Source: an uncultured Acidobacteriota bacterium (GTDB taxonomy: Bacteria; Acidobacteriota; UBA6911). From it: 64,000 nucleotides of DNA. Within the stretch, counting starts at the first letter, position 1. Every line of letters starts with the position of its first letter. A model generated the notes under the pieces. That model worked only from the letters and a program-made list of their open reading frames with translations. It was not told the DNA's origin and ran no database searches. Location of the stretch: assembly GCA_963843575.1 (NCBI GenBank), contig CAWJKZ010000024.1, forward strand, positions 96,001-160,000, given 5' to 3'. Below are positions 1 through 64,000 of this stretch, in pieces. Position numbers and translations under genes: made by a program.

Positions 1-230
1 ACCAGCGTGTAAATCTCGTCCTTGCTGCTGTCGAGATCGCGGACCCGCACCCTGGAATTCATGGTGATCACGTTCGCCGGGATCTCTTCGGACGGAACGA
101 CCTCGGCGTTGTCGAGCTCGTCCTGCAACATCTCCAGGTGGCGCCTGTCCCGGCCCTGCACGGCCGATTCCAGGTAGCTCCGGAGTCGCGCAAGATCGCT
201 TTCGGTGACGAGGATGAAATCCCTGTTCAT
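1..230 (-). CDS. rnk: Nucleoside diphosphate kinase regulator Rnk (GreA/GreB family), truncated by window edge
   Basis: Manual translation MNRDFILVTESDLARLRSYLE...LQDELDNAEVVPSEEIPANVITMNSRVRVRDLD...YTL; AAGGAG SD upstream; absent from ORF track. Confidence 0.85.
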   Translation of the reverse strand, partial: MNRDFILVTESDLARLRSYLESAVQGRDRRHLEMLQDELDNAEVVPSEEIPANVITMNSRVRVRDLDSSKDEIYTL

Positions 231-345
231 GCCAGACACTCCTTGTCGTTGAACGCGGCGCTCGTCGGTTGGGGCGGGAATAGCGCCGCGTTTGCATCAT
301 TATGCGTCATGTCACTCAGCTCAAAAAGTAGAAAATTCTTTTAAG

Positions 346-377
346 ATAGTTAGAAAAAATCTAACTATTCTAACTAT
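346..377. promoter_or_regulatory. Putative LysR (NhaR) operator in divergent rnk/nhaR promoter
   Basis: Inverted repeat ATAGTTAG-AAAAAAT-CTAACTAT containing a T-N11-A core, extra CTAACTAT at 370-377, in an AT-rich patch; TATAAT at 375-380. Confidence 0.65.
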
Positions 378-386
378 AATTAAAGG

Positions 387-1289
387 GTGGATTGGCTGAA
401 CTATCACCACCTTTACTACTTCTGGATGACGGTGCGTTCCGGGGGAGTCTCGGCTGCCGGAGCGCAGCTGCGGCTCGCCGCCCCCACCGTGAGCGCCCAG
501 ATACGCAGCCTCGAACGCAGCCTGGGCGAGAAACTCCTGGAGCGGCGCGGACGCAACGTCGTCCCGAGCGAGGCGGGGCGTGTGGTCTTCCGGTATGCCG
601 ACGAGATCTTCTCGCTCGGGCGGGACCTGGTGGACGCGGTGCGGGATCCGAGCGGACGCCCCCCTCGCCTCGTAATCGGGATCGCGGATGTGCTGCCGAA
701 GCTGATCGCGCACTGGCTGATCGAACCGGCGCTCAGACTGGGCCAGCCGGTCCGCATAGTATGCCGGGAAGATAACCCGGAACATCTGCTCGCGGCGCTC
801 GCCCTGCAGGAGCTGGACGTCGTGCTGTCGGACGCGCCGATCGGCCCAAACATAAAGGTCCACGCCTACAATCACCTGCTGGGGGAGTGCGGGATAAGCT
901 TCCTTGGCACGCCCGCGCTCGTCGCGTCTCGGCGCGCGGCGTTCCCGCGCTGCCTGGACGGGGCGCCGATGCTCCTTCCGACCGACAACACCGCGCTCCG
1001 GCGGAGCCTCGATCAGTGGTTTTCGGAGGGGCAGATACGGCCGGCGATTGTGGGGGAGTTCGAGGATTACGCCCTGCTCAGGGTGTTCGGCGAGACCGGT
1101 GCCGGCTTCTTCCCGGCGCCGTCGGTGCTCGAGGCGCAGCTCGCGGGCCAGTATGGCCTCAAGCAGATCGGGCAAACGGAAGAGGTCAGGGGGCGGTTTT
1201 ATGCGATCTCCGCCGAGAAGACCGTAAAGCACCCGGGGGTACGGGCCATCTGCGAAACCGCCCAGCGGAGACTCTTCAGCGGGCGCTGA
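387..1289 (+). CDS. nhaR: LysR family transcriptional regulator, NhaR-like
   Basis: N-terminus WLNYHHLYYFW, LysR HTH, substrate-binding domain, C-terminal KHP. Confidence 0.85.
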   Translation: MDWLNYHHLYYFWMTVRSGGVSAAGAQLRLAAPTVSAQIRSLERSLGEKLLERRGRNVVPSEAGRVVFRYADEIFSLGRDLVDAVRDPSGRPPRLVIGIADVLPKLIAHWLIEPALRLGQPVRIVCREDNPEHLLAALALQELDVVLSDAPIGPNIKVHAYNHLLGECGISFLGTPALVASRRAAFPRCLDGAPMLLPTDNTALRRSLDQWFSEGQIRPAIVGEFEDYALLRVFGETGAGFFPAPSVLEAQLAGQYGLKQIGQTEEVRGRFYAISAEKTVKHPGVRAICETAQRRLFSGR

Positions 1290-1300
1290 CTCAAAAACCC

Positions 1301-1366
1301 GCCACGAAAATCTCGGAAGAAAACGGAAAGACACCCTGAATGAATTTCTTCCGTGTTTTCCGTGGC
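1301..1366. repeat. Imperfect palindrome between convergent genes (possible bidirectional terminator)
   Basis: GCCACGAAAATCTCGGAAGAAA ... TTTCTTCCGTGTTTTCCGTGGC; TTCCGTG units 9 bp apart. Confidence 0.55.
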
Positions 1367-1388
1367 GCGTCTTTTTGTTTTTGCCTCG

Positions 1389-2732
1389 CTAAACCTCTGC
1401 CGCAACCGGGTGCACCCAGGGTTTTCGATAGGGCCGCTGCAGCAAGCGGTTGGCCTCGTCGTCGTTTCTGACGCGGTGTGCGACGGGGTCCCACGCCAGA
1501 GTGCGGCCCGTCTGCAGCGAGAGGTTCGCGAGGATGCAGCAGGCGGCCGAGATGTAGCCTTCCTCGATGTCGGCGACAGGGCGGCTGCGCGCGTCGACGG
1601 CGCCCAGGAAATCGATCATGTGGCGGCGCACGGCAGGGGCGGTGTGACGCTCCAGGCCTTCTTCGGTCTTGTCCTCCGGGAACTGCTCCAGTTCGTAGGC
1701 CACGTCCTTGTGCAGGGAGTCTCCCTTGTCGACCGGGGTGAAGTCGTAGCTGAATACTCCCGCCTTGAGGGTCCCCCGGTCTCCATAGAACGTCGCGCCC
1801 CAGGGGTATTTCGGATCGGGCGCCTGCCCCCAGTTCCGGTGCTGCCACACGATTTTCAGGTCGTCGTAGTCGAACGTTGCCGTCTGGGTGTCGGGGATGT
1901 TCGCCGTCGCGCCCTTGTGCACCAGTATCCCGCCGGTGGAAGCGACCGCCCTGGGCCACCCCAGGCCGAGCATCCAGCGCACCATGTCGAGCATGTGGAC
2001 GCCCATATCGCCGATGGTTCCGTTGCCATATTCCATGAAACTGCGCCAGCCGCCTGGGTGGATGCGCCGGTTGAAAGGGCGCATGGGGGCGGGACCGGTC
2101 CACATCTCGTAGTCGAGTGTCTCGGGGGGATCGACGTTGGGGAAGACGCCGGGGCGGCTCGGGTAGTAGCAGTAGATTTCCACCAGCGCGATTTTGCCGA
2201 GCCGCCCTGCCTGGACGATGTTGTCCCGGGCGTCGGCCAGGTGGGGTGTGCTTCGGCGCTGCATCCCCACCTGCACGACGCGCCGGTACTTGCGGGCCGC
2301 CTCCACCATGGCGCGCCCCTCGACGACGTCGACGCTGACCGGCTTCTGCACGTACACGTCGGCACCGGCCCGCACCGCTTCGATCATCGGCAGCGCGTGC
2401 CAGTGGTCGGGCGTGTCGACGAGCACGATGTCGAGGTCCTTTTCCCGCAGCATTTCGCGGAAGTCCGAGAACACGCGGGGAGCCTTGCGTGACTTCTGAC
2501 GCGATGCGACCGCCTCGGCTGCCTGGGCCAGGAGACGCCGGTCGACGTCGCAGAGGGATACCACCTCGACCGGCGATACCTGCAGCAGGCGGAAGAGGTC
2601 GCACTTGCCATACCATCCTGTGCCGATCAGGCCGACGCGCCTGGTCTTGTCGTCGGCCGGGGGCAGGGCGCTGGACCCCGCGGTACAGGCCAAGCCCGCC
2701 GTCATCGAATACAGGAACCGTCGACGATTCAT
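1389..2732 (-). CDS. Gfo/Idh/MocA family oxidoreductase with Tat signal
   Basis: MNRRRFL twin-Arg signal, GLIGTGWYG Rossmann motif, TPDHWH, QKP; start trimmed to ATG 2732. Confidence 0.85.
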   Translation of the reverse strand: MNRRRFLYSMTAGLACTAGSSALPPADDKTRRVGLIGTGWYGKCDLFRLLQVSPVEVVSLCDVDRRLLAQAAEAVASRQKSRKAPRVFSDFREMLREKDLDIVLVDTPDHWHALPMIEAVRAGADVYVQKPVSVDVVEGRAMVEAARKYRRVVQVGMQRRSTPHLADARDNIVQAGRLGKIALVEIYCYYPSRPGVFPNVDPPETLDYEMWTGPAPMRPFNRRIHPGGWRSFMEYGNGTIGDMGVHMLDMVRWMLGLGWPRAVASTGGILVHKGATANIPDTQTATFDYDDLKIVWQHRNWGQAPDPKYPWGATFYGDRGTLKAGVFSYDFTPVDKGDSLHKDVAYELEQFPEDKTEEGLERHTAPAVRRHMIDFLGAVDARSRPVADIEEGYISAACCILANLSLQTGRTLAWDPVAHRVRNDDEANRLLQRPYRKPWVHPVAAEV

Positions 2733-2846
2733 GGGTCCCCCCAGTCGCGATCTGATGTCGGCGCCATGATACCCCAAAGTGAGCGGAATTGGGCCCGACC
2801 CGTGGTAACGTACGGGGGCGAGGAGTGTCGGGTGGGAGGTTTGCGC

Positions 2847-5186
2847 GTGAAGAATGGTTTTTTCGGGGCGGGCCTGATCCTTGCCTGCACCCTCAGCCTG
2901 GCCGGGTACCATCTCGCCGGTGCAGGCCGGTCGCCGCAGGGGTTGCTCGGCGCCATCACGATCGATTATCCGCTGGACGGTTCGCTCTTTCCCCCGGACA
3001 TGACGGCCCCGACCTTCCTCTGGCACGACGCCGTGGAGGAGGCGACGGTCTGGCGGGTCGAGGTGAGTGTAGACGGCCGCCCGCTCCCGTTCCGGATCCG
3101 TTCCCTGGGCGAGCGTATGACCGTTGGGGCGATCGACCCGCGGTGTGTCGGTCCCACCAACAGGCTCCCCACACTTAGCCCGGCCGAGGAGGCAGCCCAC
3201 ACCTGGACGCCGGACGGGTCAACCTGGGAGATCATCAAGCAGGCCTCGTCGGAGCGGGACGCTACCGTCACAATCACCGGCTACGCCGGCCAGGGAGCCG
3301 CTCGGGCGGTGTCGCGCGGCCGCGTCACCATCCGCACCTCCATCGACCCGGTCGGGGCGCCGATCTTCTACCGCGACGTGCCCTTGATGCCCTCCGAGCT
3401 CGAGAAGGGCGTCATCAAGCCGCTGGCCCCAAGGCTCCTCCCCTACATCGCCTGGCGCCTGCGCGATGTCGCGGAGCCGCGCAGCCGCGTGGTCATGGAG
3501 GGGATCCACACGTGCGCCAACTGCCACTCGTTCTCCCGGGACGGCAAGACGCTTGGACTGGATTTGGACGGGCCGCACAACGACAAGGGGCTGTACGCGA
3601 TCGTCTCCGTCGGACCCGAGATGTCCATCCGGAACAGCGACGTGATCTCGTGGAAGACTTTCCGCGACCAGACCGCAGCCGACAAGAGAATTGGCTTCAT
3701 GTCGCAGGTCTCGCCGGACGGCATGCACGTCGTGACGGCCACGGAGGTCGAATACTACGTCGCGAACTTCAAGGACTATCGTTTCCTCCAGGTCTTCTAT
3801 CCGACGCGCGGGATACTGGCGTACTACAGCCGGTCGGACGGGCGGATGCGGGCCCTGCCGGGGGCGGACGATCCCCGCTACGTGCAGGCCAACGCCGTCT
3901 GGAGCCCCGACGGCCGCTACCTGGTCTTCGCCCGGGCGGCCGCGTCGGATCCCTATCCCGCGGGGCGGCCGATGGCCGAGTATCCCAACGATCCCAACGA
4001 GGTGCCCATCCGCTACGACCTTTACCGGATCCCCTTCAACGATGGGCGGGGCGGCGTGCCGACCGCCATCGCGGGCGCATCGCACAACGGCATGAGCAAC
4101 TCGTTCCCGAAGATCTCGCCCGACGGCCGCTGGATCGTCTTCGTTCAGTGCCGCAACGGTCAGCTCATGCGTCCCGACGGCCAGCTCTTCATCGTGCCCG
4201 CCGACGGGGGCACGGCGCGCAGAATGCGCTGCAACACGCCGCTCATGAACTCGTGGCACAGTTTCTCCCCGAACGGCCGCTGGCTGGTTTTCTCCTCGAA
4301 AAGCCGCTCTCCCTACACCCAGATGTTCCTCACCCACATCGACGGGAATGGCGACGACAGCCCGGCCATCCTGGTCGAGAACACCACCGCAGCCAACCGG
4401 GCCGTGAATATCCCGGAGTTCGTCAACATACCGTCGGAGGGCATGCGGCGGATCGATGCGCCGGCCACCGAGTTCTACCGCCTCTACGACAGTGCCTGGG
4501 ATCTGACCGAGAAAGGCGAGATCGAGGCCGCGCTCGCCGAGTGGGGCAGGGCGCTGGCCCTCGATCCGGCCGATGCCAAGGCCCGGAACAACTTCGGAGC
4601 CCTGCTTTTGCGGGCGGGCCGGCTCGAACAGGCGGCGGATCAACTGCGGAGGGTAGTTGCGGCGAGACCGGAGTTCGTCAGCGCCCGCAACAATCTCGGG
4701 CTTGCTCTCTTCGAGGTCGGAAAAGTCGACGAGGCGATCGAACAGTGGTCGCAATCGCTGGAGCTGAACCCGGACTCTACGGAGGCCCGTCTCAACCTGG
4801 GGAACGCCTTTCTCGTGCGTGGCCGATTCGGGGAGGCAGCCGGGCAGTGGCTCGCCGCGCTCGCATTGGAGCCGAACCGGATCCCGGTCCTGAGTAACCT
4901 GGCGTGGATGCTGGCCACATGCCCCGATGCGCGCGCCCGGGACGGCCGCCAGGCGGTGGAGTATGCCGAGCGCGCCCTGAAGCTCTCCGGCGTGGAGGAT
5001 CCCTTGCTCCTGGACATCGCGGGCGCCGCCTACGCCGAGGCCGGACGGTTTGCCGAGGCTGCGCAAGCGGCCCGCCGCGGGCTCGCCGTCGCTGCCCGTC
5101 TCGCCGACCCGCAGCGCGCCGACGCGCTCAAGACCAGGCTCTCGCTTTACGAGCGACGAACGGCTTACCGCGACCCGAAACCGTAA
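2847..5186 (+). CDS. Exported TolB/PD40-repeat + TPR protein with one CXXCH motif
   Basis: GGAGG then GTG; hydrophobic N-terminus; CANCH; repeated SPDG/SPNG PD40 motifs; C-terminal TPRs. Confidence 0.75.
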   Translation: MKNGFFGAGLILACTLSLAGYHLAGAGRSPQGLLGAITIDYPLDGSLFPPDMTAPTFLWHDAVEEATVWRVEVSVDGRPLPFRIRSLGERMTVGAIDPRCVGPTNRLPTLSPAEEAAHTWTPDGSTWEIIKQASSERDATVTITGYAGQGAARAVSRGRVTIRTSIDPVGAPIFYRDVPLMPSELEKGVIKPLAPRLLPYIAWRLRDVAEPRSRVVMEGIHTCANCHSFSRDGKTLGLDLDGPHNDKGLYAIVSVGPEMSIRNSDVISWKTFRDQTAADKRIGFMSQVSPDGMHVVTATEVEYYVANFKDYRFLQVFYPTRGILAYYSRSDGRMRALPGADDPRYVQANAVWSPDGRYLVFARAAASDPYPAGRPMAEYPNDPNEVPIRYDLYRIPFNDGRGGVPTAIAGASHNGMSNSFPKISPDGRWIVFVQCRNGQLMRPDGQLFIVPADGGTARRMRCNTPLMNSWHSFSPNGRWLVFSSKSRSPYTQMFLTHIDGNGDDSPAILVENTTAANRAVNIPEFVNIPSEGMRRIDAPATEFYRLYDSAWDLTEKGEIEAALAEWGRALALDPADAKARNNFGALLLRAGRLEQAADQLRRVVAARPEFVSARNNLGLALFEVGKVDEAIEQWSQSLELNPDSTEARLNLGNAFLVRGRFGEAAGQWLAALALEPNRIPVLSNLAWMLATCPDARARDGRQAVEYAERALKLSGVEDPLLLDIAGAAYAEAGRFAEAAQAARRGLAVAARLADPQRADALKTRLSLYERRTAYRDPKP

Positions 5187-5359
5187 CGTATTTTTCAGGA
5201 CGCGGATGCGCGCGGATTCCCACGGATCGACCTGGCGACGGGCCGCGGCCAATCCGCGTGAATCCGTTGGATCCGCGGAATCTGCGTTCTGTTTTGGCCT
5301 TTGTCTTTCATTGCCCGTGTTGTTCTGCGTGAATACGTCAGCGTACTTATGAGACTAAG
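5186..5359. repeat. MITE-like palindromic repeat family A, copy 1
   Basis: TTTTTCAGGACGCGGATGCGCGCGGAT...ATCCGCGTGAATCCGTTGGATCCGCG...AATACGTCAGCGTA(C/G)T(T/C)ATGAGACT shared with 14751-14910. Confidence 0.8.
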
Positions 5360-5978
5360 GCTTCCCGCTGAGGTAAAGATGCCACAGGATTCGAGCCGCC
5401 ACGGCCCTCCAGGGGCGCCATCGCGCCCCGAGAGACTCCATCTCCGCCGGAGAGGGAAGCGCAGGGAGCCGCATCGCGCGCTGCGCCGCGGTCGCGAGGG
5501 CGAGGTCGCCGCGGGGCCAGACGTCCGGGCGCCTGAGCGCCATCAAAAGGTATATGTCGGCCGTCCACGGGCCTATGCCCTTGACCTTGACCAGTTCCGC
5601 CCGAACCTCGTCGTCGCTCCGCCGTCGAAGTTCGTGCAACCCGAGGCTGCCGGAAAGAATGGCCTGGGCGAGGTTGCGCCCGTACTCTGCCTTCTGACGG
5701 CTGAAGCCCGCCGCCCTCAGCGCCGGACCGTCCAGCTCGAGAAAGCCGGACGGCGTCAGTGGCGATGAAAGGGCGAGCAGCCGCCGGAAAGCGGCCCGCG
5801 CCGAGGCGAGCGAAACCTGCTGTTCGAGAATGATGCGCAGCAGCGACGGGAACCCGGGCCTGCGCGCCCAAAGCGGCGGAGGGCCGAGCTCGGAAACGAT
5901 GCTCCCGAAGGCGGGCTCCCGCGACATGAGATCCCGCACTCCCCGCCCAAGCGTCTCTGTCGTGAGCCCTGCCGTCAC
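5355..5978 (-). CDS. alkA: DNA-3-methyladenine glycosylase II family (HhH-GPD)
   Basis: ILEQQVS, HhH LVKVKGIGPWTAD, WPRGDL, WRPWR; GTG start 6 nt after TATAAT. Confidence 0.8.
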   Translation of the reverse strand: MTAGLTTETLGRGVRDLMSREPAFGSIVSELGPPPLWARRPGFPSLLRIILEQQVSLASARAAFRRLLALSSPLTPSGFLELDGPALRAAGFSRQKAEYGRNLAQAILSGSLGLHELRRRSDDEVRAELVKVKGIGPWTADIYLLMALRRPDVWPRGDLALATAAQRAMRLPALPSPAEMESLGARWRPWRAVAARILWHLYLSGKP

Positions 5979-6016
5979 GAGATCATTATACAGGGCCCGG
6001 GAGGGCGGCCGAGGCC

Positions 6017-7819
6017 TCACGGCCGGTTGACCACGGTGCGTCCCCACGCCGCCATGCGACGCACTGTAGGGGAGGTCTCGATCAGGTCGCGGAAGGTCAG
6101 GTCGAAACCGAGTTCCTGTGTCACGCGGGCCCGGATGCGTGCGGCGACGATGGAGTTGCCGCCCAGTTCGAGGAAATCGTCGTCCACGCCGACTGCCCCG
6201 ATGCCAAGTGCTTCGCCCCAGATGCCGGCAAGCGCCTGCTCCATCGGGCTCTGCGGCGCGGCGTAGGTGGTGTCGAGGTTCGGGCGTCCGGGAGGCGGGT
6301 CGGGGAGCGCGCCGCGGTGGATCTTCCCGTTGGGTGCCAGGGGCATGCGATCGACGAACACCCACGCCGCCGGGACCATGTAATCGGGAAGCAGCTTCTC
6401 GAGATGGCGCCGCAGCAGCGCAATGCCGGGACGGAATTCGGGATCGGCTACGATCCAGGCGACGAGGCGGGTCTGGCCGTCCGCGTCCGTCCGTCCCATC
6501 ACCACCGCGTCGCGCACCCCGGGGCACGAAGACAACGCGTATTCCACCTCTCCCAACTCGATCCGGTAACCGCGCACCTTGACCTGGAAATCCGTGCGGC
6601 CTAGGTGCGTCAGGCAACCGTCGGATCCCATGCGGCCAAGATCGCCCGTCAGAAAAAGCCGCCCCCCCTCGCCGTGCGGATCGGGGCGGAAGGCCTTGCC
6701 AGTGAGGTCGGGCCGCCGCCAGTACCCGGGCGAGAGGTAACGGCTGCGGGCCGCAATCTCACCGATCTCTCCGGTAGTCACTTCCGCCCCCTGCTCGTTA
6801 AGCAGCAGGACCTCGTAGTCGGGTGCCGCATAGCCGATCGGCACGGCGTGGCCCTCGACCGTGGTCTGCTTGCCGGCAAAGAACCAGCTGACGGTGCCGG
6901 TTTCGGAAGCGCCGAACCGGCTGACAAAGACGCAGCCGTCGGGGCAGAGCCGCCGGTAGGCCTCCCAGTCGCTCCGCCGGACCGGTTCGCCTCCAAGCAT
7001 GACCAGCCGAAGGTGCGGAAAGGGTGGGCGCCCGGCGGCTATTGGCTCGGCCAGCCGACGGAAGACCGTCGGCACGCACCAGAGTACGGTGATCCGGTCG
7101 TTCGCCAGCCATTCAGCCATGGCGTGGAAGCCCTCGCGGCGTACGTCGAAAGGATGCAGCGTCACGCCGCTCGACAGCGCCGCGAAAATCTGGTGTTGGG
7201 CAAAGTTGGCGCTGAACGAAAACACAAGCGACAACCGGTCCTCGGGGGTCAGACGTTGTGCCTCGATGTAGGTTTGCGCGTACCGCACGACGTTGCGACG
7301 GCTCTGGACGACGCCCTTCGGCCTGCCTGTGGAACCCGAGGTGTAGAGGATCCAGGCCGGAGTGTCCGGGGAGGGATCGGGGCGGCGCGGCCGCGGCGAC
7401 CTGCACGCCCCCTCTTCGATGGCTTCCCATTCGATAATCGGCAGAGGACGTGCGCTCCAGGCCTGCTGCACTGAGCGCCCCGCCTCGTCCGTTACGACTG
7501 CGGCGGCCGTGGAATCCTCAAGGAGAAACGCCCCGCGCTCCCGCGGCAGCCGCGGATCCAGCGGCACGAACGGTCGGCCCGACTTCAGCACGCCGAGGAG
7601 CGCGGCGATCGCCGGAACGCCGCCTTCGAGCAGGATCCCCACTGGTTCGTTCCCGGTGCCGAGCCGATCTGTCAGGACATCGGCGACCCGGTTGGCCAGG
7701 CAATCCAGTTCCCCGAAAGACGCGCGACGGCCGCTCGAGCTGACCGCGATGCGGTCGGGGTGCGCGCGGGCGCAGTCCTCGAACAACGTCACCGGCGAAG
7801 GGGAGTCCGGGCTGTGCAT
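6017..7819 (-). CDS. Standalone NRPS-like adenylation + PCP didomain
   Basis: YTSGSTGRPKG, GASET, TGDLG, QVKVRGYRIELGE, NGK; PCP DDFLELGGNS. Confidence 0.85.
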   Translation of the reverse strand: MHSPDSPSPVTLFEDCARAHPDRIAVSSSGRRASFGELDCLANRVADVLTDRLGTGNEPVGILLEGGVPAIAALLGVLKSGRPFVPLDPRLPRERGAFLLEDSTAAAVVTDEAGRSVQQAWSARPLPIIEWEAIEEGACRSPRPRRPDPSPDTPAWILYTSGSTGRPKGVVQSRRNVVRYAQTYIEAQRLTPEDRLSLVFSFSANFAQHQIFAALSSGVTLHPFDVRREGFHAMAEWLANDRITVLWCVPTVFRRLAEPIAAGRPPFPHLRLVMLGGEPVRRSDWEAYRRLCPDGCVFVSRFGASETGTVSWFFAGKQTTVEGHAVPIGYAAPDYEVLLLNEQGAEVTTGEIGEIAARSRYLSPGYWRRPDLTGKAFRPDPHGEGGRLFLTGDLGRMGSDGCLTHLGRTDFQVKVRGYRIELGEVEYALSSCPGVRDAVVMGRTDADGQTRLVAWIVADPEFRPGIALLRRHLEKLLPDYMVPAAWVFVDRMPLAPNGKIHRGALPDPPPGRPNLDTTYAAPQSPMEQALAGIWGEALGIGAVGVDDDFLELGGNSIVAARIRARVTQELGFDLTFRDLIETSPTVRRMAAWGRTVVNRP

Positions 7820-7899
7820 ATTCCGGCAGATCTGCTTGGGGGCCGGCTCGCCTCAGGGAATCAACGGATCTCCCGCTGGAGGCGGCGTCGTTGCCCTGA

Positions 7900-8421
7900 C
7901 TAGCCCTCGGCGCGGGGGGCAGCGGCAGGCTTTTTTGTGAACTTGCCGATCTCCTTGTCGAGCATGTACATCCCCCGTCCCTCGGTGCCGATCAGTTCGA
8001 TCAGGTCGAGGACCGAGCGGAACAGCATCTCCTCCTCATGCTGCTCCCCGACATACCACTGCAGGAAGCTGAAGGTCGAAAAGTCCCGCTCGTCCAGGCA
8101 GGCGCTGACGAGCTCGTTTATTTTCCTCGTGATAAAGATCTCGTGTTCGAGGATGGATTTGAACACTGCCCTGATCGACTCGAACTCTTGCGGCGGTTTG
8201 CGCACCTCCGGGACGATCGCCTGTGCGCCCGTATCCGCCACATACGCAAACAGCTTGCGCATGTGCCCCAGCTCCTCGTCGCTGTGCTGCCGCAGAAACG
8301 CGGCCGAGCCGCGCAGGCCTTTGAACCCGCACCACGAGCTCATCGCAAGGTACAGGTTCGCAGAGTAGTATTCATGGGAAATCTGCTCGGTGAGCAGGTT
8401 GAGTATTTTTTCGCTCAGCAT
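7900..8421 (-). CDS. ftnA: Non-heme ferritin
   Basis: EYYSANLYL, EELGH, EHE, FLQWYVGEQHEEE ferroxidase motifs. Confidence 0.9.
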   Translation of the reverse strand: MLSEKILNLLTEQISHEYYSANLYLAMSSWCGFKGLRGSAAFLRQHSDEELGHMRKLFAYVADTGAQAIVPEVRKPPQEFESIRAVFKSILEHEIFITRKINELVSACLDERDFSTFSFLQWYVGEQHEEEMLFRSVLDLIELIGTEGRGMYMLDKEIGKFTKKPAAAPRAEG

Positions 8422-8510
8422 CGGTCACACACTCCATGGAAATGATAATTCCGGCTCATTGACACGCATACGTTGTATCACAAACGGGGAAGAGAGCACC
8501 CTGCGAGATT

Positions 8511-8659
8511 CGTGCGCCGACATGCGCCGAACGCTCGCCTTGTCGGCGCTTCCCTCGGCGTCCGTCGGCGTACCGGCCGCGGAACTCCTCTCGTACGCCG
8601 ACATGCGCCAACCCCGCTCACCTCGTCGGCACTTGCCTCGGCATCCGTCGGCGTACCGG
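8511..8659. repeat. Tandem pair of about 67 bp palindromic units
   Basis: Units 8511-8576 and 8592-8659: CGT(G/A)CGCCGACATGCGCC...CCTCGGC(G/A)TCCGTCGGCGTACCGG; unit ends are self-complementary. Confidence 0.75.
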
Positions 8660-8666
8660 AGTCTAA

Positions 8667-9926
8667 TCAGCGCAGGCTTTCGAGCAGGGCCGCCGACCGG
8701 CGGACCAGGATGTCCGCGGCAGCGGAACCGAAGCCGCTGCGCTCAACCTCGTAGCCCCCTTCCGGGTAGCGGTGCCCCGGGGGAAGATAGCCGGCCCACC
8801 CGTTGCAGATCGTGAGGACGAAGGTGTCCGGGTAAGGCGATGCGGCTTTGATGGCCAGCCCAACCTCGACGAGGGCCTCGCAGTCGAGGCCGACGAAAGC
8901 GACCTCGCCAATCCTGGCCGCGATGACCTCGACCGGTTTTGTCAGGTTGCCGGTCTTGGCCGGCAACCTGACTCGCGCGCGTGCCGAGCGGATCTCCCCT
9001 ACGGCTTTCACATTTATTCGGGCGCTCAACACCGCTCGGACCACCGCCGCGCCGAGGAGGTTCCCCTGGCGCACCGGTTCGCCGTCCAGTCCCGGGCCGT
9101 CGCCGAACCCGGCGACGACCGACGCGGGATCGATGTCGCCGGACGCGCCGGCGAATCCCCCGCTGACATGTCCCTGGCCGATCCGGCCTTCGGCGAACTG
9201 CTCCCCGATGCCGAAGATGTCGCCGCTCACCAGCGTGTTGGTGCTGCGCAGGGAGCGCGCATGGCAGGCGTAGGTGAACAGTGAGCCGGCAATCGGGCCG
9301 CTGCCGGTCACGATGGCGAGCGCCAGCACCTCGGGATCCGCCGGCCCCAGGGGATTCGGGGCCATCTCGACCCGGCCGTCGGGCATCGTCTTGCGGCGGT
9401 TGACGCCGACCGGCGAGCTGCTCCGGCCGACCGCGATCCGCGCAGGGGTCAGTGCCTTCAACGCGTGGCCCACCGCCTCGACGAGCCTGTCGCGCACGAC
9501 GGCGGTGTACGCGAAGTTGTTCGGGTGGGGGTAACTCCGGCTCAGCGAGAGCTGGGGACCGCTATGCGTGTGGACGGCGCACAGGAACAGCTCGTCCGGC
9601 CGGAGGCCAAATCGTACCTGGATCGCCTTCTGAAAGTAGGGCGCCGACATGAAATTGGCGAGGTCGCACGAGACCAGGACAATTCGCTTTCCTCCACACT
9701 CGAAGGCGAAGGCGCGGACATACAGGCGGTCGTGCACCCCGGTCGAGATCCGGTGGTCCGGATTCAGGTAGCCTTCGAGGGCGACGGGCTGGTCGGGCGT
9801 AATATCGACCTTGGCGGACCCCGCCCTCAGGCCGGCCGGTCCGGCAACGCCCTCCGGGGCCCGCGACGGCGCCAGGGCCGGCAGCAACAGCAGAGAGATG
9901 AAAATAGACACCCGCGGACGATTCAT
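8667..9926 (-). CDS. Neutral/alkaline ceramidase-like exported hydrolase
   Basis: Signal peptide, KVDITP, HDRLYVR, HTHSGP, YACH, GYLP...EGGYE. Confidence 0.7.
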   Translation of the reverse strand: MNRPRVSIFISLLLLPALAPSRAPEGVAGPAGLRAGSAKVDITPDQPVALEGYLNPDHRISTGVHDRLYVRAFAFECGGKRIVLVSCDLANFMSAPYFQKAIQVRFGLRPDELFLCAVHTHSGPQLSLSRSYPHPNNFAYTAVVRDRLVEAVGHALKALTPARIAVGRSSSPVGVNRRKTMPDGRVEMAPNPLGPADPEVLALAIVTGSGPIAGSLFTYACHARSLRSTNTLVSGDIFGIGEQFAEGRIGQGHVSGGFAGASGDIDPASVVAGFGDGPGLDGEPVRQGNLLGAAVVRAVLSARINVKAVGEIRSARARVRLPAKTGNLTKPVEVIAARIGEVAFVGLDCEALVEVGLAIKAASPYPDTFVLTICNGWAGYLPPGHRYPEGGYEVERSGFGSAAADILVRRSAALLESLR

Positions 9927-10057
9927 CGCGCAACCCGGAATTCGGATGGTATTCGGGCAGGATTCTACACCGGCCCGAGACCGGGCGCGCCCGCCGGGCA
10001 CGTTTTGTTTCGTTCGTGAAATCGGTGGCTGAAGTTGTTAGAATCACCCGCCCTTGC

Positions 10058-11875
10058 ATGACTACGAATCGACCGCACAACTACGACGAGGACAAGATCA
10101 AGTCTCTCTCGTCCCTGGAGCACATCCGCAAGCGCACCGGCATGTACATCGGACGCGTTGGGGACGGCTCCGACTACGATGACGGCATCTACATCCTGCT
10201 GAAGGAGGTAGTCGACAACGCGGTCGACGAATTCATCATGGGCTACGGCGACCGGGTGATTGTCACCGTGGATGAGCAGGGCGTCACGGTCCGGGACTAC
10301 GGGCGCGGCATCCCGCTGGGCAAGGTGGTCGAGTGCGTCTCCCGGATCAACACGGGCGCCAAGTACAGCGACGAAGTGTTCCAATTCAGTGTCGGGTTGA
10401 ACGGGATCGGTACGAAGGCCGTCAACGCGCTCTCGCAGCGCTTCACGGTGCGCAGCTTCCGTGACGGCGCCTTCGCCGGAGCGGTCTTCGAACGCGGCAG
10501 GCTGCGGCGGGAAGAGAAAGGCAGGTCGGCGGACGAACGGGACGGCACCCTGGTCAGTTTCGTCCCGGACCCCGAGATTTTTGGCCCCGTCGCCTTCACG
10601 GCGGACCACGTCGTGCGCCGGCTGCGGCTCTACTCGTTCCTGAACGCCGGCCTGCGCATCGAGTACAACGGGCGGGTGTTCGTTTCCCGCGACGGCCTGC
10701 TCGACCTGCTGCGCGACGAGGTGGGCGACGAGGCGCTCTACGCGCCGCTGCACCACAAATCCCGGACCATCGAGCTCGTCCTCACCCACACGCAGCGCTT
10801 CGACGAAACCTTCCTCTCTTTCGTCAACGGCCAGTACACGAGGGACGGCGGGGTGCATCTGAGCGCGTTTCGGGAGGGGCTCGTCAAGGGCTTCAACGAG
10901 TACTCGAAGGGGAGGTTCGAAGGGGACGACATTCGCGAAGGGATGGCCGGCGCCATTGCCGTCCGGCTGAAAGAGCCGGTCTTCGAATCCCAGACCAAGA
11001 GCAAGCTGGGCAACACGGAGCTGCGCGGCGAGCTGGTGGCGCAGGTCCGCGAGATCGTCGCCGACCTGTTGCACCGCAACCCGAAGGCTGCCGAGAAGGC
11101 TCTCGCCAAGATCGAAGAGACCGTGAAGCTGCGCAAGGAGCTCCAGTCCATCAAAAAGATGGCGCGCGAGCGGGCCCGGGCCACTTCCATCCGGGTGCCG
11201 CAGTTCAAGGATTGCAGGGTCCATTTCGACAAGCGCACCGGGCGCGGCGCCGAGTCGATGATCTTCATCACCGAGGGGCAGTCCGCCGCCGGCTCCATCG
11301 TCAGCTGCCGCGACGTCAATACCCAGGCGATCTTCACCATGCGCGGCAAGCCGCTGAACGTCTGCGATCTGCAGCGCGACGTGATGTACAAGAACGAGGA
11401 ACTCTACAACCTGATGCGCAGCCTCGATGTCGAAGACTCCGCCGAACGCCTGCGCTACAACCGGGTGATCCTGGCCACCGACGCCGACGTCGACGGCCTG
11501 CACATCCGCAACCTCCTGCTCACGTTCTTCCTGCGGTTTTTCGAGCCCGTCGTTCACGAAGGGCACGTCCACATCCTCGAGACGCCGCTCTTCCGGGTGC
11601 GCAACGCTAAAAAGACGGAGTACTGCTATTCCGAAACCGAACGGGACGCCGTCGTCAGGGAGCTGCGCGGGGCCGAGGTGACGCGCTTCAAGGGCCTGGG
11701 GGAGATCTCGCCGGGGGAATTCCGCTATTTCATCGGCCCCGCGATGCGCCTGACTCCCGTGCGGCTCGCCAACCGCCACGGCGTACCCGCCCTGCTCGGT
11801 TTCTACATGGGACGCAACACGCCCGAACGCCGCCAGTACATCCTGGACCACCTAGTCGTGGACGCCGAGCCATGA
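10058..11875 (+). CDS. parE: Type IIA topoisomerase subunit B (ParE-like)
   Basis: EHIRKRTGMYIG, EVVDNAVDE, DYGRGIP GHKL motifs; TOPRIM EGQSA, RGKPLN, DADVDG; RFKGLGE. Confidence 0.85.
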   Translation: MTTNRPHNYDEDKIKSLSSLEHIRKRTGMYIGRVGDGSDYDDGIYILLKEVVDNAVDEFIMGYGDRVIVTVDEQGVTVRDYGRGIPLGKVVECVSRINTGAKYSDEVFQFSVGLNGIGTKAVNALSQRFTVRSFRDGAFAGAVFERGRLRREEKGRSADERDGTLVSFVPDPEIFGPVAFTADHVVRRLRLYSFLNAGLRIEYNGRVFVSRDGLLDLLRDEVGDEALYAPLHHKSRTIELVLTHTQRFDETFLSFVNGQYTRDGGVHLSAFREGLVKGFNEYSKGRFEGDDIREGMAGAIAVRLKEPVFESQTKSKLGNTELRGELVAQVREIVADLLHRNPKAAEKALAKIEETVKLRKELQSIKKMARERARATSIRVPQFKDCRVHFDKRTGRGAESMIFITEGQSAAGSIVSCRDVNTQAIFTMRGKPLNVCDLQRDVMYKNEELYNLMRSLDVEDSAERLRYNRVILATDADVDGLHIRNLLLTFFLRFFEPVVHEGHVHILETPLFRVRNAKKTEYCYSETERDAVVRELRGAEVTRFKGLGEISPGEFRYFIGPAMRLTPVRLANRHGVPALLGFYMGRNTPERRQYILDHLVVDAEP

Positions 11876-13914
11876 GCGACCACCAGAAGGAACTCCCACT
11901 GTTTGGCGACCAACCGCCCGCGGACGCCGCCGCGGCTTCCGATGCCCCCGACGATCCGCACGCCGCGGCCGAGGGACCTCTCCGGCGCCTCATGGACCGC
12001 AACTTCCTCCAGTACGCGTCCTACGTGATCCGCGACCGCGCCATCCCGCACCTGGACGACGGACTCAAACCGGTGCAGCGCCGGATCCTGTTCTCGCTGC
12101 TCCGGAACGACGACGGCAAGTTCATCAAGGTGGCCAACGTCGTCGGCTACTGCATGCAGTTCCACCCGCACGGCGACGCGTCGATCACGGAGGCGCTCGT
12201 GGTCCTGGCCAACCGGCAGTACCTGATCGAACGCCAGGGAAACTTCGGCAACCTCCTCACCGGGGATCCGCCGGCCGCCGCGCGCTACATCGAGTGCCGC
12301 CTCACCGAGCTCGGCCGGTCGGAGCTGTTCAACGAAGACCTCACGGAGTTCGTTCCCTCCTACGACGGCCGCAGGAAAGAACCCGTCACGCTCCCCGCAA
12401 AGCTCCCCCTACTACTCATGCTCGGCGCGGAGGGGATCGCCGTCGGCATCTCAACCCGGATCCTGCCTCACAATTTCGGCGAACTGCTCGAGGCGCAGAT
12501 AGCGATACTGCAGAAGAAGCCCTTCCAGGTGCTTCCCGATTTCCCGCAGGGGGGCCTGATGGACGCCCGGGCGTACGACGAAGGGCGGGGGCACGTGCTC
12601 GTGCGGGCGCACATCGCGCGCAAGGACCCCCACACGCTCGTGATCTGCGAACTCCCGTTCGGGGCCACCACCGATTCGCTCATGGCCTCGGTCGAGGACG
12701 CCGCGCGCAGGGGGAAGATCAGAATCAAGAGCATCAACGACTTCACCGCCGAACAGGCGGAGATCGAAATCCAGCTCCCCCCCGAGCAGGACCCGGACCA
12801 CGCCGTCGAGGCGCTCTACGCCTTCACGCAGTGCCAGACCCAGATTGCCAGCCGCATCGTCGTGATCCGCGACAGCAAGCCCGTGGAAATGGACGTTCCC
12901 CGGATTCTGCGCCACAACACCAGCCGCCTCGTCGAGTTGCTGCGCCGTGAGCTGATGCGCAAGCGCAGGCGCCTGTCGGAAGAGATCCATCACCAGTCGC
13001 TGGTCCGGCTCTTCGTCGAGAACAGAGTCTATCAGCAGATCGAAAACTGCGATTCGCCCGCCGCGGTGCTTCAGGCGGTGCTGGACGGCCTTCTCCCCTA
13101 CCGCGACCAGTTGCAGCGCGACGTCACCCGCGAGGACGCCGAGAGGCTCCTCTCCATCGCCATTCGCAGGATCTCACTCGTGGATCTCGACAAGAGCCGC
13201 AGGGAGGTCGAACGCCTCAAGGGCGAGATGGCGGAAGTGGAGCAGGACCTCGCCGCACTGGTTCCGTTCGCAATCAGTTATCTGCGCGGGCTGCTGCGGA
13301 AGTACGCCGAGCAGTACCCGCGACGGACCCGGCTGGCGGAATTCGGCGAGATCTCCGAGCGGGAGTTGACCGCCACCGAGCTCGTGATCGGATATGACCG
13401 CGACAAGGGCTACATCGGTCACAAGGTCGGGGGTGCCGCGCTGCTGTCGTGCTCCCCGCTGGACAGGCTCCTGCTGGTCTGGAACGACGGACGCTGCAAG
13501 GTGACGCCCCCGCCCGAGAAGCTGTTTGTCGACACGTCTCTGATCTACTGTGCCGTCGTGGACCGCGAGCGTGTCCTGACCATCGTGTTCGAGTGGGAGT
13601 TCTTCACCTACATCAAGAAGATCGCCGCCGGCGGCCTAGTCACCAACCGCGAATACCGCCTGGCCCCCAAAGGCGCCACGGTCCGGTTCCTCGCCGACGA
13701 CAACCCGCCCGTGCTCTACGTGCGCTATGCCACCGACACCCGCAGCAGAATCCGCCAGCAGGAATTCGCCGTGCGACGGCTGCCCGTGCGCGACCGCGAG
13801 GCCAAGGGATTCGTCATGACGTCGAAGCGCGTGGAGTACATCGGCCCGGCCAGAGCGGCCGACTGGGACGAATCTCTGACCGGCCCCCCGGGCCGCTTCA
13901 GCGACCTAGCCTGA
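11872..13914 (+). CDS. parC: Type IIA topoisomerase subunit A (ParC-like)
   Basis: DGLKPVQRR, HPHGD, catalytic AARY; ATGA overlap with upstream gene; short C-terminal domain. Confidence 0.85.
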   Translation: MSDHQKELPLFGDQPPADAAAASDAPDDPHAAAEGPLRRLMDRNFLQYASYVIRDRAIPHLDDGLKPVQRRILFSLLRNDDGKFIKVANVVGYCMQFHPHGDASITEALVVLANRQYLIERQGNFGNLLTGDPPAAARYIECRLTELGRSELFNEDLTEFVPSYDGRRKEPVTLPAKLPLLLMLGAEGIAVGISTRILPHNFGELLEAQIAILQKKPFQVLPDFPQGGLMDARAYDEGRGHVLVRAHIARKDPHTLVICELPFGATTDSLMASVEDAARRGKIRIKSINDFTAEQAEIEIQLPPEQDPDHAVEALYAFTQCQTQIASRIVVIRDSKPVEMDVPRILRHNTSRLVELLRRELMRKRRRLSEEIHHQSLVRLFVENRVYQQIENCDSPAAVLQAVLDGLLPYRDQLQRDVTREDAERLLSIAIRRISLVDLDKSRREVERLKGEMAEVEQDLAALVPFAISYLRGLLRKYAEQYPRRTRLAEFGEISERELTATELVIGYDRDKGYIGHKVGGAALLSCSPLDRLLLVWNDGRCKVTPPPEKLFVDTSLIYCAVVDRERVLTIVFEWEFFTYIKKIAAGGLVTNREYRLAPKGATVRFLADDNPPVLYVRYATDTRSRIRQQEFAVRRLPVRDREAKGFVMTSKRVEYIGPARAADWDESLTGPPGRFSDLA

Positions 13915-13915
13915 A

Positions 13916-13942
13916 GTGGGCCGCGTCGGCCCGACGCGGCCC
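13916..13942 (+). repeat. GTGG-type REP-like hairpin
   Basis: GTGGGCCGCGTCGGCCCGACGCGGCCC; related copies at 15001-15027, 25793-25818, 41882-41908. Confidence 0.7.
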
Positions 13943-13998
13943 CGAATCCAGCCGGCCTGATGCATAGGGCTGTGGGGGCGGGGTCGAGCCGAGCCGCC

Positions 13999-14733
13999 CT
14001 ACTCGAAGACCCCGTTGAGCATCTCGTAGCTCGAATGCACCGCGTTGACGGCGTCTTCGATCTTCTTCCTGTCGGATTGCCCTGCCAACACGCTGCCCAG
14101 GTCGTCGACCGCTTTCGAAAGGCGGCCGCGAGCGGAGGTGAACGTCGCTTCCCTGGCCTTGTGCCGTTCCGGGAGCTGCGCCATGTTCAGGGCGGCTATC
14201 TTGTTTTTCAGCTCGATGGCAGACGAGTTGATCTTCTCCCGGTCGAAGGCGGGGAGATAATGGTGGTAAAGCATGTAGAGGCTCGCATGAAAGTCGTCCA
14301 GCTCCTTCAGGGCGGGTCGGGTGACGCGCACCAGGGCTTCGAACTGGCTGTGGAGCTTTTCCGCGGCCGAGAGCAGCCCGGCATCGTCGTTTCCGCCCGC
14401 GGCGGTCTTGTACTCGGCCCCGATCGCTTCAAGCTTCTTCACGCTTTCTGACCAGGCTTTCTGTTTTTCGTGCAGGATCCCGGGCAGCGCCGCGGATGAG
14501 ACTCCGGAGATGCCCTGTTCCACCTCGGGCTGAAGCTTGCGCAGGAGGGCCACATCCTTCTTGGGCCACGCATCATGCCAGATTTCCCGGATGACCTCAT
14601 GGAACGACTCCAGCGCCGGCACGCTCGCAGTCGCTTCCGGAGGGCGCTCCGTCGCCCGACCCTGGGCGAATGCGACGGCGCCGCTCCAACAGGCAACAAG
14701 ACTCAGAACCGCAACGCGCAACACTCGATTCAT
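13999..14733 (-). CDS. Secreted helical protein with two internal His-containing repeats, function unknown
   Basis: Signal peptide ending AFA; repeats FHEVIREIWH...LHSQFEAL and FHASLYMLYH...VHSSYEML; GGAGG SD. Confidence 0.75.
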   Translation of the reverse strand: MNRVLRVAVLSLVACWSGAVAFAQGRATERPPEATASVPALESFHEVIREIWHDAWPKKDVALLRKLQPEVEQGISGVSSAALPGILHEKQKAWSESVKKLEAIGAEYKTAAGGNDDAGLLSAAEKLHSQFEALVRVTRPALKELDDFHASLYMLYHHYLPAFDREKINSSAIELKNKIAALNMAQLPERHKAREATFTSARGRLSKAVDDLGSVLAGQSDRKKIEDAVNAVHSSYEMLNGVFE

Positions 14734-14750
14734 CGGCGCCTCCTGGCTGA

Positions 14751-14910
14751 CTAAGTACTGATGTTCACAAATACGCCAACGTCTTTTTCAGGACGCGGAT
14801 GCGCGCGGATCCCCACAGATCGGCCTGGCGACAGGCGGCGGTCGATCCGCGTGAATCCGTTGGATCCGCGTTAAAAATACGTCAGCGTAGTCATGAGACT
14901 GGGTACTAAG
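14751..14910. mobile_element. MITE-like element family A, most complete copy
   Basis: CTAAG at both ends; 38-bp imperfect terminal inverted repeats (26/38 identical by manual alignment); internal CGGAT/ATCCG palindrome; no ORF. Confidence 0.65.
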
Positions 14911-15000
14911 GTTCAGCAGTATTTTACAGTGACCTCGCCGCTGCGGAAGAGCAATTTAGGAGGGGACGTGGGCGGCCCGGCCCCGCTCCGGCAGACCCTC

Positions 15001-15027
15001 GGACCGCGTCGGGTCGACGCGGCCCAC
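15001..15027 (-). repeat. GTGG-type REP-like hairpin
   Basis: Minus strand GTGGGCCGCGTCGACCCGACGCGGTCC. Confidence 0.7.
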
Positions 15028-15029
15028 GG

Positions 15030-15476
15030 TCAGATGCGGCAGAGCACGTCGGCGGCGTGTGTTTTCGGGGCGACGCGTGCGAAGGCCTCGCGGATGAGGC
15101 CGTCTTTCCCGATCAGGTAGGTGACGCGGTCGACGATCTTGAAGACGAGCAGGTTTGTCACGTCGACATCGAACAGGCGGCAGAGCTCGAGGCCGGGATC
15201 GACCAGGAGGTCGAACGGCAGTTTTTCTTTTGCGCGGAACCTGCGGTGTGACGCGGCCGAATCAACGCTGACGCCGAAGATCGCCGTCTCCTTGTCGGCG
15301 AACTCGGCGTGGAGGTCGCGGAACCCGCGCGCTTCTGCGGTTCAGCCGGGGGTCGAATCCTTCGGGAAAAAATAGAGCACGACGTTCTTGCGGCCGATGA
15401 AATCGTCGAGCCGAACCTGCTCCCCATCCTGGTTTTGCGCGGTGAAGCGCGGTGCCTGGCTTCCCGGCTCGAGCAT
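15030..15476 (-). CDS. bcp: BCP/PrxQ peroxiredoxin, probable selenoprotein (in-frame UGA at codon 45)
   Basis: [44 protein letters not shown](TGA)TAEARGFRD...[14 protein letters not shown]...LPFDLLVD...[11 protein letters not shown]...HAADVLCRI; 148 aa, frame continuous across the TGA at 15344-15342. Confidence 0.88.
15317..15329 (-). promoter_or_regulatory. Candidate bacterial SECIS hairpin
   Basis: CGCGG-GUU-CCGCG with G-first apical loop starting 17 nt after the UGA. Confidence 0.6.
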
Positions 15477-15640
15477 TTCGGGCCCTCCCGGCTGCAACGG
15501 TACCACCGTCTCCGGGCTTATGCTACCATGCGGACTTCATTGGAGTCTGCTTCGCGCTGGCGTCGGTCGCCGCCTCTTCGCGGCGTCGCGGGCGCGCCCG
15601 GTTGACGGAGCGACCCGCACCCACCAGGGAGGTGACCCTA

Positions 15641-16927
15641 ATGTCGACCAATGCCGAAGCGATGGAAACGAAGGGCGCCGGCTCGACCGCCATCAAACCG
15701 TTTGCCCCGAAGTTCATGAAGATCGGAGTGCTGACCGCCGCGCTGCAGGAGCTCACACCGCGCGAGGTCCGCGACCCGGACCCCGATCGCGCGGTCGAGG
15801 AATGGCTGGAATACGCGCACCGCCTCGGTGCCGATTACATCGAGCTCTCCGCCGCACTGCATCCGACCGAAACGGATGTCCCGGCGGAGGCTCTGCTCGA
15901 CCCGGTGGCCAACACCCTCGACCTGCGCAGCCCGGTCGATGCGGCGCGGGCCAACCGCATCCTGGCTGCCATGAGGGCGCAAAACATCGGGCTTTCCGAC
16001 ATCGCGTATTTCGACAACATGCTCCACGAGGATCCCGCCATCCGCAGGAAGAAACACGATTTCATGCTCCGGGTGATGGATGCCGCCGCGATGCTCGGGG
16101 TCAACGCGGTCTGCGGCTTCGTCGGCAGGAACCAGGCGCTGGACATGGACCAGAATCTCGACGATTTCCGGGATCACTTTGTCCCGCTGCTCAAGGCGGC
16201 CAAGGCGCGCGGCCTGGTCTACCGCGTCGAACAGTGTCCCATGCCGGGGTGGACCACGGGTGACCACTTCCACAACAACATCGGCTACACCCCGGGTTTG
16301 TGGATCGCGCTTCACCAGATTGCGGAAAAGGCAGGGGTGGGCGACAACTTCCGGATTCACTACGACCCTTCCCACGCCATACTCATGGGACAGGACACGC
16401 GCTCCATCTTCCAGTACCTCAAGGACAGCGGCTATCCATTCCTCGTCGGCGGGTTCCACGTCAAGGGGCAGGTAATCAGCTCGCGGGGCGTCTCAGCCTG
16501 GGGCTACGGAGGGCAGACCGTGCTGCGCGGCGACCGCAAGGACGGCCGGCCGGCGGCGAACCCGGCGGACCAGGCCAGGGCGTGGTTGAAGCAGGTCGTA
16601 CTCTGTGAACACGAGCTCCCCGGCACCGCGCGCCACGACCCTCTCGCCTACCTGCAGAACCGGACGGTGGACTGGCTCGACCATCAACTGGCGGCGCGCG
16701 AACTGCTCGACCTCGAGGTCGCCGACACCCACCTGGTGGTGGAACACGAGTACCCGCCCGCCAGGATCCAGGACAAGGAACGATTGCTGCCCGTGCTGAA
16801 GGGATCGATCGCGTTCGTGCGTGCCATCGATCAGGCCGCCGGGTGCATGCACGCCCTGCAGCACGAGGTGCTCGCGGCACAGCATATCCCGGTCCAGGGG
16901 ATCGGCCGGGAAGCGTACCGCAGCTGA
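15641..16927 (+). CDS. Sugar phosphate isomerase/epimerase (xylose isomerase-like TIM barrel)
   Basis: GGAGG SD; YIELSA, EQCPMPG, YDPSH, FHVKG, VEHE metal-binding pattern. Confidence 0.75.
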
Positions 16928-17012
16928 GCGACCGCTGGCCCGGGTTGCGAGGCCCCGCCCCGCGACCCGGGCAGACGATTCAACCCACTCTCCCCAAACG
17001 GAAAGTCATACA

Positions 17013-18392
17013 ATGTTTGAGCAGAAGAGAATCTGGCCTCTCGGACTTCTCATCGCCGCAGCCGTGGTGTTGGCGGCCTTCCTCGCCGCCGGGTTCCTCA
17101 GGGTCGGCGCAGCCCCGGACATCAATCTCAAGCCCGCCGTGCAGGCGATCGGCAAGCGCACGCCGGTTCAGATCGAGGTGGCCGAGCACAGCCGCGGTCT
17201 GTCGCACGTCAAGGTGGAATTCGTGCAGGGGGACAGGATGCAGGGCCTGGTAGACAAGTCTTACCCCGTCCCGCCCGTGTGGAAGCCCTGGGGGGCCAAG
17301 ACCGAACGGGACGTCATGACCGTGGAGGTCGGGAGAGACACCCTCACCGGTTTGAGGGCAGGTACGGCCGTGATTCGGGTCACGGCGGCCCGGGTGGGCA
17401 CATGGCTCCGCAGTCCGGAGCCGGTCGTGCGGGAGTTGACCCTGCCGGTGCGCCTTGCCCCTCCTCCGGTCCAGCTCCTGTCAACCCAGACCTATGTCGC
17501 ACAGGGTGGATCCGAGGTTGTCGTCTACCGGGTGGGCGAAGCGAGCGTGCGCGACGGGGTGCAGTCCGGCCAATGGTGGTTCCCCGGCTTCCCACTGCCC
17601 GGCGGCGGCAAACAGGACCGATTCGCGCTGTTTGCCGTCCCCTACGACCTGCCCGAGCCCAAGGTGCGCCTCATCGCAGACGACGGCGCCGGGAACCTGG
17701 CGGAGGTCAGCTTCGTCGACAAGTTCTTCCCGAAAAAGTTCAGGGCGGACCGGATCGAGCTCTCGGACGCCTTCCTGGCCAAGGTAGTCCCGGAGATCCT
17801 CTCCCAGTCTCCCGAGATCCAGGACCAGGGCAAACCGCTCGAAAATTACCTCGAGATCAACCGCACGCTGCGTATGAAGGACGCGGAGATGATCCGGGAT
17901 ATGGCAGCAAGGTCGCAACCGTCCTTTCTCTGGACGAAGCCCTTCTACAGCGTGCCCAACGGCAAGGTCATGGCCGGCTTTGCCGACCGGCGCACCTATT
18001 TCTACCAGGGTAAGGAAGTCGACCGGCAGGACCATCTGGGCTTCGACCTGGCCGTGACGGCGCACGCCCCCGTGCCCGCCGCCAATCGAGGCATCGTTGT
18101 GCAAGCCAAGTTCTTCGGCATCTACGGCAACTGTATCGTACTTGACCACGGCTACGGGCTGATGAGCCTTTACGGGCACCTCGCCAGCATCGCCGTCAAA
18201 GAAGGGCAGAAGGTCGAACGGGGCGACGTCCTCGGCACCACCGGCCAGACGGGCCTCGCCGGCGGCGATCACCTCCACTTCACGACGCTGTTGCAGGGCC
18301 TCCCCGTCAACCCGGTCGAGTGGTGGGACTCGCACTGGATCCAGGACCGCGTCGCCAAGAAGCTCGGGCCCGCCTTCAAGTTCGAACCGTAA
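17013..18392 (+). CDS. M23 family metallopeptidase, membrane-anchored
   Basis: N-terminal TM; HLGFD, YGN...DHG..SLYGHL, HLH motifs. Confidence 0.85.
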   Translation: MFEQKRIWPLGLLIAAAVVLAAFLAAGFLRVGAAPDINLKPAVQAIGKRTPVQIEVAEHSRGLSHVKVEFVQGDRMQGLVDKSYPVPPVWKPWGAKTERDVMTVEVGRDTLTGLRAGTAVIRVTAARVGTWLRSPEPVVRELTLPVRLAPPPVQLLSTQTYVAQGGSEVVVYRVGEASVRDGVQSGQWWFPGFPLPGGGKQDRFALFAVPYDLPEPKVRLIADDGAGNLAEVSFVDKFFPKKFRADRIELSDAFLAKVVPEILSQSPEIQDQGKPLENYLEINRTLRMKDAEMIRDMAARSQPSFLWTKPFYSVPNGKVMAGFADRRTYFYQGKEVDRQDHLGFDLAVTAHAPVPAANRGIVVQAKFFGIYGNCIVLDHGYGLMSLYGHLASIAVKEGQKVERGDVLGTTGQTGLAGGDHLHFTTLLQGLPVNPVEWWDSHWIQDRVAKKLGPAFKFEP

Positions 18393-18419
18393 GCGGCTCA
18401 CGACCACGCGGCTCGGTGT

Positions 18420-19253
18420 CTAGGGCAGGGGGTGGATCTCGATTTTGCGGAAGTAGATCTCCGCGCCTTCGGACTGGAAGATGATTTTGCCGCGATCGTA
18501 CGTACAGCCGGTGGCCAGGTTCACCACGGTGCCGTTGACCACGTTCGTGATCTTATCGCCGTCGCAGACCACCTCGATCCTCGTCCACTTTCCGGGTCCG
18601 CTCTCGACGTCGTTGCGTCCCCGGAACCCAAGCGCATCCTTCCAGGCGGGATCGCGGCCGAACCAGTTGATGCGTCCTCGGGCGAACTCGCGCACCGGGG
18701 CGGAGAGGTCGTAGACGTCCTCGCCGTCTCTGTCTTTGCCGGCGGCGGCCTTCAGCTTGGGACCGAGCCGGCTGCCCTGCTCGTCATAACCCTCGACCAG
18801 GATGATGTCCCCTACGCCCCCCTGGATGATCTGGCACTCCACGGAGCGCATCCACGGTCCGGTGAATCCCTTGCCCGTGTTCCCGTCGGACCCCTGGCAG
18901 TGCAACAGGACGCCGCTGTCCATTGCTCCCGTCTTTCGCTCCCCCCAGGTCAGCAGGCCCCAGCGGAATTCGGCGACGAGCCGGTAGTTCGAAAACTCCT
19001 CGCGCGTGATAAAGGCGCCCCAGTGTTCGCCGCTGACCCGAATGGCGGGGGCGCCATCCACCTGGTCGACTACCGAGAACACCCTGTCGGGGTCGGCGTA
19101 CTTGGTGTCCGCCAGCCAGGTGTAGAAGTTGGTCAAGTCCTTCCCGTTAAACAGCACCCGGCCGGATTCCGCCGCGCCGGCGGGGGAGTTCGGGATGCCC
19201 GTGGAAATCAGGTAGGTGGCGAGAAACGCAATGGCCAGCTTCACGCTTTTCAT
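18420..19253 (-). CDS. DUF1080 (3-keto-disaccharide hydrolase-like) secreted protein
   Basis: Signal peptide, LFNGKDL, DSGV, ECQI, QSEGAEIYFRKI. Confidence 0.8.
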   Translation of the reverse strand: MKSVKLAIAFLATYLISTGIPNSPAGAAESGRVLFNGKDLTNFYTWLADTKYADPDRVFSVVDQVDGAPAIRVSGEHWGAFITREEFSNYRLVAEFRWGLLTWGERKTGAMDSGVLLHCQGSDGNTGKGFTGPWMRSVECQIIQGGVGDIILVEGYDEQGSRLGPKLKAAAGKDRDGEDVYDLSAPVREFARGRINWFGRDPAWKDALGFRGRNDVESGPGKWTRIEVVCDGDKITNVVNGTVVNLATGCTYDRGKIIFQSEGAEIYFRKIEIHPLP

Positions 19254-19267
19254 ATCTTTCTGCCGTT

Positions 19268-19377
19268 CAAGTGGGTCCGGGCTTCAGCCCGGACGTTCTT
19301 AAAGCCGTTGCATATCGTGACAGATGCACTTTACAGCCACTGTAAAAGACGTCCGGGCTGAAGCCCGGACCCACTTG
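19268..19377. repeat. REPIN-like doublet: perfect 29-bp inverted repeat
   Basis: CAAGTGGGTCCGGGCTTCAGCCCGGACGT (19268-19296) and its exact reverse complement (19349-19377); each arm is GTGG plus a hairpin. Confidence 0.85.
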
Positions 19378-19399
19378 TCTTATGGGCAGGGCGGGTGGT

Positions 19400-19894
19400 T
19401 CAACCGTTGGACAGCCAGCCCTTCTCCTCCCGCAGGGACCGGATCTGGGAGAGGTGATTCTCGCCGTGCCTGGAATAGATCGAGATGAGCTTGTCGGGGG
19501 TCATCTCCCCGGCTTCCGGGTGAAGCGCCGTGCGCGCCCAGTCCGATTCGGCAAGGCTTTTGAGCAGCGCGGCCCAACGTTCGTGCAGACCGCGGAGGAT
19601 GGCGAGTGACGGGGCCACCGGCAGTTTGGCATCGGGGAGGCCCGACCAGGCATTCTGGTCATAGGTCTTGAGGGTCGGGTGCTGCTCGGTCAGGATCAGT
19701 TTTGTGCGCACCAGCGCGTTCATGTGGGAGTCGGCCAGGTGATGAACCACCTGCCTGACGGTCCACCCGCCCTCCCGGTAGGGAGTGTCGAGTTGCGCGT
19801 CGGAAAGACCCCGCACAGCTTCCTCCACCTGCGCGGGCAAAGCTTCGATCTTCCGGATCATCTGCTGTCGGTTCGCCGCATCGGCCACGGGCAT
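19400..19894 (-). CDS. YfiT/DinB family thiol transferase (BstA-like)
   Basis: LDTPYREGGWTVRQVVHHLADSH, HERW, HGENH. Confidence 0.85.
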   Translation of the reverse strand: MPVADAANRQQMIRKIEALPAQVEEAVRGLSDAQLDTPYREGGWTVRQVVHHLADSHMNALVRTKLILTEQHPTLKTYDQNAWSGLPDAKLPVAPSLAILRGLHERWAALLKSLAESDWARTALHPEAGEMTPDKLISIYSRHGENHLSQIRSLREEKGWLSNG

Positions 19895-20024
19895 ATTCCT
19901 CCTTCGGAGGGTGGCGGGCTCTGAGGGGGACGCAGGCGTTCGCGGCAGTCGGTCTTCACCCTGCCGGATTTTTCTGCTAGGCTGCAACTGGCCCGCACAG
20001 ACTCCGGTGAGACGATTGTATTTC

Positions 20025-21914
20025 ATGAAGGGCAGGATCCATACCTTTTCCCTGTTGTTTTTTATTCTGGCTGCCGCCGCGCGCCCCGCCGATGCGGCGC
20101 GGGAGCGCTGGACCGGCATCGCGACCCCCAACTTCCTCGTGGCGGGGAACGCTCCGGACCAGGATATCCGCCGGGCGGCGCTGAAGCTGGAGCAGTTTCG
20201 GGAAGTGCTCGCGCGCCTTTTCGGCAAGGCGGACCTCCGCACCTCGTCCCCCGTGCGTGTACTCCTGTTCCGCAACCAGGCTTCTTACGAAACCGTGCGC
20301 CCGGTTCAGAACGGGAAACCGTCCCCGGCGACGGGATTCTTCCAGCCCGGGCGCGAAGTCCACTACATCGCCCTGACGCTGGACACTCCCAACGCCGATC
20401 CGTGGGCCGTCGCCCTGCACGAGTACGTCCACGTGCTGCTTCACGAGAATTCCCGGGTCGTTCCCCTGTGGTTCGCCGAAGGCCTGGCGGAGTACTACAG
20501 CACGTTCGAGGTGCTGACCGGCGAGAAACGGGTTCGCGTCGGGACGCCGCCGGAGCGGCACCTGGAGGCGCTCAAAAGCGGGCCGCTGCTCCCGCTGGAA
20601 GAGCTGTTTGCCGTGGACCGGGAGTCGCCGCGCTACAACGAGGCCGACAAGCAGGGCGTGTTCTACGCCGAGTCCTGGGCCCTCGTTCACTATCTCATGC
20701 TCGGGAAAAACCAGCGTCGCCAGCCAAAGGTCGCCCACTTCATCAAGAAAATCGGCGCAGGCGAGCCGGCTGGCGACAGTTTCCGGGGCGTGTTCGAGAC
20801 CAGCCTCCGCGAGATGGACACCGAACTCGAAAAATACGTCCGCACGGCGGACTACCCCGTACAGGTCGTCACCTTCGACCAACGCTTGGCCGCCGACCGC
20901 GAATTCAAGTCCCTTGCCGTGTCCGAGGCGCAGGCTCAGTTTTACATGGCGGATCTCCTCTTCCACATGAACCGCACCGCCGAAGCTCAGGCGATTCTCG
21001 CGACGGCCCTGCAGCTGGACCCGCGCCTCGCCGAGGCGCGCGCCGTCCTGGCCGTGCTCCTCGCTTCGCAGGGGAAGTCGGGCCAGGCCAGGGACGAGAT
21101 CGACAAGGTGCCCGTGGCGCCCGACAACTTCCTCGTGGGGTACTATCGCGCCCTCGTGCTGAGCGGCGCCGCGGCTCCCGGCGGCGGGCCGGCGATCCCG
21201 GAGCAGGCGGAAATCGTCCGCAGCACCCTGGGGAAACTGATCGAGACCGCCCCGGCATTCACAGAGTCATACAACCTCCTCGCCACGTACAACGCCAATA
21301 CCGGAGTGCCCGCGGCAGAATGCATAGAGCTGATCGAGAAGGCGCTCCGGATCGCCCCGGGTCGGCAGGAACTCCTCCTGACCCTTGCCCGCCTGCACCT
21401 GCGCAACGACGACTGGACCTTGGCTCGGGATATCGCCGAGAGGGTTGCCGCCGGGGCGACGACCTCCGAAATCGCCGCCGAAGCCAGGAGCATCCGGGAG
21501 CGGACCCGGGAGGCCGCAGCACGTCAGGCCGGGGTCGCCCTCCCGAGCGACACGTTCGATCGGCAACCGGACGTCGGGGAGCGGCTCGCCCGCCAGGCCA
21601 CCAGCGGAGGCACGGTTACGGAACAGCCCGGCCCGGACAACACCGAACAGGTTTCGGGGATGCTCGTCGAGATCGTGTGCCGTGACCGGCAGATAAGCCT
21701 CTTCGTTCAGGCCGGGGCGCGCCGCCTCGTCTTTCGGTCCGACACCCCGCAAGACATCGCGTTCACGAGCTACACCCCGGAGGTCGTTGCCCGCATCCGG
21801 TGCGGCCCGCGGAATCCGGCGGTACCGGTCGTGGTTCGGTTCCGCCCGACCCCGGAGGAGCCCGATCGCGCCGGCGACCCGGTCGCGGTTGATTTCGTTG
21901 CGCCGGGAAACTAG
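20025..21914 (+). CDS. Secreted gluzincin-like (DUF1570/peptidase MA-like) + TPR protein
   Basis: Signal peptide; HEYVH...WFAEGLAEYY; FYAESWALVHYL; helical repeats. Confidence 0.7.
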   Translation: MKGRIHTFSLLFFILAAAARPADAARERWTGIATPNFLVAGNAPDQDIRRAALKLEQFREVLARLFGKADLRTSSPVRVLLFRNQASYETVRPVQNGKPSPATGFFQPGREVHYIALTLDTPNADPWAVALHEYVHVLLHENSRVVPLWFAEGLAEYYSTFEVLTGEKRVRVGTPPERHLEALKSGPLLPLEELFAVDRESPRYNEADKQGVFYAESWALVHYLMLGKNQRRQPKVAHFIKKIGAGEPAGDSFRGVFETSLREMDTELEKYVRTADYPVQVVTFDQRLAADREFKSLAVSEAQAQFYMADLLFHMNRTAEAQAILATALQLDPRLAEARAVLAVLLASQGKSGQARDEIDKVPVAPDNFLVGYYRALVLSGAAAPGGGPAIPEQAEIVRSTLGKLIETAPAFTESYNLLATYNANTGVPAAECIELIEKALRIAPGRQELLLTLARLHLRNDDWTLARDIAERVAAGATTSEIAAEARSIRERTREAAARQAGVALPSDTFDRQPDVGERLARQATSGGTVTEQPGPDNTEQVSGMLVEIVCRDRQISLFVQAGARRLVFRSDTPQDIAFTSYTPEVVARIRCGPRNPAVPVVVRFRPTPEEPDRAGDPVAVDFVAPGN

Positions 21915-21985
21915 GAGAAGCGTAAGGGAAGAAAAGGGTCCACGGAATTCCTCCTTGGCCCCCACAGCACGCCGGAGAGTGCACG

Positions 21986-22417
21986 ATGAGAAAAACAGCC
22001 CTGTTGACGTTTGCCGCACTGGTTGTGACCGTCCTGCCGGTCCTCGCCCAGGACGTGGTCAGCTACAAGGACCTCAAGGGCATCCAGTTCCGCGAGTACC
22101 AGATGGTGATCACCATCGACTCGTTCGACTGCGAGGCGAAGATCGGCAAGAAGTGCCGGATGTCCGTGACGGTCGAGAACAAGGGAGACAAGCCCGAGCT
22201 CTTCAACGGCACCCAACTGTCCATCGATAACGGCCGGGGGACCGGCTACCGCGCCGTCCCCCCCGAAGGCGAGTCCGCGGCGTCGCTGAAGCGCGAGCTG
22301 AAGCCGGGAGAGTCAGCCAAATTCAGCATGCTGTTCGACGGGCGCATCCACTTCGACCGGCGCGAGCCGGCGCACCTGCGCTATGCCAACACCTCGAAGC
22401 TGCGCATAATCCAGTAA
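21986..22417 (+). CDS. Small secreted beta-sandwich protein (DUF4352-like)
   Basis: Signal peptide VLA-Q; VTVENKG, LKPGES motif; one Cys pair. Confidence 0.6.
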   Translation: MRKTALLTFAALVVTVLPVLAQDVVSYKDLKGIQFREYQMVITIDSFDCEAKIGKKCRMSVTVENKGDKPELFNGTQLSIDNGRGTGYRAVPPEGESAASLKRELKPGESAKFSMLFDGRIHFDRREPAHLRYANTSKLRIIQ

Positions 22418-22425
22418 AAGCGCGT

Positions 22426-22510
22426 TTCTTCGAGAGCCTTGAAGCCTTTGAGACTTCGAGGTGGCTTTTGCAGCTCCACCTCGAAGTCTCAACGCCTCGA
22501 AGAATCTCAA
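22426..22510. repeat. Palindromic repeat family B, intact copy
   Basis: Perfect 17-bp IR TTGAGACTTCGAGGTGG / CCACCTCGAAGTCTCAA plus outer TTCTTCGAG / CTCGAAGAA; between convergent genes. Confidence 0.8.
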
Positions 22511-22523
22511 AGGGGGCCGGGGA

Positions 22524-23846
22524 TCACCGGAAAAAGAGGAGCCACACCACCGTGAACACCGGGATGAGGACGGGGATTGAGTACTTGAAGATGTAGCCGA
22601 AAAACGAAGGGCACTCGACCCCCGAGTGCTCCGCGATCGACTTGACCATGAAGTTCGGGCCGTTGCCGATGTAGGTGTTGGCCCCGAAGAAGACCGACCC
22701 CACCGAGATCGCCTGCAGGAAGCGCCCGTGCTCCGCGACGAAGATCTTCATGTGAGAGGGGTCTCCCAGGGTGAACTGGTGCAGCCCCAGGGCTGCGCTG
22801 AGGAAATTCAGGTAGGTGGGGGCGTTGTCCAGAAAGCTCGATAGTAACCCGGATCCCCAGTAGTATTGCCCCGGCGAACGAATGCCCAGCCGGTCGGCGT
22901 TCAGCGCCAGCCAGTCGAGCGCGGGTACCATCGTCGCAAAGATCCCCGCAAACAGTATGGCCACTTCCTTGATGGGGGCGAAGGTAAACTCGTTGGCCCG
23001 CAACGCGTCCTTGCGGCCGAACCTGTAGGCTGCGGCCGCGGCGCCGGCCATGATCAGTTCGCGGACCGGGGAGGCGGCGAAGACCGCGGCCAGGATGATG
23101 AAGAGGAAAATGAAGTTCTGCGCGCCGACGAGGTGAAACCGGCTGCCGCGCACCGCATGGTGCGCCGTCTCCACCCAGCGGCGGTAGGAGTAGGTGTCGA
23201 TCAGGAAGAACACGCCGAGGACGAGCGCCAGGGCCAGCAGCCAGATGTGCCAGATGTTGAGAATCGTCCAGTGGAACGGCACCCCGTTGAGATAGCCCAG
23301 GAACAGAGGGGGATCCCCGATCGGCGTAAGGGCGCCTCCGATGTTGCTGACGATGAATATGAAGAAGACCACGTGAAAGCTGCGTATGCGCGGCTTGTTG
23401 ATCCGGATGAACGGGCGTATCAGCAGCATCGAAGCGCCCGTCGTGCCGACCAGATTGGAGACCACGGCACCGATCGCAAGCAGCGCGGCGTTCATCAGCG
23501 GTGTGGCGTGCCGCTCCGTGTGCAGGAAAATCCCCCCGGCCGCCACGAACAACGACCCGATCAGCGCGATGAAGCTCAGGTAGTCCAAACCGACGTGCAC
23601 CATCCGATGGTAGTCGAGGTAGAGCGTGTAGTAGGCGAGCACCACGAAGCCCAGCCCGAGCGAGACGTGGGGGTAGTATCTGTCCCACCAACTGCGGTTG
23701 ACGAACGGGACGAGCGCGATGGCCAGCAGCAGCGCGATGAACGGGGTCAGCATCCAGGCCTTGACGAGCGGCACCTGCGGCTCCGCCGACCAGCCGCAGG
23801 CGGGGAGCGCCAGCACGAGAGTCGTGACCAGCAGCGTCTTACGCAT
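22524..23846 (-). CDS. Putative sodium:proton antiporter (IT superfamily)
   Basis: Multi-TM; GTTGASMLLIRP, SNIGGALTPIGDPPLFLG, LDNAPTY, YIGNGPNFM. Confidence 0.8.
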   Translation of the reverse strand: MRKTLLVTTLVLALPACGWSAEPQVPLVKAWMLTPFIALLLAIALVPFVNRSWWDRYYPHVSLGLGFVVLAYYTLYLDYHRMVHVGLDYLSFIALIGSLFVAAGGIFLHTERHATPLMNAALLAIGAVVSNLVGTTGASMLLIRPFIRINKPRIRSFHVVFFIFIVSNIGGALTPIGDPPLFLGYLNGVPFHWTILNIWHIWLLALALVLGVFFLIDTYSYRRWVETAHHAVRGSRFHLVGAQNFIFLFIILAAVFAASPVRELIMAGAAAAAYRFGRKDALRANEFTFAPIKEVAILFAGIFATMVPALDWLALNADRLGIRSPGQYYWGSGLLSSFLDNAPTYLNFLSAALGLHQFTLGDPSHMKIFVAEHGRFLQAISVGSVFFGANTYIGNGPNFMVKSIAEHSGVECPSFFGYIFKYSIPVLIPVFTVVWLLFFR

Positions 23847-23923
23847 GAGCGGCGAATATAGCTCAGGGCAGCCCCGGCTGCAACGGGAGCGCGACGGTGG
23901 CGATACCATCCGGGAAAAGAACG

Positions 23924-23948
23924 ACTTTATATCACAAAGTACTTGACA
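23924..23948 (+). promoter_or_regulatory. Palindromic operator abutting a TTGACA -35
   Basis: ACTTT-ATATCAC-AAAGT then ACTTGACA; second copy at 25034-25053. Confidence 0.6.
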
Positions 23949-23994
23949 CTGGCGCAGACTGCTGCGATGATGTAGCTGACAAGGAGGGGGTCGC

Positions 23995-24602
23995 ATGATG
24001 GAACCGCCCAGCATCGAAACCGCGCGCGAGCACCTGCTCTACATCCGCCGCACGCTGGAGGCGGCGGGCCAGTTCACGGCGGTCCCCGGAAAATGCCTGG
24101 TGGGCGCCGGGATGGTCGCCTTGGCGGGCGTCGAGGTGAATCTCCGGTTTACCGGTGCGCCCTGGGGCGCCGCGGCCTCGCAGCGGCTTGGCGCTCGACA
24201 CCTGGGGGTTGGTGCTGGGCCTCTCGGTGGCGCTGGTCTCCTTCGGCATCTACCGGAAATCGCGTCTCATCCAGTCGCCGCTGCAGGCACCCCTGGTCCG
24301 CAAGCTGCTCTGGAGCCTCTGCCCGGCGCTGTTTGTCGGAGGCCTCCTCACTAGCGTCGCCATCAGGACCCAGGCCCTCCAATGGCTGCCGACCATCTGG
24401 CTGGGCTGCTATGGGGCCGCCATAACCAGCGGAGGGCAGGTGTCGGTCGCGCCGGTGCGTTTCATGGGCCTCTGCTTCCTCCTGGCCGCATCGGCATCCG
24501 CCATGTCCCCGGGAGGGATGGGGTTGACCTGGCTGGCCGTAGGGTTTCGGGTGGCTGCACCTGATTTTCGGCGCGTACATCGCCTGGAGGCATAATGGCT
24601 AA
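23995..24602 (+). CDS. Conserved integral membrane protein (frameshifted, probably assembly indels)
   Basis: HLLYIRRTLEAAGQFTAVPG, then hydrophobic segments in a second frame (WLGCYGAAITSGG), and WLHLIFGAYIAWRHNG in a third. Confidence 0.6.
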
Positions 24603-24620
24603 GACACAAAAAGCCGGCCG

Positions 24621-25000
24621 GTGCCGAGCGAGCTCGACCCGCTCATCCACGAACGGCTGCGGCTCGGCATCCTCTCCGCCCTGACGGTGCAGGAGGCGCT
24701 CAGCTTCACCGAGTTGCGCGACCTACTGCAGACGACCGACGGCAACCTCAGCGTGCAGGCCCGCAAGCTGGAGGAAGCCGGGTACATCATGTGCGACAAG
24801 AAGTTCGAGCAGCGCAAGCCACGCAGCACGTATCGGCTGAGTGCCGGAGGGGCGTTCGGCGCTGGAGGAGTACCTGGAGATTCTTTCCCTCCTGCTTCCG
24901 GACCTCGGCCAGGTGCGCAACGGCCGTGCTGCGCGCCCGCTGCCGCGCGGGGTCAACCCTCTCCCGTCGCACAGCTGACCCCCGGCGGGCGAGGGCGGTG
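24621..25000 (+). CDS. Winged-helix transcriptional regulator (ArsR/MarR-like), frameshift near 24850; end approximate
   Basis: [17 protein letters not shown]...[29 protein letters not shown]...KF..RKPRSTY; continues [10 protein letters not shown] in shifted frame. Confidence 0.7.
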
Positions 25001-25033
25001 CGGAGGGCGGAGGGTATTTTTTTCGCGCCTTCG

Positions 25034-25053
25034 CTTTACGATGCAAAGAACTT
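25034..25053 (+). promoter_or_regulatory. Second copy of CTTT-N7-AAAG operator upstream of uppS
   Basis: CTTTACGATGCAAAGAACTT versus CTTTATATCACAAAGTACTT at 23925-23944. Confidence 0.55.
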
Positions 25054-25071
25054 AGTCAAAGGAGCAGCAAG

Positions 25072-25792
25072 ATGGGTCCTCTCCGGCACGTGGCGATCAT
25101 CATGGACGGTAACGGCAGGTGGGCGGAACAGCGCGGTATGCCACGCTGGAAGGGGCACGAGATGGGCGCGCAGGCCGTGCGCCGCGCCACCGAGGCTGCG
25201 TGCCGCAACGAATCGGGGCCCTCACCCTGTTTGCCTTCTCCAGCGAGAACTGGAAACGCCCGGCGAAGGAAGTCCATATCCTGTTCAGTCTGCTGCGCCG
25301 TTACTTGGTGGAGGAGACCCGGGAACTTCGGAAAAACGATATACGGCTGAGTGCCATCGGCAGGCGGGACCGGTTGTCGACGTCCGTGCGCCAGGCGTTG
25401 GACGCCACCGAAGAGGCGACACGGTCGGCCGCAGGCTTCATCTCAGGCTGGCACTCGATTACGGCGCGCGCCACGAGATACTCGAGGCGGCGCGCGCCCT
25501 CGCCCGCCGGGTGGGCCGCGGCGAATTGCGTCCCGAGGAGATCGACGAGGACCGTTTCGAGGCCGGACTCTGCGGGCCCGGGGTGCCGGATCCCGACCTG
25601 ATCATCCGGACCGCGGGTGAACGGCGGCTGTCGAATTTCCTGCTCTGGCAGGCCGCGTACGCGGAACTCTACTTCTGCCCGGCGCTCTGGCCGGATTTCG
25701 ACGAGGAGGACTTCGAGGACGCCCTGGCCGATTATCGGTCCCGCACGCGGAAGTACGGGGCGGTCGTCAGCGCGACCGGTACCATCGGATGA
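25072..25792 (+). CDS. uppS: Undecaprenyl diphosphate synthase / cis-prenyltransferase, two frameshifts
   Basis: [44 protein letters not shown]...LWPDF spread over three frames. Confidence 0.85.
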
Positions 25793-25818
25793 GTGGGCGG
25801 GGTCGGCCCGCCCCGCCC
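25793..25818 (+). repeat. GTGG-type REP-like hairpin
   Basis: GTGGGCGGGGTCGGCCCGCCCCGCCC; stem covaries with the 13916 copy. Confidence 0.6.
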
Positions 25819-25891
25819 CAGTGACTGCAGCCGGGATTGATCGACCAAACGGGGGATCAGGTGGATCCGCGGGACTGCGTCGGCCCACTCC

Positions 25892-26668
25892 CTACCGCCG
25901 AACGGTGCCGCCGTCGACGACCAGGGTCTGTCCGGTCACGAAACCCGACATGGGATGACGCGAGAAACAGGGCGGCGTCGGCCACTTCCTTCGGCGTGCC
26001 CCATCGTTTCAGCGGGGTGTCCTCGGCGAACCTGCGCCGGGTTTCCGGATCGAGCGCGTCGAAGGTGGCCGAGGTGTGGATGTTGCCGAGGACGAGCGCG
26101 TTGGCCCGGATATTCCACTTCCCGTATCCGTGGGCGACATCCTTCATCAGCCCGAGGACGCCCGCCTTGGCGACCGTGTAGGGCGCCCCCTGGAATCCCT
26201 GCAGCGCCGGCGTGGAGGACACGTACAGGATGCTGCCGGCCCCCTGCCTCATCATGAGCGGCAGGGCCTCGTAGGTGCAGAATACCGACCCCAGTGTGTC
26301 GACGCGAAACACCTCCAGGTACCACGACTCGAGCTTCGCCTCGGGGGTCTGGTCGAGCGGGGTGTCCCACAACTCGCCCAGGAAATGGAAAGCCGGCGTT
26401 GCAGACGAGCGCGTCGAGCCTGTCGGACGACCAGCGGCGCACCTCGCGGAACAAGTCGGAGACGCTGGCCTGGACGGAGACGTCGCACGCTTTCCCCAGC
26501 ACCTCGACGGAAAACCTCTCACGCAGGTCGGCCGCGACCGATTCGCAATCCTGGGGGTGACGCGACGTGAGCGCCACGTTGGCGCCGTTGCTGGGCGAAC
26601 GTTTCGGCCACCGCCCGGCCAATGCCCCGGGTGGAGCCGGTGATCAGCGCGTATCGGTTCTGGAGCAT
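25892..26668 (-). CDS. SDR family oxidoreductase, about three frameshifts
   Basis: MLQNRYALITGSTRGIG; CDVS; CNAG; YTVAK; VTGQTLVVDGG in different frames. Confidence 0.8.
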
Positions 26669-26744
26669 TCCATTCCGGCTCATCGGTCTAAGGTGTTCCC
26701 GGCTAATCCGATATTATGGATTCGGTTTTGCGCGAATTCCAGCG

Positions 26745-26858
26745 GAACGCGGGGGATTTTCGCGGATTCACGCGGCCCGTGACCATGTCACTATCCGCGT
26801 GCATCCGCGCAAATCCGCGTCCAAGAGATGTTAGCGTATCTATGAACACAAGTACCAA
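26745..26858. repeat. MITE-like family A, copy 3 (reverse orientation, diverged)
   Basis: Reverse complement GTACTTGTGTTCATAGATACGCTAACATCTCTTGGACGCGGAT resembles the left end GTACTGATGTTCACAAATACGCCAACGTCTTTTTCAGGACGCGGAT at 14755. Confidence 0.7.
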
Positions 26859-26877
26859 GGGGTGGTGAGGACCGGAA

Positions 26878-27726
26878 ATGGCTGGAACCTGGAAACCCGA
26901 GGGAATGACCTGGACCAACCTGGCCGGCAGGATGTGGCGTGTCATGAACGAGGACGACATCTTCGGCCAGGCGGCCAAGCTGGCTTACTACTTCGTCCTG
27001 AGCACCGTCCCGATGCTGATGTGTGTTGTGACGGCGCTGGGAATGTTCACCCGCGACGAGGAACTGCGGGGGCGGCTCCTGTCCTACCTGAACGCGTTCG
27101 CGCCGCCGTCGGCATCGGCGCTGATCTACCGGGTCGTTGAGGAGATCGGGCAGAGCGGGGGAGGGAAGCTGTCGCTGGGCCTTGTCATCGCGCTGTGGGC
27201 GGCTTCGAGCGGAACGGGGGCGGTCATCGAGGCGCTCAACGTCGCCTACGACGCCAGGGAGACCCGCCCCTGGTGGAAAACCCGGCTCCTGGCGATAGCC
27301 CTGACCGTGACGCTGTCCTGCGCGGTGATCGTCGGGCTGGTTCTGCTGCTGTACGGTGGCTGGATCGCCGGCTTCGTCTCGAGGGTGCGCGGGCTCGGCG
27401 GTGCTTTCGTGGTGACGTGGAGCCTGCTCCAGTGGCCGTTCATCGTGCTGAGCATGCTCGCGGCGTTTGTCCTCCTGTACCGGCTCGGTCCGGACGTCCG
27501 GGGCCGCGCGCTGCGCCGGGTCTGGCCAGGGGCCGTGGTCGGAGTAGTCCTCTGGCTATCCGTCTCATTCGGGCTGCGCCTCTACTTCCTGTTTTTCGAC
27601 TCCTACAGCATCACCTACGGCTCACTCGGCGCGGTCGTGGTCCTTATGCTCTGGTTCTGGTTTACCGGGATGGCGATCCTGGTCGGCGGCGAGTACAACG
27701 CAGTGCTGGCCCAGGACAACGGTTGA
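26878..27726 (+). CDS. YihY/BrkB family membrane protein
   Basis: AAKLAYYFVLS, ALNVAYD.RETRPW, YGSLGAVVVLMLW. Confidence 0.85.
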   Translation: MAGTWKPEGMTWTNLAGRMWRVMNEDDIFGQAAKLAYYFVLSTVPMLMCVVTALGMFTRDEELRGRLLSYLNAFAPPSASALIYRVVEEIGQSGGGKLSLGLVIALWAASSGTGAVIEALNVAYDARETRPWWKTRLLAIALTVTLSCAVIVGLVLLLYGGWIAGFVSRVRGLGGAFVVTWSLLQWPFIVLSMLAAFVLLYRLGPDVRGRALRRVWPGAVVGVVLWLSVSFGLRLYFLFFDSYSITYGSLGAVVVLMLWFWFTGMAILVGGEYNAVLAQDNG

Positions 27727-27920
27727 TCTGCCCAACGTGATGTAAGAGAAGTGCGTCCATCTTCAGCCCAAACGCACCTGCTTTTTCGGAATCCGCCACC
27801 CGTTGCACAGCCCCTGCAGCCCGGACCCGCTTGCCCGACCCGATATCCGATGTTGCCGTTGGGCGCTTTTTTGGCATAATCGCGGCACCGGGCTCCAACG
27901 GATGGACCGGGAGGCTGCCG

Positions 27921-29648
27921 ATGCCCAAGTTGCAGATCAGGACGCCATACGGAAGTCAGAACGAGCTGGTGTTGACCGCCGATTCGTACTCGCTCGGGCG
28001 GGCGTCGGACAACGACATCGTCCTGGAGGATTCCGGCGTGTCGCGCCACCACGGCAGGTTCGAGCGGCACGACGAGGGATACCGGTTCACGGATCTGGGC
28101 AGCCACAACGGCACGTTCATCAATGGGCTCAAAGTCAGATCGGCGGCCCTGGAGGACGGGGACCACGTCCAGATCGGCCAGCACGTCCTCACCTATGCCG
28201 TCAGGGAAGACGCCCCACCGCCCGCGCGGGACCTGACGGTCAGCTTCGAAGTGGACTACGACCAGATCGTCTCGCAGATCACGCGGCAGGTGCGTACCGC
28301 CGAGACGCTGAAAGGGGACAGCTCGCTCCTTTCGCAGCTTCAGAAAGAGCAGCACACGGTCCGGCTTCTGTTCGAGCTGAGCAACGCCATTTCGACGCTC
28401 AACACCGTCGAGGCGGTGGCGCAGAAGGCGGCGGAGGTGCTGCTGCAGACGACGCGGGCCGAGCGCGCGGCCCTCTTCCTGGTCGAAGGGCAGGAGAAGG
28501 GTCTGATCCCGGTGATCGTGCAGGGGCGGCCGGGCCGTGTCGTGGACCCGCGGCCGGTGGTGCTCTCATCCACGATCGCCGCCAAGATCCTGACCGAGCG
28601 GAAGGGGATCATCACCGCGGACGCCCTGAGCGACGACAGGTTCGCGCACGGCCAGAGCGTCGCGATCCAGGGCCTGCGCTCGATCGCCTGCGCCCCCCTG
28701 CTCGGCAAATCGGGCAGCCTGGGGATCGTGTACCTCGAGAACAAGAGTTCCGTCGGGGCGTTCCACGAGGAGGATTTGAAGCTCCTGTGCGCGGTCGCGT
28801 CCCAAATCGGGCTGGCGATAGAGAACGCGCGTCTCTTCGACGCGTTGCGGCGCCACTCGGAAGAGCTGGAGAAAACGGTCGAGGAGCGCACGGCCGCGTT
28901 GAATCGGGCGCAGCTGAAGCTGTATCAGACCGAGAAGATGGCGTCGCTGAGCCGCCTCGTAGCAGGGGTGGCACACGAGATCAACAACCCGCTCGGGGCG
29001 CTCAAGTCCAACCTGGAACTGCTGATGGTGATGTTCGGCCGGGCCGCGACCCAGCCCGACCGGCCCCGCGAGGAAGCGGTCTTGTTCGAGCACCTCGCCG
29101 GGCTCGGGCAGGCCAGCGTGGCCGCGTGCGCCCGGATCGTGAACGTCGTGCGCGCGTTGTCGTCCTTCGCCCGGCTCGACGAGGCCGACTTCAAGAAGGC
29201 GGACGTCAACGAGGGCATCCGGACCGTGACGCAGCTGCTCGACCCGTCCCTGCGCCGCAACGTCGAGCTAAGGCTGGATCTGGCGCCCTTGCCCCAGATC
29301 GTCTGCTTCCCGGCACTGCTGAACGAGGCGTTCATGAACCTGCTGGTCAACGCGTGCCAGGCGATCAAGACCTCCGGACAGGTGATCATCTCCAGCGTCC
29401 TGGACGCCGAACACGTCGTCGTCACAATATCCGACACGGGGTCGGGCATCCCCCGGGAACACCTCGGCAAGATATTCGAGCCGGGGTTCACAACCAAGAA
29501 ACTGGGGGTAGGGATCGGGCTCGGCCTGGCGGTCGTCTATAGCGTCATCAAGGAACACGGGGGCACGATCGAGGTCGAAAGCGAGCCGGACCGGGGCTCG
29601 ATGTTTCGGATACGGCTCCCGATCACTCCCCGGGGTCCCAAGGCTTGA
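27921..29648 (+). CDS. FHA-GAF-histidine kinase
   Basis: FHA GRASDND..VSRHH..DLGSHNGT; GAF; H-box AHEINNPL; NLLVNA, DTGSGI, FTTK, GLGL. Confidence 0.85.
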   Translation: MPKLQIRTPYGSQNELVLTADSYSLGRASDNDIVLEDSGVSRHHGRFERHDEGYRFTDLGSHNGTFINGLKVRSAALEDGDHVQIGQHVLTYAVREDAPPPARDLTVSFEVDYDQIVSQITRQVRTAETLKGDSSLLSQLQKEQHTVRLLFELSNAISTLNTVEAVAQKAAEVLLQTTRAERAALFLVEGQEKGLIPVIVQGRPGRVVDPRPVVLSSTIAAKILTERKGIITADALSDDRFAHGQSVAIQGLRSIACAPLLGKSGSLGIVYLENKSSVGAFHEEDLKLLCAVASQIGLAIENARLFDALRRHSEELEKTVEERTAALNRAQLKLYQTEKMASLSRLVAGVAHEINNPLGALKSNLELLMVMFGRAATQPDRPREEAVLFEHLAGLGQASVAACARIVNVVRALSSFARLDEADFKKADVNEGIRTVTQLLDPSLRRNVELRLDLAPLPQIVCFPALLNEAFMNLLVNACQAIKTSGQVIISSVLDAEHVVVTISDTGSGIPREHLGKIFEPGFTTKKLGVGIGLGLAVVYSVIKEHGGTIEVESEPDRGSMFRIRLPITPRGPKA

Positions 29649-29671
29649 CAGGCGAAGCCTCCGACGTGGAT

Positions 29672-30883
29672 TCAATATCCGAAGGAGCCCGTCCCCGGTT
29701 TTCTCGAGGCGAGGTTTCCCACGATGCGCCCGTAGGCGTCCCGGATTATGGCGGGTTCCTGCACGAAGGAAATGACGAGGTGGGAGGGCGCGATATCGTA
29801 GAAATGGCCGGGGTGCACCAGCAATCCCTCCTCTCGCAGCAGTTGTTCTGCAGCCTCGTCCTCGCCGGTCTCTCGAAGCCTCAGGGTGACGTAGAACCCG
29901 CCCCGTGGCGGCACGAACGAGAGATCGGGGCTGGGGCCGAGTATGCGGGCTGCTTCGGCCCACCGGCGGCGGATTTCGGCCGAGTACTCCTCCAGGAAAG
30001 GCCCGCCGAGGCTCATGATGTCGGGCACGGCGGCCTGGGCGATCTCGCTCACGGGCAGGAAGGTGTCGGAGATCATCTCGAGGGCCGCCAGGGCCCGCCC
30101 GACCCTCACCTCCTCACCGGAGAGCGCCATCCAGCCGAGCTTCAGCCCGGGCAGGGCGTACATTTTCGAAAAGCCGTTGAGCGTGATTACCAGGGGCGCC
30201 GCCGTGAGCGCGGGCCGGGGGAGCGGGCCCGGCCCGAGCAGGAATTCGCTGAACACCTCGTCACTGATGATCGCCAGGTCGTGCCTTGCCGCCAGTTCCG
30301 CCACTCCCTCGAGTTCGTCTGCGCCCGGCACGTGACCCGTGGGGTTGTGGGGCGAGATCAGCGCCAGCGCCCGCGTCCGCGTCGAGATGCAGGCTTCGAG
30401 GTGATCCAGGTCGATGCGCCAGCCCCTCTCTTCCTGGAGCCGGTAAGGGATCAGCCTGACTCCACCCAGGAGCGCGATGTAGTCGAACAAAGGATAGGAG
30501 GGGCTCGGACAGAGGATTTCGTCCCCCTCGTCGGCCAGCAGCCTGAAGCTGTACCAGTACGAGATGCTGGTGCCGGGCGTCAGCACGAAGCGATCGGGCG
30601 GGATCGACACGCCCTGGAGGGCGTAGTAGGCGGAAAGGGCTTCGCGGGCCGGTCTCTGGCCGAAGGAATCCGGGCGGTAGACGGCGCAGCGGCGCGCCCC
30701 GTCGGCGAGCGCCCGCTCCAGGATGTCCGGGGGGAACACGAGGCCGTGCTCGGTGACGTTTCCCGAGACCAGGTCGATAATCCGCCGCCCCTGTGCACGA
30801 AGCTGATCGCGCAGGGTGTAGAGCGGGTTCGTTTCGCCGTGCAGCTGCGATGCGACGCGTGAGAACATGGTGGGAGACAACAT
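29672..30883 (-). CDS. PLP-dependent aminotransferase class I/II
   Basis: PSYP, SPHNPTG, SDEVF, GFSKMYALPGLKLGW; start uncertain (30883 or 30868). Confidence 0.85.
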   Translation of the reverse strand: MLSPTMFSRVASQLHGETNPLYTLRDQLRAQGRRIIDLVSGNVTEHGLVFPPDILERALADGARRCAVYRPDSFGQRPAREALSAYYALQGVSIPPDRFVLTPGTSISYWYSFRLLADEGDEILCPSPSYPLFDYIALLGGVRLIPYRLQEERGWRIDLDHLEACISTRTRALALISPHNPTGHVPGADELEGVAELAARHDLAIISDEVFSEFLLGPGPLPRPALTAAPLVITLNGFSKMYALPGLKLGWMALSGEEVRVGRALAALEMISDTFLPVSEIAQAAVPDIMSLGGPFLEEYSAEIRRRWAEAARILGPSPDLSFVPPRGGFYVTLRLRETGEDEAAEQLLREEGLLVHPGHFYDIAPSHLVISFVQEPAIIRDAYGRIVGNLASRKPGTGSFGY

Positions 30884-30976
30884 CGCCGGAGCGGCGGCTT
30901 CCACGCCCTGCTCCGGCGACGGGCTGGTGACGGTCAGGGGGGCGGCCACGCCGCCCCCCTGGTGTTCCGGTTGGGG

Positions 30977-31237
30977 CTACTTTTTCCAGTAGTCGTAGTT
31001 GACCTGGATGAAGCTTTTCCACTTTTCCGGCACTTCCTCTTCCGGGAAGATCGCCGCCACTGGGCAGGCAGGCTCGCAGGCGCCGCAGTCGATGCATTCG
31101 TCCGGGTTGATGTACAGCTGCACCGCCTCGGCAAACCCCTCCTCGTCTTTCCGCGGGTGGATGCAGTCCACCGGGCAAACGTCGACGCAGGCGGTATCCT
31201 TGGTGTTGATGCACGGTTCAGCAATGATATAGGTCAT
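30977..31237 (-). CDS. fdxA: 7Fe-type dicluster ferredoxin
   Basis: MTYIIAEPC..KD.ACVDVCPVDCI and CIDCGACEPACP. Confidence 0.85.
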   Translation of the reverse strand: MTYIIAEPCINTKDTACVDVCPVDCIHPRKDEEGFAEAVQLYINPDECIDCGACEPACPVAAIFPEEEVPEKWKSFIQVNYDYWKK

Positions 31238-31382
31238 TTTCTCTCCTCGAGCAAAGCCTCCCAGGGGGACGGTGTCACACGTTTCGTCAACGTCCCCGGA
31301 TTATTGCGAAATCCGCGGATGCTGTCCAGATCCTGGTGCACTCTTCGGCTTCACCGCTCCGTTGGGCATGACTAGGCGCGGG

Positions 31383-32532
31383 TCAGATGCGGCCGAGCAC
31401 GATGCCGAACACCGCCAGGAGGATCGAGGCGCCCACCGCGATGTTGAGCGACTGCTTGATGCTCTTGCCCTGAGAGAAGGAACCGATCCACGCCGGGATC
31501 ACGGTGCCGCCGATCAGGCCGATCGCGAAGATGTCCCCGAAAACACTGCCGTGCTGAGTCGGCTGGAACTTTCCGAAGGTCAGGCCGACGATCGTCGGGA
31601 ACATCGGGGCGAAGCACAGGCCGACGACGACGATCGCGGCGGTGGCGATGCCGTGGCTGCTTGCGCGGGTCATGGCGAGAATGGCCACGGCGGCGATCAG
31701 CGCCAGCACCAGGATCGAGGTTGGCCTCCATCCCTTTCTGCACGACCTGCGAGGCGGTCAGGCGGCCGACCATGAACGTGATCCAGAACAGGGAAAGTAT
31801 GCCGCTGGCTTTTTCGTCGGAAAACTGCAGGCTCTTGAGGTAGGTCGTGATCCAGCTCCCCATCGAAACCTCGAGCCCGATGTAGAACAGCAGCGCCAGG
31901 CCCGCGGCCCAAACGACGGTGTTGGTCAACAGCCCGAAGAACTGGGAGATCTCGAAGCCGCTGTTGATCGGGGGATAGGTCGCCAGGGCGACCGGCACGA
32001 CCGCGAGCACCAGAACGACCGCGATCAGGGTGAGACCGCGCGCCAATGGGAGTTTCTTGAGCACGAGCCCGACCAGGATCGGCATCAGGAACGCGCCCAG
32101 CCCGAAGAAGACGTTGCCGAAGTTATTGGCAGCCGCAGGGTTGTCGGGGTTGATGGCCGGGACGATGAGGGTGTTCCCGCCCGTGTTCAGCCCGCTCCCC
32201 CCGATCCCGAGGACGATGCAGCCCAGGGCCGCCGAGCCGTACGACTTGGCGTTGCCGATGATGAGGATGCCGATGCAGGTGATCACGAACCCGAGCAGAA
32301 TGGTCAGCCTGTGCCCGAACTTGTCGAGGAAAGGACCCGAGACCAGCACCATGATCAGGCTGGTGAACAGGAGCGCCGAGATCAACTTGCCGACCTGCGC
32401 GTCGTTCAGGCTGAGCTTCTGCGCCAGCTTTAGCTTGATGGCGCCTATGAGCGACATGACGATACCAAAGCCGAAAACGCTGAGCAGAGCAACCCACGTC
32501 ACCGCATGAGCAAACGGAGATCCAGGACCCAT
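31383..32532 (-). CDS. MFS transporter (fucose/glucose permease-like), one frameshift near 31720
   Basis: Multi-TM; FFGLGA, YIGLEVS, MVGRL; last TMs (APMFPT) in the 31383-31709 frame. Confidence 0.8.
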
Positions 32533-32808
32533 AACGCGCTCCTTGTCACGGTAAGAATGACTGCAGTTCCTGTAACGGCAGCACTATAGCGATCCCCCCC
32601 ATCCCAATCCACATATTTCGTTTCGGGGCCGCGCCGGGCACGCTTGCGGGCATTTGCATGCCCTTCCCGGCCGGGCCAGGCGCGGGCGGACGGGACCCCT
32701 CAGCGAGGCGGGCGAGGGCGCGGTCGTCACCCGCATTTTCTGAGGACGGGTTACGTTCATTCTGGTATAAGTACCCCCGGCAAACGCACATCAGAATAGG
32801 GCGAGTAG

Positions 32809-33825
32809 ATGCAGAGCGACCTGATCCTCGTAGCGGGTGTTATTGGTGTTGCCCTTATCTTTGACTTTATAAACGGGTTCCACGACGCGGCGAACTCGAT
32901 TGCCACGGTGGTGTCGACTCACGTACTGTCCCCCCGGGCGGCGGTGGCGATGGCGGCATTCTGGAACTTCGCCGCCGCTTTCTTCCTCGAGACGCGCGTG
33001 GCCGCGACCATCGGCAGAGACATCGTGCACCCCGAGTTCCTGGACCCGTACATGGTGATGTTCGGCCTCCTGGGCGCGATCATCTGGAATGTCATCACCT
33101 GGTACTACGGGCTGCCGTCGAGTTCGTCGCACGCCCTGGTGGGCGGTTTTGCGGGTTCGGCCGTCGCGCACGCCGGGCTGGCGGCGCTGAAGCCGGAGGG
33201 CTTCCTGAAGGTGGTCCCGTACATCGTGATCGCGCCGGTCGTCGGCCTGGTGCTGGGGCGCGGCATGATGGTGCTGATCAACTTCCTTTTCCGGGACTCG
33301 ACCCCCGGCAAGGTGGACCACATCTTCCGCCGGGGCCAGCTGGTCTCCGCTTCCATCTTCAGCTTCAGCCACGGCATGAACGACGCTCAGAAGACCATGG
33401 GCATCATCCTGGCCCTCCTGATCTCGGCGAATCTCGTTCCCGGGGGCGCGGGGGCGGCCTCCGCGCACGTGCCGCTGTGGGTGATCCTGTCGTGTCACGC
33501 CGCCATCGCGCTGGGCACGTACTTCGGCGGCTGGCGCATCGTGAAGACTCTCGGGATGCGACTCACCCGGCTGCAGCCGGTGGGCGGGTTCTGCGCGGAA
33601 ACCGGCGGCGGCGTCACCATCGTGTTCCTCTCCCTTTTCGGCATCCCCCTGAGCACGACCCACACGATCACCGGGGCCATAGTCGGGGTCGGTTCCACGC
33701 AGCGCCGAGGGGCCGTCCGCTGGGTCGTGGCGCGCAACATCATCTGGGCCTGGATCCTCACGATTCCGTGTGCCGCGCTGTTCGGGGCGCTCCTCGAATT
33801 CTGCATCAGGCCCCTGGTGCGCTAA
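32809..33825 (+). CDS. pit: PiT family inorganic phosphate transporter
   Basis: NGFHDAANSIAT and HGMNDAQKTMG signature motifs. Confidence 0.9.
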   Translation: MQSDLILVAGVIGVALIFDFINGFHDAANSIATVVSTHVLSPRAAVAMAAFWNFAAAFFLETRVAATIGRDIVHPEFLDPYMVMFGLLGAIIWNVITWYYGLPSSSSHALVGGFAGSAVAHAGLAALKPEGFLKVVPYIVIAPVVGLVLGRGMMVLINFLFRDSTPGKVDHIFRRGQLVSASIFSFSHGMNDAQKTMGIILALLISANLVPGGAGAASAHVPLWVILSCHAAIALGTYFGGWRIVKTLGMRLTRLQPVGGFCAETGGGVTIVFLSLFGIPLSTTHTITGAIVGVGSTQRRGAVRWVVARNIIWAWILTIPCAALFGALLEFCIRPLVR

Positions 33826-33924
33826 CCCGTGGAGTGCGGCCCCCCCCGAGATAACGGTGCCGAGCTGCCCTTCATCGATGAAACCCTGGTGTGAACCGCG
33901 ATCTCCGCTGATAGAATCCGCCGG

Positions 33925-35310
33925 ATGAGAGCCCGGTTGACCCTTTTTGCCGCGGCGGCCGTGACCCTGGCCGCCGCCCTGACAGTGGCGAACGAGTACG
34001 GTCCGCTCGCCTTTCCTCCCGTCGTGACGCTGGCCTCGCGCTGGCTGGCCCTTGCGGCGCTTGCGCTGCACGCCGCGCAGCGCAAGTCGCTCACGACCTG
34101 GATACTGGTCAGCATGGTGATCGGGGCGGAACTCGGGCACGACTGGCCGGCAGCGGCGGTCAACCTGAGGGTGCTCAGCCTCGTCTTCCTGCGCATGATC
34201 AAGACGATCATCGCGCCGCTACTGTTCGCCACGCTGGTCGTGGGGATCGCCGGGCACCACGACCTGCGCCAGGTCGGGCGCATGGGCGTCAAGGCGCTCG
34301 TCTATTTCGAGGTCGTCACGACGATCGCCCTGTTCATCGGGCTCGCGGCCATCAACATGAGCAAGGCGGGGATGGGGGTTACGTTGCCGCCGGCCGCGAA
34401 GGCCGAACCGTTGACCGCGGTCAAGCAGACGCCCACCGACGTCATCCTGCACGTGTTCCCGGAGAACATCGCGAAGTCGGTCGCGGAAGGTCAGGTGCTC
34501 CAGATCGTGGTATTCAGCATCGTGTTCGGGATCGCACTGGCCATGCTGAGCGAGAGCAAGAGACGGCCCGTCCTGGCTTTCTGCGAGAGCCTGTCCGAGA
34601 CGATGTTCAAGTTCACGAACCTCGTCATGTATTTCGCGCCCGTCGGGGTGGGAGCCGCCATCGCGTACACGGTCGGGCACATGGGGCTGGGAATCCTGGT
34701 CAACCTGTTCAAGCTCCTCGCGACGCTCTACGTGGCGCTGGCGGTTTTCCTGCTCGGGGTGCTTTTGCCGGTCGCCCTGATGGCTCGCGTCCCGATTCGC
34801 CGGTTCGTCAAAGCCGTCGCCGAACCCGTGTCGATCGCGTTCGCCACGACCAGCTCCGAGGCGGCGCTGCCGCGCGCCATGGAAGCGATGGAGGCCCTCG
34901 GCGTTCCCCGCCAGATCGTAGCCTTCGTGATGCCTACCGGCTACAGCTTCAATCTGGACGGCACCACCCTCTACCTCTCGCTCGCCTCCGTGTTCGTGGC
35001 CCAGGCGGCGGGGATCCACATGACCTGGGGACAGCAGCTGCTGATGGTGTTCACCCTGATGCTGACCAGCAAAGGGGTGGCGGGGGTGCCGCGCGCGTCG
35101 CTCGTCATCCTGCTGGGCACGGCCGCGTCGTTCAATCTGCCGGTCGAGCCGATCTTCATCATCCTTGGCATCGACGAGCTGATGGACATGGCGCGCACCT
35201 CGGTCAACGTGCTGGGCAACTGCCTGGCGACGGTGGTGATCGCGAGGTGGGAAGGGGAATTCGGCCGCGAGCGGCCATCCGCGGTCGTTCGGGAGGCGCT
35301 CCCCGAATAG
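33925..35310 (+). CDS. Dicarboxylate/amino acid:cation symporter (GltP/DctA family)
   Basis: FATTSSEAALP, GYSFNLDG, SKGVAGVP, DMART. Confidence 0.9.
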   Translation: MRARLTLFAAAAVTLAAALTVANEYGPLAFPPVVTLASRWLALAALALHAAQRKSLTTWILVSMVIGAELGHDWPAAAVNLRVLSLVFLRMIKTIIAPLLFATLVVGIAGHHDLRQVGRMGVKALVYFEVVTTIALFIGLAAINMSKAGMGVTLPPAAKAEPLTAVKQTPTDVILHVFPENIAKSVAEGQVLQIVVFSIVFGIALAMLSESKRRPVLAFCESLSETMFKFTNLVMYFAPVGVGAAIAYTVGHMGLGILVNLFKLLATLYVALAVFLLGVLLPVALMARVPIRRFVKAVAEPVSIAFATTSSEAALPRAMEAMEALGVPRQIVAFVMPTGYSFNLDGTTLYLSLASVFVAQAAGIHMTWGQQLLMVFTLMLTSKGVAGVPRASLVILLGTAASFNLPVEPIFIILGIDELMDMARTSVNVLGNCLATVVIARWEGEFGRERPSAVVREALPE

Positions 35311-35334
35311 CCTGTGCCCGTTCCAGGGCCGGGA

Positions 35335-36458
35335 TCAGGCGAACAGTTCCTGCGCCCTCCGCAGCCGGCGCACTACGTCCACACCGTTGCGGCACCGGAC
35401 GGCGCACGAGGAACAATCGCCGCAGTTCACGCTGCGGATGGCGGCGGGCAACTTGAGAAAGTGCTCCCGCCCCAGTGCGAACTGGCCGTAGCCGTCCGCA
35501 TAGGCGACATAGCGCAGCATGTCGGTCACCGGCAAGCCCTTCGGGCACTGGCCCGCACAGCGGTAGCACATGCGGCAGTACTCCGGCCGGATCTCATCCA
35601 GCCGCCGGGCCAGGAGCCGCTCCTCGGCCGGCTCCAAGGGCCCCGCCATGGCCTGGAAGTTCTCCTCCAGCTGTTCCATGTCGGTCATGCTCGGAATGGC
35701 CGTTGCGAAGTACGGTTTGCGGATCGCCCATTTCAGGGCCGCCAGGCCGGCCATCGGCCGCTTCATCTGGGGCCGCGGGTTGCGCGTTTTCAGCCCGCCC
35801 GCCATCACCTTCATCGCCACCAGGCCCAGCCCGGCCTTGCTGATGCGCTCAAAGGCGGCGTCGCGCGTGTCGCCATGGTGAAATTGTAGGTGGACAGCAC
35901 CACTTCGATCTTCCCGGTCTCCAGGATGCGGTCCACCATGTCGTTGGGCGAGTGCGTGCTCAACCCGATGTGGCGGATCTTGCCCTGCTGTTTGGCCTTG
36001 CACCAGGCCTCCACCAGTTCGTCCGGCACCTGCGCCGGTTTGTCCTTGCTGTGGATGTACCAGATGTCCAGGTAGTCGGTACCGATCTCCTTCAGGCTGG
36101 TTTCGAGCTCGGCGGTTGCCTCGGCGGCCGTCTCGGCCTCGGACTTGCTCGACAGCACGATGTCCTTGCGCCGGCCCTTCAACGCCGCACCCACCATGCG
36201 CTCGTTGTTGCCGCTCTGATAGCCGCGGGCGGTGTCGAAATAGGTGATGCCCATGTCGAGGGCCCGTGCGATCACGCTGGGGTCGGTGGTGATCATGGCG
36301 CCGAATCCCACCGTCGTTACCTTCAACCCGGTCTTGCCCAGCACGCGGTAGCTCAATTTCCCGGCTTCGGCCGGCGCCGCCACGGCGGGTAATGCCGCCG
36401 CAGCCGGCAGTGCCGCCGCACCCGCCAGGAAACTTCTGCGCGATTGTTCCAGTGCCAT
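35335..36458 (-). CDS. Aldo/keto reductase with Tat signal and C-terminal Fe-S domain, frameshift near 35870
   Basis: SRRSFL; LGKTG, FDTARGY, IGTDYLD, IGLSTH; then AMK and CRMCYRCAGQCP, CGDCSSCAVRC in second frame. Confidence 0.8.
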
Positions 36459-36640
36459 GTCCAATCTCCTCGGTTGCTCTCGCTTCTCCGTGGCCGACCA
36501 GCAAAGCTGAACCTGCTCGCCGCTGCCCGACCTCTGGCGTCCCCCCGCTCCGACCGCCGGACCGGGAAGGATTATATCCCGGAACGCGCGAGGTACGATG
36601 AAATCCGCGGGTCCGCCCCGCGGCTCGGTTCGAGCCCGGT

Positions 36641-37864
36641 TTACGGGGTTTTTCCCGTCAGGCGGTCGAGCCGGTGCTGCAGTCGCGCGTGCCATTGACG
36701 GTACTGCTGCTGGGAGACGCGTCCCCCCTGGAGCGCCTCGCTCAGTTTGACGAGCGCCTCGCGCGTCAGGACGGCGGCCTGGCGCGCGTCCCGTGCCCGG
36801 TGCTCGTGGTATATGGCGAGCTGCTCGTAGGCCTCGATGCCGCCGGGCGCATCACCCAGGAGGTCGAGCCACAGGGTGTTCGCACGCTCGTGCTGCCCCG
36901 AGCGCTTCAAGATGCGGGCCAGCTCCCGTCGCGCGGAGCGTTCGGCGGCGCAGGGCAGCCCGGATTCCAGGGCGCGCTCGAACAGGCGGCCCGCCGTCTG
37001 CACTTCGCCCCGCCGCTGCATCAGCCGGGATATGCCGTAGAGCTCCGGGCCATCGCACGGCCCGGCGTCCGGCCGATCGAGCAGGGCGAGGAGGCGTACC
37101 GACAACGCGGCCAGCCCCTGCAGGTCGAGCTCGTTGTGGCGAAAGATCTCGGCCACGGGTTCGGCCGGGCCGCCGCGCAGGAAATCGAAATAACGGCGGG
37201 GAATCGTCTCCGACGGGATATCTCGTCCCCGGTCGAGCGCAAGGACGTGGCGCTCCAGCTCCGCGAGCGCCACCGAACGGAGGCGGAGGCGCCAGAGCTG
37301 GCGCGCGGGGTGGAGGAGGTCCAGGTGGACGGCGGGCGTGCGCTCGGGGCGCATCCGGTTCAGCCTGAAGCGGGTTTCGAGCAGCGGCCAGTCGAAGCAC
37401 TTGCCGTTGAAGGTGACCAGCACGCTGTGGGCGGCGAGTCGCCCGCTCAGCTCCGCGAGCAGCGACGGTTCCTCGCCGTGGTCGCGCATGAAGAGCTGTT
37501 CGACCTCGAGCCCGCCGTTTTCCCACCAGGCCAGTCCCACAAGGAACGCGTAGGTCCCGCTCCCTCCGGCCAATCCGGTCGTTTCCGTGTCCAGGAACAG
37601 CCACGTGTGCGGGTCCGCCGCCTCTTCCGCCCGGGGCGTGAGCAGGCGCAGGGCCTCGGGAGTGACGCGACCGGCGTAGGGGTGCGTCAGCCGGCGGCGG
37701 ACGGCGAGGTGCGGGCCCAGGCCGTTGAGCCGCTCTTCGGCCGAAAGGATCTCGGCCAGGCGCGTGCGGGATGCCGAGGGCGGCTCGGTGGGCGCCTGGG
37801 GCGCCCGCGGGGTTGCGGGGCGAAGCGCCAGTATTCGGGATAGCCTGTCGCTTGTGCCGGTCAT
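36641..37864 (-). CDS. mrfB: YprB/MrfB-like RNase H-fold exonuclease with TPR tail
   Basis: FLDTETTGL, TFNGKCFD, HLDLLH, HNELD; LAIYHEH; ATGA coupled to helicase. Confidence 0.8.
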   Translation of the reverse strand: MTGTSDRLSRILALRPATPRAPQAPTEPPSASRTRLAEILSAEERLNGLGPHLAVRRRLTHPYAGRVTPEALRLLTPRAEEAADPHTWLFLDTETTGLAGGSGTYAFLVGLAWWENGGLEVEQLFMRDHGEEPSLLAELSGRLAAHSVLVTFNGKCFDWPLLETRFRLNRMRPERTPAVHLDLLHPARQLWRLRLRSVALAELERHVLALDRGRDIPSETIPRRYFDFLRGGPAEPVAEIFRHNELDLQGLAALSVRLLALLDRPDAGPCDGPELYGISRLMQRRGEVQTAGRLFERALESGLPCAAERSARRELARILKRSGQHERANTLWLDLLGDAPGGIEAYEQLAIYHEHRARDARQAAVLTREALVKLSEALQGGRVSQQQYRQWHARLQHRLDRLTGKTP

Positions 37865-40229
37865 GGTTCGATCAGGCATGCGAGCAGGGCCAGGGCCGCC
37901 TCTTTGGCGCGGTCCCCGGTTTCGCCGGCGGGCCCGACGCAGGAAGGGCATCCCTTCTCGCACGGGCACGCCACGATCAACTCCCTGGTGCGGCGGACGA
38001 GCGCGTCGTGCATGCCGTACAGCGGCTCGCTCAACCCTATCCCGCCGGGGTAGGCGTCGTAGAGATACAGCGTCGGTTCGAAAAACTCCTGGACGGCTCC
38101 GGGACCGCCGCCCCCGCACGCGCCGGGCGGGGATCGGGACCGCCGGCGTCCTCGCCTCCCTCTCCGATCGCCGTCCCGAGGTCCCGCCGGTCGCACATGA
38201 GCAGCAGGCTGGCGATGGATTCGAGAGCGTGCAGCAGGCCGAACATCCCGTCCTGGCGTTCGGACACCGTGAAGGGAAGCGAGACGAGCATGCTCCGGCT
38301 CAGCTTGATCCAGTAGGCGGTGGTGTGCATCTCGTTCTCGGGCAGTTCCAGCTTGCCCGAGCCGACGTTCTCGAGGGTGAAGAACTTGATTTTCTTGAAA
38401 CCGACGACCTGCGAGCGCACCAGCACGTCGCCGTGGGCGCGCAGCGCGGGGCCGGCTACGCCCTCCTGCTGCTCGACCTCGAGCGGTTTGACCTGGGTGT
38501 AACGGATCGCGTCGGTGAAGTAATCGACGTCCACTCGCCGCACGTAGGCCTTGCGCTGATCGAAGTCGAGGCGATCGACGTGGTACTGCTGGCCGTCGTG
38601 AATGTAGATCGCCTTCGGGTGGACGGTCGTCAGCGCGCTGGTGAAGTCGACCTCGCCGATCACCTCGGGGGCGTCGGTTTCGTCGATGATCACGAAGTTG
38701 TCCGACGAGATCGAGCGCAGGCTGATAGTGTCGGCGGGGTAGGCGTCCTGCGTCCAGTACCAGAACGCACCGGTGCGGTGCAGGTAGCCCGCTTCGGCCA
38801 GCCGCTCGCAGAGAGCCTCCAGGTCGGCCGCGCCGAACTTCTCGGTGCCCTGCAGCGGTAACTCGAAGGCGGCGCACTTCAGGTGATTGACCAGGATCTC
38901 GAGGTTGTCGGGCTGGATGTAGGCGTGTTCCGGGGTGCCGCCGAAGAAATAGTCGGGATTCTTGACGATAAACTGATCGAGAGGGCGGGAAGACGCCACC
39001 AGCACGGCGCAGGAGAGCCCGGAGCGTCGGCCCGCGCGCCCGGCGCGCTGCAGGGTCGACGCGATCGTGCCGGGGTAGCCCGCCATGACCGAGATGTCGA
39101 GCGAACCGACGTCGATGCCGAGCTCGAGCGCGTTGGTCGCCACCACGGCCCGGATCTGCCCGTTGCGCAACCCCTGCTCGATCTCGCGACGCTGCAGCGG
39201 CAGGTAACCGCCGCGGTAGCCCCGCACCGTTTCGTGAGCGCCCGGGGACACGGGGTTGGCCTGCTTCAGATAGGTCAGCAGCACCTCCGTGTGCAGCCGG
39301 CTGTTGGCGAACACGATAGTCTGGAGGCCCCGTTTGACGAATTCCTGCGCGAGCCGCCACGTCTCGTTGATGTAGCTCCTCCGAATGCCCAGGAACCGGT
39401 TCACCACGGGTGGATTGTAGAAAACGAAGTACTTCTCCGCCGAAGGGGCACCGTTGCCCTCAACGACCTCGACCTCGGTCTCCAGCAGCCGCCGCGCCAG
39501 GTCTCCCGGGTTGGCTATGGTCGCCGACGAGCAGATGAACTGGGGCTGTTGCCCGTAGAAGTCCGCGATCCTCTTCAGCCGCCGGAGCACGTTGGCTAGG
39601 TGGCTGCCGAAAACGCCCCGGTACATGTGCAGCTCGTCGATGACGACGTAACGGAGATTCTCGAACAAACGGGTCCACTTCGTGTGGTGGGGCAGGATGG
39701 CCGAGTGCAGCATGTCCGGGTTGGTCAGGACCACGTGCCCGCGCTGCCGGATCGACTGGCGCGCGTCGGTGGGGGTGTCGCCGTCGTAGGTGAAAACCCC
39801 AAAGGCGTCGTGGAGGCGCTTTCCCAGGTCCTGCAGCTCGCCCAACTGGTCCTGCGCCAGCGCCTTGGTCGGGAAAAGGTACAACGCGCGCGTGTCGGGG
39901 TTCTCCAGGATCGAGTTGAGTACCGGCAGGTTGTAGCACAGCGTTTTGCCGGAGGCGGTCGGCGTGATCACGACCAGGTTGCGGCCGCGGCGCGCGAGGT
40001 CGGCCGCACGCGCCTGGTGCGAGTAGAGCTGAACGATCCCCTTGGCGCCGTAAGCCTCGGAGAGCTCCGGGCGGACCCAGCCCGGGACCGGCGCCCATTC
40101 GGCTTCCCGGGCCGGCTGGTGGCGCACCGCCGTCACGACCTCGTTCGTGTGATCGCGCGCCGAGATTTCCTGTAGCGCTTCCCGGACACCGAGTTGGGTC
40201 GAGCCTCGTTTGGAGGGGACAGTTGACAT
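37861..40229 (-). CDS. mrfA: DEAH helicase with DUF1998 Zn domain (MrfA/YprA/Hrq1 family), frameshift near 38100-38150
   Basis: TPTASGKT, PTKALAQDQ, DELH, SATI, LELGIDVG, QRAGRAGRR; YDAYPGGIG...CPCEKGCPSC in shifted frame. Confidence 0.85.
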
Positions 40230-40233
40230 CTCA

Positions 40234-40248
40234 CTTCACCTTTTGTTC
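40234..40248. promoter_or_regulatory. Putative LexA (SOS) box at helicase start
   Basis: CTTC-ACCTTTT-GTTC, 7 of 8 match to GTTC-N7-GTTC, 4 bp from the ATG. Confidence 0.55.
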
Positions 40249-40650
40249 ACCCCAAGGTAACACGCGTGTCAAGCTGCCGGAACGACGCTGGACACCGGCA
40301 GTCCGCCGCGTGCCCTAACGGATGAGGTAAAACCCGGTCTGGCGGCCGTCGACCCACTGCCAGCCGCCGCCGAGCTGCAGGGCGTCGGATTCTAGCACAG
40401 CGGCCGGCCCCGGGAATGAATTGAACCATCGGAGCCGCCGGCATGATCTGACTAACAGAATTCTGATATGCTGATAACTGCGGAGCCTGAGTCAGGGAGG
40501 ATAACTCCGAGCTTCATTGAAAACCCTGGTAACCCTCGAGGCGAGTCCCGCGGCTCACCTCCGGACTCGAAGCGCCCGCGAAATCACCGGTCCGGTTGTG
40601 GCCGCCGGCCGCGCTTGAACCGCTTGAAATCCATACCCAGGAGGGCTCAG

Positions 40651-41877
40651 ATGGACTCGAGACACGTTTGCGTTTTTCGCACTCTTTTTTTGTCGGTTGT
40701 CCTGTCCCTGGCCGTGCCGCTGCTGGCTCAGGGCGACAAGGTTGTTCCCCAGGTGCCCGACGGTGTGGGTTCCGACGGCACCGTGTTCCGCACGAAATTC
40801 GACATCACCAATCTCAGCCCCGTGGAGAGGATCACGAAGACCAAGATTCTGTTCTTTCAGCAGAATGGGTCGGCGTGGACCGTACCGACCAACTTCGGTA
40901 ACGTCAGCGAGATCTCCTTCGACCTCGGAGCGTTTCAGACGATCCGGGTCGAGACGCTGGGGACGCGCAGCCTCGCCTCGGGCTACGCCATCGTGCGCAG
41001 CCTGGAAGGGGCGACGAAGTACCCGGAGGACTTCCAGTGTTCTGTCACCGTGTTTTACGAGATCCTGAAGGGGACCAGCGTGATCGACACCGTGAGCGTA
41101 CCCGTCGGGCAGCCAACCCGCGCGTGGATTTTCCCCGCGGAGACCGAGGTCGGCCGGAACCTGCTGACCGGTTTCGCCATCGTCAACCTGAGCAACCAGC
41201 AGAATGCGGTGAAGCTGTCGTTGTACGGCGCGACGACTCCGACTTCCGGCGCCGCCTCACAGGTGGCCAAAGACGTGGCCCTGCAGCCGGTCCTGGCTGC
41301 CCGGGAGCAGCGGGCGGCCTTCCTTAACCAGCTCGTTCCCGCCGCCGGCTCGTTCAAGGGCATGGTGCTGGGATTGTCGGACGCACCGGTCGCGATCCTG
41401 GCGCTGCTGCAGAGCCCCACGCCGACCGGGGTGCAGTACGCGACCATGGTCCCGTCATACGCCGACGCCCTGCGCCGCAACACATTGACGTACCTGAGGG
41501 AAGGGCTTTCGCTCGACGCCGACGTCCCCATTTCGGATTATTTCGAGACGACCGACGACGATTTACCCTGGGACGTGCTCTACCAGACCATCAGCACCAC
41601 TACGCGCCGGCTGATGCCGTGGGCGGGTGGCTCGGTCGCCGTGATCGGCGAACGCACCAGTCCGCAGTTCGACACCGAGGTGACGCTCCCGTATCTGCAG
41701 GGCCTCTCGTACACGCAGAACCCGATCGACATGAGCAACGGCTCCTCGTCACTGAAGGAAAGCGTCACGCTGGCGATCAAGACCGGTCTGGGGCGGTTCG
41801 TCAAGATCCGGATCGCGAACGTGGTCGAGCGCGGCACCGCGCGGGATCTCGTGCTCGAGGTTTTCGTCTACCGCTAG
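40651..41877 (+). CDS. Secreted hypothetical protein (beta-rich)
   Basis: AGGAGG SD; signal peptide PLLA-Q; TGFAIVN motif; no family recognised. Confidence 0.7.
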   Translation: MDSRHVCVFRTLFLSVVLSLAVPLLAQGDKVVPQVPDGVGSDGTVFRTKFDITNLSPVERITKTKILFFQQNGSAWTVPTNFGNVSEISFDLGAFQTIRVETLGTRSLASGYAIVRSLEGATKYPEDFQCSVTVFYEILKGTSVIDTVSVPVGQPTRAWIFPAETEVGRNLLTGFAIVNLSNQQNAVKLSLYGATTPTSGAASQVAKDVALQPVLAAREQRAAFLNQLVPAAGSFKGMVLGLSDAPVAILALLQSPTPTGVQYATMVPSYADALRRNTLTYLREGLSLDADVPISDYFETTDDDLPWDVLYQTISTTTRRLMPWAGGSVAVIGERTSPQFDTEVTLPYLQGLSYTQNPIDMSNGSSSLKESVTLAIKTGLGRFVKIRIANVVERGTARDLVLEVFVYR

Positions 41878-41881
41878 AAGC

Positions 41882-41908
41882 GTGGGCCGCGGCGGCCCGC
41901 CGCAGCCC
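41882..41908 (+). repeat. GTGG-type REP-like hairpin
   Basis: GTGGGCCGCGGCGGCCCGCCGCAGCCC between convergent genes. Confidence 0.6.
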
Positions 41909-41929
41909 GGGGTTGGTTGCGTCGGTATT

Positions 41930-42436
41930 TCAGCCGGCAAGGGCGCGCAGGATGGCGGGCGTGAGCAGCCACGCCAGGCTCCCCTTCGGCACGGGCTGGG
42001 TTTCGTCGAGGTCGATCGCGCAGGCCCCCCCCTTCTTCAGCTCGACATAGTGCTCTGCGGAGCCCCAGGCGACCTCACCGGCGATCTCTCCCAGGGAAGG
42101 CTGGTGGCCGACGAGTACGACGCACTCGAGGTCGCGGCCGGCCGCCAGGGCGCGGTAGACCTCCGGCCGCCGCCCGCCGGGGGCCAGGGCGTCGAGCGTT
42201 TTCAGCGGGGGCTTGTGCTTCACTGAATAGGCTTGCGCCAGGATATCCGCCGTCTGTCGGGCGCGCGCCAGGGGACTGGTCAGGATCAGGCCGGGTGCGG
42301 GCTCGAGCATGCGGAGCCCGCCCGCCACCTTGTGCATTTTGGCCATGCCTTCCGCGGTGAGGGGACGGTCTTCTTCCGCAACTCCGGGAGTGCCGTGCGC
42401 GACCGCGATGCCGTGTCTCAGAATCACGAGTCTCAT
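41930..42436 (-). CDS. sixA: Phosphohistidine phosphatase SixA
   Basis: LRHG, RPLT, TSPLARARQTA, VGHQP. Confidence 0.85.
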   Translation of the reverse strand: MRLVILRHGIAVAHGTPGVAEEDRPLTAEGMAKMHKVAGGLRMLEPAPGLILTSPLARARQTADILAQAYSVKHKPPLKTLDALAPGGRRPEVYRALAAGRDLECVVLVGHQPSLGEIAGEVAWGSAEHYVELKKGGACAIDLDETQPVPKGSLAWLLTPAILRALAG

Positions 42437-43434
42437 AGTCCATCTTCCTGGCCGGTTTCCGCGACCTCCGCGCCTGGTTTCCGCTCGGGAGTGGCGTCGA
42501 GCCACTGCCGCACGCTCTCTTGCACGGCGACCAGCGCGGGCAAGATACGGGCGCGCAACTGACGTTTGCCATCCTCGACCTGCTGCAGGACTCTGCCCGT
42601 CTGAAAAGCGAGGTTGCCGGTCTTCTGCCGCGTGAGCCGCCGGATTTCCCTCCGGAGGTGTTCCCTCAGGACCGCCCAATCCTGGTGCCGGCCCGCCGCG
42701 TCCTGCAGGGCGCGCGCGTCGGCAATCTGCGACTGCAGTTCGCCCGGCTGTATCTCAGCGAAGATCTCCATGGCGTAGCGGAGCTTCTTGACGGCGATCC
42801 GCAACCGGTGGAGATGGGCGTCGCCGGCGCGCGCGAACGAACGCTGTGTCCGGAAAGTCAGGGCGGGCTCCGCGAGAGCGGTGATAATCCGGTGGCGCCT
42901 CTCCGGCAGCCCGCCCGGCACCGGCGGACATTCCTGCGACTCCAGAGCCGCGAGCAGTGTACTGGCCTGCGATCGAAGCTGCTTGACCTTGATCTCGCGC
43001 AGGGCTGCCCTGAATCTCCTGCGCTGCTTTCGATTGTCCCGGTCGAACCGCTCCTGGAGATACTCGCGGCACAGACGCACGGCCGGGTCGGGGCCGACGT
43101 CGAGCTCTTCGAGCAGGGACGACGTGACCTCCGTCTCCCGCATCCTGCCGAGCGACCTGGTCACGGCGCGCACCGACGCGTACAGCGCGCCCCACGGGCC
43201 CGAGGGGCAGAGGTCCTCAAAGGCCTCCAGCGCGGCCCTCAGCCGGCGGGACTGCACCCGGGTGTCGTGAACGGCGTCCTTCCCGCCATGCCGCTTGAGG
43301 GCGGCGAGCTCGCCGAGCAGGGCTTCGGCCCGGCGCCGCAAGACCGAGGTGCCGAACGCAAGCTCCGCATCTTCCGGGCCGATATCCATGACGTGATCCA
43401 AATCGTTCCCAAAGGGGGTGAACTCTTGTAACAT
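42433..43434 (-). CDS. CHAD domain protein (polyphosphate binding)
   Basis: VHDTRVQSRRLRA, LHRLRIAVKKLRYAME, LQDAAGRHQD. Confidence 0.85.
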   Translation of the reverse strand: MLQEFTPFGNDLDHVMDIGPEDAELAFGTSVLRRRAEALLGELAALKRHGGKDAVHDTRVQSRRLRAALEAFEDLCPSGPWGALYASVRAVTRSLGRMRETEVTSSLLEELDVGPDPAVRLCREYLQERFDRDNRKQRRRFRAALREIKVKQLRSQASTLLAALESQECPPVPGGLPERRHRIITALAEPALTFRTQRSFARAGDAHLHRLRIAVKKLRYAMEIFAEIQPGELQSQIADARALQDAAGRHQDWAVLREHLRREIRRLTRQKTGNLAFQTGRVLQQVEDGKRQLRARILPALVAVQESVRQWLDATPERKPGAEVAETGQEDGL

Positions 43435-43620
43435 CAGGAGGATCGCAGATCAAGGCCCGCGTTCCGTTGTCTTTGAGACCGCGCGGGTTCTTCCGCCCCC
43501 GCTGGGACGGCAAGGCGGCGCCGGTGCCGGCGTGCCCGGGCGCAGCTCCAGGGCGCGTGGGGTTTGCCGGAGCAGCTTCTGCGTTGATTCCAGGCGGCAG
43601 AGCCGCAACAATGGTCCTTT

Positions 43621-45213
43621 ATGAGAGTCGCAGCGATCGACCTCGGGTCGAACTCCTTCCACATGATGATCGTCGAAATCCAGGGGCCCTCGTCGTTTGA
43701 GATCGTCCTCCAGGACAAGATGATGATCCAGCTGGGCAAGACCGCGCTGGTGACCGGCCGGCTGGACCCGCAGACGATGGAGAAGGGGTTGCGCTGCCTG
43801 GAGGAGTTCCGCCGCATGGCGCTGGCGCGCCGCGTGGAGCGCACCCTGGCGGTGGCCACCAGCGCTATCCGGGAGGCGGAAAACGGCGCCGAGTTCGTGC
43901 GTCGCGCCAGGGAGGAGTGCGGCCTGCCGGTTCGACTCATCTCCGGCAGGGAAGAGGCACGGCTGATTCACCGCGCGGTCACCCGTCACGTCGACCTGCG
44001 CGCCGAGAAGGCGCTGCTGGTCGATATCGGCGGCGGAAGCGTGGAACTCACGGTGGGGGATGCGGCCAGGATGCTCTACTCCACGAGCGCCCGCCTGGGA
44101 TTCCTTCGCCTGCACGGCCGCTTCGTCGCCTCGGACCCGATGTCCAAGGCCGAGAGGCGCGCGCTGACCGCGTTCCTGCAGGAATCGCTGCGGCCGATCG
44201 CCGGGCGCATCGGCCGCCACAGGCCCAGGAGGGCGGTCGGCACCAGCGGCTCCATCACCACCCTGCTGCGTCTGGCCGAGCAGCACCGGTCCGGCGTGAG
44301 CGGCGCGCAGGCGTCCGGTGCCGCGGTGACGCGCGACGAGTTGCGGGAGATACAGGAGGCGTTGCTGACGCTGCCTGCCGTCGAACGCGCGCGCAAGTTC
44401 GACCTGGACCCGTTGCGCTCGGAGTACCTGCCGACCGCGCTCCTGTGCCTCGACGCCGTGCTTGAGGCCGCCGGCATGTGCGAAATCACGGTCTGCCCCG
44501 TTGCGTTGCGCGAAGGCCTGGTCTACGATTTCGCCACCCGCGCGCAGCCGTCGCCCGGTCCCGTCATGCCTGCGGGGGACCTTCGACTGCAGGCGGTGGT
44601 CGACCTGGCGGTCCGGTGTGGTTACCCGGTCGAGCACTCGGAGCGCGTCGCCCGGCTCGCGGGACAGATCTTCCGGCAGACGGTGGCGCTGCACGGCCTC
44701 GGCGATGAGGAGGAGCGGCTCCTGCTCTACGGGTCGCTCCTGCACGACATCGGCTATCACATCGGGTACGCCAAGCACCACAAACACGCCTATTACCTGG
44801 TCATGAACTGCGATCTCCGCGGCTTCAGCGCCGAGGAGCGCGACCTCCTGGCCAACCTCGTCCGGTATCACCGCCGGGCCGCGCCGAAGCCGTCGCACCC
44901 GAACCTGGCGGCGCTCCCGGCGCGCGGCCGCAAGACGGTCAAGGCGCTGGCCGCCATCCTGCGCATCGCCGACGGGCTGGACCGAAGCCACTTCTCGCTG
45001 GTCGAGGAGGTGAAGTGCGCGCTCGGCAGGAAGAAGGTGCACTTCCAGCTGACCACCGCCGTGGGAGCGTCGGGCGCGGATCTGGACGTGTGGGCCGCGC
45101 GGCAGCACGCCCGCTATTTCGAGAAGCTCTTTCGCGTCGACACGGCATTCACCGCCAGGCGGAAACCGCGGAATGCCGCGGCGGCTCCGACGGCACCGGA
45201 GAACAAGCCATGA
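43621..45213 (+). CDS. ppx: Ppx/GppA exopolyphosphatase with HD domain, copy 1
   Basis: AIDLGSNS, ATSAIREA, GREEARL, DIGGGSVE, LREG, LLHDIG. Confidence 0.9.
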   Translation: MRVAAIDLGSNSFHMMIVEIQGPSSFEIVLQDKMMIQLGKTALVTGRLDPQTMEKGLRCLEEFRRMALARRVERTLAVATSAIREAENGAEFVRRAREECGLPVRLISGREEARLIHRAVTRHVDLRAEKALLVDIGGGSVELTVGDAARMLYSTSARLGFLRLHGRFVASDPMSKAERRALTAFLQESLRPIAGRIGRHRPRRAVGTSGSITTLLRLAEQHRSGVSGAQASGAAVTRDELREIQEALLTLPAVERARKFDLDPLRSEYLPTALLCLDAVLEAAGMCEITVCPVALREGLVYDFATRAQPSPGPVMPAGDLRLQAVVDLAVRCGYPVEHSERVARLAGQIFRQTVALHGLGDEEERLLLYGSLLHDIGYHIGYAKHHKHAYYLVMNCDLRGFSAEERDLLANLVRYHRRAAPKPSHPNLAALPARGRKTVKALAAILRIADGLDRSHFSLVEEVKCALGRKKVHFQLTTAVGASGADLDVWAARQHARYFEKLFRVDTAFTARRKPRNAAAAPTAPENKP

Positions 45214-46757
45214 GCGCCGACAATACCCTGATCGCTGCCATCGACATCGGGTCCAGCGCCATCCGGATGGACATCGCCGAGCACCGGCCCGACGGAGCGC
45301 TTCACATGCTCGATGCGCTGACGAAGGGCGTCCAGCTGGGCAAGGATGCGTTCAACGAGGGCTACATCGGCGAGGAGACCATCAGGGCGGCGTGCGACGT
45401 CCTCAGGGACTTCAAGAAGGTGATGGATTCCTACGGCGTGGTGCGTTACCGGGCCGTCGCGACCAGCGCCGTCCGGGAGTCGTCCAACAGCGACACGTTC
45501 CTCGACCGGGTGCTCATGGGCACTGGCCTCGACGTCGAGGTGATCGACGGGCCGGAAGAGAACCGGTTGACGCTCTCGGCCGTGCTGGAGTCGCTGCGCT
45601 CGGGGGCCGATCTCGACAAGGGCAAGGCGCTGCTGGTCGAGGTCGGGGGCGGAAGCACCGACGTGACGCTGCTGGAGGCCTCCGAACCAGTCCAGTCCGG
45701 CACCTTCCCCATAGGCTCGATCCGGCTACGCGCGGGCGTCGCTGCCGCCGGCACCCACGACCAGCAGGTCCGCCTGCTGAAACGCCAGGTCTCGAACCTG
45801 CTCGCCAACGTGCGGCACTCGATCGCCGTCAAGGAGGCCTCGAGCTTCATCGCCATCGGCGGGGACGTCCGGTTCGCCGCGGCCGCGCTCAGGGGCGGGA
45901 CCCGCGAGCCCGGCCCGGTCGCTATCCCGCGCGACGCGTTCCTGGAGCTCGTCGACGCCGTCGCCCGCCTCACGGTCGAGGGCCTGGTCAAGAAATATGC
46001 GATTTCCTACATGGAGGCCGAAACCCTGGCGCCGGCGCTTCTGGTCTATGCCCAGCTGCTGAAGGAAACCCTGGCCCAGGGCGTCGTCATCAGCGGGGCG
46101 AACATCCGGGCCGGCGTGCTCCAGGACCTCGTCCCGGCGGAACAGGGGAAGCGGGTCAAGAAGCTGGCCCACCAGATCCTCTCGGCCGCGCGCAGCGTCG
46201 GACGCAAGTACCAGTACGACGAGAGCCATGCCGAACGGGTGCGGGAGCTGTGCGAGCTGCTGTTTGACGAGCTCAAGTCCGAGCACCGCATGAGCGACAC
46301 CCAGCGGCTCTATCTCCAGGTCGCCGCGCTGCTGCACGACATCGGCCTGTTCATCAGCTCGCGCGGGCACCACAAGCACTCGCAGTACCTGATCAGCGCC
46401 TCGGGCCTGTTCGGCCTGCGCCAGCGGGAGCTCGACATCATCGCCAACGTGGCGCGCTACCACCGCCGCGCCCTGCCGCAGCGGTCGCACCTGACCTACA
46501 TGTCGCTGGAACGCGACGAGCGGGTGCTGGTGTCCAAGCTGGCCGCTATCCTCCGGGTGGCCAACTCGCTGGACAAGGAACACCTGCAGAAGGTGACGGA
46601 CCTCAAGGTCACCCGGGAAGGGGACCAGATCGTCCTGCTCGCCCAGAACATCTCCGACCTGACGATGGAGCGGGTCGCGCTGGCCGACCGCAGCGACCTC
46701 TTCTCGGAAGCGTTCGGAAAAAAGATCGTGTTGAGAGAGGCGGCAAAAAGCGCATGA
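45210..46757 (+). CDS. ppx: Ppx/GppA family protein with HD domain, copy 2 (divergent)
   Basis: AIDIGSSA, ATSAVRE, GPEENRL, EVGGGSTD, LLHDIG; ATGA overlap. Confidence 0.85.
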   Translation: MSADNTLIAAIDIGSSAIRMDIAEHRPDGALHMLDALTKGVQLGKDAFNEGYIGEETIRAACDVLRDFKKVMDSYGVVRYRAVATSAVRESSNSDTFLDRVLMGTGLDVEVIDGPEENRLTLSAVLESLRSGADLDKGKALLVEVGGGSTDVTLLEASEPVQSGTFPIGSIRLRAGVAAAGTHDQQVRLLKRQVSNLLANVRHSIAVKEASSFIAIGGDVRFAAAALRGGTREPGPVAIPRDAFLELVDAVARLTVEGLVKKYAISYMEAETLAPALLVYAQLLKETLAQGVVISGANIRAGVLQDLVPAEQGKRVKKLAHQILSAARSVGRKYQYDESHAERVRELCELLFDELKSEHRMSDTQRLYLQVAALLHDIGLFISSRGHHKHSQYLISASGLFGLRQRELDIIANVARYHRRALPQRSHLTYMSLERDERVLVSKLAAILRVANSLDKEHLQKVTDLKVTREGDQIVLLAQNISDLTMERVALADRSDLFSEAFGKKIVLREAAKSA

Positions 46758-48868
46758 GCCCCCGTAGCCCGAATCCGTTCATCAATCGCGAAGCCAGCTG
46801 GCTCGAGTTCAACAGCCGGGTCCTGGAAGAGGCGCGGGACCCGAAGAACCCGTTGCTCGAGCGGCTCCGGTTCTACTGCATCTTCTATTCCAACCTCGAC
46901 GAGTTTTTCATGGTGCGGGTGGCGTCCGTCTTGCGGCGCATCGGCGAAGGCGATGCCAAGCCGGACCCGTCCGGGCTGACCCCACTCCAGGAGCTCGAGC
47001 TGATCAACGCCAAGGTCCGCGCGCTCGAGGCCGCGGCCGAGGCGCTGTACGAGCAGGAGCTCCTGCCTGCCCTGGCGAAGGAGAGGATAACGGTTCTCGA
47101 TGCGGCCCAGCTCGGTCCGGCGCACCAGCAGTATCTCGATTCGGCTTTCGAGCGCGAGATCTACCCCGTCCTCACCCCTGTCGCCGTCGATCCCGAACAG
47201 CCGTTCCCGCGCCTCGTCGCGCTGGCGCTGCACCTGGCGGTCCTGCTGGAGCCCGGTGAGGGGACGGGCGCGCAGGAGCGGCGGCTCGCCCTGCTGCAGA
47301 TTCCCGGACGCATGCCGGGGTTGCTGCGGCTGCCCGAGAGCGGCGGGATCGAGCTGTGCTGGCTCGCCGACGTGGTGCGCAAGCGCGTGTCGGCGCTGTT
47401 TTCGGGGTACCGGGTCGTGGAGGTCGCTGCCTTCCGACTGACACGCGATTCGGAACTCGAACTCGACGACGAGGGGTACCGCGACTACGTCCGGATGCTC
47501 GAACTTGAGCTGAAAAAGCGGGCCAAGGCCCGGCCGATCCGGCTCGAGTGCGAGAGGAGCATGAGCGCCGAGCTGCTCGACCGCATCGAGAGCGGGCTCG
47601 GAGTCAGCCCGTCCGGGCTCTTTTCCGTGCAGCGCCCGCTGGAGCCGCGCGCCCTGATGGCGCTGGTCGACCTGGCCGGCTACGACAAGCTGAGGTATGC
47701 GCCGCAGCCCCCGCTGATGCCGGCCGTCTTCGAACAGCAGCGCAGCATATTCGAGATCATCGCAGAGCGCGACGTGCTCCTAAACCAGCCGTACGATTCG
47801 TTCGACCCCGTCGTGGAGTTCGTCGAGGCCGCCGCCCAGGACCCCGACGTGCTGGCCATCAAGCAGACCCTCTACCGGACGAGCGGCAAGGCGTCCCCCC
47901 TGATGAAGGCGCTGGTGAGCGCGGCCGAAAACGGCAAGCAGGTCACCGTGCTGCTCGAACTGACCGCGCGGTTCGACGAGGACCGGAACATCGACTGGGC
48001 GCGCGACCTGGAGGACGCCGGGGCGCACGTGCTCTACGGCACCGCGGGCCTGAAGGTGCACGCGAAAATCGCGCTGGTGGTGCGCCGCGAGGCCAGCGGG
48101 ATCCGCCGCTATCTGCACCTGGGCACCGGCAACTACAACGAACGCACCGCCCGCCTGTACACGGATTTCGGGCTGCTCACCGCGGCCGAGGACTTCGGTC
48201 GGGACGCCTCGGGCGTCTTCAACACCATCACCGGTTACTCCGAGCCGCCCGCCTTCAGCCGCCTGATCATGGCCCCCGTCGGCATGCGCGAGCGCATCCT
48301 CGCGCTCATCGGGCGCGAGGCCGACCGCGCCCGCTCCGGCGAGCCGTCGGGCATCGTGGCCAAGATGAACTCGCTCGTCGATCCCCAGATCATCCGCGCG
48401 CTGTGCGAGGCGGGCAGCGCGGGGGTGGAGGTCAATCTGAATGTCCGCGGCATCTGCTGCCTCAGACCGGGGGTGCCCAACCTGAGCGAGAACATCCGGG
48501 TCGTGTCGATCGTCGACCGCTACCTCGAGCACAGCCGGGCGTTCGTCTTCCGCAACGGCGGGAACCCCGAGGTCTACCTGTCGAGCGCCGACTGGATGCC
48601 CCGCAACCTCGACCGGCGCATCGAGCTGATGTTCCCGGTCCTCGAGGAAACCGCGCGGCAGCGGGTCATCGACGTGCTCGAGGCGTCGTTCGCCGACAAC
48701 CGCAAGGCGCGGCTACTGCGCCCCGACGGCAGCTACGAACGGGTCGCCCCGGGCCGCTCCGACGCGGTGCGGCTGCAGGAGTACCTGTACCGCCGGACCG
48801 CCCAGGAGCGGGAGCGGGTGCGCTCGGTCACCCCCGTCCGGTTCACCCCGATCGAGGCGAAGGAGTGA
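46754..48868 (+). CDS. ppk1: Polyphosphate kinase 1
   Basis: NREASWLEFNSRVL, NLDEFFMVRVA, IKQTLYRT, ARFDE, KVHAK, LEHSR, SADWMPRNL. Confidence 0.95.
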   Translation: MSPRSPNPFINREASWLEFNSRVLEEARDPKNPLLERLRFYCIFYSNLDEFFMVRVASVLRRIGEGDAKPDPSGLTPLQELELINAKVRALEAAAEALYEQELLPALAKERITVLDAAQLGPAHQQYLDSAFEREIYPVLTPVAVDPEQPFPRLVALALHLAVLLEPGEGTGAQERRLALLQIPGRMPGLLRLPESGGIELCWLADVVRKRVSALFSGYRVVEVAAFRLTRDSELELDDEGYRDYVRMLELELKKRAKARPIRLECERSMSAELLDRIESGLGVSPSGLFSVQRPLEPRALMALVDLAGYDKLRYAPQPPLMPAVFEQQRSIFEIIAERDVLLNQPYDSFDPVVEFVEAAAQDPDVLAIKQTLYRTSGKASPLMKALVSAAENGKQVTVLLELTARFDEDRNIDWARDLEDAGAHVLYGTAGLKVHAKIALVVRREASGIRRYLHLGTGNYNERTARLYTDFGLLTAAEDFGRDASGVFNTITGYSEPPAFSRLIMAPVGMRERILALIGREADRARSGEPSGIVAKMNSLVDPQIIRALCEAGSAGVEVNLNVRGICCLRPGVPNLSENIRVVSIVDRYLEHSRAFVFRNGGNPEVYLSSADWMPRNLDRRIELMFPVLEETARQRVIDVLEASFADNRKARLLRPDGSYERVAPGRSDAVRLQEYLYRRTAQERERVRSVTPVRFTPIEAKE

Positions 48869-49634
48869 TCGGCTGGCCGGGCTCGTGCTCCGCCAGGTAA
48901 GCCGTCAGGAAGACGCGCAGGCTGACCCGCGCACGGGCCGAGTGGTCGCGCCAGCCCCGGTAGCGGTCCACCCACTGCCCCGCCGCCAGGACCGCCGCCA
49001 CACGCGCCGCGGCCCCCTGCCCGGGCGCGTAGGCAAGAGGGGCCAGGAGTTCATCTGCCGCCTCGTCGCTGACGGCCCGCACGCAGGAGACCGGGATGCC
49101 GCGCAGGGCGGCCGCCCGCGCGAGCGCCGCCGTTTCCATGTCCACCACCGCCGCCCCGTGGGCTGTCCGCAGCAACTGCTTCTGGGCGGGCGCGCCGATG
49201 ATGTGGCGGGAAGTCAGGATGTCCCCCACCACCGCAGTCAATCCCGACGAACCGGCGACGGCGACCAGGGACTCGGACCCCGCAAGTGCCCAACGCCCCT
49301 CCAACGGCAGCCGCCCCAGCGGGAGCGGGCTGCCCCCTTCCCCCAGCAACAAGGCGCTCCTCCCTACGACCAAGTCCCCCAGCCGCAGCGCCGGGTCCAG
49401 CGCGCCGCCGTACCCGACGATCAATACCTCCGACGGCGTGTGCAGGTCCAGGAAGGCGCGAAACTGCCGGTCTGTGCGGACCGGCCCCACCCCGGTCTTG
49501 AGAAAATGAAACCTCTCGGCCCCGCGGCACCCCTCCCAGGCCGTGGCTCCCGCGACAGGAAGCCGCACGACTCGCCGGCAGAGTTGCAGCGCGATGCCGA
49601 GTTCCTGCTGCAGCGCAGCCGCTATCAGGCGCAT
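48843..49634 (-). CDS. Nucleoside phosphorylase family protein (HpnG-like)
   Basis: TGVG, GYGGAL...GDLV, VDMETAA, RAVSD; hopanoid genes nearby. Confidence 0.7.
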   Translation of the reverse strand: MRLIAAALQQELGIALQLCRRVVRLPVAGATAWEGCRGAERFHFLKTGVGPVRTDRQFRAFLDLHTPSEVLIVGYGGALDPALRLGDLVVGRSALLLGEGGSPLPLGRLPLEGRWALAGSESLVAVAGSSGLTAVVGDILTSRHIIGAPAQKQLLRTAHGAAVVDMETAALARAAALRGIPVSCVRAVSDEAADELLAPLAYAPGQGAAARVAAVLAAGQWVDRYRGWRDHSARARVSLRVFLTAYLAEHEPGQPITPSPRSG

Positions 49635-49879
49635 GCGCGAGAGCATAGCAGAAGGCTGGCCGCTCCCGCACCCGCGCGCGTGAAAATCGTGCAGGCTTCC
49701 CGGGACGCGGATCTTCATGGGCCCGCGCGGATGTGCGGGTGGGACGGCTGGTTGCCCGGTTCCATGTTCTCGTCCAGGAAACGTCCGAGGTATTCACCAA
49801 CCGGATACCGGCCGATGCACCTTCGCTTCCGCGTCGCCGCTTGCGGGGGGCGTACCCATCGGCTAAAGTAAAGCCCATA

Positions 49880-51106
49880 ATGAAGAAGATTCTTATAGTT
49901 ATGCTCTCGTTGGCCGCCATCGGAGTAGTCGGGGGCGCGGTCTACTGGTCCGCCTCGTCGTCGACCTTGACGGTGCGTCTGACCGAGGTGCGAGCCTCCA
50001 GCCTGCAGGCGAGCATCGACACCAACGGGAAGATCGAGGCGGAGCGGGAGTTCGAGGTGCGGGCGCCGCTCGCCGGGATCTGCGGCAGGATCCTGGTCAA
50101 AGAGGGAGACAGGCTCAACGCCGGACAGCCCGTCCTGGCCATAGACAGTGCGGCTCTCCGGTCGGAAGCCGCCGGCGCGCAGGCGGAGTTGGAGGCCGCG
50201 GAAGCGGACCTCCGCAACATCCGGCGGGGCGCAGCTCCCGAGGAAGTGAACCAGGCGGAGTCGGAGGTGGCCCGCTACCGGCTGGAACTCGACGGCGCGC
50301 GCAAGGTCCTGGAAACCAACGAGTGGCTCCTCAAACGGGAGGCCGTCGCGCGGGCCGAAGTGGATCAGAGCCGCCGCGAGGTCGCTCGTGTGCAGCAGTT
50401 GCTGGATGCGGCGACGACCCGGCGCGACGACATCGGGAACCGTTTCGGCGAGGCCGACCGCAAGCGCGCCGCAGCGCGCGTCGAGGCGGCGCGCTCCAGG
50501 ATATCGTATCTGCAGTCGAGCATCGCCAGGTCGACGGTCCGATCCCCCGCGGAGGGCACGCTGTACCAGTTTTCGGTAAAGGACGGGGCCTTCGTGAACA
50601 CGGGGGACCTGCTGGGGCTGGTGGCCGACCTCTCCAAGCTGAGGGTGCGCGCGTACGTCGACGAACCCGAACTCGGCCGCATCACGCCCGATTCCGAGGT
50701 CGTCATCCAGTGGGACGGCCGCCCGCGCGAGAGCTGGCGCGCCTCCATATTGCGGATCCCCTCGCAGGTGGTCCCGCGCGGGACGCGATCGGTCGGCGAG
50801 GTGCTCTGCGCGCTGCGGGACCCGTCAGGGGTCCTGCTGCCCAACCTGAATGTCGACGTCGAGATCCGCGTCCCGGACGGGGCGCTCGTCCCGGCGCTGC
50901 CCAGGGAATCCGTGCTGTCGGACGGGAAGGGGCACTACGCCTGGGTCGTGCGCGACGGCCGCGCCGCACGCATCGGTCTCGAAACCGGCAAGAGCACCTC
51001 GCGGCTGATAGAAATCGTCCGCGGCCTGAAGGTCGGCGACCCCGTCGTCGTCCCGGGGGACGAAGCCATAAAAGAAGGCTCCAAGCTCCGGGTCGCCCAG
51101 GAATGA
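49880..51106 (+). CDS. Efflux membrane fusion protein (HlyD/MacA family)
   Basis: N-terminal TM, VKEGDRL..GQP lipoyl half-motifs, long coiled coil, GLKVGD. Confidence 0.85.
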   Translation: MKKILIVMLSLAAIGVVGGAVYWSASSSTLTVRLTEVRASSLQASIDTNGKIEAEREFEVRAPLAGICGRILVKEGDRLNAGQPVLAIDSAALRSEAAGAQAELEAAEADLRNIRRGAAPEEVNQAESEVARYRLELDGARKVLETNEWLLKREAVARAEVDQSRREVARVQQLLDAATTRRDDIGNRFGEADRKRAAARVEAARSRISYLQSSIARSTVRSPAEGTLYQFSVKDGAFVNTGDLLGLVADLSKLRVRAYVDEPELGRITPDSEVVIQWDGRPRESWRASILRIPSQVVPRGTRSVGEVLCALRDPSGVLLPNLNVDVEIRVPDGALVPALPRESVLSDGKGHYAWVVRDGRAARIGLETGKSTSRLIEIVRGLKVGDPVVVPGDEAIKEGSKLRVAQE

Positions 51107-52056
51107 CCATGAGCCCAATGCCTGCCGCCCTCCTGCTGCTTCTCCCACTGCTGCAGCCCTTCGACCTTGCGCCGGCCATCCGGCTCTACCAGACGGGCGA
51201 GTACCAGAAGGCCGTGGACCTCCTGCAGGCGGCCCCCGGCGGGCCGGGCGGCGACGCCAATCTCTGGCTTGGGAAGTCGTACCTGCGCCTGCGGCGGTGG
51301 GACGACGCAATCAAGGCGTTCGGCCTCGCCGCAAAACTCACGCCCGACAGCGGGACTCCCCACCTCTGGCTCGGACGAGCCTACGGAGAGAAGGCCTCCC
51401 GCGCATCCTTCCTCACCGCTTTCGGATGGGCCCGCAAGGCGGTCGCCGAATTCGAGAGCGCCGTCAAGCTCTCGCCCGCCGACCTGGATGCCCGCTTCGA
51501 CCTTCTCGAGTTCTACCTGCAGGCGCCAGGCATCGTCGGGGGAGGGAAGGACAAGGCGCAGGCCCAGGCGCAGGCCATAGCCGCGCTGAGCCCGCGGCTG
51601 GGTTACACGGCGCGCGCCAGGATCTGCCAGGAGGACAAGAAGTGGGACCTCGGCCGGGCGGAACTGGTCAAAGCCACCGCCGAGTTTCCGGGCGACGCCG
51701 GGGCGTTCGTCGATTTGGCCGAGTTCCTGATTGGCCGACGCGACTTCGCCGCCGCAGAAACGAACGCTGCCCGGGCCGTCGAGCTCGACGGCGACAACGC
51801 GAACGCGCTCCTGGCGCTCGCGGCCTGCCGCGTCGAGCTGCGCCAAAACCTCCCCGCGGCCGAAGCCACCCTCAGGCGCCTTAGCGCAGGGCCGGTGAAC
51901 GAAAGCGGACCGGCTTTCGAAGACATCTACTTCCGGCTCGGCCAGGCGCTGCTGGCCCAGTCCAAGCGGGCCGAAGCGCGCCAGGCCTTCGAGAGCGCAC
52001 TCCGGTTCAACCCGGACCACTCCGGGGCGAAGGCCGCCCTGGCATCCGTCCGCTAG
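51103..52056 (+). CDS. Exported TPR protein
   Basis: Signal peptide; TPR helices; APGIVGGGKDKA motif; ATGA overlap. Confidence 0.75.
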   Translation: MTMSPMPAALLLLLPLLQPFDLAPAIRLYQTGEYQKAVDLLQAAPGGPGGDANLWLGKSYLRLRRWDDAIKAFGLAAKLTPDSGTPHLWLGRAYGEKASRASFLTAFGWARKAVAEFESAVKLSPADLDARFDLLEFYLQAPGIVGGGKDKAQAQAQAIAALSPRLGYTARARICQEDKKWDLGRAELVKATAEFPGDAGAFVDLAEFLIGRRDFAAAETNAARAVELDGDNANALLALAACRVELRQNLPAAEATLRRLSAGPVNESGPAFEDIYFRLGQALLAQSKRAEARQAFESALRFNPDHSGAKAALASVR

Positions 52057-52101
52057 AGCGGCGGCCGAAGCCCGCGGCCACCAGCGGACACGTTGCTCAA
52101 T

Positions 52102-53298
52102 ATGAATGTCCTCGAATCCGTCACCTTCATCTACCAGAGCCTGATGGCGAACAAGATGCGCGCCGGGTTGACCATGCTCGGGATGGTCATCGGGACCGCC
52201 TCGATCATCCTGGTCGTCACGATCGCCCTCACCGGGCGGGAGTACATCCTGCAGCAGATCGAAGGGGTGGGCTCCAACCTTATCTACCTGTATTACGAGG
52301 CCGGCGGGACGGTGTCGGGCAGCAAGACCCTCTCCGACGACCTCACCGTCGGGGACATGACGGCGATATCGGAACTGGTCGGCGTGTCCTACGCCACCGC
52401 GATCGTGGTCAACAACGACCACCTGGTCATCGACGGCAAGGAGCGGCAGATCTCGGTGATCGGCACGACCCCCGACTACCTGCCGGTGCGGAACCTGAGG
52501 ATCCTCTCGGGCCGGTTTTTCGACAGGTCGGACGACCGCTCCTTCGGGAAGGTCTGCGTTCTCACCGAGGAACTCGCCCGGCGGCTCTTCGGCAGCCTCG
52601 ACGTGGCGGGAAAGCACATCAAGCTTTTCCAGGTCCGGTTCGAAGTCATCGGCGTTTTTCGCGAAGGGGTCGAGACGTTCGGGACGTCCGAGGTGTCGCT
52701 TTACTCCGCCGTCCTGCCGCTGTCGGTCATGCAGCAGTTCAACATGAGCGACAAGGTGGACCTGATCTACGCGTCGGCCCGCACGGCCGACCTCGTCCCG
52801 GCGACCACACGGCGCATCGGGGAACTGCTCGAGACCCGCCACCGGACCGGCGCCGCCTACCGCATCGAAAACCTTGCCGAGATACTGAGCGCGGCCGCCC
52901 GCATCGCAACGGCCATCACCCTCGTCCTGTTTCTGATCGGGACCATCTCGCTCGTCATCAGCGGGATCGGCATCATGAACATCATGCTCGTCACGGTTAC
53001 CGAGCGCACGCGCGAGATCGGCCTCAAGATGGCCGTGGGGGCGCGGCGCCGCGAGATCCTCCTGCAGTTCCTCGCCGAGGCGGTCTTCATGGCGACCGCC
53101 GGCGGCGTGCTCGGGATCCTGGTCGGCGTCTCCGGCCCGCTGGCGGCCAAGTGGCTGGCCGGGTTCGATGTGCCCGTTTCCTGGGTGTCCATCGTGATCG
53201 CGTTCATGCTGTCCTTCGTGGTCGGGGTAACCTTCGGGATGATTCCGGCCAACCGTGCCGCAAAGCTGAATCCGACGGAGGCATTGAGGTATGAGTAA
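52102..53298 (+). CDS. MacB/FtsX family ABC permease (no fused ATPase)
   Basis: RAGLTMLGMVIG, GIGIMNIMLVTVTERTREIG, PANRAAKLNPTEALRYE. Confidence 0.9.
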   Translation: MNVLESVTFIYQSLMANKMRAGLTMLGMVIGTASIILVVTIALTGREYILQQIEGVGSNLIYLYYEAGGTVSGSKTLSDDLTVGDMTAISELVGVSYATAIVVNNDHLVIDGKERQISVIGTTPDYLPVRNLRILSGRFFDRSDDRSFGKVCVLTEELARRLFGSLDVAGKHIKLFQVRFEVIGVFREGVETFGTSEVSLYSAVLPLSVMQQFNMSDKVDLIYASARTADLVPATTRRIGELLETRHRTGAAYRIENLAEILSAAARIATAITLVLFLIGTISLVISGIGIMNIMLVTVTERTREIGLKMAVGARRREILLQFLAEAVFMATAGGVLGILVGVSGPLAAKWLAGFDVPVSWVSIVIAFMLSFVVGVTFGMIPANRAAKLNPTEALRYE

Positions 53299-54604
53299 AA
53301 CCGCTGGGATTCTCGTTCTGCTGCTCGCCGCGTGCGCCGCCGCCCCCGTCAGGGGGGCGCAGGCCCCGGGACCGGGCTCCACCGTCACCTTGACACTCGA
53401 AGACACCCTGCGACGCGCGCTCGCGCGCGCCCCGGAAGCCGCCCTGGCCCGGGCACAGGCCGACAGGGCCGTCGCGGCGGTCCGCGAGACAAGGTCGGCC
53501 AACCTCCCCCAGATCCTCACCGGGACCGGGCTTGCCTACAACAACGGTTTTCCGCTAAGCATCGAAGGATCCGCGCCTTCCCTGTTTCAGGTCGGCTTCA
53601 CGCAATCGATACTCAGCCGACGCAACAAGAACCTGATTCTCGAGGCCGAGCAGAGCCGCGACGCCAGCCGCATCGCGCCCGAGGCCGCCGAAAACGACCT
53701 CGCCGCACGCTGGGCCCTGGTCTATTACGCGCTGCACCACGCGCGCAAGGCGGAGGCGCTCTGGGAGGCGCGCGTGCAGTCGGCCGTCGAGCAGCAGCGC
53801 ATCGCCGCCAGCAAGCTCGAAGCCGGGAAAATCCGCCCCGTCGACGTGACCCTGGCCGAGGCGGCCGTATTGGAGTCGGGCCAGCAAGCCTTGGTCGCCC
53901 GCGAACAGGCACGAGTGGCCGAATCGGAACTCAGGGCTGCGGTCGGCTTGCCCGACGGAACGCGCCTGCGAACCGTCGAGCCGCAATTCGACCCGACCCC
54001 GGCGTCCGGGTCGCCCGAAGAGCTGTACCGCCGCGCGCTCGAGGCCCACCCGGAGGTGCGCCAGGCCGAAGCCCGATTGCGCGCCCGCGAGCTACACGTC
54101 GAAGCCGAAAAAGGGGAATTCCGTCCGCGCCTGGAACTCGTGAGCCAGTACGCGCTGTTCAGCCGGACCAACAACTACCAGGATTTCTTCAACCGCTTCA
54201 CCCGGAATAATTTCCTGTTCGGCCTCTCGGTCCAGGTCCCCGTGTTCGACGGCTTCCGGTCCAGCGCCCGCGTCGCGCAAAGCCGCCAGGAGGCTGCCGA
54301 GTCCCGCCTGGAGCTGGAGCGGCTGCAGAATGAACTCCGCCTCGGCATAGAACGCGCCGTGAGCGCCCTGTCCATCTCCCGCGGTGCACGCCAGCTCGCC
54401 GACCGCCAGCTGTCCGCCGCAAGGCAGTTGCTCGCGGTCAACGAATCCCTGTTCGAAGGGGGCCGCATCGCCCCCGGGGAACTCGACGAGGCGCGCACCC
54501 AGGTGCGCGAAAAGGAACTCGCCGAGCTGGAGGCGAGGCGCGCCCTGTTCGAACGGGGTATCGAACTGCTGCGGGTGACGGGGAATATGAAGTCAATACT
54601 ATGA
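53291..54604 (+). CDS. TolC family outer membrane efflux protein
   Basis: Signal peptide; two OEP repeats; GLSVQVPVFDG. Confidence 0.8.
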   Translation: MSKTAGILVLLLAACAAAPVRGAQAPGPGSTVTLTLEDTLRRALARAPEAALARAQADRAVAAVRETRSANLPQILTGTGLAYNNGFPLSIEGSAPSLFQVGFTQSILSRRNKNLILEAEQSRDASRIAPEAAENDLAARWALVYYALHHARKAEALWEARVQSAVEQQRIAASKLEAGKIRPVDVTLAEAAVLESGQQALVAREQARVAESELRAAVGLPDGTRLRTVEPQFDPTPASGSPEELYRRALEAHPEVRQAEARLRARELHVEAEKGEFRPRLELVSQYALFSRTNNYQDFFNRFTRNNFLFGLSVQVPVFDGFRSSARVAQSRQEAAESRLELERLQNELRLGIERAVSALSISRGARQLADRQLSAARQLLAVNESLFEGGRIAPGELDEARTQVREKELAELEARRALFERGIELLRVTGNMKSIL

Positions 54605-54613
54605 AGGTTTTGC

Positions 54614-54645
54614 AGATTCTTTGAGCTCTTAGAGACTTGGAGGTG
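54614..54645. repeat. Family B palindrome, left arm (flanks IS110 remnant)
   Basis: AGATTCTTTGAGCTCTTAGAGACTTGGAGGTG resembles reverse complement of 22477-22507 (AGATTCTTCGAGGCGTTGAGACTTCGAGGTG). Confidence 0.7.
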
Positions 54646-54653
54646 CGGCGGGC

Positions 54654-54803
54654 CTATTCTCAAAGTGGAGACTCTGGCGGTAAACGCAACGCCAGGCCTA
54701 TGTCTTTGACAGAGACTCCGCCTTGTCCGTTCCCGACTGGCGCTTTCCCTCCAACATGGCACTGTGGCGACTTTGCAGGGATCGTTTTACGCCACGGGAC
54801 GGA
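54654..54803 (-). ncRNA. Candidate bridge/seek-type RNA in the non-coding end of the IS110 element
   Basis: Two nested stem systems by eye: 54665-54721 (GTGGAG/CTCCGC, CTGGCG/CGCCAG, TGTC/GACA) and 54726-54803 (TCCGTTCCCG/CGGGACGGA, GTGGCG/CGCCAC). Confidence 0.45.
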
Positions 54804-55375
54804 TCATGATGTCGTTACTCGCTCATCGTCGTACCCCTCTTTGAAACGCAAACAGTGTTGTGCCACCACCGCCACCTTGCGCGCCAGGTTCCGCTTCAAG
54901 CGTTCAGGCGATACGCCGGCCTCCAGCCCGTCGCGCCACATCCGGGTCAGCGCATTGTCCGCCTCCGGCCGGGACGCGATCGCGGCAGCGGCCGTCATCA
55001 GGACATTCTTGGTGTAGCGGTTGCCCTGGCGGGACGCTCCCCGATGACCTTTCCCATCCGACTCATGCTTTCGTATCCCCACCCCGCAGTACTGCCACAG
55101 CTGGCGTTTGTTCCTCAAACGCCAGCCGTCTTCAAGTTAGGCAATCAGGGTACACGCCCCGATAAATCCCACTCCGGGTACCGTTTTCAGACGGAGCTCC
55201 TGTTCCCGAAAGGGTTTGACCAGTTCCCTCAGGATATTGATGTGGGCCGCCTTCCTGCCCCGGAAAGATCCACTTCCCGTGTCCGGACCTTCTTGTACTC
55301 CACCTCCCGGCCGCGGTCGTTCAATACGCTGATGTGAGTTGTTGAGCTGTGTCCGTCCAATCCTATATGCTTCAT
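54804..55375 (-). pseudogene. IS110 transposase pseudogene
   Basis: GGAGG then MKHIGLDGHSSTTHISVLNDRG (DEDD N-terminus); deletion junction near 55265; LKTVPGVG HhH; in-frame TAA at 55137-55139; YCGVG...HESDG...GNRYTK...LARK. Confidence 0.85.
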
Positions 55376-55463
55376 CTAGGGCCTCCGGTTTCATGGTTGC
55401 CAAGGAATCCGATCCTTGCCGGTAACCATGTCAGTTTACCGCGAGGCCCGTTCTGTCATAGTT

Positions 55464-55504
55464 TCTCGAAGGCTCGAAGAATCTCGAAGGCTCGAAGAAT
55501 CTCA
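55464..55504. repeat. Family B palindrome, right arm with tandem 18-mer
   Basis: TCTCGAAGGCTCGAAGAA x2 then TCTCA; shares CTCGAAGAATCTCA with 22496-22509. Confidence 0.75.
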
Positions 55505-56377
55505 GAGAGGAATCCTCTGCGGTTTGTAGCGCATCGCGAGTGCTCGCACCGCGATGGCGGCTTTTTCGGGGCCGGACAGGCGTACGCTCGTCCCGAACAC
55601 GTCGTAACGCCTGCGGATGATTTTCTTCAGGATGCGCCCGTAGATTTCCATCATCGCCCAGAGTGCCGGCCGGCTTGCCGGCTCGATCATGGGCAGGAGC
55701 CTGCGCCCGTTTGCGTAATACTGGGCTGCGCGGGCGCTCTCGAAGCTCATGAGGCTGCGGAACCGCTCGTCGACCAGGGCGCGCTTCAGGTCCTCGGGGG
55801 GGTAGCCGAAGCGTTCCAGGTCCTCGAGCGGCAGGTAGATGCGGCCCATGGCGGCGTCTTCCTTGAGGTCTCTGAGGATGTTGGTGAGCTGGAAGGCGAT
55901 GCCGCAGTGTTCGGCGTGTTCCTTGGCGCACTCCTGCGCGAACCCGAAGATCTGCAGGCAGACGAGCCCGACCGAGGAGGCCACGTTGAAGCAGTAGCGG
56001 TAGAGGTCCTCGAAGGTCCGATAGCTGTCGATGTCGAGATCCATTTCGGCGCCGTCGATAATCCAGTGGAAGTACCGGGCGGGGATGGCGAAGCGCTCCA
56101 GGGTGTCGTAGAAGGCGGGCAGGATGGGGTCTGCCCCGAGGTCCCCGCGGAGCGCGGCGTCGAGCCGGTCGCGCCAGCGGCGCAGGAGGGCGCGCTTCTG
56201 GGCGACGGCCTCGGTGCCGTCGGATATGTCGTCGCAGTAGCGCATGAAGGCGTAGACGGCGCAGAGGCCGCGGCGCTTTTCCGGGGGGAGCACGACGAAG
56301 GAGTAGTAGAAGTTCCGGGCGCGGCTGCGGGCGACGGTTTCGGCGCAGCGGTAGGATTGTGCGAGTTCTGAGTTCAT
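55502..56377 (-). CDS. hpnD: Presqualene diphosphate synthase HpnD / phytoene-squalene synthase family
   Basis: NFYYSF, YAFMRYCDDISD, YCFNVASSVG, AFQLTNILRDLKED, GRIYLP. Confidence 0.8.
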   Translation of the reverse strand: MNSELAQSYRCAETVARSRARNFYYSFVVLPPEKRRGLCAVYAFMRYCDDISDGTEAVAQKRALLRRWRDRLDAALRGDLGADPILPAFYDTLERFAIPARYFHWIIDGAEMDLDIDSYRTFEDLYRYCFNVASSVGLVCLQIFGFAQECAKEHAEHCGIAFQLTNILRDLKEDAAMGRIYLPLEDLERFGYPPEDLKRALVDERFRSLMSFESARAAQYYANGRRLLPMIEPASRPALWAMMEIYGRILKKIIRRRYDVFGTSVRLSGPEKAAIAVRALAMRYKPQRIPL

Positions 56378-56410
56378 GCCCGGTCGCCTGCGGGAAGCGG
56401 ACAATGGCTG

Positions 56411-57472
56411 TTAGGGAATGATGGCGATCTTCAGATCCCCGTTTCGGTTCAGGAGCCGTTCCAGGACGTTGCGCAGGGAGTCGAGCCGCTCCTCGCCCGT
56501 GATCAGGGACGATGCGCGCAGCTCGCCGCGGTGGATGACCTCGAGGGCCTCACGGATGTGGCGCGGCGTGTGATGGAAGCTGGCCTTGATCGTGATTTCC
56601 GAATAATGGATCAGGGTGGTGTCGAGCGGGATGTGGGTGCCTGAGGGGCAGCCGCCGAACAGGTTGATGGTTCCGCCCCGGCGCACCATCCCCATTGCCT
56701 GCTGCCAGGTCTCGGTCGTGCCGACCGCTTCGACGACCACGTCGGCGCCGCGCCGGCCGCTGGTGATGCTGCGCACCTGGTCGACGATGTTGCTGTTGGC
56801 CGTACTGAGCACGTGGTCGGCGCCCATCTGGGAGGCGACGGCGAGCTGGTTGCTGCGCTTGCCGGCGGCGATGACGGTGGCGCCGAGCGTCTTGAGCACC
56901 TGGACGAACATCAGGCCGATCGGGCCCATCCCGATGACGACCACCGTGTCCCCCTCGACCACCCCGGTCTCCTCGACGGCGCGCAGGACGCAGGCCAGGG
57001 GCTCGACGAGGGCCGCTTCGTGAAACCCCACTTTTTCCGGGAGGATCAGCAGGTTCTGGCGGACGATGCGCTCCGGGATCTTGATGTACTCGGCATAGGC
57101 CCCGTTGATGAACTGCAGGTCCTCGCAGAGGTTCGCCAGGTGCCGCTCGCAGAAGAAGCACTTGTTGCAGGGGCCCGAGTTGGCCGAAACGACCCGCATC
57201 CCGGGGGTGAAGCTGTCCACGCCGCTGCCGATTTCCTCGACGATCCCGGCGAGTTCGTGGCCGAAGACGGCGGGCGGGACGATCATGCGGGCGTGAAATC
57301 CCTGGCGGTACACCTTCAGGTCCGTGCCGCAGGTCAGGGCCGCCTTGATGCGGACCAGCACTTCGCCGGGACCGACGCGCGGGACCGGTATCTGCTCGAT
57401 CCGGACGTCGCGCTTCCCGTAAAGCACTGCGGCGGTCATCTTCTCTCTGCTGACCTTGATAAGCTCTCTCAT
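56411..57472 (-). CDS. Zinc-dependent medium-chain dehydrogenase
   Basis: CGTD, GHE, CNKCFFC...C, EPLAC, GMGPIG. Confidence 0.85.
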   Translation of the reverse strand: MRELIKVSREKMTAAVLYGKRDVRIEQIPVPRVGPGEVLVRIKAALTCGTDLKVYRQGFHARMIVPPAVFGHELAGIVEEIGSGVDSFTPGMRVVSANSGPCNKCFFCERHLANLCEDLQFINGAYAEYIKIPERIVRQNLLILPEKVGFHEAALVEPLACVLRAVEETGVVEGDTVVVIGMGPIGLMFVQVLKTLGATVIAAGKRSNQLAVASQMGADHVLSTANSNIVDQVRSITSGRRGADVVVEAVGTTETWQQAMGMVRRGGTINLFGGCPSGTHIPLDTTLIHYSEITIKASFHHTPRHIREALEVIHRGELRASSLITGEERLDSLRNVLERLLNRNGDLKIAIIP

Positions 57473-58566
57473 GGCTGTATTATGATCTTCAGCGAAGTTT
57501 CGGAAGGGTGGGACGCGAGCGCGATACCCTCGGCCAGACGCTCCAGGCCCAACCGGTGGGTAATGAGTCTCGCGACGTTGATCCTGCGGCCGAAAACCAG
57601 CGCTGCCGCCTTTTCCTGAAGCTCCACGGACGAACTGTAACTGCCGATCAACTGTTTCTCCTCGACGCACACGCGCGAGGCGTCGACCTGGATCATTTCT
57701 CCCTGCATCGTCTGCGCAAAGAGCAGGACGCGTCCGCCCCGACGCACGATTTTCTGGGCCGAGGCGATGGCCCTTGGGGCGGCCGTGGCCACGATGGCGA
57801 GGTCCGCTCCGCGCCCCTCGGTCAGCCCCGCCACGACGTCCTCGACCTCGTCCAGCTCCGGATTCAGCGCAAACCGGGCTCCCAGCTCGCGGGCCGCCTC
57901 CAGGCGCCGCGGCATCAGGTCGAGCCCGACGACCTCCGCCCCCGCGCACACGGCGGACTGCGTCATGAGCAGGCCGACGGGGCCCTGGCCGAACACGACG
58001 ACGACCTCGCCCCGCCGCAACCCGGCCGTTTCCAGCGCCTTGAGGCACGTGTTGAGAGGTTCGAGAAAGCTGGCCTCCTCGAAGCTGACGTCGTCGGGTA
58101 TCGGGACGATACCGTCCGCCACCACCCAGTCCATCACACGCACGTATTCGGCGAAGCCCCCGCCTGCGGGCTCGAACCCCGCCGTGGTGCCGGTCCGGCG
58201 GTAGACGGCGCATTGCGAGAAGAGCTTCCTTTCGCAGTAAAAACACGAACGACACGGGACGTGGTGGTGCACCACGACGCGGTCGCCCGCCTTGTACCGC
58301 GCGCCGGCGCCCGTCCGGGCCACCGTTCCGGCGATCTCGTGCCCGAAGATGCGGGGCGGCGTCACGAGGCCGTGCTCGATTTTTTTCAGATCCGTGCCGC
58401 AGACGCCGCACGCGCGCACGCGCACCAGGATCTCGCCGGGGCCTATGGCCGGGACGGGGACGTCCTCGATCGACACCTCGTTCGGTCCGCGATACACGGC
58501 CGCCCGCATCTGCGCGGGAATCGTCCGCGGGTCCCGGTTGAGGATTGCGCTCCGGCTCTCTGCCAC
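57469..58566 (-). CDS. Zinc-dependent medium-chain dehydrogenase
   Basis: CGVCGTD, GHE, CRSCFYC...C, EPLNTC, GQGPVG; start GTG 58566 or ATG 58509. Confidence 0.85.
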   Translation of the reverse strand: MAESRSAILNRDPRTIPAQMRAAVYRGPNEVSIEDVPVPAIGPGEILVRVRACGVCGTDLKKIEHGLVTPPRIFGHEIAGTVARTGAGARYKAGDRVVVHHHVPCRSCFYCERKLFSQCAVYRRTGTTAGFEPAGGGFAEYVRVMDWVVADGIVPIPDDVSFEEASFLEPLNTCLKALETAGLRRGEVVVVFGQGPVGLLMTQSAVCAGAEVVGLDLMPRRLEAARELGARFALNPELDEVEDVVAGLTEGRGADLAIVATAAPRAIASAQKIVRRGGRVLLFAQTMQGEMIQVDASRVCVEEKQLIGSYSSSVELQEKAAALVFGRRINVARLITHRLGLERLAEGIALASHPSETSLKIIIQP

Positions 58567-58591
58567 GTCCTTGAAGCTCCGTGTCGCGTCG

Positions 58592-59632
58592 TCAGGCCGC
58601 GTCGGGGCGAGGGTTCGAAACTCGTCCCGGCGCGGGGTGCGGCCGCCACTCCGTGCGAAAATACTCCACCGCCTCGCGCAGCGCGTCTTCGACGGGCCCC
58701 GGGCGGTACCCGAGTTCCCGACACGCCTTTTCGCTGCTGACAAACATCTTGTGCCGCGCCATCCGCACCCCGTCGAGGGGTATGAACGGCTCCCGGCGCA
58801 GGATCGTGCCGGTGACAAACTGGTCCATGTACCCGGCCAGCAAGGCCACGGTCCACGGCATCCTGACCGGCGGGGTCCGCCGGCCGCAGATCCGCGACAA
58901 CGTCTCCAGGATCTGGACGAGGGACCAGTTTTCGCCGCCGAGGATATAGCGTTCCCCGACCGTCCCCTTCTCGTCCGCCAGGAGGTGGCCCGTGGCCACG
59001 TCCTCGACCGGGACCAGGTTCAGGCCGGTGTCGACGTAGGCCGGCAGGCGCCCCCGGATGAAGTCCAGGATGATCTTCCCGGTCGGTGTCGGCTTGACAT
59101 CGCCGGAGCCAACCGGCGTCGTCGGATTGACGATCACCACGGGCAGCCCCGATCTGGCGAACTCCAGCGCGACGCGCTCGGCCATGAATTTCGAGCGCTT
59201 GTAGTGCCCGATCATGTCGTCCAGCTCGACCGGGCCGTTCTCGTCAGCCGGCGGTCCCTTGTCGGCCATCCCGATGGTCCCGACCGTGCTGGTGTAGATG
59301 ACACGCTCGACCCCGGCTTCGCAGCACGCCGACAGCAGGTTGCGCGTCCCCGCGACGTTGCTGTCGTAGATCTCCTGCGGGTCCCTGGCCCAGAGACGAT
59401 AATCGGCGGCGACGTGGAACACCCTGCGACAGCCCTGGACACAGCGCACGAGAGAGGGCGCGTCCTTGAGATCGCCGATCACGATCTCGCAGTGCAGCCC
59501 TTCGACGTCCGCCTTCCGGCTGGAGCTCCGGGCCAACAGACGCACCCGGTCGCCGCGCTTCAGCAACTGGCGGACGACGCGTCGCCCCACGAACCCGGTC
59601 GCCCCCGTTACGAATGTCAGGTCGTCTGTCAT
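58592..59632 (-). CDS. hpnA: Hopanoid-associated sugar epimerase / dihydroflavonol reductase-like HpnA
   Basis: TGATGFVG, HVAADYRLW, YKRSK, NPTTPVGSGDVKPTPTG. Confidence 0.85.
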   Translation of the reverse strand: MTDDLTFVTGATGFVGRRVVRQLLKRGDRVRLLARSSSRKADVEGLHCEIVIGDLKDAPSLVRCVQGCRRVFHVAADYRLWARDPQEIYDSNVAGTRNLLSACCEAGVERVIYTSTVGTIGMADKGPPADENGPVELDDMIGHYKRSKFMAERVALEFARSGLPVVIVNPTTPVGSGDVKPTPTGKIILDFIRGRLPAYVDTGLNLVPVEDVATGHLLADEKGTVGERYILGGENWSLVQILETLSRICGRRTPPVRMPWTVALLAGYMDQFVTGTILRREPFIPLDGVRMARHKMFVSSEKACRELGYRPGPVEDALREAVEYFRTEWRPHPAPGRVSNPRPDAA

Positions 59633-59751
59633 GATTTGCCGCGGCCCGGCTCAGCCTCACCCCCGCATGGAAACATTGAAAACCTAGAAGTATAACCGAA
59701 ACAGACGGCTAATTCCAACGAGTGCCATCCGGCTATCCGGCGCCGGACGGG

Positions 59752-60723
59752 TCACGTCCTTTCCCTGGCGATCTCGGGCGGCAGGGCGAACTCCACGTTC
59801 TCGATGGTATTCCCGAGGCTTTCGACCTGCCCGAATCCGATTTCACCCAGGAAACCGATGACGCGCTCGACGAGTTCCTCGGGAGCCGAGGCCCCGGCCG
59901 TCAACCCGATCACCTGGATTCCGCTCAGCCACTCGAGCCGGATGTCGTCTATGTCGTCGATCAGGTGGGCCCGCACGCCGGCCCCCTCGGCGACCTCCAC
60001 AAGACGCCGCGAGTTCGAGCTGTTGGCCGATCCGACCACGAGGATGAACTCAGCCTGCTGTGCCAGCTCCAGCACGGCCGCCTGGCGGTTCTGCGTGGCG
60101 TAGCAGATGTCCTCCGAGGCGGGCCCCTTAATGTAGGGAAACCTCTCCCGAAGCCTGGAGATCACTTCGCGGGTATCGTCCAGGCTCAGGGTCGTCTGTG
60201 TCAGATACGCCACCTTCTCCGGGTGGGTTACCTCGAGAGCTGGGACGTCATCGACGGAACTCAGGACGTGGATCCGCCCCGGGGCCTCGCCGACGGTCCC
60301 GATGACCTCGTCGTGTTCCTCGTGGCCGATCAGCACGATGCTGTAGTCCTCGCGGGCATACTTCAGCGCCTCGTTGTGCACCTTGGTGACCAGCGGGCAG
60401 GTCGCGTCGATCACCTTGAGGTTGCGCTGCGCGGAGTCCCGGCGCACCTCCGGCGACACCCCGTGCGCGCTGAATATCACGCGCCCGCCCGTGGGTACCT
60501 CTTCCAGCGACTCGACGAAGATGACCCCCTTCTGGCGCAGTTCGTTGACCACGTACTTGTTGTGCACGATTTCGCGCCGGACGTATAGCGGCTGCCCGAA
60601 TTTCTCTAGGGCGATGTTGACGATGTCGATCGCGCGCACCACCCCGGCACAGAAACCGCGCGGGAAAGCCAGCAGCACCTTTCCGCGTGTCGCGGGTAAT
60701 TTACTCCCGTTGCCGTTGTTCAT
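59752..60723 (-). CDS. ispH: 4-hydroxy-3-methylbut-2-enyl diphosphate reductase
   Basis: PRGFCAGV, IVHN, SAHG, DATCPLVTKVH, DICYATQNRQ, SSNS, TAGASAP. Confidence 0.95.
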   Translation of the reverse strand: MNNGNGSKLPATRGKVLLAFPRGFCAGVVRAIDIVNIALEKFGQPLYVRREIVHNKYVVNELRQKGVIFVESLEEVPTGGRVIFSAHGVSPEVRRDSAQRNLKVIDATCPLVTKVHNEALKYAREDYSIVLIGHEEHDEVIGTVGEAPGRIHVLSSVDDVPALEVTHPEKVAYLTQTTLSLDDTREVISRLRERFPYIKGPASEDICYATQNRQAAVLELAQQAEFILVVGSANSSNSRRLVEVAEGAGVRAHLIDDIDDIRLEWLSGIQVIGLTAGASAPEELVERVIGFLGEIGFGQVESLGNTIENVEFALPPEIARERT

Positions 60724-60748
60724 AGGCTCCCCGAGCTGCGGAATCATT

Positions 60749-61687
60749 CTACACCATCGGCCCCGGGGACTCACGGTCCGCCGGGACGCCTGCAGTCCCG
60801 GGCCCGCGTGCCTCCGGCTGCGTGATGATGGTGACGGAGGCGACCAAGAGTGCCGCCCCCAGGAGCTGACTGGGGGTGAGCTTGATGCCGAGAAGAAGCC
60901 AGTTGGCCGTCACGGCCGTGAGAGGGAAGGCGAGCTCTCCTATCGAGGCAAGCGACGCGCTGGTCGAACGCAGGCCCCTGTAGTACAGAGCCAGTGCCGC
61001 CAGCCCGGGGATCAACGCCATCCCGGCGAGCGCCGCCATGGCGCCGGCGCCCGCCGGCAGCTCCCTGGCACCCGCCGGCTGCACCGCGTACAGAGCCGCG
61101 AGCACAGGCAGTGCCACGGCAAACCGCAACCCGGTCAGAATCAGGACGGGGAGGCGCGTCACGACGTAGCGTCCGAAGACCGTCGAAGCTCCCCAGAGAA
61201 GCGCCGCGCCGACGGCCGCGCAGACGCTCACGGCATGGCCGGGCGCAAACGCCAGCCCTTCGCGCCAGTCCGGGGCCGAGAGCAGATAGCCTCCGGTCAA
61301 GGCGGGAAGGAGGCAAGCCCAGTATCGGCGGCCGGGCCTCTCCCCCAGCAGCGCGCGGGCCAGCAGGACCGTGAAAAGCGGTTGCGATTTCTGCAGCAGC
61401 ACCGTGACGCTCGGGTTGCCGTACTTGATCGAGTAGGTGAACAGGCTCGTGGCCGCGACGGAGCCTCCGACGGCGATGAAAGACAGCGCCACCCACTCCC
61501 GGCGCTTCAGCCCGAGGATCTCCCTGCGGCCGAGGATGAGCACCGGGAGCACGACCGCCGAGAGCACGACGTGTTCGAGAAAGACGATCGTGACCGGGGA
61601 CAGATGCTGGCTCAAAGGCAGACGGAACAGCGAATCCGTACCCCAGAGCATCGAGCCCGCGATTACGAAAAGGATGGCCCTGTTCAA
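60749..61687 (-). CDS. EamA/DMT family transporter
   Basis: Ten hydrophobic segments in two repeats; LQKSQP, LLGER, WGASTVFGR. Confidence 0.8.
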   Translation of the reverse strand: MNRAILFVIAGSMLWGTDSLFRLPLSQHLSPVTIVFLEHVVLSAVVLPVLILGRREILGLKRREWVALSFIAVGGSVAATSLFTYSIKYGNPSVTVLLQKSQPLFTVLLARALLGERPGRRYWACLLPALTGGYLLSAPDWREGLAFAPGHAVSVCAAVGAALLWGASTVFGRYVVTRLPVLILTGLRFAVALPVLAALYAVQPAGARELPAGAGAMAALAGMALIPGLAALALYYRGLRSTSASLASIGELAFPLTAVTANWLLLGIKLTPSQLLGAALLVASVTIITQPEARGPGTAGVPADRESPGPMV

Positions 61688-61768
61688 AATATCACCCGCC
61701 GGGAAAAGGCGAATGATGGTAGCACAGATCCCGAGGCGGAGCAGGCGCGACCGCCCACCGTCATGCCG

Positions 61769-61797
61769 TTGACGGGTGCGGGGGCCTCTGGTAGTAT
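61769..61797 (+). promoter_or_regulatory. Sigma70 promoter of tRNA-Glu
   Basis: TTGACG-17 nt-TAGTAT. Confidence 0.75.
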
Positions 61798-61813
61798 GAG
61801 CAGCCTGAAACGG

Positions 61814-61889
61814 GGCGCTATCGTCTAGGGGACTAGGACGGGTGGTTCTCAGCCATCAAACCAGGGTTCGAATCCCTGTAGCGCTACCA
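61814..61889 (+). tRNA. tRNA-Glu (anticodon CTC)
   Basis: Acceptor GGCGCTA/TAGCGCT, anticodon arm GGTGG-TTCTCAG-CCATC, T-arm CAGGG-TTCGAAT-CCCTG, encoded CCA. Confidence 0.95.
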
Positions 61890-61925
61890 ACATTTGCAGG
61901 TTTCCCAAAAACAGGTGAACCCCTC

Positions 61926-62015
61926 TGGAGTGCGGCGCCTGGGCGCCGCTTTTGCTTAGTTCCTAGGGCCGGGAATACCCGGCGCCTAGGCGCCGGGTCT
62001 AGCCGCCGCACTCCA
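61926..62015. repeat. GGAG-type REP-like inverted repeat
   Basis: TGGAGTGCGGCG ... CGCCGCACTCCA (12-bp perfect IR) with internal GGCGCCT(G/A)GGCGCC palindromes; TGGAGTGCGGC also at 33830. Confidence 0.65.
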
Positions 62016-62169
62016 TGCCTGGTCGGCCTCCCCTCCCGTTTTTCGTTGCCTCCGCGTGTCCGGGGGCAATAGAATAACCGGTTTTCCCAGGGCACCCCTA
62101 CGGCTCCTGGGAACGACTTCATATTGCCATCCTGGGGATCCGTAGGGGGTCCTGGAAAAGGAATTTTCC

Positions 62170-63327
<1,158 letters not shown>

Positions 63328-63338
63328 GGAGAAACACG

Positions 63339-64000
<662 letters not shown>

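Follow-up and report, generated by a model that had tools for sequence, protein, structure and literature searches.

The minus strand from position 55463 to 54643 of the window, the 64,000-nt stretch of acidobacterial DNA analyzed here, very probably holds what is left of an insertion sequence of the IS110 family, now inert, IS1111-type in its organisation, and located inside a CTTNGAG palindromic repeat. The element is a dead, immobile copy of a known kind of RNA-guided jumping gene. As the core of the enzyme and the right end were lost and the target-reading part of the guide RNA was kept, we regard it as an ordinary fossil of that kind. Homology, both deletions, the RNA structure, the covariation of guides with flanks, the GA core, and the conserved right-end features were all computed in this study. 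An earlier sequence-only reading had described an internally deleted IS110 element with a structured downstream RNA that had inserted into a palindromic repeat. As an observation it was partly confirmed: the remains of the gene, the palindrome arms, and the RNA fold were recovered, whereas its right end, the spacing of its promoter hexamers, and a guide role of TTGGAGG were not.

The features of the copy are listed in Table 1. They are flanked by two convergent genes, one for an outer-membrane efflux protein, which ends at position 54604, and one for a squalene/phytoene synthase (SQS_PSY), which ends at position 55502. The latter gene is encoded on the same strand as the element and ends 38 nt upstream of it.

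Table 1. Features of the element remnant and its flanks, in positions of the window
Feature	Positions	Strand	Remarks
Left target flank (the "right arm" of the sequence-only reading)	55466..55504	-	CTTCGAG units in tandem, belonging to the palindromic repeats; CTTCGA (55471-55466) adjoins the core
GA core, common to target and element at the left junction	55464..55465	-	
Left end, 88 nt	55376..55463	-	Subterminal inverted repeat CTATGACAGA at 55461-55452; ribosome-binding site GGAGG at 55386-55382
Transposase fragment, codons 1 to about 37 (MKHIGLDGH...)	55266..55375	-	Ends at the internal deletion junction, 55266
Transposase fragment, residues about 191-342 of 343, shifted frame	54804..55265	-	TAA in place of Tyr at 55139-55137; original TGA stop codon at 54806-54804
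Stem-loop 1 of the downstream RNA	54726..54803	-	Minimum-free-energy folds
Stem-loop 2, target-binding loop	54642..54728	-	Covariance model; helix pairing; guide/flank covariation
Right-target guide, 5′ loop strand	54712-54700	-	Complementary to the right flank in relatives
3′ loop strand	54668-54656	-	Left-target guide CTTTGA, GA core, and AT
3′ truncation junction	54642..54645	-	Shared CAC at 54645-54643, common to both sides, closes the homology; flank starts at 54642
Other palindrome arm (the "left arm" of the sequence-only reading)	54614..54642	not assigned	Alignment score 28; repeat cluster

As had been read from the letters alone, the transposase gene retains its Shine-Dalgarno sequence, its ATG start codon at position 55375, and its C-terminal domain, which matched Pfam Transposase_20 (PF02371) with an E value of 6.4e-15. 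The middle of the gene is lost, residues about 38 to 190 being absent in comparison to a 343-aa relative. The C-terminal fragment shows 53% identity to residues 191 to 342 of the full-length relative P0001 (tblastn), through which the serine of its HESDG motif could be aligned with the serine of the YES-G motif of the IS621 transposase. The in-frame TAA is present at positions 55139 to 55137; in a contig of the public run X1, which is 95 to 99% identical, position 55137 is C on the minus strand (G on the plus strand), giving the tyrosine codon TAC. In addition, the internal deletion shifts the reading frame, which the sequence-only reading had missed. The window fragment carries Transposase_20 with the serine motif and reached 66.4 bits with the NCBIfam model NF033542 ("IS110 family RNA-guided transposase"; curated cut-off, 140). 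A Pfam search with the 48-aa N-terminal window fragment gave no match, including none to the DEDD, RuvC-like domain PF01548. As P0001 matched PF01548 with an E value of 1.3e-13, the lineage has the DEDD feature and the window copy no longer does.

In the genome of the window (88% complete, 27 contigs), only two further fragments of the element lineage were found, one comprising the left end and the N-terminal part (92% identical) and the other a 124-bp C-terminal piece (95% identical). The only full-length relatives there are six copies of another IS (three 1,856-bp copies with 99.8 to 99.9% identity, plus variants), with 34 to 36% protein identity and different ends. A DNA search gave matches in 6 of 61 genomes, including the window's own, and a protein search gave matches in 6 of the 137 genomes of the class; relatives are recorded as Terriglobia and Acidobacteriota. 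The element ends were defined by three 99% identical copies in genome G019 that share 1,840 bp and each encode the 343-aa transposase P0001 with the domains DEDD_Tnp_IS110 and Transposase_20. P0001 scored 137.7 bits with NF033542, against the cut-off of 140. In a large protein collection, 192 relatives had an E value of 1e-30 or better, and most of the matches listed were 343 aa long. A single-protein search of genome contigs yielded 5 loci; instead, an alignment of 28 protein relatives was used to scan metagenomes, which led to 77 loci. Seventy-two of these and the three G019 loci form the set of 75 relatives used below, L067, L075, L091, L106, and L107 having been left out as the match covers only the N-terminal half.

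Within this set, 64 loci have a recognizable left end and 61 a recognizable right end. Stem-loop 2 was recognized at most 400 nt from the gene in 64 loci; in five others it follows farther downstream, behind a second transposase gene. The 3′ noncoding region measures 399 to 678 nt in 56 of the 61 loci and 1,879 to 2,469 nt in the other five, which contain a second transposase gene in tandem. The left end of the relatives, about 88 to 95 nt long, reads GA·AAC(or A)TATGACAGAACGGGCC, and the right end is ...TCTTGAC(A/T)TC(T/C)GATCTGTCATA·GA (the dot sets off the GA core). GA was present at both junctions in 49 of the 53 relatives having both ends. The left end is conserved in 64 of the 75 relatives, and its CTATGACAGA is inverted relative to TCTGTCATAG of the right end. 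The resulting subterminal inverted repeat of 10 to 12 bp reads CTATGACAGA(A/T)C at the left end and the inverse of this at the right end, and the window copy keeps the left one only. The right end also contains a conserved hairpin, TTCAGATGTCAAGA with TCTTGACATCTGA, showing compensatory changes.

Comparison with these relatives and with the X1 contigs across the breakpoints indicated three lesions: an internal deletion, the nonsense mutation, and a 3′ deletion. The internal deletion comprises about 460 bp. Records 2 and 3 of X1 approach its junction at position 55266 from either side, and in both of them the match halts there and is followed by unlike sequence, as expected of transposase-gene sequence absent from the window; the loose end beyond record 3 resembles a sibling fragment in the window's genome. 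At the other side, the window departs from all 58 aligned relatives after GGCCCGCCGCAC, at position 54643, and X1 record 1 continues beyond position 54642 with the conserved 3′ sequence of the family. The boundary at 54643, previously taken for an end of the IS, is therefore a 3′ truncation, as the relatives and X1 contigs continue for about 240 to 520 nt, a loss estimated from the lengths of their 3′ regions. This truncation took away the right end with its subterminal inverted repeat and TTGACA hexamer, a second conserved loop, and the first bases of the right target flank, and presumably also the apex of the palindrome. Apart from the nonsense mutation, the window copy differs from X1 by 13 listed substitutions, and the left flank of the X1 contig is another ...CTTCGA·GA site. 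In view of the continuation of the 95 to 99% identical X1 contigs past both breakpoints, the element lineage may be alive elsewhere.

The region after the stop codon folds into two stem systems, as proposed, over 160 nt rather than 150 nt. In 64 of the 75 relatives this RNA adjoins the stop codon. Its structure was assessed with RNAalifold and pair counts on a 59-sequence alignment. Stem-loop 2 is strongly supported: its basal helix (GGGCGG-A-GUCU with AGGC-CCGCCC) was 98.8% paired and its top helix 95.9% paired, with compensatory changes in 9 of 10 pairs. Stem-loop 1 is less well supported, helices 1 and 2 being 66 to 67% paired with compensatory changes in 10 of 15 and 10 of 14 pairs in this sequence-based alignment. 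For the whole structure, 79.8% of the cells were paired, compared to 35 to 48% when partners were slid, and the covariation score was 0.256 compared to 0.150 in shuffled alignments, none of 500 shuffles reaching 0.256. A covariance model of stem-loop 2 built without the window recognized the window over its full length (positions 1 to 86) with 83.4 bits and an E value of 4.5e-15. With an nhmmer profile likewise built without the window, the window RNA had an E value of 3e-30 and was the sole strong match in the genome. Rfam gave no match better than an E value of 1.9 in positions 54000 to 56000, no family for the downstream RNA in a scan of the whole window, and no match at an E value of 0.01 or better for the RNA of seven relatives. 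The RNA module of the window copy keeps every position that is invariant in the family despite the wrecked gene. This could hint at retention, or, there being a single copy, may be due to chance. Genome G029 contains another decayed copy that likewise keeps the RNA and has no right end.

The internal loop of stem-loop 2 consists of two variable strands between the invariant motifs GAGUCUC and UAGG, and both strands covary with the insertion flanks. Covariation of loop and target was the check that the sequence-only reading had asked for. For the 3′ strand and the left flank, identity at positions -6 to -1 was 0.76, 0.80, 0.87, 0.70, 0.98, and 1.0, compared to 0.29, 0.49, 0.39, 0.25, 0.66, and 0.46 after shuffling (46 unique pairs). 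Mean identity of left guide and left flank was 5.55 of 9 compared to 3.02 in shuffled pairs. The right guide and right flank matched at 9.18 of 10 positions compared to 5.31, two registers one base apart being allowed. In both cases (44 unique pairs each) none of 10,000 shuffles reached the observed value, although the shuffles overstate independence because related elements share targets. The targets of the relatives span at least four unrelated sequence families. Thus, the loop strands track the insertion flanks in about 45 independent relatives, which is the seekRNA/bridge-RNA principle published in 2024, and the noncoding region 3′ of the gene is, as had been suggested, a conserved structured RNA with target specificity. 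In 55 of 55 loci, including three with G, the guide base after the GA core was the one with which the element begins. This agreement with the donor resembles the handshake guide of IS621.

The left guide of the window copy, CTTTGA·GA, agrees with its flank, CTTCGA·GA, in only 5 of 6 bases. The right guide is one base off that of the X1 copy, at position 54707; its own right flank is deleted, which leaves nothing for comparison. The 7-nt TTGGAGG complementarity to the flank, which had been offered as weak support, is not the guide and lies in the conserved inner stem of stem-loop 1. A donor-binding guide, in the form of a segment matching either element end, was sought by eye in stem-loop 1, where no segment covaried with the variants of the ends. 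A further candidate, a long-range helix between the conserved TATTTCAT after stem-loop 2 and GAAATA of the right-end module, was rejected: duplex energies were -16.4 for its own pairs and -17.1 for cross pairs, and the helix is therefore not supported.

The arms on both sides of the element resemble the two halves of the uninterrupted palindrome at positions 22426 to 22510, as had been noticed, with alignment scores of 28 and 38 compared to shuffled maxima of 21 and 22. A BLAST search of the genome with the whole palindrome gave only 6 hits, the family being visible only as clusters of 7-nt units; 32 clusters of at least four CTTNGAG-type units were counted, compared to none in a reversed control. 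Insertion of the element lineage into a repeated palindrome family, as had been proposed, was supported. By symmetry with the surviving arm, the insertion probably occurred near the top of one palindrome arm. In the orthologous intergenic region of the sister species G001 (about 120 nt), element and palindrome are both absent and the sequence is unrelated, so that the original target cannot be reconstructed from it.

A junction promoter TTGAGA-18 nt-TAAACT, predicted earlier for the joined ends, did not stand up to a hand count: the spacing is 25 nt when the ends are joined at the shared AG and 37 nt when they are joined at the ends proposed for the element. Moreover, TTGAGA (positions 54663 to 54658) is the left guide itself plus the core; TAAACT is located at positions 55438 to 55433. 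A candidate -35-like element of the family, TTGAC(A/T/C), is instead present in 61 of 61 right ends and ends 14 nt before the last element-specific base. By analogy to ISEc11, it may work as a junction promoter together with the left end.

The suggestion that the copy is a non-autonomous RNA-guided element, excised and moved to other copies of the palindrome by a transposase acting in trans, agrees with its intact left end, left target flank, and target-binding loop, with the 32 repeat clusters in the genome, and with the mobility of ISEc11 mini-elements consisting of the ends only when transposase and RNA are supplied in trans, as stated in the available part of PMC11187229. We nevertheless consider it very improbable. 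The copy lacks the right end with its inverted repeat and the target flank next to it, and neither a right end nor the conserved 3′ segment was found anywhere in the window's assembly at up to 5 mismatches. For ISEc11, circles are no longer formed when target bases to either side of the donor are exchanged (PMC11187229, same part). The 88%-complete assembly also contains no intact cognate transposase of the lineage, only the six copies of the distinct IS described above. Since this assembly consists of 27 contigs and is incomplete, an intact copy could be unassembled. For the two guides of the window, no perfect cognate site was found in the genome. The best sites have 2 to 3 mismatches, and sites with up to 3 mismatches numbered 12 compared to 5 in the control in one register and 3 compared to 4 in the other, which is scarcely above control.

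The intactness of the RNA at all family-invariant positions beside a destroyed gene, the SQS_PSY gene ending 38 nt upstream on the same strand, and the second decayed copy with a preserved RNA could also be explained by an orphan guide RNA, produced for example by read-through from the SQS_PSY gene, whose stable stem-loops would function as guide, decoy, or small regulatory RNA. This appears improbable, as no sigma-70-like promoter was found in a scan of positions 54400 to 55700, the second conserved loop, which occurs in 61 of 61 complete relatives, is missing from the window, and no partner recombinase of the element lineage was found; with two decayed copies, the survival of 160 nt beside deletions is easily chance. 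Finally, the deletions might be misjoins in a metagenome-assembled genome, the real element being of full length. The assembly is 88% complete in 27 contigs, no independent contig from the public runs spans either deletion junction by at least 31 nt, and the contigs from runs X2 to X4 cover the flanks only. Against such an artifact, for which we see hardly any chance, repeats usually break contigs and seldom produce clean internal deletions, and the copy also has the nonsense mutation and the 13 listed substitutions compared to X1. Record 8 of X2 matches positions 54578 to 54665 without a difference across the 3′ junction, with 23 nt on the element side, and beyond this junction the sequence passes straight into the palindrome arm that matches the one on the left. 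We keep to the reading of an inert remnant.

A second conserved module, GGTGAGTATCCAATAGA(T/A)G..GGCACG-hairpin, occurs in each of the 61 relatives whose right end was recognized, 194 to 243 nt and mostly 200 to 205 nt from that end. In its layout (GAGTATC, about 10 nt, TTGG, hairpin) it is similar to the 5′ half of stem-loop 2. In 60 of 61 loci, the ATA(G/A)A of this module is the same as the last three right-end bases followed by the core, a count that includes three related loci with ATAAA in both places. The next 5 nt agreed with the right flank at 2.94 of 5 positions compared to 2.17 in shuffled pairs (33 unique pairs; none of 10,000 shuffles reached the observed value). These data suggest at most a loop that reads the donor or the junction and is set apart from the target loop by a spacer of variable length. 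It is conceivable, though rather doubtful, that this soil and sediment lineage has a naturally two-part guide, with a target loop after the gene and a second loop about 200 nt from the right end, whose 5′ strand, ATA-GA, would represent the right end plus the core and be followed by 3 to 5 nt that vary with the right flank. If this were true, the window copy would keep the target-reading half only and would represent a natural split bridge RNA. To our knowledge, split bridge RNAs have so far been reported as an engineering result.

IS621 of the IS110 group is said to use a bridge RNA, work ascribed to Durrant et al. in 2024 and Hiraizumi et al. in 2024, and its core is reportedly CT, compared to GA here. 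According to the available part of PMC13604230, IS621 also has an internal loop whose two strands read the target strands on either side of a 2-nt core. The catalytic-serine motif aligns with that of the IS621 transposase (PDB 8wt6), and the protein similarity is marginal, with an E value of 7.5e-4, and covers the C-terminal domain only. In contrast to IS621, in which the RNA is located 5′ of the gene, the RNA described here lies 3′ of the gene with the order of the guide strands reversed, and no donor-binding loop was seen beside its target loop.

In the location of the RNA and the order of the guide strands, the lineage agrees with the IS1111-family elements with a 3′ seekRNA, such as ISEc11, ISPa11, and ISKpn4 (Siddiquee et al. 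2024, PMC11187229). In the part of this report available, the IS1111 seekRNA elements likewise have subterminal inverted repeats, a long noncoding region 3′ of the gene, a target-reading RNA module of about 85 nt, a top-strand complement 5′ of the bottom-strand match, no duplication beyond the shared core, and, in the case of ISEc11, a -35-like hexamer in the right end for a circle-junction promoter; the ISEc11 transposase has 339 aa compared to 343 aa here. The insertion point of ISEc11, TG*AA, spans GA like the core described here (table in the available part of PMC13604230). Differences exist as well. The 3′ region is long (399 to 678 nt), a second loop about 200 nt from the right end is not described in that part of PMC11187229, and the insertions lie in palindromes, CTTNGAG-type and others that are REP-like, of bacteria from soil and sediment, unlike those of published IS1111-family elements. 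By hand count, 5 and 0 or 3 and 2 bases remain outside the inverted repeats, which differs from the 7 (left) and 3 (right) given for the IS1111 group in the published text available; the count hinges on the side to which the shared GA is assigned and on the base at which the repeat is taken to begin, and the convention is ambiguous. In the broad sense of Pfam and NCBIfam the lineage belongs to the IS110 family, P0001 staying just below the NCBIfam cut-off, and it shares with the IS1111 group the subterminal inverted repeats, the downstream guide-RNA region, and the order of the guide strands. We call the element IS1111-type in organisation rather than a proven IS1111 member, an assignment made from its layout. 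The system works like an IS1111-family seekRNA and like the target-binding loop of the IS621 bridge RNA. ISPpu9 of Pseudomonas putida likewise inserts into repetitive extragenic palindromes and has a small-RNA gene 3′ of its transposase gene, with partial modules elsewhere in the genome; its small RNA is not required for transposition and forms circles of its own (PMC12288879, available part). In contrast to what that part states for ISPpu9, the loop strands here covary with the targets, and the window fragment has no right end.

An intact element of this lineage consists of a left end of about 88 nt, a gene for a 343-aa DEDD/serine recombinase, a 3′ guide-RNA region, and subterminal inverted repeats. 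Published work on ISEc11 and IS621 leads us to expect that the RNA would be transcribed, that the recombinase would bind it, that it would pair with DNA, and that catalysis would follow. The 3′ guide strand has the sequence of the GA core and of the 6 to 7 nt that precede it on the left side of the insertion, and would therefore pair with the bottom strand; the 5′ guide strand is complementary to 9 to 10 nt of the top strand right of the core. The recombinase would then exchange strands at GA between the target and the circularized element, in whose junction the conserved TTGACA of the right end would be set upstream of the left end. The window copy probably landed in a CTTNGAG palindromic repeat between the two convergent genes. 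Its recombinase gene was afterwards shortened by about 460 bp and interrupted by a stop codon, and a further deletion removed everything beyond the first guide module, presumably together with the palindrome apex.

The fossil itself changes little, and modest uses come from the lineage behind it. Decayed copies of this kind will be annotated as transposase pseudogenes whose seeming "end" is in fact a deletion, and predictions of junction promoters and guides from a single copy can therefore mislead. The REP-like palindromic repeats of Acidobacteriota are landing pads for elements of this lineage; in genome G019, such insertions lie beside the Rfam motif Acido-Lenti-1, a repeat that occurs there at least 149 times. 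The about 45 independent guide/target pairs represent a natural reprogramming series of a recombinase that scores just under the NCBI family cut-off, and they could feed specificity rules for IS1111-type systems, which are far less studied than IS621.

In all 61 relatives of the window element with a recognised right end, a second guide-like module is conserved, GGTGAGTATCCAATAGA(T/A)G..GGCACG-hairpin, located 194-243 nt upstream of that end. In these elements, the bases 3′ of ATAGA in the module weakly track the right flank. The last ~75 nt of the relatives' elements (columns 273-352 of alignment A4) contain a conserved hairpin in which TTCAGATGTCAAGA is paired with TCTTGACATCTGA, the latter strand containing the -35-like hexamer. 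Compensatory changes were found at two pairs of this hairpin, in 17-20 sequences, and it may represent a regulatory or recombination structure.

Some relatives possess a tandem pair of paralogous transposase genes, with only one guide RNA and one right end downstream of the pair. Another decayed copy, which lacks a right end, was found on the reverse strand in genome G029 (locus L003). Its left end and RNA are intact, and the transposase gene is internally deleted with breakpoints unlike those of the window copy.

Another IS1111-type element, 1,856 bp in length, is present outside the window in the window's own genome (G000). Its three copies share 99.8-99.9% identity with one another; an 85% variant is present twice in this genome, and a 72% relative once. 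Each IS1111-type copy has its own loop 3′ of the gene, of the form GAGTCTC...TAGG / GAGTCTCC...ATAGG. For the 1,856-bp element and its variants, the right flank A|CGGCGTTC is conserved and the 5′ loop strand is its reverse complement; the left flanks lack conservation.

Tandem CTTNGAG units in palindromic arrangement constitute a REP-like repeat family of G000, with 32 clusters versus none in a reversed control. In genome G019, the insertions are flanked by the Rfam motif Acido-Lenti-1 (RF01687), for which no match was obtained in G000. G019 contains at least 149 copies of this motif (of 2,232 candidates, 150 were scored and 149 of them were matches), and inverted pairs ~100 nt apart are a frequent arrangement. 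Acido-Lenti-1 in G019 behaves like a REP-type repeat adjoining IS landing sites and not like a single-copy small-RNA gene.

Positions of the elements, modules and repeats (L, loci of relatives; C, contigs of G000)
Feature	Location	Strand
Tandem-transposase relative	L036 2501-5405	
Tandem-transposase relatives	L037, L063, L065, L066	
Tandem-transposase relative	L029 (genome G014)	
Second guide-like module, example	L039 1854-1940	
G000 IS1111-type element copy	C10:617395-619250	
G000 IS1111-type element copy	C9:109944-111799	
G000 IS1111-type element copy	C9:119976-121831	minus
G000 IS1111-type element copy	C15:28970-30836	
G000 IS1111-type element copy	C9:12842-14709	
CTTNGAG palindromic repeat cluster	window 22426-22510; 31 other places in G000	
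Acido-Lenti-1 (RF01687)	L017 4204-4249 (genome G019)	+
Acido-Lenti-1 (RF01687)	L017 4304-4349 (genome G019)	-
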